This document shows positions 1 to 64,000 of a stretch of DNA of 64,000 nucleotides, piece after piece (position 1 is the stretch's first letter; every line of letters starts with the position of its first letter). Below the pieces are notes generated by a model. It ran no database searches and was not told the origin of the DNA. It saw only the letters and a list, made by a program, of their open reading frames with translations. The DNA is from Eledone cirrhosa (Eukaryota). Location: assembly GCA_964016885.1 (NCBI GenBank), contig OZ024743.1, positions 178,746,001-178,810,000 on the forward strand. Reading direction: 5' to 3'. The position numbers and the translations under genes were made by a program.

Positions 1-469
1 GTTTAAGATGTGGTCTGTGGCGTAGAGTATTTCCAGGGCCTCAGCGGCGCAGAGGTCACATGGTCTTTTATTTCCGTTATACGATCTAGCCCTAGCTAGG
101 ATCTCCCAGTGTAACTTATATTGGGTGTGGTTGTCTTTTAGACTCTAGATATAAGCTGAAAGTGACGTCATATTCCTTCTTAGAGGGTATCGAAAAGAAT
201 GGGTATGCATGTAAAGACGCTGCTTGAAACTATTGGCGGTTAACCCTATGTAGGCCCTACGGGACGTGGGTGTTACAACCTTACATTTGTAGACAATGTT
301 ACTAGAGAGGCATTTCCCGGATAGGGGGCAATCAGCCCGATTCCTACAATTACAGTTAGTACTAACTACAGGGTTGCACGTGTTCCTACGGCTAGGTAGT
401 TTAGCTAAATTTGAAGCTGTGATGTTATTTGCAAGGTTAGGAGTCGTAGAGTAAGAAATTTTAATAGTA
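1..469 (-). mobile_element. Inverted 5'-truncated copy of the Penelope-like element (linker + GIY-YIG region), running off the window edge
   Basis: Reverse complement of 1-469 aligns without gaps to 1759-2227. I saw two substitutions: 387 (AGG/R vs TGG/W at 1841) and 146 (TAG stop vs TGG/W at 2082). Confidence 0.95.
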
Positions 470-2314
470 AACCTGAAGAATAGAATTCGTTCTATTAAGG
501 ATTCTAACGCAGTGCACGTCCATTCCGACAAAACTGGCAACCTATATCAAGTGGAGCGCAGTACTTACCATCAACTACTACATAATGCTGTAACTAAGGA
601 TTACCGTAAAACTAATCGGTGCGTCATCAATGAAATCAACGATGCTGGGTTTAAAATCACATCTGATCTCAACATTCTGGACCGGACCGAACCTCTGGAC
701 ACTATCTCTCCCCACTTTACCCTGAAGGATCACAAATCCAATTTTCCGAACAACCCCTCTATTCCGCTTATTAACCCTACGAAGACCGATTTAGGTAGAC
801 TTAGTAAAACGATTCTTGATAGAATTATACCTGAAATTAGAAGTTTGGCCCCTCTCGCACTGTGGAACAATTCTTTCGCGGTGATTGATTGGTTCAACGG
901 CATATGTAACAAGGAACATTGCCGTTTTATCTAATTCGACATCAACAATTACTACTCCTCCATCACTTTACCACTTCTCCTTAGAGCTATCAATTTCGCT
1001 AAAACACTCACAGTGGTTAAGGATTTCGAAGTTGATGTCATCCTTAATGCCCGAAAGTCGGTGATTAATTTCGACGACTCTATTTGGATTAAAAAATCCA
1101 ATAGTACCCCATTCGACGTGAGTATGGGCGCCAGTGACTCTGCGGAGGTTACTGATCTTATTGGCCTTTTCCTTCTTTTCTCTATCAAGGACGAATTCCC
1201 CAACGCGGGCGGTGGTTTGTACCGAGACGATGGTCTTTTGACCATGACTAAGTGCGGACCTCGTGCTTGCGACAGGTTCAGAAAAGAACTCACAGCCTTC
1301 TTTAAAGGCTTCAACCTCTCTATACAGGTTGAGGCCAATCTCTCGGTCGTTAATTACCTCGACGTTACCCTCGATTTATTGAATGGGTTGTATTACCCGT
1401 ATAGAAAGCCGAATGATACGCTTAATTACATAAGTAAGCATTCCAACCATCCTGCCAGCATAACCAAGAACCTGGTAAGAAACGTTTCGTTGAGGCTTTC
1501 CCGTCTTTCCACCAACGAGCGCATTTTCAACGACCATTCCACTTATTACAATGAAGCTCTTGCTCGAAGTGGATTTGTCGATAAGGTAGCATATACAGAG
1601 TATGAAAATAGACCTAGAAGAAATATATCCCGTCGCATTTGTTGGTTTAACCCACCATATAATATGGAGGTGGCCACACCATTAGCTAAGATTTTTCTTT
1701 CCCTTATTACGAAGCATTTTCCCCCTACACATAAATATAGTAAAATTTTTAATAGAAATACTATTAAAATTTCTTACTCTACGACTCCTAACCTTGCAAA
1801 TAACATCACAGCTTCAAATTTAGCTAAACTACCTAGCCGTTGGAACACGTGCAACCCTGTAGTTAGTACTAACTGTAATTGTAGGAATCGGGCTGATTGC
1901 CCCCTATCCGGGAAATGCCTCTCTAGTAACATTGTCTACAAATGTAAGGTTGTAACACCCACGTCCCGTAGGGCCTACATAGGGTTAACCGCCAATAGTT
2001 TCAAGCAGCGTCTTTACATGCATACCCATTCTTTTCGATACCCTCTAAGAAGGAATATGACGTCACTTTCAGCTTATATCTGGAGTCTAAAAGACAACCA
2101 CACCCAATATAAGTTACACTGGGAGATCCTAGCTAGGGCTAGATCGTATAACGGAAATAAAAGACCATGTGACCTCTGCGCCGCTGAGGCCCTGGAAATA
2201 CTCTACGCCACAGACCACATCTTAAACAAAAAATCTGAGGCAATTTCGGCTTGTAAACATAAATTGCACAAAACTTTCCTGTATTACAGCCCCACGTTAC
2301 ACCCTAATGGATAG
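470..2314 (+). pseudogene. PLE reverse transcriptase / GIY-YIG endonuclease polyprotein, N-terminally truncated, one in-frame stop (TAA 932-934)
   Basis: ORFs 512-934 and 1013-2314 share a frame. Motifs: SDKTGNLY (DKG-like), LINP, FI*FDINNYYSSI (RT motif A), MGASDSAEVTDL (motif B), LYRDDGL (motif C), VNYLDVTL, YRKP..YISKHSNHP (thumb), CNCRNRADCPLSGKC linker, NIVY..AYIGLT..FKQR..E..LN (GIY-YIG). Confidence 0.93.
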
Positions 2315-2395
2315 CACGATCTATACGCAGATATTTTACGTCTTGATGTGGGAGCTAAGTATATGTTTTGTTTATTCCTTTACTTATTTGCATAG

Positions 2396-3145
2396 GTAAG
2401 TATATATTACCCATATGTTTTGTGAAGGTATGTATACCTTCTCGTACGTATATTTGACTGTTATGGCGTATCATTTTTACATATTCTGGTATTTAGGGTT
2501 TGGCTATGTGTATACGGGAGTTTTGCGTCCGAGTGAGTATGCAGGTTCGTACGTATGGTGGGTGTGTGTATATGTGTACTTCTTGTTTTAGTTGACTTAC
2601 GTCTCCGAACATTCGTGTATTTATATGTAGGTGTGTGTCTGCGCTTGTTATATACGTATTTATTTACTTATATACGTTTATATAATTATTTATTTATTTG
2701 TACACAAGCATACACACACACACATATTTATATGTGCGTGGTTTTGTATACCTATGGTAAGGTTTTGCGTATGCTTGTGTATGTACGTATCTGTTTGCGT
2801 GTATGTATTTATTTGTTTCTATTACTTCTGTATTGTATTTATTTACTTTGTTCTTAACTCTGTAGCGGAGATTCATTTGGTCTCCTAGTTAGAATTTCAG
2901 TCTACGACTTCTGCTATACCATTTACGTGGTTTTGTCTTTGCGTGCTTTTGTTCTCCACGCTCCACATATGACTTATTATCTTCGTTTTTTCGTTCATTG
3001 CCTGAGAACGTCTCTATGCACCACCTAAGAGAACATTAGTCTACGACCTCTTTTATACCATAAACGTGGTTTTGTCTTTGCGCGTAATTGTTTTTCACCG
3101 CTCCTATTAATGACGTATTATTCGTTTTTTCCCGTTCTTTGCCAG
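2396..3145 (+). other. Spliceosomal (GT-AG) intron, 750 bp, in the PLE terminal region
   Basis: Donor CATAG|GTAAGT at 2396. Polypyrimidine tract TTCGTTTTTTCCCGTTCTTTGCCAG| ends at 3145, with a candidate branch site TGAC at 3111-3114. The antisense copy joins ...TTGCATAG|CGAACGTT... at 4609/4608, i.e. lacks precisely this segment. Confidence 0.88.
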
Positions 3146-3165
3146 CGAACGTTACCACGAACCAA
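2889..3165 (+). repeat. Diverged 2-copy tandem duplication (~139-bp period) covering the intron acceptor region
   Basis: AGTCTACGAC at 2899 and 3038; both copies share ACGTGGTTTTGTCTTTGCG, ATGAC, TTCGTTTTTT and GAACGT. Confidence 0.85.
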
Positions 3166-3226
3166 AGTATCGTCTTCCTGTCTTCCTCCGATTGCAACGT
3201 TTTTTGAAATATCCGGTTCTGCGTTT

Positions 3227-3302
3227 ACAGATTGACTTTGTTAGTTTCAGAAGATCCCGTTAAGGGTGAAAGCAGCGATTCTTTGCTTAAACTTTAATCT
3301 GT
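3227..3302 (+). ncRNA. Type I hammerhead ribozyme-like fold with variant core
   Basis: Stem I: ACAGATTGA 3227-35 / TTAATCTGT 3294-3302, 7-nt bulge, AGTTT 3243-47 / AAACT 3289-93. Core CAGAAGA 3248-54. Stem II: T-CCC-GTTAA-GGG-T 3255-67. GAAA 3268-71. Stem III: AGCAG 3271-75 / TTGCT 3283-87. Predicted cleavage after CUU (3288). Folded by eye. Confidence 0.8.
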
Positions 3303-3398
3303 TATTTTAATAAATATTTGCTCTACGGTTCTTATATATTTGATATATATTTTCCTTATCGAGCCCTCTTTGGATTTAGTCTTCAATTTTATTATTAT

Positions 3399-3401
<3 letters not shown>

Positions 3402-3451
<50 letters not shown>

Positions 3452-3457
3452 TATATA
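3402..3457. repeat. (TA)n microsatellite at PLE 3' end
   Basis: Near-perfect TA run directly after 3401. Confidence 0.97.
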
Positions 3458-3646
3458 GATGAGATTCTACAGGACTAGAACTGTTTCATTCTTTAGAAAT
3501 CATCAGGAATCTGGCTTTCCAAAAATAAATGTAGTGGTATTTATATCTTTTATACTCTGCCATGTATTGAGTACCTTACTTACTGTGGTTACCTCCGATT
3601 CAACCCGGAATAACTTACATATATATATATGGATACATATATATAT

Positions 3647-3800
3647 ACATGTCCAGCCAACCTCAGTCTCCTCTGTGTCACTTTTGAGCTGACTTTTGGG
3701 ATGCTCCCATACAGCTCTGAGTTTTTCATCCTCAGTGTATACTGATTAATGTTCAGAGCCATCCTCAGCATTCTCGTGTAGCACCCATCCACCATCTGAG
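3647..3800 (-). mobile_element. RTE-clade LINE fragment, inverted 5' segment
   Basis: Translates DGCYTRMLRMALNI..NSELYGSIPKVSSKVTQRRLRLAGHV, typical of the post-RT C-terminal region of RTE-clade ORFs. Confidence 0.85.
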
Positions 3801-4003
3801 TTGACATTGCACTCAGTGCTCCTTTGGGAGCCCCTACATGGACACACTAGAAGAGGAAGACCAAGGTTAACATATGTTGATGCCCTAAGGACAGATACTG
3901 GTCTGTTGGAGATGCAGGATATGGCAGCGATAATGAGGGACAGAGACCGCTGGAGAGAACTCGTCCATGGATCTCGGGAATTTTACCCGCCTTAGATAGA
4001 TAG
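3801..4003 (+). mobile_element. RTE-clade LINE 3' end with short (AGAT)n tail
   Basis: Translates [40 protein letters not shown]..stop (3995), the usual RTE C-terminus, followed by TAGATAGATAGAT. Confidence 0.85.
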
Positions 4004-4350
4004 ATATATATACATACATATATACATATATACATATACATATATACACATATATATACACATATATATATACACACATATATATATATATACACATATA
4101 TACACATATATATACACATATATATATACACATATTTATATATATATACACATATATTATTATACATATATATACACACACATATATATATACATATACA
4201 TATATATATATACATATACACACACATATATATGTACATATATATATATATACATATACACATATACATATATATACATATACATATATACATATATATA
4301 TATATACATATATATATGCATATACATATATATACATATACATATATATA
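4004..4350. repeat. Compound (TA)n/(TACA) microsatellite
   Basis: Alternating TA with interspersed CA. Confidence 0.97.
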
Positions 4351-4686
4351 GTAATAATAATAAATTTGAAGACTAAAATCCAAAGAGGGCTCGAGAAGGA
4401 TAAATATATATCAAATATATATGAACCGTAGAGCAAATATTTATTAAAATAACAGATTAAAGTTTAAGCAAAGAATCGCTGCTTTCACCCTTAACGGGAT
4501 CTTCTGAAACTAACAAAGTCAATCTGTAAACGCAGTAGTGGATATTTCAAAAAACGTTGCAACTGGAGGAAGACAGGAAGACGATACTTTGGTTCATGGA
4601 AACGTTCGCTATGCAAATAAGTAATGGTATAAACAAAACATACTTAGCTCCCACATCAAGACGTAAAATATCCACGTATATATCGT
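4351..4686 (-). mobile_element. 336-bp intron-less (spliced) copy of the PLE terminal region; non-autonomous, hammerhead-bearing
   Basis: Reverse complement aligns to 2316-2395 joined to 3146-3401 with scattered substitutions. It has the same 3' end nucleotide and is flanked by TA-type microsatellite on both sides. Confidence 0.9.
4452..4527 (-). ncRNA. Second copy of the variant hammerhead fold
   Basis: Reverse complement is identical to 3227-3302 over 76 nt; predicted cleavage after 4466 on the minus strand. Confidence 0.8.
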
Positions 4687-4744
4687 ACATATACATATAC
4701 ATATATACATATACATATATATATATGCACACACACACACACAC
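4687..4744. repeat. (TACATA)/(TA)/(CA) microsatellite
   Basis: Direct inspection. Confidence 0.9.
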
Positions 4745-4798
4745 TACTCATATCTCTACCTGTTTTCTCCTTATCCGAACTTTCCTGATTACATTTAC

Positions 4799-5359
4799 AA
4801 CTCAGATTACATTTATTGTATTCAGCCATGTAGAGTGAAAAAAATTTTTTTTTCAATGTGGCAAAGCCGGCCATTTATCGCTCGTATACAGGAAACTGAC
4901 TGGCCAGTCTGCTGATATGTAAATCTGGCTGATCAGCCGCTCTGCTAATATGTAAATCAGGCCGATCAGTCACTGTATATTTTAGAAAATAGCATATATT
5001 TGGCAGCTGTATTGATGAAGGGTGATACCCAGAAACATTCGTGACTGCAGTTCTGTTTACATGCCAACACAAGAGCAAGAATGAAGGGTTCATTTTAGTG
5101 ATATGGCTTTAAAAATGAAGTTTGTTTGCATAATTGCAAACGAGGGCGGTGGATTGGCAGTATAGGTAGAGAGTCGGATGCCATGCTTTCCAGCATAGTT
5201 ACGTCCCTTTACGATCTGAGTTCAAATCCCGTCGAGGTTAACTTTGCCTTTCATCCTTACGGGGTCGATACAATAAAGTACTAGAAATGTGCCAAAAGTA
5301 GAAACAATTATTAATATTCGAAAAACTCAGATTACATTTATTGTATTCAGCCATGTAGA
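4799..5359 (+). repeat. 36-bp exact direct repeat pair (4799-4834 and 5324-5359)
   Basis: AACTCAGATTACATTTATTGTATTCAGCCATGTAGA occurs twice, 525 bp apart, each followed by an A/T run. Confidence 0.9.
5143..5285 (+). mobile_element. Degenerate tRNA-derived SINE (octopus-type), 3'-truncated
   Basis: Pol III A box TGGCAGTATAGG 5155-5166 and B box GAGTTCAAATCC 5218-5229, then ACTTTGCCTTTCATCCTT..GGGGTCGATA..ATAAAGTAC, a core I recognise from octopus SINEs (from memory, not searched). Confidence 0.8.
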
Positions 5360-5373
5360 CCGAATTTTTTTTT

Positions 5374-5374
<1 letters not shown>

Positions 5375-5433
<59 letters not shown>
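5375..5433. repeat. (TA)n microsatellite
   Basis: Direct inspection. Confidence 0.95.
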
Positions 5434-5434
<1 letters not shown>

Positions 5435-6453
5435 TAGCAACAGTACCCAGCATTGCCTGGGTAGGTAAAATAATATCTGTTTTGATGAAAAGGTGTTGAT
5501 CTTAGCGACTGCTTCTCGGTGACTCATCTATGGCCACACACAGGCCACGCGGGGGAGGGTGGTGATGACCTCTATCACTGAGAAACGCGGGTGACTGACG
5601 AAGGGGCATGCTGTGGGAGGGGGGTAATGACCTCTAACACTAAGCCAAATTTCCTCACGCTAGTTGATTGGAAACCGATGAATTATCAAATACACAACTA
5701 AAAGCTCAGACGACGTCAGTGGCCATCGTTTTGCCTTTGACCATCTATAAGATGTGCAATGATAGGTTCTATCGTAATATAAAAGTTGAACCAAATAAAT
5801 TTATTTATGTCTGAGGTGGAGCCGAAGTTTCGAATTTGAAAGAAGTCGATTGAAAAATGTGGGAGCTAGAGCCGAAAAGGCGGAAATTTGAGCGAAAAGG
5901 TGGTATTTTCGAATATTTAAGCGGCTGCCATGCCGTTCCTGAACAAAAACTCCAAAATGTAAAGCCCCTTTAAGACGTGAAATAATCAGATCGAGCGTAG
6001 TGTAAATTTTGAACAAAGTAGGTGATTAATGTGGGAGCTAGAGCCGAAAAAGTGGAAATTTGAGTTTAAAAGTGGTATTTTTGAATATTTAAGCGGCTGC
6101 CACGCCATCTCTGAACAACAAATGCAAAATATAAAGCCATTACAGGATGTGCAATGATAAATTCTATTTTGCTTTAAAATTGGAACGAAATCGGTGGCAA
6201 AATGTGGGAGCTAGAGCCAAAAATCTTATTTTTCGATACCTAAATAAAGGTGACCCCCCCCCCCCCCCCCCCTATCGATTTTTATCTGCAGAATGACCCC
6301 GGAATAAAAAAAAAACGATACGCTGATATGTAGAAAACACTCCCCGATGATTAATCTATGAGCCTGTAAAGTTTCATGAAAATCGGTCGTAAGATGTAGG
6401 CCCCTATAGGTAATACACACACACACACACACACATAATTTTTTATATACAGA
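5434..6453 (-). mobile_element. Non-autonomous Helitron-like element (~1020 bp)
   Basis: On the minus strand it starts A|TCTGTATATAAAAAATTA(TG)n at 6453. It ends with hairpin TACCCAG-GCAATG-CTGGGTA (5463-5444), 6 nt, then CTAG|T (5437-5434). This gives canonical 5'-TC, 3'-hairpin-CTRR, A|T insertion and no TSD. Confidence 0.75.
5750..6225. repeat. ~172-bp diverged tandem repeats inside the Helitron-like element
   Basis: AATGTGGGAGCTAGAGCC at 5856, 6028 and 6201; GAATATTTAAGCGGCTGCCA twice; ATGTGCAATGATA at ~5752 and ~6147. Confidence 0.85.
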
Positions 6454-6774
6454 TATACAGAGAGAGAGAGAGTGATTATATATATACACGCATACAGAGA
6501 CATATACATGTGTTTTCACAGTTCTGTTCACTTGAATATACACTCTCGAGGATATTTATATTTTATACACACACATTTCAATAGTCATACAACACGTTCT
6601 TTCCCACACAGCTTCTTCTGTATGTGAAAACAAACGCGGTGAGGTATGTGTGTGTGTCTGTCTCTCTGTGTATATGTGTGAGTGTGAGCGTGAATTTTAT
6701 TTGATGTATGTATGTACGTATGTATGTACGTGTGTGTGTACGTGTGTGTGTATGTAAGTATGTATCTATGTAAT

Positions 6775-7056
6775 GCCAGGCTGCTCATCAGTGCTACTGG
6801 TAACATGTAACCCAGTACAACCTGTGCATGGTCGGGTGGTCGGTAACTAAACTGGCAACCTCCACAAAACTTGGTTGGTGAGGAGGGTGATTTTAGACAC
6901 CATACGGGATGAGAAACAAAACCCGTAATGGGAGGATGGACTCAGGAGAGCCAACGGCCATACAACACATTTTTTTTTTGTTATGTGGAACGAGAGACGC
7001 CTAGTCTTCATTAAGACATCTCTCTAGGAGAAGGTCACTCTGACATAAAGCCTGCG
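6775..7056 (+). mobile_element. Probable RTE-LINE 5'UTR fragment
   Basis: CTAGGAGAAGGTCACTCTGA (7024-7043) resembles the conserved RTE 5' domain (CTAGGAGAAGGAAAACTCTGA, from memory). It starts right after a TG/TATG microsatellite and has several hairpins. Confidence 0.5.
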
Positions 7057-7187
7057 ACATCTTTTGCATCCAATCATGTAGACCAGTTATTCTTTTGGGG
7101 TAAATCATTCGATGTTCAGAGCAATGTCTTTCCTCACCTAAAAAAGCTTCAAACACAAGCATCGCTTGATATGTCATATCGTCTTAA

Positions 7188-7387
7188 NNNNNNNNNNNNN
7201 NNNNNNNNNNNNNNNNNNNNNNNNNNNNNNNNNNNNNNNNNNNNNNNNNNNNNNNNNNNNNNNNNNNNNNNNNNNNNNNNNNNNNNNNNNNNNNNNNNNN
7301 NNNNNNNNNNNNNNNNNNNNNNNNNNNNNNNNNNNNNNNNNNNNNNNNNNNNNNNNNNNNNNNNNNNNNNNNNNNNNNNNNNNNNNN
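7188..7387. other. Assembly gap (200 N)
   Basis: Run of exactly 200 N, a placeholder-sized scaffolding gap. Confidence 0.99.
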
Positions 7388-10300
7388 CACCACCACAGCC
7401 ACTACCCCAACATCATCATCATCAACGACAACACCACCACCACAACCACTACCCCCAACATCATCATCATCAACGATACCACCCACCACCACAACCACTT
7501 TCCCCAACATCATCATCATCAACGACTACACCACCACCACAACCACTACACCCAACATCATCATCATCAACGACAACACCACCACCACAACCACTACCCC
7601 CAGCATCATCATCAACAAACAACACCACCACCACAACCACTACCCCCAACATCATCATCATCAACGACAACACCACCACCACAACCACTACCCCCAACAA
7701 CATCATCATCAACGACAACACCACCACCACAACCACTAACCCCAACATCATCAGTCATCAACGACAACACCACCACCACAACCACTACCCCAACATCATC
7801 ATCATCAACGACAACACCACCACCACAACCACTACCCCCAACATCATCATCATCAACGACAACACCACCACCACAACCACTTTCCCCCAACATCATCATC
7901 ATCAACGACACCACCACCACCACAACCACTACCCCCAACATCATAATCATCAACGACAACACCACCACCATAACCACTACCCCCAACATCATCATCATCA
8001 ACGACAACACCACCACCACAACCACTACCCCAACATCATCATCATCAACGACAACACCACCACCACAACCACTTTCCCCAACATCATCATCATCAATGAC
8101 ACCACCACCACCACAACCACTACCCCCAACATCATCATCATCAACGACAACACCACCACCACAAACACTAACCCCAACATCATCATCATCAACGACAACA
8201 CCACCACCACAACCACTTTCCCCAACATCATCATCATCAACATCAACGACAACACCACCACCACAACCACTACCCCCAACATCATCACACGACAACACCA
8301 CCACCACAACCACTACCCCAACATCATCATCATCATCATCAACGACAACACCAACACCACAACCACTAACCCCAACATCATCATCATCAACGACAACACC
8401 ACCACAACAACCACTAACCCCAACATCATCATCAACGACAACAACACCACCACAACCACTACCCCCAAACACCATCATCATCAACGACAACACCACCACC
8501 ACAACCACTACCCCCAACATCATCATCAACGACAACAACCACCACCACAACCACTACCCCAAACACCATCATCATCAACGACAACACCACCACCACAACC
8601 ACTACCCACATCATCATCATCATCCTCAACGACAACACCACCACCACAACCACTACCCCAACATAATCATCATCATCAACGACAACACCACCACAACAAC
8701 CACTAACCCCCAACATCATCATCATCAACGACAACACTACCAGCACAACCACTACCCCCATCATCATCATCATCATCAACGACAAGACCACCACCACAAC
8801 CACTACCCCCAAACACCATCATCATCAACGACAACACCACCACCACAACCACTACCCCCAACATCATCATCATCAACGACAACACCACCACCACAACCAC
8901 TACCCCAACATCATCATCATCATCAACGACAACACCACCACCACAACCACTACCCCCAACATCATCATCATCAACGACAACACCACCACCACAACCACTA
9001 CCCCCAAACACTCATCATCATCAACGACAACACCACCACCACAACCACTACCCCCAAACACCATCATCATCAACGACACCACACCACCACAACCACTACC
9101 CCCAACATCATCATCATCAACGACAACACCACCACCACAACCACTACCCCCAACATCATCATCATCAACGACAACACCACCACCACAACCACTACCCCCA
9201 ACATCATCATCATCAACGACAACACCACCACCACAACCACTACCCCCAACATCATCATCATCAACGACAACACCACCACAACCACTACCCCCAACATCAT
9301 CATCATCAACGACAACACCACCACCACAACCACTAACCCCAACATCATCATCATCAACGACACCACCACCACCACAACCACTACCCCAACATCATCATCA
9401 TCATCAACGACAACACCACCACCACAACCACTACCCACAACATCATCATCATCAACGACAACACCACCACCACAACCACTACCCCCAACATCATCATCAT
9501 CAACGACAACACCACCACCACAACCACTAACCCCAACATCATCATCATCAACGACAACACCACCACCACAGCCACTACCCCCAACATCATCATCATCAAC
9601 GACACCACCACCACCACAACCACTACCCCCAACATCATCATCATCAACGACAACACCACCACCACAACCACTAACCCCAACATCATCATCATCAACGACA
9701 CCACCACCACCACAACCACTACCCCCAACATCATCATCATCAACGACAACACCACCACCACAATCACTAACCCCAACATCATCATCATCAACGACAACAC
9801 CTACCACCACAACCACTACCCCCAACATCATCATCATCAACGACAACACCACCACCACAACCACTACCCCCAACATCATCATCATCAACGACAACACCAC
9901 CACCACAACCACTAACCCCAACATCATCATCATCCACGACAACACCACCACCACAAACCACTACCCCCAACATCATCATCATCAACGACACCACCACCAC
10001 CACAACCACTACCCCCAACATCATCATCATCAACGACAACACCACCTCCACAACCACTACCCCAACATCATCATCATCATCAAAGACAACACCACCACCA
10101 CAACTACTAGCCCCAACATCATCATCATCAACGACACCACCACCACCACAACCACTACCACAACATCATCATCATCATCAACGACAACACCACCACCACA
10201 ACCACTACCCCCAACATCTTCATCATCAACGACAACACCACCACCACAACCACTACCCCCAACATCTTCATCATCAACGACACCACCACCACCACAACCA

Positions 10301-13300
10301 CTAACCCCAACATCATCATCATCAACGACAACACCACCACCACAACCACTACCCCCAACATCATCATCAATCAACGACAACACCACCACCACAACCACTA
10401 CCCCAACATCATCATCATCAACGACAACACCACCACCACAACCACTACCCCCAACATCATCATCATCAACGACAACACCACCACCACAACCACTACCCCC
10501 AACATCATCATCATCAACGACAACACCACCACCACAACCTACTACCCCAACATCATCATCATCAACGACAACACCACCACCACAACCACTACCCCCAACA
10601 TCATCATCATCATCAACGACAACACCACCACCACAACCACTAACCCCAACATCATCATCATCATCAACGACAACACCACCACCACAACCACTTACCCCAA
10701 CATCATCATCATCAACGACAACACCACCACCACAACCACTACCCCCAACATCATCATCATCAACGACAACACCACCACCACAACCACTACCCCCAACATC
10801 TTCATCATCAACGACAACACCACCACCACAACCACTACCCCCAACATCTTCATCATCAACGACAACACCACCACCACAACCACTACCCCCAACATCATCA
10901 TCATCAACGACAACACCACCACCACAACCACTACCCCAACATCATCATCATCAACGACAACACCACCACCACAACCACTACCCCCAACATCATCATCATC
11001 AACGACAACACCACCACCACAACCACTACCCCCAACATCATCATCATCAACGACAACACCACCACCACAACCACTACCCCAACATCATCATCATCAACGA
11101 CAACACCACCACCACAACCACTACGCCCAACATCATCATCATCAACGACAACACCACCACCACAACCACTACCCCCAACATCATCATCATCAACGACAAC
11201 ACCACCACCACAACCACTACCCCCAACATCATCATCATCAACGACAACACCACCACCACAACCACTACCCCCAACATCATCATCATCAACGACAACACCA
11301 CCACCACAACCACAACCCCCAATATCATCATCATCAACGACAACACCACCACCACAACCACTACCCCAACATCATCATCATCAACGACAACACCACCACC
11401 ACAGCCACTACCCCCAACATCATCATCATCAACGACAACACCACCACCACAACCACTACCCCCAACATCATCATCATCAACGACAACACCACCACCACAA
11501 CCACTACCCCCAACATCATCATCATCAACGACAACACCACCACCACAACCACTACCCCCAACATCATCATCATCAACGACAACACCACCACCACAACCAC
11601 AACCCCCAATATCATCATCATCAACGACAACACCACCACCACAACCACTACCCCAACATCATCATCATCAACGACAACACCACCACCACAGCCACTACCC
11701 CCAACATCATCATCATCAACGACAACACCACCACCACAACCACTACGCCCAACATCATCATCATCAACGACAACACCACCACCACAACCACTACCCCCAA
11801 CATCATCATCATCAACGACAACACCACCACCACAACCACTACCCCCAACATCATCATCATCAACGACAACACCACCACCACAACCACTACCCCCAACATC
11901 ATCATCATCAACGACAACACCACCACCACAACCACAACCCCCAATATCATCATCATCAACGACAACACCACCACCACAACCACTACCCCAACATCATCAT
12001 CATCAACGACAACACCACCACCACAGCCACTACCCCCAACATCATCATCATCAACGACAACACCACCACCACAACCACTACCCCCAACATCATCATCATC
12101 AACGACAACACCACCACCACAACCACTACCCCCAACATCATCATCATCAACGACAACACCACCACCACAACCACTACCCCCAACATCATCATCATCAACG
12201 ACAACACCACCACCACAACCACAACCCCCAATATCATCATCATCAACGACAACACCACCACCACAACCACAACCCCCAATATCATCATCATCAACGACAA
12301 CACCACCACCACAACCACTACCCCAACATCATCATCATCAACGACAACACCACCACCACAGCCACTACCCCCAACATCATCATCATCAACGACAACACCA
12401 CCACCACAACCACTACCCCCAACATCATCATCATCAACGACAACACCACCACCACAACCACTACCCCCAACATCATCATCATCAACGACAACACCACCAC
12501 CACAACCACTACCCCCAACATCATCATCATCAACGACAACACCACCACCACAACCACAACCCCCAATATCATCATCATCAACGACAACACCACCACCACA
12601 ACCACTACCCCAACATCATCATCATCAACGACAACACCACCACCACAGCCACTACCCCCAACATCATCATCATCAACGACAACACCACCACCACAACCAC
12701 TACCCCCAACATCATCATCATCAACGATACCACCACCACCACAACCACTTTCCCCAACATCATCATCATCAACGACTACACCACCTCCACAACCACTACA
12801 CCCCACATCATCATCATCATCCTCAACGACACCACCACCACCACAACCACTATCCCCAACATCATCATCATCAACGACAACACCACCACAACAACCACTA
12901 ACGCCAACATCATCATCATCAACGACAACACTACCAGCACAACCACTACCCCCATCATCATCATCATCATCAACGACAAGACCACCACCACAACCACTAC
13001 CCCCAAACACCATCATCATCAACGACAACACCACCACCACAACCACTACCCCCAACATCATCATCATCAACGACAACACCACCACCACAACCACTACCCC
13101 CAACATCATCATCATCAACGACAACACCACCACCACAACCACTACCCCCAAACACCATCATCATCAACGACAACACCACCACCACAACCACTACCCCCAA
13201 ACACCATCATCATCAACGACACCACTACCACCACAACCACAACCCCCAACATCATCATCATCAACGACAACACCACCACCACAACCACTACCCCCAACAT

Positions 13301-16300
13301 CATCATCAACAACGACAACACCACCACCACAACCACTACCCCCAACATCATCATCATCAACGACAACACCACCACCACAACCACTACCCCCAACATCATC
13401 ATCATCAACGACAACACCACCACAACCACTACCCCCAACATCATCATCATCAACGACAACACCACCACCACAACCACTAACCCCAACATCATCATCATCA
13501 ACGACACCACCACCACCACAACCACTACCCCAACATCATCATCATCATCAACGACAACACCACCACCACAACCACTACCCACAACATCATCATCATCAAC
13601 GACAACACCACCACCACAACCACTACCCCCAACATCATCATCATCAACGACAACACCACCACCACAACCACTAACCCCAACATCATCATCATCAACGACA
13701 ACACCACCACCACAGCCACTACCCCCAACATCATCATCATCAACGACACCACCACCACCACAACCACTACCCCCAACATCATCATCATCAACGACAACAC
13801 CACCACCACAACCACTAACCCCAACATCATCATCATCAACGACACCACCACCACCACAACCACTACCCCCAACATCATCATCATCAACGACAACACCACC
13901 ACCACAATCACTAACCCCAACATCATCATCATCAACGACAACACTACCACCACAACCACTACCCCCAACATCATCATCATCAACGACACCACCACCACCA
14001 CAACCACTACCCCCAACATCATCATCATCAACGACAACACCACCACCACAACCACTAACCCCAACATCATCATCATCCACGACAACACCACCACCACAAC
14101 CACTACCCCCAACATCATCATCATCAACGACACCACCACCACCACAACCACTACCCCCAACATCATCATCATCAACGACAACACCACCTCCACAACCACT
14201 ACCCCAACATCATCATCATCATCAAAGACAACACCACCACCACAAATACTAGCCCCAACATCATCATCATCAACGACACCACCACCACCACAACCACTAC
14301 CACAACATCATCATCATCATCAACGACAACACCACCACCACAACCACTACCCCCAACATCTTCATCATCAACGACAACACCACCACCACAACCACTACCC
14401 CCAACATCTTCATCATCAACGACACCACCACCACCACAACCACTAACCCCAACATCATCATCATCAACGACAACACCACCACCACAACCACTACCCCCAA
14501 CATCATCACAATCAACGACACCACCACCACCACAACCACTACCCCAACATCTTCATCATCAACGACACCACCACCACCACAACCACTACCCCCAACATCA
14601 TCATCATCAACGACAACACCACCACCACAACCACTACCCCCAACATCTTCATCATCAACGACAACACCACCACCACAACCACTACCCCCAACATCTTCAT
14701 CATCAACGACAACACCACCACCACAACTACTACCCCAACATCATCATCATCAACGACAACACCACCACCACAACCACTACCCCCAACATCATCATCATCA
14801 TCAACGACAACACCACCACCACAACCATTAACCCCAACATCATCATCATCATCAACGACAACACCACCACCACAACCACTTACCCCAACATCATCATCAT
14901 CAACGACAACACCACCACCACAACCACTTACCCCAACATCATCGTCATCAACGACACCACCACCACCACAACACTACCCCCAACATCATCATCATCATCA
15001 ACGACAACACCACCACCACAACCACTTACCCCAACATCATCATCATCATCAACGACAACACCACCACCACACCCACTAGCCCCAACACCATCATCATCAA
15101 CGACACCACCACCACCACCACCACCACTACCCCCAACATCATCATCATCATCAACGACAACACCACCACCACAACCACTACCCCCAACATCATCATCATC
15201 AACGACAACACCACCACCACAACCACTAACCCCAACATCATCATCATCAACGACAACACCACCACCACAACCACTACCCCCAACATCATCATCATCAACG
15301 ACACCACCACCACCACAACCACTACCCCCAACATCATCATCATCAACGACAACACCACCACCACAACCACTAACCCCAACATCATCATCATCAACGACAC
15401 CACCACCACCACAACCACTACCCCCAACATCATCATCATCAACGACAACACCACCACCACAATCACTAACCCCAACATCATCATCATCAACGACAACACT
15501 ACCACCACAACCACTACCCCCAACATCATCATCATCAACGACACCACCACCACCACAACCACTACCCCCAACATCATCATCATCAACGACAACACCACCA
15601 CCACAACCACTAACCCCAACATCATCATCATCCACGACAACACCACCACCACAACCACTAACCCCAACATCATCATCATCCACGACAACACCACCACCAC
15701 AACCACTACCCCCAACATCATCATCATCAACGACACCACCACCACCACAACCACTACCCCCAACATCATCATCATCAACGACAACACCACCACCACAACC
15801 ACTAACCCCAACATCATCATCATCCACGACAACACCACCACCACAACCACTACCCCCAACATCATCATCATCAACGACACCACCACCACCACAACCACTA
15901 CCCCCAACATCATCATCATCAACGACAACACCACCTCCACAACCACTACCCCAACATCATCATCATCATCAAAGACAACACCACCACCACAAATACTAGC
16001 CCCAACATCATCATCATCAACGACAACACCACCACCACAACCACTACCCCCAACATCATCATCATCAACGACACCACCACCACCACAACCACTACCACAA
16101 CATCATCATCATCATCAACGACAACACCACCACCACAACCACTACCCCCAACATCTTCATCATCAACGACAGCACCACCACCACAACCACTACCCCCAAC
16201 ATCTTCATCATCAACGACACCACCACCACCACAACCACTAACCCCAACATCATCATCATCAACGACAACACCACCACCACAACCACTACCCCCAACATCA

Positions 16301-19300
16301 TCACAATCAACGACACCACCACCACCACAACCACTACCCCAACATCTTCATCATCAACGACACCACCACCACCACAACCACTACCCCCAACATCATCATC
16401 ATCAACGACAACACCACCACCACAACCACTACCCCCAACATCTTCATCATCAACGACAACACCACCACCACAACTACTACCCCAACATCATCATCATCAA
16501 CGACAACACCACCACCACAACCACTACCCCCAACATCATCATCATCATCAACGACAACACCACCACCACAACCATTAACCCCAACATCATCATCATCATC
16601 AACGACAACACCACCACCACAACCACTTACCCCAACATCATCATCATCAACGACAACACCACCACCACAACCACTTACCCCAACATCATCGTCATCAACG
16701 ACACCACCACCACCACAACACTACCCCCAACATCATCATCATCATCAACGACAACACCACCACCACAACCACTTACCCCAACATCATCATCATCATCAAC
16801 GACAACACCACCACCACACCCACTAGCCCCAACATCATCATCATCAACGACACCACCACCACCACCACCACCACTACCCCCAACATCATCATCATCATCA
16901 ACGACAACACCACCACCACAACCACTACCCCCAACATCATCATCATCATCAACGACAACACCACCACCACACCCACTAGCCCCAACATTATCATCATCAA
17001 CGACACCAACACCACCACCACCACTACCCCCAACATCATCATCATCATCAACGACAACACCACCACCACAACCACTACCCCCAACATCATCATCATCATC
17101 AACGACAACACCACCACCACGCCCACTAGCCCCAACATCATCATCATCAACGACACCACCACCACCACCACTACCCCCAACATCATCATCATCAACGACA
17201 ACACCACCACCACCACCACTACCCCCAACATCATCATCATCAACGACACCACCACCACCACCACCACCATTACCCCCAACATCATCATCATCAACGACAC
17301 CACCACCACCACAACCACTACCCCCAACATCATCATCATCAACGACAACACCACCACCACAACCGCTAACCCCAACATCATCATCATCAACGACACCACC
17401 ACCACCACAACCACTACCCCCAACATCATCATCATCATCAACGACAACACCCCCACCACACCCACTAGCCCCAACATCATCATCATCAACGACAACACCA
17501 CCACCACACCCACTAGCCCCAACATCATCATCATCAACGACACCACCACCACCACAACCACTACCCCCAACAACATCATCATCAACGACAACACCACCAC
17601 CACCACCACTACCCCCAACATCATCATCATCAACGACACCACCACCACCACAACCACTACCCCCAACATCATCATCATCAACGACAACACCACCACCACC
17701 ACCACTACCCCCAACATCATCATCATCAACGACACCACCACCACCACAACCACTACCCCCAGCATCATCATCATCAACGACAACACCACCACCACAACCA
17801 CTACCCCCAACATCATCATCATCAACGACAACACCACCACCACAACCACTACCCCCAACATCATCATCGTCAACGACAGCACCACCACCACAACCACTAC
17901 CCCCAACATCATCATCATCAACGACAACACCACCACAACCACTACCCCAACATCATCATCGTCAACGACAACACCACCACCACAACCACTACCCCCAACA
18001 TCATCATCATCAACGACAACACCACCACAACCCCTACCCCAACATCATCATCGTCAACGACACCACCACCACCACAACCACTACCCCAACATCATCATCA
18101 ACGACAACACCACCACCACAACAACTACCCCCAACATCATCATCGTCAACGACAACACCACCACCATAACTACTACCCCAACATCATCATCAACGACAAC
18201 ACCACCACCACAACCTCTACCCCCAACATCATCATCATCAACGACAACACCACCACCACAACCACTACCCCCAACATCATCATCAACGACAACACCACCA
18301 CCACAACTACTACCCCAACATCATCATCAACGACAACACCACCACCACAACCACTACCCCCAACATCATCATCGTCAACGACAACACCACCACCACAACT
18401 ACTACCCCAACATCATCATAAACGACAACACCACCACCACAACCACTAGCCCAAACATCATCATCGTCAACGACAACACCACCACCAGAACTACTACCCC
18501 AACATCATCATCAACGACAACACCACCACCACAACCTCTACCCCCAACATCATCATCATCAACGACAACACCACCACCACAACCACTACCCCCAACATCA
18601 TCATCAACGACAGCACCACCACCACAACCGCTAGCCCAAACATCATCATCATCAACGACAACACCACCACCACAACCATTACCCCAACTTCATCATCATC
18701 AACGACAACACCACCACCACAACCACTACCCCAACATCATCATCATCAACGACAACACCAGCACCACAACCACTACCCACAACATCATCATCATCAACGA
18801 CAACACCACCACCACAACCACTACCCCCAACATCATCATCATCAACGACAACACCACCACCACAACCACTACCCACAACATCATCATCATCATCGACACC
18901 ACCACCACCACAACCACTATCCCCAACATCATCATCATCAACGACAACACCACCACCACAACCACTACCCACAACATCATCATCATCAACGACACCACCA
19001 CCACCACAACCACTATCCCCAACATCATCATCATCAACGACAACAGCACCACCACAACCACTATCCCCAACATCATCATCATCTACGACAACACCACCAC
19101 CACAACCACTACCCCCAACATCATCATCATCAACGACAACACCACCACCACAACCACTACCCCCAAAATCATCATCATCAACGACAACACCACCACCACA
19201 ACCACTACCCCCAACATCATCATCATCAACGACAATACCACCACCACAACCACTACCCCCAAAATCATCATCATCAACGACAACACCACCACCACAACCA

Positions 19301-22300
19301 CTACCCCCAACATCATCATCAGCAACGACAACACCACCACCACAACCACTACCCCCAACATCATCATCATCAACGACAACACCACCACCACAACCACTAC
19401 CCCCAACATCATCATCATCAACGACAACACCACCACCACAACCACTACCCCCAACATCATCATCATCAACGACAACATCACCACCACAACCACTACCCCC
19501 AACATCATCATCATCAACGACAACACCACCACCACAACCGCTAACCCCAACATCATCATCATCAACGACAACACCACCACCACAACCACTACCCCCAACA
19601 TCATCATCATCAACGACAACACCACCACCACAACCACTACCACAACATCATCATCATCAACGACAACACCACCACCACAACCACTATTCCAACATCATCA
19701 TCATCAACGACAACACCACCACCACAACCACTACCCCCAACATCATCATCATCAACGACAACACCACCACCACAACCGCTAACCCCAACATCATCATCAT
19801 CAACGACACCACCACCACCACAACCACTACCCCAACATCATCATCATCAACGAGAACACCACCACCACAACCATTACCCCCAACATCATCATCATCAACG
19901 ACAACACCACCACCACAACCGCTAACCCCAACATCATCATCATCAACGACAACACCACCACCACAACCACTACCCCCAACATCATCATCATCAACGACAA
20001 CACCACCACCACAACCGCTAACCCCAACATCATCATCATCAACGACAACACCACCACCACAACCACTACCCCCAACATCATCATCATCAACGACAACACC
20101 ACCACCACAACCACTACTCCCAACATCATCATCATCAACGACACCACCACAAAAACTACACCCATCATCATCATCATCAACTACAACACCACCACCACAA
20201 CCACTACCCCCAACATCATCATCATCAACTACAACACCACCACCACAACCACTACTCCCAACATCATCATCATCAACGATAACACCACCACCACAACCAC
20301 TACCCCCAACATCATCATCATCAACTACAACACCACCACCACAACCACTACTCCCAACATCATCATCATCAACGACACCACCACAAAAACTACCCCCATC
20401 ATCATTATCATCAACTACAACACCACCACCACAACCACTACCCGCAACATCATCGTCATCAACGACAACACCACCACCACAACCGCTACCCCCAACATCA
20501 TCATCAACGACAACACCACCACCACAACCGCTACCCCCAACATCATCATCAACGACAACACCACCACCACAACCGCTACCCCCAACATCATCATCATCAA
20601 CGATAACACCACCACCACAACCGCTAACCCCAACATCATCATCAACGACAACACCACCACCACAACCACTACCCCCAACATCATCATCATCAACGATAAC
20701 ACCACCACCACAACCACTACCCCCAACATCATCATCATCAACGATAACACCACCACCACAACCGCTACCCCCAACATCATCATCAACGCCAACACCACCA
20801 CCACAACCACTACCCCCAACATCATCATCATCAACGACAACACCACCACCACAACCACTACTCCCAACATCATCATCATCAACGACACCACCACAAAAAC
20901 TACACCCATCATCATCATCATCAACTACAACACCACCACCACAACCACTACCCCCAACATCATCATCATCAACTACAACACCACCACCACAACCACTACT
21001 CCCAACATCCTCATCATCAACGATAACACCACCACCACAACCACTACCCCCAACATCATCATCGTCAACGACAACACCACCACCACAACTACTACCCCAA
21101 CATCATCATCAACGACAACACCACCACCACAACCACTAGCCCAAACATCATCATCGTCAACGACAACACCACCACCACAACTACTACCCCAACATCATCA
21201 TCAACGACAACACCACCACCACAACCTCTACCTCCAACATCATCATCATCAACGACAACACCACCACCACAACCACTACCCCCAACATCATCATCATCAA
21301 CGACAACACCACCACCACAACCACTACCCCCAACATCATCATCAACGACAGCACCACCACCACAACCACTAGCCCAAACATCATCATCATCAACGACAAC
21401 ACCACCACCACAACCACTACCCCAACTTCATCATCATCAACGACAACACCACCACCACAACCACTACCCCAACATCATCATCATCAACGACAACACCACC
21501 ACCACAACCACTACCCCCAACATCATCGTCATCAACGACAACACCACCACCACAACCACTACTCCCAACATCATCATCATCAACGACACCACCACCACCA
21601 CAACCGCTAACCCCAACATCATCATCATCAACGACAACACCACCACCACAACCGCTAACCCCAACATCATCATCAACGACAACACCACCACCACAACCAC
21701 TACCCCCAACATCATCATCATCAACGATAACACCACCACCACAACCGCTACCCCCAACATCATCATCATCAACGATAACACCACCACCACAACCGCTACC
21801 CCCAACATCATCATCAACGACAACACCACCACCACAACCACTACCCCCAACATCATCATCATCAACGATAACACCACCACCACAACCGCTACCCCCAACA
21901 TCATCATCAACGACAACACCACCACCACAACCACTACCCCCAACATCATCATCATCAACGACAACACCACCACCACAAGCACTACCCCCAACATCATCAT
22001 CATCAACGATAACACCACCACCACAACCGCTACCCCCAACATCATCATCAACGACAACACCACCACCACAACCACTACCCCCAACATCATCATCATCAAC
22101 GATAACACCACCACCACAACCGCTACCCCCAACATCATCATCAACGACAACATCACCACCACAACCACTACCCCCAACATCATCATCATCAACGATAACA
22201 CCACCACCACAACCGCTACCCCCAACATCATCATCAACGACAACACCACCACCACAATCACTACCCCCAACATCATCATCATCAACGACAACACCACCAC

Positions 22301-25300
22301 CACAACCACTACCCCCAACATCATCATCATCAACGATAACACCACCACCACAACCGCTACCCCCAACATCATCATCATCAACGATAACACCACCACCACA
22401 ACCACTACCCCCAACATCATCATCATCAACGACAACACCACAACCACTACCCCAACATCATCATCAACGACAACACCACCGCCACAACCACTACCCCAAC
22501 ATCATCATCAACGACAACACCACCACCACAACCACTACCCCCAACATCATCATCATCAACAACAACACCACCACCACAACGACTACCCCAACATCATCAT
22601 CAACGACAACACCACCGCCACAACCACTACCCTAACATCATCATCAACGACAACACCACCACCACAACCACAACCCCAACATCATCATCATCAACGACAA
22701 CACCACCACCACAACCACTACCCCAACATCATCATCATCAACGACAACACCACCACCACAACCACTAACCCCAACATCATCATCATCAACGACAACACCA
22801 CCACCACAAACACTACCCCCAAACACCATCATCATCAACGACAACACCACCACCACAACCACTACCCCAACATCATCATCATCAACGACAACACCACCAC
22901 CACAACCGCTACCCCCAACATCATCGTCATCAACGACAACACCACCACCACAACCACTACCCCAACATCATCGTCATCAACGACAACACCACCACCACAA
23001 CCACTACCCCAACATCATCATCATCAACGACACCACCACCACCACAACCACTACACCCAACATCATCATCATCAACGACAACACCACCACCACAACCACT
23101 ACCCCAACATCATCATCATCAACGACACCACCACCACCCCAACCACTACCCCAACATCATCATCATCATCAACGACAACACCACCACCACAACCACTACC
23201 CCAACATCATCATCATCAACGACACCACCACCACCACAACCACTACCCCAACATCATCATCATCAACGACAACACCACCACCACAACCACTAACCCCAAC
23301 ATTATCATCATCAACGACAACACCACCACCACAACCACTACCCCCAACATCATCATCATCAACGACAACACCACCACCACAACCACTACCCCAACATCAT
23401 CATCATCAACGACAAAACCACCACCACAACCACTACCCCCAACATCATCATCATCAACGACAACACCACCACCACAACCACTACCCCAACATCATCATCA
23501 TCAACGATAACACCACCACCACAACCACTACCCCAACATCATCATCATCAACGACAACACCACTACCACAACCACTACCCCCAACATCATCATCAATCAA
23601 CGATAACACCACCACCACAACCATTAAGCCCAACATCATCATCATCAACGACAACACCACCACCACAACCACTACCCCAACATCATCCTCATCAACGACA
23701 CCACCACCACCACAACCACTACCCCAACATCATCATCAACGGCAACACCACCACCACAACCACTACCCCCATCATCCTCATCATCAACGACAACACCACC
23801 ACCACCACAACCACTACCCCAACATCATCATCATCAACGACAACACCACCACCACAACCACTACCCCCAACATCATCATCATCAACGACAACACCACCAC
23901 CACAACCACTATCCCAACATCATCATCATCAACGACAACACCACCACCACAACCACTATCCCAACATCATCATCATCAACGACAACACCACCACCACAAC
24001 CACTACCCCAACATCATCATCATCAACGATAACACCACCACCACAACCACTACCCCCAACATCATCATCATCAACGACAACACCACCACCACAACCATTA
24101 CCCCAACATCATCATCATCAACGACAACACCACCACCACAACCACTACCCCCATCATCATCATCATCAACGACAACACCACCACCACAACCAATACCCCC
24201 AAACACCATCAACATCAACGACAACACCACCACCACAACCACTACCCCCAACAACATCATCATCAACGACAACACCACCACCACATCCATTAACCCCAAC
24301 CTCATCATCAACAACGACAACACCACCACCACAACCATTAACCCCAACCTCATCATCATCAACTACAACACCACCACCACAACCACTACGCCCAACATCA
24401 TCATCATCAACGACAACACCACCACCACAACCACTACCCCAACATCATCATCATCAACGACAACACCACCACCACAACCACTACCCCAACATCATCATCA
24501 TCAACGACACCACCACCACCACAACCACTACCCCAACATCATCATCATCAACGACAACACCACCACCACAACCACTAACCCCAACATCATCATTATCAAC
24601 GACAACACCACCACCACAACCACTACCCCCAACATCATCATCATCAACGACAACACCACCACCACAACCACTACCCCAACATCATCATCATCAACGACAA
24701 CACCACCACAACAACCACTACCCCCAACATCATCATCATCAACGACAACACCACCACCACAACCACTACCCCAACATCATCATCATCAACGATAACACCA
24801 CCACCACAACCATTAAGCCCATCATCATCATCATCAACGGCAAACACCACCACCACAACCACTACCCCAACATCATCATCAACGATAACACCACCACCAC
24901 AACCACTACCCCCAACATCATCATCATCAACGACAACACCACCACCACAACCACTACCCCCAACATCATCATCATCAACGACAACACCATCACCACAACC
25001 ACTACCCCCAACATCATCATCATCAACGACAACACCACCACCACAACCGCTAACCCCAACATCATCATCATCAACGACAACACCACCACCACAACCACTA
25101 CTCCCAACATCATCATCATCAACGACACCACCACAAAAACTACCCCATCATCATCATCATCAACGACACCACCACCACCACAACCGCTAACCCCAACATC
25201 ATCATCATCAACGACAACACCACCACCACAACCGCTAACCCCAACATCATCATCAACGACAACACCACCACCACAACCACTACCCCCAACATCATCATCA

Positions 25301-28300
25301 TCAACGATAACACCACCTCCACAACCGCTACCCCCAACATCATCATCATCAACGATAACACCACCACCACAACCGCTACCCCCAACATCATCATCAACGA
25401 CAACACCACCACCACAACCACTACCCCCAACATCATCATCATCAACGACAACACCACCACCACAACCACTACCCCCAACATCATCATCATCAACGATAAC
25501 ACCACCACCACAACCGCTACCCCCAACATCATCATCAACGACAACACCACCACCACAACCACTACCCCCAACATCATCATCATCAACGATAACACCACCA
25601 CCACAACCGCTACCCCCAACATCATCATCAACGACAACACCACCACCACAACCACAACCCCAACATCATCATCATCAACGACAACACCACCACCACAACC
25701 ACTACCCCAACATCATCATCATCAACGACAACACCACCACCACAACCACTAACCCCAACATCATCATCATCAACGACAACACCACCACCACAAACACTAC
25801 CCCCAAACACCATCATCATCAACGACAACACCACCACCACAACCACTACCCCAACATCATCATCATCAACGACAACACCACCACCACAACCGCTACCCCC
25901 AACATCATCGTCATCAACGACAACACCACCACCACAACCACTACCCCAACATCATCGTCATCAACGACAACACCACCACCACAACCACTACCCCAACATC
26001 ATCATCATCAACGACACCACCACCACCACAACCACTACACCCAACATCATCATCATCAACGACAACACCACCACCACAACCACTACCCCAACATCATCAT
26101 CATCAACGACACCACCACCACCCCAACCACTACCCCAACATCATCATCATCATCAACGACAACACCACCACCACAACCACTACCCCAACATCATCATCAT
26201 CAACGACACCACCACCACCACAACCACTACCCCAACATCATCATCATCAACGACAACACCACCACCACAACCACTAACCCCAACATTATCATCATCAACG
26301 ACAACACCACCACCACAACCACTACCCCCAACATCATCATCATCAACGACAACACCACCACCACAACCACTACCCCAACATCATCATCATCAACGATAAC
26401 ACCACCACCACAACCACTACCCCAACATCATCATCATCAACGACAACACCACTACCACAACCACTACCCCCAACATCATCATCAATCAACGATAACACCA
26501 CCACCACAACCATTAAGCCCAACATCATCATCATCAACGACAACACCACCACCACAACCACTACCCCAACATCATCATCATCAACGACACCACCACCACC
26601 ACAACCACTACCCCAACATCATCATCAACGGCAACACCACCACCACAACCACTACCCCCATCATCCTCATCATCAACGACAACACCACCACCACCACAAC
26701 CACTACCCCAACATCATCATCATCAACGACAACACCATCACCACAACCACTACCCCCAACATCATCATCATCAACGACAACACCACCACCACAACCGCTA
26801 ACCCCAACATCATCATCATCAACGACAACACCACCACCACAACCACTACTCCCAACATCATCATCATCAACGACACCACCACAAAAACTACCCCATCATC
26901 ATCATCATCAACGACACCACCACCACCACAACCGCTAACCCCAACATCATCATCATCAACGACAACACCACCACCACAACCGCTAACCCCAACATCATCA
27001 TCAACGACAACACCACCACCACAACCACTACCCCCAACATCATCATCATCAACGATAACACCACCCCCACAACCGCTACCCCCAACATCATCATCATCAA
27101 CGATAACACCACCACCACAACCGCTACCCCCAACATCATCATCAACGACAACACCACCACCACAACCACTACCCCCAACATCATCATCATCAACGATAAC
27201 ACCACCACCACAACCGCTACCCCCAACATCATCATCAACGACAACACCTTCACCACAACCACTACCCCCAACATCATCATCATCAACGACAACACCACCA
27301 CCACAACCACTACCCCAACATCATCATCATCAACGACAACACCACCACCACAACCACTAACCCCAACATCATCATCATCAACGACAACACCACCACCACA
27401 ACCACTACCCCCAACATCATCATCATCAACGACAACACCACCACCACAACCACTACCCTCAACATCATCATCATCAACGACAACACCACCACCACAACCA
27501 CTACCCCCAACATCATCATCATCAACGATAACACCACCACCACAACCGCTACCCCCAACATCATCATCAACGACAACACCACCACCACAACCACTACCCC
27601 CAACATCATCATCATCAACGATAACACCACCACCACAACCGCTACCCCCAACATCATCATCAACGACAACACCACCACCACAACCACTACCCCCAACATC
27701 ATCATCATCAACGACAACACCACCACCACAACCACTACCCCCAACATCATCATCATCAACGATAACACCACCACCACAACCGCTACCCCAACATCATCAT
27801 CAACGACAACACCACCACCACAACCACTACCCCCAACATCATCATCATCAACGACAACACCACCACCACAACCACTACCCCCAACATCATCATCATCAAC
27901 GATAACACCACCACCACAACCGCTACCCCCAACATCATCATCATCAACGATAACACCACCACCACAACCACTACCCCCAACATCATCATCATCAACGACA
28001 ACACCACCACCACAACCACTACCCCAACATCATCATCAACGACAACACCACCGTCCCTACCACTACCCGAACATCATCATCAACGACAACACCACCGCCA
28101 CAACCACTACCCCCAACATCATCATCATCAACGACAACACCACCACCACAACCACTACCCCAACATCATCATCAACGACAACACCACCGCCACAACCACT
28201 ACCCCAACATCATCATCAACGACAACACCACCACCACAACCACAACCCCAACATCATCATCATCAACGACAACACCACCACCACAACCACTACCCCAACA

Positions 28301-31300
28301 TCATCATCATCAACGACACCACCACCACCACAACCACTACCCCAACATCATCAACATCAACGACAACACCACCACCACAATCACTAACCCCAACATCATC
28401 ATCATCAACGACAACACCACCACCACAACCACTACCCCCAACATCATCATCATCAACGACAACACCACCACCACAACCACTACCCCAACATCATCATCAT
28501 CAACGACAACACCACCACCACAACCACTACCCGCAACATCATCATCATCAACGACAACACCACCACCACAACCACTACCCCAACATCATCATCATCAACG
28601 ATAACACCACCACCACAAAAATTAAGCCCAACATCATCATCATCAACGACAACACCACCACCACAACCACTACCCCCAACATCATCATCATCAACGACAA
28701 CACCACCACCACAACCACTACCCCCAACATCATCATCATCAACGATAACACCACCACCACAACCACTACCCCCATACATCATCATCATCAACGACAACAC
28801 CACCACCACAACTACTACCCCATACATCATCATCATCAACGACACCACCACCACCACAACCACTACCCCCAACATCATCATCATCAACGACAACACCACC
28901 ACCACAACCACTACCCCAACATCATCATCATCAACGATAACACCACCACCACAAAAATTAAGCCCAACATCATCATCATCAACGACAACACCACCACCAC
29001 AACCACTACCCCCAACATCATCATCATCAACGACAACACCACCACCACAACCACTACCCCAACATCATCATCATCAACGATAACACCACCACCACAACCA
29101 CTACCCCCAACATCATCATCATCAACGACAACACCACCACCACAACTACTACCCCATACATCATCATCATCAACGACAACACCACCACCACAACTACTAC
29201 CCCATACATCATCATCATCAACGACAACACCACCACCACAACCACTACCCCCAACATCATCATCATCAACGACAACACCACCACCACAACCACTACCACA
29301 ACATCATCATCATCAACGACAACACCACCACCACAACCACTATTCCAACATCATCATCATCAACGACAACACCACCACCACAACCACTACCCCCAACATC
29401 ATCATCATCAACGACAACACCACCACCACAACCGCTAACTCCAACATCATCATCATCAACGACACCACCACCACCACAACCACTACCCCAACATCATCAT
29501 CATCAACGACAACACCACCACCACAACCACTACCCCCAACATCATCATCATCAACGACAACACCACCACCACAACCGCTAAGCCCAACATCATCATCATC
29601 AACGACAACACCACCACCACAACCACTACCCCCAACATCATCATCATCAACGACAACACCACCACCACAACCGCTAACCCCAACATCATCATCATCAACG
29701 ACAACACCACCACCACAACCACTACCCCCAACATCATCATCATCAACGACAACACCACCACCACAACCGCTAACCCCAACATCATCATCATCAACGACAA
29801 CACCACCACCACAACCACTACCCCAACATCATCATCATCAACGACAACACCACCACCACAACCACTACTCCCAACATCATCATCATCAACGACACCACCA
29901 CAAAAACTACCCCATCATCATCATCATCAACGACACCACCACCACCACAACCGCTAACCCCAACATCATCATCATCAACGACAACACCACCACCACAACC
30001 GCTAACCCCAACATCATCATCAACGACAACACCACCACCACAACCACTACCCCCAACATCATCATCATCAACGATAACACCACCACCACAACCGCTACCC
30101 CCAACATCATCATCATCAACGATAACACCACCACCACAACCGCTACCCCCAACATCATCATCAACGACAACACCACCACCACAACCACTACCCCCAACAT
30201 CATCATCATCAACGATAACACCACCACCACAACCGCTACCCCCAACATCATCATCAACGACAACACCTTCACCACAACCACTACCCTCAACATCATCATC
30301 ATCAACGACAACACCACCACCACAACCACTACCCCCAACATCATCATCATCAACGATAACACCACCACCACAACCGCTACCCCCAACATCATCATCAACG
30401 ACAACACCACCACCACAACCACTACCCCCAACATCATCATCATCAACGATAACACCACCACCACAACCGCTACCCCCAACATCATCATCAACGACAACAC
30501 CACCACCACAACCACTACCCCCAACATCATCATCATCAACGACAACACCACCACCACAACCACTACCCCCAACATCATCATCATCAACGATAACACCACC
30601 ACCACAACCGCTACCCCAACATCATCATCAACGACAACACCACCACCACAACCACTACCCCCAACATCATCATCATCAACGACAACACCACCACCACAAC
30701 CACTACCCCCAACATCATCATCATCAACGATAACACCACCACCACAACCGCTACCCCCAACATCATCATCATCAACGACAACACCACCACCACAACCACT
30801 ACCCCCAACATCATCATCATCAACGACAACACCACCACCACAACCACTACCCCAACATCATCATCAACGACAACACCACCGTCCCTACCACTACCCGAAC
30901 ATCATCATCAACGACAACACCACCGCCACAACCACTACCCCCAACATCATCATCATCAACGACAACACCACCACCACAACCACTACCCCAACATCATCAT
31001 CAACGACAACACCACCGCCACAACCACTACCCCAACATCATCATCAACGACAACACCACCACCACAACCACAACCCCAACATCTTCATCATCAACGACAA
31101 CACCACCACCACAACCACTACCCCAACATCATCATCATCAACGACACCACCACCACCACAACCACTACCCCAACATCATCAACATCAACGACAACACCAC
31201 CACCACAATCACTAACCCCAACATCATCATCATCAACGACAAAACCACCACCACAACCACTACCCCCAACATCATCATCATCAACGACAACACCACCACC

Positions 31301-34300
31301 ACAACCACTACCCCAACATCATCATCATCAACGATAACACCACCACCACAACCACTACCCCAACATCATCATCATCAACGACAACACCACTACCACAACC
31401 ACTACCCCCAACATCATCATCAATCAACGATAACACCACCACCACAACCATTAAGCCCAACATCATCATCATCAACGACAACACCACCACCACAACCACT
31501 ACCCCAACATCATCATCATCAACGACACCACCACCACCACAACCACTACCCCAACATCATCATCAACGGCAACACCACCACCACAACCACTACCCCCATC
31601 ATCCTCATCATCAACGACAACACCACCACCACCACAACCACTACCCCAACATCATCATCATCAACGACAACACCACCACCACAACCACTACCCCCAACAT
31701 CATCATCATCAACGACAACACCACCACCACAACCACTATCCCAACATCATCATCATCAACGACAACACCACCACCACAACCACTATCCCAACATCATCAT
31801 CATCAACGACAACACCACCACCACAACCACTACCCCAACATCATCATCATCAACGATAACACCACCACCACAACCACTACCCCCAACATCATCATCATCA
31901 ACGACAACACCACCACCACAACCATTACCCCAACATCATCATCATCAACGACAACACCACCACCACAACCACTACCCCCATCATCATCATCATCAACGAC
32001 AACACCACCACCACAACCAATACCCCCAAACACCATCAACATCAACGACAACACCACCACCACAACCACTACCCCCAACAACATCATCATCAACGACAAC
32101 ACCACCACCACATCCATTAACCCCAACCTCATCATCAACAACGACAACACCACCACCACAACCATTAACCCCAACCTCATCATCATCAACTACAACACCA
32201 CCACCACAACCACTACGCCCAACATCATCATCATCAACGACAACACCACCACCACAACCACTACCCCAACATCATCATCATCAACGACAACACCACCACC
32301 ACAACCACTACCCCAACATCATCATCATCAACGACACCACCACCACCACAACCACTACCCCAACATCATCATCATCAACGACAACACCACCACCACAACC
32401 ACTAACCCCAACATCATCATTATCAACGACAACACCACCACCACAACCACTACCCCCAACATCATCATCATCAACGACAACACCACCACCACAACCACTA
32501 CCCCAACATCATCATCATCAACGACAACACCACCACAACAACCACTACCCCCAACATCATCATCATCAACGACAACACCACCACCACAACCACTACCCCA
32601 ACATCATCATCATCAACGATAACACCACCACCACAACCATTAAGCCCATCATCATCATCATCAACGGCAAACACCACCACCACAACCACTACCCCAACAT
32701 CATCATCAACGATAACACCACCACCACAACCACTACCCCCAACATCATCATCATCAACGACAACACCACCACCACAACCACTACCCCCAACATCATCATC
32801 ATCAACGACAACACCATCACCACAACCACTACCCCCAACATCATCATCATCAACGACAACACCACCACCACAACCGCTAACCCCAACATCATCATCATCA
32901 ACGACAACACCACCACCACAACCACTACTCCCAACATCATCATCATCAACGACACCACCACAAAAACTACCCCATCATCATCATCATCAACGACACCACC
33001 ACCACCACAACCGCTAACCCCAACATCATCATCATCAACGACAACACCACCACCACAACCGCTAACCCCAACATCATCATCAACGACAACACCACCACCA
33101 CAACCACTACCCCCAACATCATCATCATCAACGATAACACCACCTCCACAACCGCTACCCCCAACATCATCATCATCAACGATAACACCACCACCACAAC
33201 CGCTACCCCCAACATCATCATCAACGACAACACCACCACCACAACCACTACCCCCAACATCATCATCATCAACGACAACACCACCACCACAACCACTACC
33301 CCCAACATCATCATCATCAACGATAACACCACCACCACAACCGCTACCCCCAACATCATCATCAACGACAACACCACCACCACAACCACTACCCCCAACA
33401 TCATCATCATCAACGATAACACCACCACCACAACCGCTACCCCCAACATCATCATCAACGACAACACCACCACCACAACCACAACCCCAACATCATCATC
33501 ATCAACGACAACACCACCACCACAACCACTACCCCAACATCATCATCATCAACGACAACACCACCACCACAACCACTAACCCCAACATCATCATCATCAA
33601 CGACAACACCACCACCACAAACACTACCCCCAAACACCATCATCATCAACGACAACACCACCACCACAACCACTACCCCAACATCATCATCATCAACGAC
33701 AACACCACCACCACAACCGCTACCCCCAACATCATCGTCATCAACGACAACACCACCACCACAACCACTACCCCAACATCATCGTCATCAACGACAACAC
33801 CACCACCACAACCACTACCCCAACATCATCATCATCAACGACACCACCACCACCACAACCACTACACCCAACATCATCATCATCAACGACAACACCACCA
33901 CCACAACCACTACCCCAACATCATCATCATCAACGACACCACCACCACCCCAACCACTACCCCAACATCATCATCATCATCAACGACAACACCACCACCA
34001 CAACCACTACCCCAACATCATCATCATCAACGACACCACCACCACCACAACCACTACCCCAACATCATCATCATCAACGACAACACCACCACCACAACCA
34101 CTAACCCCAACATTATCATCATCAACGACAACACCACCACCACAACCACTACCCCCAACATCATCATCATCAACGACAACACCACCACCACAACCACTAC
34201 CCCAACATCATCATCATCAACGATAACACCACCACCACAACCACTACCCCAACATCATCATCATCAACGACAACACCACTACCACAACCACTACCCCCAA

Positions 34301-37300
34301 CATCATCATCAATCAACGATAACACCACCACCACAACCATTAAGCCCAACATCATCATCATCAACGACAACACCACCACCACAACCACTACCCCAACATC
34401 ATCATCATCAACGACACCACCACCACCACAACCACTACCCCAACATCATCATCAACGGCAACACCACCACCACAACCACTACCCCCATCATCCTCATCAT
34501 CAACGACAACACCACCACCACCACAACCACTACCCCAACATCATCATCATCAACGACAACACCATCACCACAACCACTACCCCCAACATCATCATCATCA
34601 ACGACAACACCACCACCACAACCGCTAACCCCAACATCATCATCATCAACGACAACACCACCACCACAACCACTACTCCCAACATCATCATCATCAACGA
34701 CACCACCACAAAAACTACCCCATCATCATCATCATCAACGACACCACCACCACCACAACCGCTAACCCCAACATCATCATCATCAACGACAACACCACCA
34801 CCACAACCGCTAACCCCAACATCATCATCAACGACAACACCACCACCACAACCACTACCCCCAACATCATCATCATCAACGATAACACCACCCCCACAAC
34901 CGCTACCCCCAACATCATCATCATCAACGATAACACCACCACCACAACCGCTACCCCCAACATCATCATCAACGACAACACCACCACCACAACCACTACC
35001 CCCAACATCATCATCATCAACGATAACACCACCACCACAACCGCTACCCCCAACATCATCATCAACGACAACACCTTCACCACAACCACTACCCCCAACA
35101 TCATCATCATCAACGACAACACCACCACCACAACCACTACCCCAACATCATCATCATCAACGACAACACCACCACCACAACCACTAACCCCAACATCATC
35201 ATCATCAACGACAACACCACCACCACAACCACTACCCCCAACATCATCATCATCAACGACAACACCACCACCACAACCACTACCCTCAACATCATCATCA
35301 TCAACGACAACACCACCACCACAACCACTACCCCCAACATCATCATCATCAACGATAACACCACCACCACAACCGCTACCCCCAACATCATCATCAACGA
35401 CAACACCACCACCACAACCACTACCCCCAACATCATCATCATCAACGATAACACCACCACCACAACCGCTACCCCCAACATCATCATCAACGACAACACC
35501 ACCACCACAACCACTACCCCCAACATCATCATCATCAACGACAACACCACCACCACAACCACTACTCCCAACATCATCATCATCAACGACACCACCACAA
35601 AAACTACCCCATCATCATCATCATCAACGACACCACCACCACCACAACCGCTAACCCCAACATCATCATCATCAACGACAACACCACCACCACAACCGCT
35701 AACCCCAACATCATCATCAACGACAACACCACCACCACAACCACTACCCCCAACATCATCATCATCAACGATAACACCACCACCACAACCGCTACCCCCA
35801 ACATCATCATCATCAACGATAACACCACCACCACAACCGCTACCCCCAACATCATCATCAACGACAACACCACCACCACAACCACTACCCCCAACATCAT
35901 CATCATCAACGATAACACCACCACCACAACCGCTACCCCCAACATCATCATCAACGACAACACCTTCACCACAACCACTACCCTCAACATCATCATCATC
36001 AACGACAACACCACCACCACAACCACTACCCCCAACATCATCATCATCAACGATAACACCACCACCACAACCGCTACCCCCAACATCATCATCAACGACA
36101 ACACCACCACCACAACCACTACCCCCAACATCATCATCATCAACGATAACACCACCACCACAACCGCTACCCCCAACATCATCATCAACGACAACACCAC
36201 CACCACAACCACTACCCCCAACATCATCATCATCAACGACAACACCACCACCACAACCACTACCCCCAACATCATCATCATCAACGATAACACCACCACC
36301 ACAACCGCTACCCCAACATCATCATCAACGACAACACCACCACCACAACCACTACCCCCAACATCATCATCATCAACGACAACACCACCACCACAACCAC
36401 TACCCCCAACATCATCATCATCAACGATAACACCACCACCACAACCGCTACCCCCAACATCATCATCATCAACGACAACACCACCACCACAACCACTACC
36501 CCCAACATCATCATCATCAACGACAACACCACCACCACAACCACTACCCCAACATCATCATCAACGACAACACCACCGTCCCTACCACTACCCGAACATC
36601 ATCATCAACGACAACACCACCGCCACAACCACTACCCCCAACATCATCATCATCAACGACAACACCACCACCACAACCACTACCCCAACATCATCATCAA
36701 CGACAACACCACCGCCACAACCACTACCCCAACATCATCATCAACGACAACACCACCACCACAACCACAACCCCAACATCTTCATCATCAACGACAACAC
36801 CACCACCACAACCACTACCCCAACATCATCATCATCAACGACACCACCACCACCACAACCACTACCCCAACATCATCAACATCAACGACAACACCACCAC
36901 CACAATCACTAACCCCAACATCATCATCATCAACGACAAAACCACCACCACAACCACTACCCCCAACATCATCATCATCAACGACAACACCACCACCACA
37001 ACCACTACCCCAACATCATCATCATCAACGATAACACCACCACCACAACCACTACCCCAACATCATCATCATCAACGACAACACCACTACCACAACCACT
37101 ACCCCCAACATCATCATCAATCAACGATAACACCACCACCACAACCATTAAGCCCAACATCATCATCATCAACGACAACACCACCACCACAACCACTACC
37201 CCAACATCATCATCATCAACGACACCACCACCACCACAACCACTACCCCAACATCATCATCAACGGCAACACCACCACCACAACCACTACCCCCATCATC

Positions 37301-40300
37301 CTCATCATCAACGACAACACCACCACCACCACAACCACTACCCCAACATCATCATCATCAACGACAACACCACCACCACAACCACTACCCCCAACATCAT
37401 CATCATCAACGACAACACCACCACCACAACCACTATCCCAACATCATCATCATCAACGACAACACCACCACCACAACCACTATCCCAACATCATCATCAT
37501 CAACGACAACACCACCACCACAACCACTACCCCAACATCATCATCATCAACGATAACACCACCACCACAACCACTACCCCCAACATCATCATCATCAACG
37601 ACAACACCACCACCACAACCATTACCCCAACATCATCATCATCAACGACAACACCACCACCACAACCACTACCCCCATCATCATCATCATCAACGACAAC
37701 ACCACCACCACAACCAATACCCCCAAACACCATCAACATCAACGACAACACCACCACCACAACCACTACCCCCAACAACATCATCATCAACGACAACACC
37801 ACCACCACATCCATTAACCCCAACCTCATCATCAACAACGACAACACCACCACCACAACCATTAACCCCAACCTCATCATCATCAACTACAACACCACCA
37901 CCACAACCACTACGCCCAACATCATCATCATCAACGACAACACCACCACCACAACCACTACCCCAACATCATCATCATCAACGACAACACCACCACCACA
38001 ACCACTACCCCAACATCATCATCATCAACGACACCACCACCACCACAACCACTACCCCAACATCATCATCATCAACGACAACACCACCACCACAACCACT
38101 AACCCCAACATCATCATTATCAACGACAACACCACCACCACAACCACTACCCCCAACATCATCATCATCAACGACAACACCACCACCACAACCACTACCC
38201 CAACATCATCATCATCAACGACAACACCACCACAACAACCACTACCCCCAACATCATCATCATCAACGACAACACCACCACCACAACCACTACCCCAACA
38301 TCATCATCATCAACGATAACACCACCACCACAACCATTAAGCCCATCATCATCATCATCAACGGCAAACACCACCACCACAACCACTACCCCAACATCAT
38401 CATCAACGATAACACCACCACCACAACCACTACCCCCAACATCATCATCATCAACGACAACACCACCACCACAACCACTACCCCCAACATCATCATCATC
38501 AACGACAACACCATCACCACAACCACTACCCCCAACATCATCATCATCAACGACAACACCACCACCACAACCGCTAACCCCAACATCATCATCATCAACG
38601 ACAACACCACCACCACAACCACTACTCCCAACATCATCATCATCAACGACACCACCACAAAAACTACCCCATCATCATCATCATCAACGACACCACCACC
38701 ACCACAACCGCTAACCCCAACATCATCATCATCAACGACAACACCACCACCACAACCGCTAACCCCAACATCATCATCAACGACAACACCACCACCACAA
38801 CCACTACCCCCAACATCATCATCATCAACGATAACACCACCTCCACAACCGCTACCCCCAACATCATCATCATCAACGATAACACCACCACCACAACCGC
38901 TACCCCCAACATCATCATCAACGACAACACCACCACCACAACCACTACCCCCAACATCATCATCATCAACGACAACACCACCACCACAACCACTACCCCC
39001 AACATCATCATCATCAACGATAACACCACCACCACAACCGCTACCCCCAACATCATCATCAACGACAACACCACCACCACAACCACTACCCCCAACATCA
39101 TCATCATCAACGATAACACCACCACCACAACCGCTACCCCCAACATCATCATCAACGACAACACCACCACCACAACCACAACCCCAACATCATCATCATC
39201 AACGACAACACCACCACCACAACCACTACCCCAACATCATCATCATCAACGACAACACCACCACCACAACCACTAACCCCAACATCATCATCATCAACGA
39301 CAACACCACCACCACAAACACTACCCCCAAACACCATCATCATCAACGACAACACCACCACCACAACCACTACCCCAACATCATCATCATCAACGACAAC
39401 ACCACCACCACAACCGCTACCCCCAACATCATCGTCATCAACGACAACACCACCACCACAACCACTACCCCAACATCATCGTCATCAACGACAACACCAC
39501 CACCACAACCACTACCCCAACATCATCATCATCAACGACACCACCACCACCACAACCACTACACCCAACATCATCATCATCAACGACAACACCACCACCA
39601 CAACCACTACCCCAACATCATCATCATCAACGACACCACCACCACCCCAACCACTACCCCAACATCATCATCATCATCAACGACAACACCACCACCACAA
39701 CCACTACCCCAACATCATCATCATCAACGACACCACCACCACCACAACCACTACCCCAACATCATCATCATCAACGACAACACCACCACCACAACCACTA
39801 ACCCCAACATTATCATCATCAACGACAACACCACCACCACAACCACTACCCCCAACATCATCATCATCAACGACAACACCACCACCACAACCACTACCCC
39901 AACATCATCATCATCAACGATAACACCACCACCACAACCACTACCCCAACATCATCATCATCAACGACAACACCACTACCACAACCACTACCCCCAACAT
40001 CATCATCAATCAACGATAACACCACCACCACAACCATTAAGCCCAACATCATCATCATCAACGACAACACCACCACCACAACCACTACCCCAACATCATC
40101 ATCATCAACGACACCACCACCACCACAACCACTACCCCAACATCATCATCAACGGCAACACCACCACCACAACCACTACCCCCATCATCCTCATCATCAA
40201 CGACAACACCACCACCACCACAACCACTACCCCAACATCATCATCATCAACGACAACACCATCACCACAACCACTACCCCCAACATCATCATCATCAACG

Positions 40301-43300
40301 ACAACACCACCACCACAACCGCTAACCCCAACATCATCATCATCAACGACAACACCACCACCACAACCACTACTCCCAACATCATCATCATCAACGACAC
40401 CACCACAAAAACTACCCCATCATCATCATCATCAACGACACCACCACCACCACAACCGCTAACCCCAACATCATCATCATCAACGACAACACCACCACCA
40501 CAACCGCTAACCCCAACATCATCATCAACGACAACACCACCACCACAACCACTACCCCCAACATCATCATCATCAACGATAACACCACCCCCACAACCGC
40601 TACCCCCAACATCATCATCATCAACGATAACACCACCACCACAACCGCTACCCCCAACATCATCATCAACGACAACACCACCACCACAACCACTACCCCC
40701 AACATCATCATCATCAACGATAACACCACCACCACAACCGCTACCCCCAACATCATCATCAACGACAACACCTTCACCACAACCACTACCCCCAACATCA
40801 TCATCATCAACGACAACACCACCACCACAACCACTACCCCAACATCATCATCATCAACGACAACACCACCACCACAACCACTAACCCCAACATCATCATC
40901 ATCAACGACAACACCACCACCACAACCACTACCCCCAACATCATCATCATCAACGACAACACCACCACCACAACCACTACCCTCAACATCATCATCATCA
41001 ACGACAACACCACCACCACAACCACTACCCCCAACATCATCATCATCAACGATAACACCACCACCACAACCGCTACCCCCAACATCATCATCAACGACAA
41101 CACCACCACCACAACCACTACCCCCAACATCATCATCATCAACGATAACACCACCACCACAACCGCTACCCCCAACATCATCATCAACGACAACACCACC
41201 ACCACAACCACTACCCCCAACATCATCATCATCAACGACAACACCACCACCACAACCACTACCCCCAACATCATCATCATCAACGATAACACCACCACCA
41301 CAACCGCTACCCCAACATCATCATCAACGACAACACCACCACCACAACCACTACCCCCAACATCATCATCATCAACGACAACACCACCACCACAACCACT
41401 ACCCCCAACATCATCATCATCAACGATAACACCACCACCACAACCGCTACCCCCAACATCATCATCATCAACGATAACACCACCACCACAACCACTACCC
41501 CCAACATCATCATCATCAACGACAACACCACCACCACAACCACTATCCCAACATCATCATCAACGACAACACCACCGTCCCTACCACTACCCGAACATCA
41601 TCATCAACGACAACACCACCGCCACAACCACTACCCCCAACATCATCATCATCAACGACAACACCACCACCACAACCACTACCCCAACATCATCATCAAC
41701 GACAACACCACCGCCACAACCACTACCCCAACATCATCATCAACGACAACACCACCACCACAACCACAACCCCAACATCATCATCATCAACGACAACACC
41801 ACCACCACAACCACTACCCCAACATCATCATCATCAACGACACCACCACCACCACAACCACTACCCCAACATCATCAACATCAACGACAACACCACCACC
41901 ACAATCACTAACCCCAACATCATCATCATCAACGACAACACCACCACCACAACCACTACCCCCAACATCATCATCATCAACGACAACACCACCACCACAA
42001 CCACTACCCCAACATCATCATCATCAACGACAACACCACCACCACAACCACTACCCGCAACATCATCATCATCAACGACAACACCACCACCACAACCACT
42101 ACCCCAACATCATCATCATCAACGATAACACCACCACCACAAAAATTAAGCCCAACATCATCATCATCAACGACAACACCACCACCACAACCACTACCCC
42201 CAACATCATCATCATCAACGACAACACCACCACCACAACCACTACCCCCAACATCATCATCATCAACGATAACACCACCACCACAACCACTACCCCCATA
42301 CATCATCATCATCAACGACAACACCACCACCACAACTACTACCCCATACATCATCATCATCAACGACACCACCACCACCACAACCACTACCCCCAACATC
42401 ATCATCATCAACGACAACACCACCACCACAACCACTACCCCAACATCATCATCATCAACGATAACACCACCACCACAAAAATTAAGCCCAACATCATCAT
42501 CATCAACGACAACACCACCACCACAACCACTACCCCCAACATCATCATCATCAACGACAACACCACCACCACAACCACTACCCCAACATCCTCATCATCA
42601 ACGATAACACCACCACCACAACCACTACCCCCAACATCATCATCATCAACGACAACACCACCACCACAACTACTACCCCATACATCATCATCATCAACGA
42701 CAACACCACCACCACAACTACTACCCCATACATCATCATCATCAACGACAACACCACCACCACAACCACTACCCCCAACATCATCATCATCAACGACAAC
42801 ACCACCACCACAACCACTACCACAACATCATCATCATCAACGACAACACCACCACCACAACCACTATTCCAACATCATCATCATCAACGACAACACCACC
42901 ACCACAACCACTACCCCCAACATCATCATCATCAACGACAACACCACCACCACAACCGCTAACTCCAACATCATCATCATCAACGACACCACCACCACCA
43001 CAACCACTACCCCAACATCATCATCATCAACGACAACACCACCACCACAACCACTACCCCCAACATCATCATCATCAACGACAACACCACCACCACAACC
43101 GCTAAGCCCAACATCATCATCATCAACGACAACACCACCACCACAACCACTACCCCCAACATCATCATCATCAACGACAACACCACCACCACAACCGCTA
43201 ACCCCAACATCATCATCATCAACGACAACACCACCACCACAACCACTACCCCCAACATCATCATCATCAACGACAACACCACCACCACAACCGCTAACCC

Positions 43301-46300
43301 CAACATCATCATCATCAACGACAACACCACCACCACAACCACTACCCCAACATCATCATCATCAACGACAACACCACCACCACAACCACTACTCCCAACA
43401 TCATCATCATCAACGACACCACCACAAAAACTACCCCATCATCATCATCATCAACGACACCACCACCACCACAACCGCTAACCCCAACATCATCATCATC
43501 AACGACAACACCACCACCACAACCGCTAACCCCAACATCATCATCAACGACAACACCACCACCACAACCACTACCCCCAACATCATCATCATCAACGATA
43601 ACACCACCACCACAACCGCTACCCCCAACATCATCATCATCAACGATAACACCACCACCACAACCGCTACCCCCAACATCATCATCAACGACAACACCAC
43701 CACCACAACCACTACCCCCAACATCATCATCATCAACGATAACACCACCACCACAACCGCTACCCCCAACATCATCATCAACGACAACACCTTCACCACA
43801 ACCACTACCCTCAACATCATCATCATCAACGACAACACCACCACCACAACCACTACCCCCAACATCATCATCATCAACGATAACACCACCACCACAACCG
43901 CTACCCCCAACATCATCATCAACGACAACACCACCACCACAACCACTACCCCCAACATCATCATCATCAACGATAACACCACCACCACAACCGCTACCCC
44001 CAACATCATCATCAACGACAACACCACCACCACAACCACTACCCCCAACATCATCATCATCAACGATAACACCACCACCACAACCGCTACCCCAACATCA
44101 TCATCAACGACAACACCACCACCACAACCACTACCCCCAACATCATCATCATCAACGACAACACCACCACCACAACCACTACCCCCAACATCATCATCAT
44201 CAACGATAACACCACCACCACAACCGCTACCCCCAACATCATCATCATCAACGACAACACCACCACCACAACCACTACCCCCAACATCATCATCATCAAC
44301 GACAACACCACCACCACAACCACTACCCCAACATCATCATCAACGACAACACCACCGTCCCTACCACTACCCGAACATCATCATCAACGACAACACCACC
44401 GCCACAACCACTACCCCCAACATCATCATCATCAACGACAACACCACCACCACAACCACTACCCCAACATCATCATCAACGACAACACCACCGCCACAAC
44501 CACTACCCCAACATCATCATCAACGACAACACCACCACCACAACCACAACCCCAACATCTTCATCATCAACGACAACACCACCACCACAACCACTACCCC
44601 AACATCATCATCATCAACGACACCACCACCACCACAACCACTACCCCAACATCATCAACATCAACGACAACACCACCACCACAATCACTAACCCCAACAT
44701 CATCATCATCAACGACAACACCACCACCACAACCACTACCCCCAACATCATCATCATCAACGATAACACCACCACCACAACCACTACCCCAACATCATCA
44801 TCATCAACGACAATACCACCACCACAACCACTACCCCCATCATCATCATCATCAACGACAACACCACCACCACCACAACCACTACCCCAACATCATCATC
44901 ATCAACGACAACACCACCACCACAACCACTACCCCAACATCATCATCATCAACGACAACACCACCACCACAACCACTACCCCAACATCATCATCATCAGC
45001 GACAACACCACCACCACAACCATTAAGCCCAACATCATCATCATCAACGACAACACCACCAGCACAACCACTACCCCCAACATCATCATCATCAACGACA
45101 ACACCACCACCACAACCACTACCCCCAACATCATCATCATCAGCGACAACACCACCACCACAACCATTAAGCCCAACATCATCATCATCAACGACAACAC
45201 CACCACCACAACCACTACCCCAACATCTTCATCATCAACGACAACACCACCACCACAACCACTACCCCAACATCATCATCATCAGCGACAACACCACCAC
45301 CACAACCATTAAGCCCAACATCATCATCCTCAACGACAACACCACCACCACAACCACTACCCCAACATCATCATCATCAACGACAACACCACCAGCACAA
45401 CCACTACCCCCAACATCATCATCCTCAACGACAACACCACCACCACAACCACTACCCCCAACATCATCATCATCAACGACAACACCACCACCACAACCAC
45501 TACCCCCAACATCATCATCATCAACGACAACACCACCACCACAACCACTACCCCCAACATCATCATCATCAGCGACAACACCACCACCACAACCACTACC
45601 CCCAACATCATCATCATCAACGACAACACCACCACCACAACCACTACCCCCAACATCATCATCATCAACGACAACACCACCACCACAACCACTACCCCCA
45701 ACATCATCATCATCAGCGACAACACCACCACCACAACCACTACCCCCAACATCATCATCATCAACGACAACACCACCACCACAACCACTACCCCCAACAT
45801 CATCATCATCAGCGACAACACCACCACCACAACCACTACCCCCAACATCATCATCATCAACGACAACACCACCACCACAACCACTACCCCCAACATCATC
45901 ATCATCAACGACAACACCACCACCACAACCACTAACCCCAACATCATCATCATCAACGACAACACCACCACCACAACCACTACCCCCAACATCATCATCA
46001 TCAACGACACCACCACCGCCACAACCACTACCCCCAACATCATCATCCTCAACGACAACACCACCACCACAACCACTACCCCCAACATCATCATCATCAA
46101 CGACAACACCACCACCACAACCACTACCCCCAACATCATCATCATCAACGACAACACCACCACCACAACCACTACCCCCAACATCATCATCATCAACGAC
46201 ACCACCACCGCCACAACCACTACCCCCAACATCATCATCCTCAACGACAACACCACCACCACAACCACTACCCCCAACATCATCATCATCAACGACAACA

Positions 46301-49300
46301 CCACCACCACAACCACTACCCCCAACATCATCATCATCAACGACAACACCACCACAACCACTAACCCCAACATCATAATCATCAACGACACAACCACCAC
46401 CACAACCACTACCCCCAACATCATCATCATCAACTACAACACCACCACCACAACCACTACCCCCAACATCATCATCATCAACGACAACACCACCACAACC
46501 ACTAACCCCAACATCATAATCATCAACGACACCACCACCGCCACAACCACTACCCCCAACATCATCATCATCAACGACACAACCACCACCACAACCACTA
46601 CCCCAACATCATCATCATCAACGACAACACCACCACCACAACCACTACCCCCAACATCATCATCATCAACGATAACACCACCACCACAACCACTACCCCC
46701 AACATCATCATCATCAACGACAACACCACCACCACAACTACTACCCCCAAAATCATCATCATCAACGATAACACCACCACCACAACCACTACCCCAACAT
46801 CATCATCATCAACGACAACACCACCACCACAACAACTACCCCAACATCATCATCATCAACGACAACACCACCACCACAACCTCTACCCCCAACATCATCA
46901 TCATCAACGACAACACCACCACCACAACCACTACCCCCAACATCATCATCATCAACGACAACACCACCACCACAACCACTACCCCCAACATCATCATCAT
47001 CAACGACAACACCACCACCACAACCACTACCCCCAACATCATCATCATCAATGATAACACCACCACCACAACCACTACCCCGACATCATCATCATCAACG
47101 ACAACACCACCACCACAACCACTACCCCAACATCATCATCATCAACGACAACACCACCACCACAACCTCTACCCCCAACATCATCATCATCAACGACAAC
47201 ATCACCACCACAACCACTACCCCCAACATCATCATCATCAACGACAACACCACCACCACAACCACTACCCCCAACATCATCATCATCAACGACAACACCA
47301 CCACCACAACCACTACCCCAACATCATCAACGACAACACCACCACCACAACCTCTACCCCCAACATCATCATCATCAACGACAACACCACCACCACAACC
47401 ACTACCCCAACATCATCATCATCAACGACAACACCACTACCACAACCACTACCCCCAACATCATCATCATCAACGATAACACCACCACCACAGCCATTAA
47501 GCCCAACATCATCATCATCAACGACAACACCACCACCACAACCACTACCCCAACATCATCATTATCAACGACACCACCACCACCACAACCACTACCCCAA
47601 CATCATCATCATCAACGACAACACCACCACCACAACCACTACCCCCAACATCATCATCATCAACGACAACACCACCACCACAACCACTAACCCCAACATC
47701 ATCATCATCAACCATAACACCACCACCACAACCACTACCCCAACATCGTCATCATCAACGACAATACCACCACCACAACCACTACCCCCATCATCATCAT
47801 CATCAACGACAACACCACCACCACAACCTCTACCCCAACATCATCATCATCAACGACAACACCACCACCACAACCACTACCCCAACATCATCATCATCAA
47901 CGACAACACCACCACAACAACCACTACCCCAACATCATCATCATCAGCGACAACACCACCACCACAACCATTAAGCCCAACATCATCATCATCAACGACA
48001 ACACCACCACCACAACCACTACCCCCAACATCATCATCATCAACGACAACACCACCAGCACAACCACTACCCCCAACATCATCATCCTCAACGACAACAC
48101 CACCACCACAACCACTACCCCCAACATCATCATCATCAACGACAACACCACCACCACAACCACTACCCCCAACATCATCATCATCAACGACAACACCACC
48201 AGCACAACCACTACCCCCAACATCATCATCCTCAACGACAACACCACCACCACAACCACTACCCCCAACATCATCATCATCAACGACAACACCACCACCA
48301 CAACCACTACCCCCAACATCATCATCATCAACGACAACACCACCACCACAACCACTACCCCCAACATCATCATCATCAACGACAACACCACCAGCACAAC
48401 CACTACCCCCAACATCATCATCATCAACGACAACACCACCACCACAACCACTACCCCCAACATCATCATCAACGAGAACACCACCACCACAACCACTACC
48501 CCCAACATCATCATCATCAACGACAACACCACCACCACAACCACTACCCCAACATCATCATCATCAACGACAACACCACCACCACAACCATTAAGCCCAA
48601 CATCATCATCATCAACGACAACACCAGCACCACAACCACTACCCCCAACATCATCATCATCAACGACAACACCACCAGCACAACCACTACCCCCAACATC
48701 ATCATCATCAACGACAACACCACCACCACAACCACTACCGCCAACATCATCATCATCAACGACAACACCACCACCACAACCACTACCCCCAACATCATCA
48801 TCATCAACGACAACACCACCACCACAACCACTACCCCCAACATCATCATCATCAACGATAACACCACCACCACAACCACTACCCCAACATCATCATCATC
48901 AACGACAACACCACCACCACAACCACTACCCCAACATCATCATCATCAACGACAACACCACCACCACAACCTCTACCCCCAACATCATCATCATCAACGA
49001 CAACATCACCACCACAACCACTACCCCCAACATCATCATCATCAACGACAACACCACCACCACAACCACTACGCCCAACATCATCATCATCAACGATAAC
49101 ACCACCACCACAACCACTACCCCAACATCATCATCATCAACGACAACACCACCACCACAACCACTACCCCAACATCATCATCATCAACGACAACACCACC
49201 ACCACAACCTCTACCCCCAACATCATCATCATCAACGACAACACCACCACCACAACCACTACCCCCAACATCATCATCATCAACGACAACACCACCACCA

Positions 49301-52300
49301 CAACCACTACCCCCAACATCATCATCATCAACGATAACACCACCACCACAACCACTACCTCAACATCATCATCATCAACGACAACACCACCACCACAACC
49401 ACTACCCCAACATCATCATCATCAACGACAACACCACCACCACAACCACTACCCCCAACATCATCATCATCAACGACAACACCACCACCACAACCACTAC
49501 CCCCAACATCATCATCATCAACGACACCACCACCACCACAACCACTACCCCCAACATCATCATCATCAACGACACCACCACCACCACAACCACTACCCCA
49601 ACATAATCATCATCAACGACACCACCACCACCACAACCACTATCCCCAACATCATCATCATCAACGACAACACCACCACCACAACCACTAACCCCAACAT
49701 CATCATCATCAACGACAACACCACCACCACAACCGCTAACCCCAACATCATCATCATCAACGACAACACCACCACCACAACCACTACCCCCAACATCATC
49801 ATCATCAACGACACCACCACCACCACAACCACTACCCCCAACATCATCATCATCAACGACAACACCACCACCACAACCACTAACCCCAACATCATCATCA
49901 TCAACGACAACACCACCACCACAACCACTACCCCCAACATCATCATCATCAACGACACCACCACCACCACAACCACTACCCCCAACATCATCATCATCAA
50001 CGACAACACCACCACCACAACCACTAACCCCAACATCATCATCATCAACGACAACACCACCACCACAACCACTAACCCCAACATCATCATCATCAACGAC
50101 AACACCACCACCAAAACCACTAACCCCAACATCATCATCATCAACGACAACACCACCACCACAACTACTACCCCAACATCATCATCATCAACGACAATAC
50201 CACCGCCACAACCACTACCCCCAACATCATCATCATCAACGACAACACCACCACCACAACCACTACCCCAACATCATCATCATCAACGACAACACCACCA
50301 CCACATCCTCTACCCCCAACATCATCATCATCAACGACAACACCACCACCACAACTACTACCCCAACATCATCATCATCAACGACAACACCACCACCACA
50401 ACCACTACCCCAAAATCATCATCATCAACGACAACACCACCACCACAACCACTACCCCCAACATCATCATCATCAACGAGAACACCACCACCACAACCAC
50501 TACCCCAACATCATCATCATCAACGACAACACCACCACCACAACCTCTACCCCCAACATCATCATCATCAACGACAACACCACCACCACAACTACTACCC
50601 CAACATCATCATCATCAACGACAACACCACCGCCACAACCACTACCCCCAACATCATCATCATCAACGACAACACCACCACCACAACCACTACCCCAACA
50701 TCATCATCATCAACGACAACACCACCACCACAACCACTACTCCCAACATCATCATCATCAACGACACCACCACAAAAACTACCCCATCATCATCATCATC
50801 AACGACACCACCACCACCACAACCGCTAACCCCAACATCATCATCATCAACGACAACACCACCACCACAACCGCTAACCCCAACATCATCATCAACGACA
50901 ACACCACCACCACAACCACTACCCCCAACATCATCATCATCAACGATAACACCACCACCACAACCGCTACCCCCAACATCATCATCATCAACGATAACAC
51001 CACCACCACAACCGCTACCCCCAACATCATCATCAACGACAACACCACCACCACAAACACTACCCCCAACATCATCATCATCAACGATAACACCACCACC
51101 ACAACCGCTACCCCCAACATCATCATCAACGACAACACCACCACCACAACCACTACCCTCAACATCATCATCATCAACGACAACACCACCACCACAACCA
51201 CTACCCCCAACATCATCATCATCAACGATAACACCACCACCACAACCGCTACCCCCAACATCATCATCAACGACAACACCACCACCACAACCACTACCCC
51301 CAACATCATCATCATCAACGATAACACCACCACCACAACCGCTACCCCCAACATCATCATCAACGACAACACCACCACCACAACCACTACCCCCAACATC
51401 ATCATCATCAACGACAACACCACCACCACAACCACTACCCCCAACATCATCATCATCAACGATAACACCACTACCACAACCGCTACCCCAACATCATCAT
51501 CAGCGACAACACCACCACCACAACCACTACCCCCAACATCATCATCATCAACGACAACACCACCACCACAACCACTACCCCCAACATCATCATCATCAAC
51601 GATAACACCACCACCACAACCGCTACCCCCAACATCATCATCATCAACGATAACACCACCACCACAACCACTACCCCCAACATCATCATCATCAACGACA
51701 ACACCACCACCACAACCACTACCCCAACATCATCATCAACGACAACACCACCGTCACAACCACTACCCCAACTTCATCATCAACGACAACACCACCGCCA
51801 CAACCACTACCCCCAACATCATCATCATCAACGACAACACCACCACCACAACCACTACCCCAACATCATCATCAACGACAACACCACCGTCCCTACCACT
51901 ACCCGAACATCATCATCAACGACAACACCACCGCCACAACCACTACCCCCAACATCATCATCATCAACGACAACACCACCACCACAACCACTACCCCAAC
52001 ATCATCATCAACGACAACACCACCGCCACAACCACTACCCCAACATCATCATCAACGACAACACCACCACCACAACCACAACCCCAACATCTTCATCATC
52101 AACGACAACACCACCACCACAACCACTACCCCAACATCATCATCATCAACGACACCACCACCACCACAACCACTACCCCAACATCATCAACATCAACGAC
52201 AACACCACCACCACAATCACTAACCCCAACATCATCATCATCAACGACAACACCACCACCACAACCACTACCCCCAACATCATCATCATCAACGATAACA

Positions 52301-55300
52301 CCACCACCACAACCACTACCCCAACATCATCATCATCAACGACAATACCACCACCACAACCACTACCCCCATCATCATCATCATCAACGACAACACCACC
52401 ACCACCACAACCACTACCCCAACATCATCATCATCAACGACAACACCACCACCACAACCACTACCCCAACATCATCATCATCAACGACAACACCACCACC
52501 ACAACCACTACCCCAACATCATCATCATCAGCGACAACACCACCACCACAACCATTAAGCCCAACATCATCATCATCAACGACAACACCACCAGCACAAC
52601 CACTACCCCCAACATCATCATCATCAACGACAACACCACCACCACAACCACTACCCCCAACATCATCATCATCAGCGACAACACCACCACCACAACCATT
52701 AAGCCCAACATCATCATCATCAACGACAACACCACCACCACAACCACTACCCCAACATCTTCATCATCAACGACAACACCACCACCACAACCACTACCCC
52801 AACATCATCATCATCAGCGACAACACCACCACCACAACCACTACCCCAACATCATCATCATCAACGACAACACCACCACCACAACCATTAAGCCCAACAT
52901 CATCATCCTCAACGACAACACCACCACCACAACCACTACCCCAACATCATCATCATCAACGACAACACCACCACCACAACCACTACCCCCAACATCATCA
53001 TCCTCAACGACAACACCACCACCACAACCACTACCCCCAACATCATCATCATCAACGACAACACCACCACCACAACCACTACCCCCAACATCATCATCAT
53101 CAACGACAACACCACCACCACAACCACTACCCCCAACATCATCATCATCAGCGACAACACCACCACCACAACCACTACCCCCAACATCATCATCATCAAC
53201 GACAACACCACCACCACAACCACTACCCCCAACATCATCATCATCAACGACAACACCACCACCACAACCACTACCCCCAACATCATCATCATCAGCGACA
53301 ACACCACCACCACAACCACTACCCCCAACATCATCATCATCAACGACAACACCACCACCACAACCACTACCCCCAACATCATCATCATCAGCGACAACAC
53401 CACCACCACAACCACTACCCCCAACATCATCATCATCAACGACAACACCACCACCACAACCACTACCCCCAACATCATCATCATCAACGACAACACCACC
53501 ACCACAACCACTAACCCCAACATCATCATCATCAACGACAACACCACCACCACAACCACTACCCCCAACATCATCATCATCAACGACACCACCACCGCCA
53601 CAACCACTACCCCCAACATCATCATCCTCAACGACAACACCACCACCACAACCACTACCCCCAACATCATCATCATCAACGACAACACCACCACCACAAC
53701 CACTACCCCCAACATCATCATCATCAACTACAACACCACCACCACAACCACTACCCCCAACATCATCATCATCAACGACAACACCACCACAACCACTAAC
53801 CCCAACATCATAATCATCAACGACACAACCACCACCACAACCACTACCCCCAACATCATCATCATCAACTACAACACCACCACCACAACCACTACCCCCA
53901 ACATCATCATCATCAACGACAACACCACCACAACCACTAACCCCAACATCATAATCATCAACGACACCACCACCGCCACAACCACTACCCCCAACATCAT
54001 CATCATCAACGACACAACCACCACCACAACCACTACCCCAACATCATCATCATCAACGACAACACCACCACCACAACCACTACCCCCAACATCATCATCA
54101 TCAACGATAACACCACCACCACAACCACTACCCCCAACATCATCATCATCAACGACAACACCACCACCACAACTACTACCCCCAAAATCATCATCATCAA
54201 CGATAACACCACCACCACAACCACTACCCCAACATCATCATCATCAACGACAACACCACCACCACAACAACTACCCCAACATCATCATCATCAACGACAA
54301 CACCACCACCACAACCTCTACCCCCAACATCATCATCATCAACGACAACACCACCACCACAACCACTACCCCCAACATCATCATCATCAACGACAACACC
54401 ACCACCACAACCACTACCCCCAACATCATCATCATCAACGACAACACCACCACCACAACCACTACCCCCAACATCATCATCATCAACGATAACACCACCA
54501 CCACAACCACTACCCCGACATCATCATCATCAACGACAACACCACCACCACAACCACTACCCCAACATCATCATCATCAACGACAACACCACCACCACAA
54601 CCTCTACCCCCAATATCATCATCATCAACGACAACATCACCACCACAACCACTACCCCCAACATCATCATCATCAACGACAACACCACCACCACAACCAC
54701 TACCCCCAACATCATCATCATCAACGACAACACCACCACCACAACCACTACCCCAACATCATCAACGACAACACCACCACCACAACCTCTACCCCCAACA
54801 TCATCATCATCAACGACAACACCACCACCACAACCACTACCCCAACATCATCATCATCAACGACAACACCACTACCACAACCACTACCCCCAACATCATC
54901 ATCATCAACGATAACACCACCACCACAACCATTAAGCCCAACATCATCATCATCAACGACAACACCACCACCACAACCACTACCCCAACATCATCATTAT
55001 CAACGACACCACCACCACCACAACCACTACCCCAACATCATCATCATCAACGACAACACCACCACCACAACCACTACCCCCAACATCATCATCATCAACG
55101 ACAACACCACCACCACAACCACTACCCCCAACATCATCATCATCAACGACAACACCACCACCACAACCACTAACCCCAACATCATCATCATCAACCATAA
55201 CACCACCACCACAACCACTACCCCAACATCATCATTATCAACGACACCACCACCACCACAACCACTACCCCAACATCATCATCATCAACGACAACACCAC

Positions 55301-58300
55301 CACCACAACCACTACCCCAACATCGTCATCATCAACGACAATACCACCACCACAACCACTACCCCCATCATCATCATCATCAACGACAACACCACCACCA
55401 CAACCTCTACCCCAACATCATCATCATCAACGACAACACCACCACCACAACCACTACCCCAACATCATCATCATCAACGACAACACCACCACCACAACCA
55501 CTACCCATAACATCATCATCATCAATGACACCACCACCACAACCACTACCCCAACATCGTCATCATCAACGACAATACCACCACCACAACCACTACCCCC
55601 ATCATCATCATCATCAACGACAACACCACCACCACAACCTCTACCCCAACATCATCATCATCAACGACAACACCACCACCACAACCTCTACCCCAACATC
55701 ATCATCATCAACGACAACGCCACCACCACAACCTCTACCCATAACATCATCATCATCAACGACAACACCACCACCACAACCACTACCCCAACATCATCAT
55801 CATCAACGACAACACCACCACAACAACCACTACCCCAACATCATCATCATCAGCGACAACACCACCACCACAACCATTAAGCCCAACATCATCATCATCA
55901 ACGACAACACCACCACCACAACCACTACCCCCAACATCATCATCATCAACGACAACACCACCAGCACAACCACTACCCCCAACATCATCATCCTCAACGA
56001 CAACACCACCACCACAACCACTACCCCCAACATCATCATCATCAACGACAACACCACCACCACAACCACTACCCCCAACATCATCATCATCAACGACAAC
56101 ACCACCAGCACAACCACTACCCCCAACATCATCATCCTCAACGACAACACCACCACCACAACCACTACCCCCAACATCATCATCATCAACGACAACACCA
56201 CCACCACAACCACTACCCCCAACAACATCATCATCAACGACAACACCACCACCACAACCACTACCCCCAACATCATCATCATCAACGACAACACCACCAG
56301 CACAACCACTACCCCCAACATCATCATCATCAACGACAACACCACCACCACAACCACTACCCCCAACATCATCATCAACGAGAACACCACCACCACAACC
56401 ACTACCCCCAACATCATCATCATCAACGACAACACCACCACCACAACCACTACCCCAACATCATCATCATCAACGACAACACCACCACCACAACCATTAA
56501 GCCCAACATCATCATCATCAACGACAACACCAGCACCACAACCACTACCCCCAACATCATCATCATCAACGACAACACCACCAGCACAACCACTACCCCC
56601 AACATCATCATCATCAACGACAACACCACCACCACAACCACTACCCCCAACATCATCATCATCAACGACAACACCACCACCACAACCACTACCCCCAACA
56701 TCATCATCATCAACGACAACACCACCACCACAACCACTACCCCCAACATCATCATCATCAACGATAACACCACCACCACAACCACTACCCCAACATCATC
56801 ATCATCAACGACAACACCACCACCACAACCACTACCCCAACATCATCATCATCAACGACAACACCACCACCACAACCTCTACCCCCAACATCATCATCAT
56901 CAACGACAACATCACCACCACAACCACTACCCCCAACATCATCATCATCAACGACAACACCACCACCACAACCACTACGCCCAACATCATCATCATCAAC
57001 GATAACACCACCACCACAACCACTACCCCAACATCATCATCATCAACGACAACACCACCACCACAACCTCTACCCCCAACATCATCATCATCAACGACAA
57101 CACCACCACCACAACCACTACCCCCAACATCATCATCATCAACGACAACACCACCACCACAACCACTACCCCCAACATCATCATCATCAACGATAACACC
57201 ACCACCACAACCACTACCTCAACATCATCATCATCAACGACAACACCACCACCACAACCACTACCCCAACATCATCATCATCAACGACAACACCACCACC
57301 ACAACCACTACCCCCAACATCATCATCATCAACGACAACACCACCACCACAACCACTACCCCCAACATCATCATCATCAACGACACCACCACCACCACAA
57401 CCACTACCCCCAACATCATCATCATCAACGACACCACCACCACCACAACCACTACCCCAACATAATCATCATCAACGACACCACCACCACCACAACCACT
57501 ATCCCCAACATCATCATCATCAACGACAACACCACCACCACAACCACTAACCCCAACATCATCATCATCAACGACAACACCACCACCACAACCACTAACC
57601 CCAACATCATCATCATCAACGACAACACCACCACCACAACCGCTAACCCCAACATCATCATCATCAACGACAACACCACCACCACAACCACTACCCCCAA
57701 CATCATCATCATCAACGACACCACCACCACCACAACCACTACCCCCAACATCATCATCATCAACGACAACACCACCACCACAACCACTAACCCCAACATC
57801 ATCATCATCAACGACAACACCACCACCACAACCACTAACCCCAACATCATCATCATCAACGACAACACCACCACCAAAACCACTAACCCCAACATCATCA
57901 TCATCAACGACAACACCACCACCACAACTACTACCCCAACATCATCATCATCAACGACAATACCACCGCCACAACCACTACCCCCAACATCATCATCATC
58001 AACGACAACACCACCACCACAACCACTACCCCAACATCATCATCATCAACGACAACACCACCACCACATCCTCTACCCCCAACATCATCATCATCAACGA
58101 CAACACCACCACCACAACTACTACCCCAACATCATCATCATCAACGACAACACCACCACCACAACCACTACCCCAAAATCATCATCATCAACGACAACAC
58201 CACCACCACAACCACTACCCCCAACATCATCATCATCAACGAGAACACCACCACCACAACCACTACCCCAACATCATCATCATCAACGACAACACCACCA

Positions 58301-61300
58301 CCACAACCTCTACCCCCAACATCATCATCATCAACGACAACACCACCACCACAACTACTACCCCAACATCATCATCATCAACGACAACACCACCGCCACA
58401 ACCACTACCCCCAACATCATCATCATCAACGACAACACCACCACCACAACTACTACCCCAACATCATCATCATCAACGACAACACCACCGCCACAACCAC
58501 TACCCCCAACATCATCATCATCAACGACAACACCACCACCACAACCACTACTCCCAACATCATCATCATCAACGACACCACCACAAAAACTACCCCATCA
58601 TCATCATCATCAACGACACCACCACCACCACAACCGCTAACCCCAACATCATCATCATCAACGACAACACCACCACCACAACCGCTAACCCCAACATCAT
58701 CATCAACGACAACACCACCACCACAACCACTACCCCCAACATCATCATCATCAACGATAACACCACCACCACAACCGCTACCCCCAACATCATCATCATC
58801 AACGATAACACCACCACCACAACCGCTACCCCCAACATCATCATCAACGACAACACCACCACCACAAACACTACCCCCAACATCATCATCATCAACGATA
58901 ACACCACCACCACAACCGCTACCCCCAACATCATCATCAACGACAACACCACCACCACAACCACTACCCTCAACATCATCATCATCAACGACAACACCAC
59001 CACCACAACCACTACCCCCAACATCATCATCATCAACGATAACACCACCACCACAACCGCTACCCCCAACATCATCATCAACGACAACACCACCACCACA
59101 ACCACTACCCCCAACATCATCATCATCAACGATAACACCACCACCACAACCGCTACCCCCAACATCATCATCAACGACAACACCACCACCACAACCACTA
59201 CCCCCAACATCATCATCATCAACGACAACACCACCACCACAACCACTACCCCCAACATCATCATCATCAACGATAACACCACTACCACAACCGCTACCCC
59301 AACATCATCATCAGCGACAACACCACCACCACAACCACTACCCCCAACATCATCATCATCAACGACAACACCACCACCACAACCACTACCCCCAACATCA
59401 TCATCATCAACGATAACACCACCACCACAACCGCTACCCCCAACATCATCATCATCAACGATAACACCACCACCACAACCACTACCCCCAACATCATCAT
59501 CATCAACGACAACACCACCACCACAACCACTACCCCAACATCATCATCAACGACAACACCACCGTCACAACCACTACCCCAACTTCATCATCAACGACAA
59601 CACCACCGCCACAACCACTACCCCCAACATCATCATCATCAACGACAACACCACCACCACAACCACTACCCCTACATCATCATCAACGACAACACCACCG
59701 CCACAACCACTACCCCAACATCATCATCAACGACAACACCACCACCACAACCACAACCCCAACATCATCATCATCAACGACAACACCACCACCACAACCA
59801 CTACCCCAACATCATCATCATCAACGACACCACCACCACCACAACCACTACCCCAACATCATCAACATCAACGACAACACCACCACCACAATCACTAACC
59901 CCAACATCATCATCATCAACGACAACACCACCACCACAACCACTACCCCCAACATCATCATCATCAACGACAACACCACCACCACAAGCACTACCCCAAC
60001 ATCATCATCATCAACGACAACACCACCACCACAACCACTACCCCCAACATCATCATCATCAACGACAACACCACCACCACAACCACTACCCCAACATCAT
60101 CATCATCAACGATAACACCACCACCACAAAAATTAAGCCCAACATCATCATCATCAACGACAACACCACCACCACAACCACTACCCCCAACATCATCATC
60201 ATCAACGACAACACCACCACCACAACCACTACCTCAACATCATCATCATCAACGATAACACCACCACCACAACCACTACCCCCAACATCATCATCATCAA
60301 CGACAACACCACCACCACAACTACTACCCCATACATCATCATCATCAACGACAACACCACCACCACAACTACTACCCCATACATCATCATCATCAACGAC
60401 AGCACCACCACCACAACCACTACCCCAACATCATCATCAACGACAACACCACCACCTCAACCACTACCCCCAACACCATCATCATCAACGACAACACCAC
60501 CACCACAACCACTACCCCAACATCATCATCATCAACGACAACACCACCACCACAACCACTACCCCAACATCATCATCATCAACGACAACACCACTACCAC
60601 AACCACTACCCCCAACATCATCATCATCAACGATAACACCACCACCACAACCATTAAGCCCAACATCATCATCATCAACGACAACACCACCACCACAACC
60701 ACTACCCCAACATCATCATCATCAACGACACCACCACCACCACAACCACTACCCCAACATCATCATCATCAACGACAACACCACCACCACAACCACTACC
60801 CCCAACATCATCATCATCAACGACAACACCACCACCACAACCACTAACCCCAACATCATCATCATCAACGATAACACCACCACCACAACCACTACCCCAA
60901 CATCATCATCATCAACGACACCACCACCACCACAACCACTACCCCCATCATCATCATCATCAACGACAACACCACCACCACCACAACCACTACCCCAACA
61001 TCATCATCATCAACGACAACACCACCACCACAACCACTACCCCAACATCATCATCATCAACGACAACACCACCACCACAACCACTACCCCAACATCATCA
61101 TCATCAACGACAACACCACCACCACAACCATTAAGCCCAACATCATCATCATCAACGACAACACCACCACCACAACCACTAACCCCAACATCATCATCAT
61201 CAACGACAACACCACCAGCACAACCACTACCCCAACATCATCATCATCAACGACAACACCACCACCACAACCACTACACCCAACATCATCATCATCAACG

Positions 61301-64000
61301 ACAACACCACCACCACAACCACTACCCCCAACATCATCATCATCAACGACAACACCACCACCACAACCACTACCCCCAACATCATCATCATCAACGACAA
61401 CACCACCACCACAACCACTAACACCAACATCATCATCATCAACGACAACACCACCACCACAACCACTACCCCCAACATCATCATCATCAACGACAACACC
61501 ACCACCACAACCACTAACCCCAACATCATAATCATCAACGACACCACCACCACCACAACCACTACCCCAACATCATCATCATCAACGACAACACCACCAC
61601 CACAACCACTACCCCCAACATCATCATCATCAACGATAACACCACCACCACAGCCACTAACCCCAACATCATCATCATCAACGACAACACCACCACCACA
61701 ACCACTAACCCCAACATCATCATCATCAACGACAACACCACCACCAAAACCACTAACCCCAACATCATCATCATCAACGACAACACCACCACCACAACTA
61801 CTACCCCAACATCATCATCATCAACGACAATACCACCGCCACAACCACTACCCCCAACATCATCATCAACGACAACACCACCACCACAACCACTACCCCA
61901 ACATCATCATCATCAACGACAACACCACCACCACATCCTCTACCCCCAACATCATCATCATCAACGACAACACCACCACCACAACTACTACCCCAACATC
62001 ATCATCATCAACGACAACACCACCACCACAACCACTACCCCAAAATCATCATCATCAACGACAACACCACCACCACAACCACTACCCCCAACATCATCAT
62101 CATCAACGAGAACACCACCACCACAACCACTACCCCAACATCATCATCATCAACGACAACACCACCACCACAACCTCTACCCCCAACATCATCATCATCA
62201 ACGACAACACCACCACCACAACTACTACCCCAACATCATCATCATCAACGACAACACCACCGCCACAACCACTACCCCCAACATCATCATCATCAACGAC
62301 AACACCACCACCACAACCACTACCCCAACATCATCATCATCAACGACAACACCACCACCACAACCACTACTCCCAACATCATCATCATCAACGACACCAC
62401 CACAAAAACTACCCCATCATCATCATCATCAACGACACCACCACCACCAGAAACCGCTAACCCCAACATCATCATCATCAACGACAACACCACCACCACA
62501 ACCGCTAACCCCAACATCATCATCAACGACAACACCACCACCACAACCACTACCCCCAACATCATCATCATCAACGATAACACCACCACCACAACCGCTA
62601 CCCCCAACATCATCATCATCAACGATAACACCACCACCACAACCGCTACCCCCAACATCATCATCAACGACAACACCACCACCACAAACACTACCCCCAA
62701 CATCATCATCATCAACGATAACACCACCACCACAACCGCTACCCCCAACATCATCATCAACGACAACACCACCACCACAACCACTACCCTCAACATCATC
62801 ATCATCAGCGACAACACCACCACCACAACCATTAAGCCCAACATCATCATCATCAACGACAACACCACCAGCACAACCACTACCCCCAACATCATCATCA
62901 TCAACGACAACACCACCACCACAACCACTACCCCCAACATCATCATCATCAGCGACAACACCACCACCACAACCATTAAGCCCAACATCATCATCATCAA
63001 CGACAACACCACCACCACAACCACTACCCCAACATCTTCATCATCAACGACAACACCACCACCACAAGCACTACCCCAACATCATCATCATCAGCGACAA
63101 CACCACCACCACAACCATTAAGCCCAACATCATCATCCTCAACGACAACACCACCACCACAACCACTACCCCAACATCATCATCATCAACGACAACACCA
63201 CCAGCACAACCACTACCCCCAACATCATCATCCTCAACGACAACACCACCACCACAACCACTACCCCCAACATCATCATCATCAACGACAACACCACCAC
63301 CACAACCACTACCCCCAACATCATCATCATCAACGACAACACCACCACCACAACCACTACCCCCAACATCATCATCATCAACGACAACACCACCACCACA
63401 ACCACTACCCCCAACATCATCATCATCAACGACAACACCACCACCACAACCACTACCCCCAACATCATCATCATCAGCGACAACACCACCACCACAACCA
63501 CTACCCCCAACATCATCATCATCAACGACAACACCACCACCACAACCACTACCCCCAACATCATCATCATCAACGACAACACCACCACCACAACCACTAC
63601 CCCCAACATCATCATCATCAGCGACAACACCACCACCACAACCACTACCCCCAACATCATCATCATCAACGACAACACCACCACCACAACCACTACCCCC
63701 AACATCATCATCATCAGCGACAACACCACCACCACAACCACTACCCCCAACATCATCATCATCAACGACAACACCACCACCACAACCACTACCCCCAACA
63801 TCATCATCATCAACGACAACCCCACCACCACAACCACTAACCCCAACATCATCATCATCAACGACAACACCACCACCACAACCACTACCCCCAACATCAT
63901 CATCATCAACGACACCACCACCGCCACAACCACTACCCCCAACATCATCATCCTCAACGACAACACCACCACCACAACCACTACCCCCAACATCATCATC
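7388..64000. repeat. 48-bp satellite array (>56 kb, roughly 1,200 monomers), consensus AACATCATCATCATCAACGACAACACCACCACCACAACCACTACCCCC
   Basis: Uninterrupted head-to-tail monomers of 44-51 bp, varying mainly in ATC count and C4/C5 run; continues past the window end. Confidence 0.99.

Follow-up and report, generated by a model that had tools for sequence, protein, structure and literature searches.

A Hydra-clade PLE and its short neighbour

The window, that is, the whole 64,000-nt stretch of Eledone cirrhosa DNA that was analysed, opens with a long PLE insertion (1-3401) and carries a solo pLTR of 336 bp on the opposite strand (Table 1). The long copy is a young insertion; two differences separate its inverted arms, and its ORF ends in a TAG stop codon at 2312-2314. 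The first-pass annotation took this left-hand element to be full, which has to be revised: the copy is 5'-truncated, its head (1-469) is inverted, and the ORF listing reveals a premature in-frame TAA at 932-934. Both copies lie against TA-rich DNA (3402-3457, 4004-4350, and 4686-4726), loose ends of the family in sequence reads run into (AT)n, and the proximity of the short and the long copy is consistent with shared targeting: a piece of a further Hydra-type element, whose hammerhead at 3516-3458 is canonical (23.6 bits), adjoins the TA run of the long copy. A tandem repeat scan finds the window filled by a 48-bp satellite from 7388 onward.

Table 1. Features of the long and the short PLE copy, in window coordinates
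Feature	Positions	Strand	Remarks
Head of the long PLE copy, inverted and truncated at its 5' end	1-469	-	Continues past the window edge; reverse complement of 1759-2227, 99.6%
RT and C-terminal GIY-YIG-type ORF, Hydra-clade PLE by motifs, 5'-truncated	455-2314	+	ORFs, motifs, homologues
Exon 1 of pLTR (3' UTR / leader)	2316-2395	+	Kept in the short copy
Predicted 750-nt intron	2396-3145	+	Donor AG/GTAAGT, acceptor polypyrimidine-CAG; exactly missing from 4351-4686
Alternative donor AAG/GTATGT	2428-2433	+	718-nt intron; acceptor in common with donor 2396; joint 2428>3147
Exon 2 of pLTR, up to the 3' terminus	3146-3401	+	Kept in the short copy
Degenerate type I hammerhead-like motif	3238-3298	+	Pattern scans; predicted cut after 3288
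Optional 84-nt tail with Hydra-type GCTC..GAGC hairpin (3320-3367)	3318-3401	+	Loose ends at 3317 in the family
(TA)n target of the long copy	3402-3457		Tandem repeat scan
TA-rich microsatellite, 3' side of the short copy	4004-4350		Tandem repeat scan
Intron-less 336-bp solo pLTR (short copy)	4351-4686	-	Exon 1 = 4686-4609, exon 2 = 4608-4351; hammerhead-like motif 4516-4456
TA/CATA-rich microsatellite, 5' side of the short copy	4686-4726		Tandem repeat scan

The long copy carries a single ORF in which YRDD is followed by VY..YIG, the layout of an RT with a C-terminal GIY-YIG endonuclease. Its protein has 1053 homologues, and look-alikes of it carry RVT_1, GIY-YIG, and HTH_animal (scores of 0.95-0.98). 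The DKG motif is modified to DKT (frame 455-931), a CxCX5C linker is present (CNCRNRADC), CxxC and CxH surround the catalytic E and N (CDLCAAE and CKH), and CCHH is absent, there being one Cys only between VY and YIG. All of these features, together with the (TA)n target, the inverted and 5'-truncated head, and a hammerhead-like motif after the stop codon, agree with Hydra-clade PLEs as described in the available text of Craig et al. (2021; PMC8557442), and by its motifs the long copy classifies as a member of that clade. The N-terminal RWK motif of the clade, in the form RW[KR], is carried by 59 of the 120 homologues compared, a good number of which are incomplete; the window copy is 5'-truncated. 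Naiad identity was excluded, as Naiads have an N-terminal endonuclease. Searches of Pfam with the ORF pieces returned no family, and 36 aligned proteins gave only weak, unrelated matches; a PDB sequence search yielded just five weak matches to prion proteins, and a single-protein search of prokaryote genomes found no relatives. What sets the window apart from the Hydra-clade PLEs in the same portion of Craig et al. (2021) is a 750-nt pLTR intron with two donors, a distance of 933 nt from stop codon to hammerhead, a CAGA hammerhead core, and the presence of intron-less solo copies, none of which is described there.

Exact removal of a putative intron in the short copy and in the family

Over its full 336 nt, the reverse complement of the short copy aligns with an equally long composite of 2316-2395 and 3146-3401; the two differ in 19 columns, which amount to 18 events, and are 94.3% identical. 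This alignment confirms an intron-less antisense copy from which exactly 750 nt have been removed, as the first-pass annotation had proposed. The skipped segment starts with GTAAGT and ends with TTCTTTGCCAG, the splice-like junction lies at 4609/4608 within the short copy, and the 2-nt AG microhomology noted earlier at this junction is indeed present. A start 2 nt after the stop codon and an end in common with the parent had also been claimed. The latter stands, since both copies terminate at one shared base (4351 and 3401, respectively) followed by (TA)n, whereas the 5' boundary is uncertain within 2314-2316 because, with the allele 2315T that is common in the family, the match continues into the flanking TA-rich DNA; the boundary letters of the element are themselves GTACGAT-like and TA-rich, and the flank of the short copy matches them. 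The 5' end adjoins the stop codon (within 3 nt) and lies 80 nt before the donor. TA-rich repeats on both flanks render a target-site duplication unreadable. The short copy is a single monomer between microsatellites and contains no ORF sequence.

The family of this element was surveyed by comparing region 1916-3415 with four of 23 sequencing runs at 80% likeness: a same-species run (X1), which is probably DNA, given that it amounts to 1,428 million letters and covers the intron in full; a genomic RAD run (X21); a run whose kind is not on record and which is possibly RNA (X4); and a run from another organism (X5, organism B). The listings on which we draw comprised 15 of 94 joints, 40 of 316 rows for variants, 24 of 1237 for loose ends, and 10 of 15 for begins and ends.

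The variant rows separate the short copy from its neighbour. Eleven of the 40 listed rows fall in exons; at seven of these sites, the short copy has the allele holding 76-100% of X1 depth and the neighbour differs, while at the other four the two copies have the same letter. At all 11 listed polymorphic exon sites the short copy carries only family-common letters. Given that the neighbour is young and departs from the family majority at seven sites where the short copy does not, it is ruled out as the template, and the earlier description of the short unit as a copy of the long element itself does not hold: the short copy is a relative of its neighbour.

Three joints in the reads bear on the origin of the junction. 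The window's own junction appears as 2393>3144 (GT..AG) at an X1 depth of 142.7. Two further joints, 2396>3147 (depth 432.1) and 2428>3147 (depth 497.8, plus one read in X21), appear one base off, but both are exact splices when read with 3146G, a common allele (49% of X1 depth and 1058 of 1425 X21 reads). The former then corresponds to the window's splice in a second subfamily, and the latter to the alternative donor AAG/GTATGT. Dividing by the depth of the eight longest X1 contigs listed (5.7-22.2) gives estimates of ~6-25, ~19-75, and ~22-87 loci for 2393>3144, 2396>3147, and 2428>3147, respectively. Each joint is represented by a single contig, whose shorter arm spans 25-27 letters, and the ORF-less short form is visible in the window copy only. 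The three classes comprise two donors, one acceptor, and two subfamilies, each class being multi-copy in X1 with identical 31-mers. A junction unique to this locus, which the first-pass annotation had named as evidence against its reading, is not what the reads contain, the window's class reaching ~6-25 times single-locus depth. In DNA, the window itself contains the first-donor junction, and the genomic run X21 contains the one formed with the second donor. The first-donor junction has no X21 reads, though ~840 reads cover position 2379 in this run, in which RAD sampling depends on the location of cut sites. None of the three joints is among the 15 of 94 listed for X4 (possibly RNA) or X5 (the other organism), and the junction 21-mer has no match in metagenome contigs.

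Splice signals at these positions are strong. With a simple rule based on the familiar splice-site consensus, and fixed after the sites were seen, donor 2396 ranks first among 98 GT sites of the region, donor 2428 ties for second, and acceptor 3145 ranks first among 15 YAG sites. Because two donors share one acceptor, RNA splicing is favoured over DNA deletion, and the short copy as well as the junction classes very probably derive from spliced RNA. The three multi-copy classes, with their two donors, one acceptor, and two subfamilies, thus support the spliced-RNA origin advanced in the first-pass annotation. Likewise supported is its suggestion that spliced and unspliced forms were both mobilised.

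Read depth speaks to the composition of the family. Successive X1 bins across the ORF end, exon 1, and the intron start amount to ~360k, 301k, 264k, and 220k, with no excess in exon 1 over the ORF end or the intron start, and depth passes the acceptor from 909k to 1,186k without a sharp step; these sums are not copy numbers, as overlapping contigs inflate X1 and RAD sampling biases X21, and a spliced fraction is not derivable from them. Overall, X1 depth is about 0.2-0.5 million within the ORF and climbs to 1.2-3.2 million by exon 2, which indicates strong 5' truncation in the family; intron-bearing copies appear to dominate. The abundant SINE- or retrozyme-like partner envisaged earlier is not borne out by these profiles, which lack both an exon-1 excess and a splice-site step, nor by the short copy, a monomer whose ends lie off the predicted hammerhead cleavage site. 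Dispersed copies sharing both junction and 5' end had been named as support for such a family: the junctions are multi-copy, but no cluster of 5' ends near 2316 appears in the 24 of 1237 rows listed for loose ends or in the 10 of 15 for begins and ends.

The pLTR tail and its hammerhead-like motif

We compared 79 related loci, which provided 35 distinct segments between stop codon and hammerhead. This distance is 57-515 nt in the relatives (median 130; n=35), in contrast to 933 nt in the long copy; without the intron it is 183 nt, which is within the relatives' range. In a pattern search, one of the 35 relatives showed donor and acceptor signals together in the interval from stop codon to hammerhead, and 262 similar pairs from 58 segments contained no clean gap of at least 40 nt. 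By these searches, no intron conserved at this position was detected among the relatives, and the long intron may be particular to the lineage of the Eledone cirrhosa family.

The hammerhead-like motif, by comparison of sequences, sits at the homologous position and is not canonical. Its core reads CAGAAGA, with U4 replaced by A, whereas the relatives have CTGA in 58 of 59 motifs and CAGA in none of the 59. A G-C pair takes the place of the C-G second pair of stem III, the score against a model of 42 relatives is 10.8 bits (E 0.26), and the predicted fold is not the minimum-energy fold. Rfam returned 43 matches for window positions 1-7000, none at gathering score and none to a hammerhead family. 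Position 3249 is absent from the 40 of 316 variant rows listed, and the data suggest a U4A change that is family-wide. Changes in the hammerhead core mostly lower activity, with some natural exceptions, according to the available text of PMC3088659.

Beyond the motif, by 72 nt, follows the GCTC..GAGC hairpin (3320-3367); such a hairpin likewise follows, after 60-94 nt, in 29 of the 41 relatives compared. Many family copies instead end at 3317, followed by (AT)n (147 contigs in X1, 2393 reads in X21, and one in X5). With two family 3' ends, at 3317 and 3401, the segment 3318-3401 behaves as an optional PLE tail. The Poseidon element PAc from Anolis carolinensis (Frangieh et al., 2024; PMC11167929) offers a parallel: as far as the accessible text of that study goes, PAc similarly has two 3' ends bounding an optional tail and an AT-rich target, and its protein in vitro nicks AT-rich DNA and initiates RT within sense RNA, at one site on either side of the tail. 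PAc belongs to another clade, however, its tail measures 30-40 bp rather than 84 nt, and RT initiation was measured there while it is inferred here. The same passages report that RT initiation in vitro needs no hammerhead cleavage. The present family appears to spread with a non-consensus hammerhead core, which is consistent with the dispensability of cleavage in vitro.

A possible route from spliced leader to solo pLTR

The arrangement in the window resembles that of two PLEs for which splicing has been shown in RNA. In Penelope of Drosophila virilis (Schostak et al., 2008; PMC2377424), the pLTR is both 3' UTR and 5' leader and contains a short first exon, a spliceosomal intron, and then the hammerhead; the start site lies in the pLTR, 46 bp before the intron (PMC2377424), and the hammerhead directly follows the intron (PMC4209133). 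Chlamys-3_cRei, as presented in the available portion of PMC8557442, similarly uses its pLTR as 3' UTR and 5' leader, with a short first exon and an intron that has two isoforms. Genomic copies of Penelope and Chlamys-3_cRei are described as mostly keeping the intron; the spliced form in Eledone cirrhosa, by contrast, is known from DNA alone.

We consider it somewhat probable that the 336-bp unit arose when the spliced leader of the element's normal mRNA was copied into a (TA)n site by its own RT. In a tandem element, the pLTR would double as 5' leader; transcription would start near 2314-2316, and the intron would then be spliced. RT might initiate within the RNA, at the upstream tail site close to where pLTR and ORF meet, a step we borrow from the anole PLE and hence from a different PLE clade, and would copy to the 5' end of the mRNA. 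The product would comprise exon 1, exon 2, and the tail, and be short, ORF-less, and spliced. This process could recur with either donor and in each active subfamily, so that a separate non-autonomous family would not be needed. ORF-bearing copies, on the other hand, would require read-through RNA and take as template its downstream pLTR, which retains the intron. More speculatively, retention there could reflect nonsense-mediated decay, which splicing 81 nt downstream of the stop codon would trigger. Copying of a spliced leader is in keeping with the exact removal of the intron, the TA-rich insertion site, the three junction classes, the two family 3' ends, and the family-majority alleles of the short copy; that 183 nt from stop codon to hammerhead falls within the 57-515 nt of the relatives also counts in its favour, as do the lack of ORF sequence and a 5' end 80 nt before the donor, to be compared with the 46 bp between start site and intron in Penelope. 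The lack of a 5'-end cluster among the rows listed, and of a detectably conserved intron among the relatives, weighs against it.

Alternatively, the short copy could be an ordinary cDNA made from a long RNA that included the ORF and had lost the intron of its 3' pLTR by splicing, with 5' truncation placing the end of the cDNA at the stop codon by chance or through microhomology with the TA-rich target. We regard this as unlikely, although the strong 5' truncation of the family, the contrast in X1 depth between ORF and exon 2, the TA-rich, GTACGAT-like boundary letters matched by the flank, and the lack of a 5'-end cluster among the rows listed would all agree with it. Against it, no more than 3 nt separate the end from the stop codon, and its distance from the donor resembles that in Penelope, an argument that, coming from a single copy, is not decisive.

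Still less probable, in our assessment, is a spliced solo pLTR that propagates as a non-autonomous family, with its own promoter and mobilised in trans. In its favour, each junction class is multi-copy with identical 31-mers, non-autonomous PLEs such as MRC1 are known (PMC8557442, available text), and none of the 18 differences between short and long copy falls in the hammerhead-like region, which makes up 74 of the 336 nt (Fisher p = 0.017, with boundaries chosen after the data were seen) and may thus be under some constraint. X1 has neither an exon-1 excess nor a step at the acceptor, however; the spread of three junction classes over two subfamilies agrees better with masters that gave rise to such copies repeatedly; and the short copy carries only family-common letters at the 11 listed exon sites. 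The comparison with metazoan non-LTR retrozymes and MRC1 (PMC7229834; bioRxiv 10.64898/2026.07.22.740005) cuts both ways as far as the available parts of these sources go: a length of ~340 nt, the lack of an ORF, the kinship to a PLE pLTR, and a hammerhead-like motif are shared, whereas the short copy is defined by a splice junction, has a non-consensus core and ends off the predicted cleavage site, and gives no sign of large independent amplification. Retrozymes are recognised by tandem units each with a hammerhead, and 4351-4686 holds a single monomer.

It is very improbable that a few copies underwent DNA-level deletion between AG or AGG microhomologies and that retrotransposition or segmental duplication multiplied them afterwards. 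All three junctions do carry microhomology of 2-3 nt (2 nt at the window junction, 3 nt in the 3146G subfamily), the family has further deletions, e.g. 2460>3015 and 3181>3224, and the spliced form is known from DNA alone. However, three deletions would have had to strike the top acceptor and two of the three top-ranked donors, only eight of the 21,880 classes of deletion whose microhomology reaches 2 nt or more join a strong donor to a strong acceptor, and the other listed deletions have X1 depths of 0-33 or stem from one read start.

The majority of PLEs contain introns (PMC2377424), and the significance of their retention was called unknown by Craig et al. (2021; PMC8557442, available text). 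Arkhipova et al. (2013; PMC3846280), in the text at hand, left undecided whether an antisense or an unspliced sense template accounts for retention, and ascribed solo pLTRs to recombination or deletion. Our literature searches found no report of spliced genomic PLE copies, though Arkhipova (2003) and Evgen'ev and Arkhipova (2005) may mention intron-less copies; the accessible parts of PMC11722881, PMC13159263, PMC5718144, and PMC6431247 contain nothing further on this subject.

Exact splice junctions in genomic copies imply that spliced sense RNA can serve as a template in vivo, and a model with antisense templates only therefore fails for the Eledone cirrhosa family. As a tentative generalization, PLE RT might routinely copy the spliced leader from an internal site in the tail and thereby scatter short intron-less pLTRs, whose 5' ends would record the transcription start and whose junctions would record alternative splicing. 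Retention of the intron would then follow from which pLTR copy is used as template, the downstream one being unspliced and possibly kept so by nonsense-mediated decay, and not from an antisense template. Should spliced copies prove to be always short and to share a 5' end, promoter and RT start could be mapped from DNA alone, and the geometry of the template would explain intron retention. If leader-copying is true, spliced copies should always be ORF-less, a prediction that extends to any PLE-rich genome. Spliced PLE retrocopies thus bear on a standing question, namely how PLE introns survive passage through an RNA intermediate.

A fragment of a different PLE and neighbouring repeats

A TA-rich spot of the window is common to three pieces of Penelope-like elements (PLEs): the long Hydra-clade copy, an intron-less short relative of it on the minus strand, and a fragment of a different Hydra-type PLE, which is itself flanked by TA runs. 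The hammerhead of this fragment carries a CTGATGA core and was recovered at 3516-3458 by a model built from 42 relatives (23.6 bits, E 5.7e-5); the fragment ends about 5 nt past the ribozyme stem. The LINE-like 3' end is, by resemblance, presumably RTE-like, and the 48-bp satellite has long reading frames uninterrupted by stops, along with what appear to be higher-order repeats.

Additional features of the window
Feature	Position	Strand	Details
Fragment of different Hydra-type PLE	3458-3615	minus	short; canonical hammerhead inside
Duplicated segments	2891-3011 and 3030-3152		139-bp spacing, 78% identity; within intron of long PLE, acceptor region included
LINE-like element, 3' end	3656-3995		ends in (TAGA)n
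172-bp tandem unit	5835-6223		~2.3 copies, 77% identity
N gap	7188-7387		
48-bp satellite	7388-64000		~1,194 units, 92% match

Inversion joints and read depth at the hammerhead-like motif

Among the joints listed for X1 (probably DNA contigs), X4 (a run whose kind is not on record) and X21 (genomic RAD), opposite-strand joints at 3248-3289 in all three runs link the two stem I arms of the long copy's degenerate hammerhead-like motif, base 3289 being the first after the predicted cut. Several further inversion joints among those listed cluster at 3243-3332, and fold-back or template switching is possibly the source of these joints. X4 depth is maximal in exon 2, at 3266-3315, where it reaches 51,220, or ~340x the ORF level (X1 equivalent, ~9x). 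If X4 is RNA, this peak could stem from a short abundant RNA or from many 3' fragments.

Acceptor-like sites and hairpins

The upstream duplicate of the intron acceptor region in the long copy lacks a YAG. In four relatives (L002, L054, L072, L077), a YAG preceded by a pyrimidine tract terminates 4 nt before the hammerhead core, which resembles Penelope, where the intron end adjoins helix I; a pattern scan of these four found no donor to match this YAG. Eight Hydra-clade relatives (L001, L004, L031, L038, L042, L054, L069, L079) carry two GCTC..GAGC hairpins upstream of the ORF, in the stretch that leads from the upstream hammerhead to the start codon. No mention of such hairpins was found in the portion of Craig 2021 (PMC8557442) covered. 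One hairpin copy also marks the 3' tail in Hydra-clade relatives, and the hairpin is a candidate signal for RT binding or initiation in Hydra-clade PLEs.
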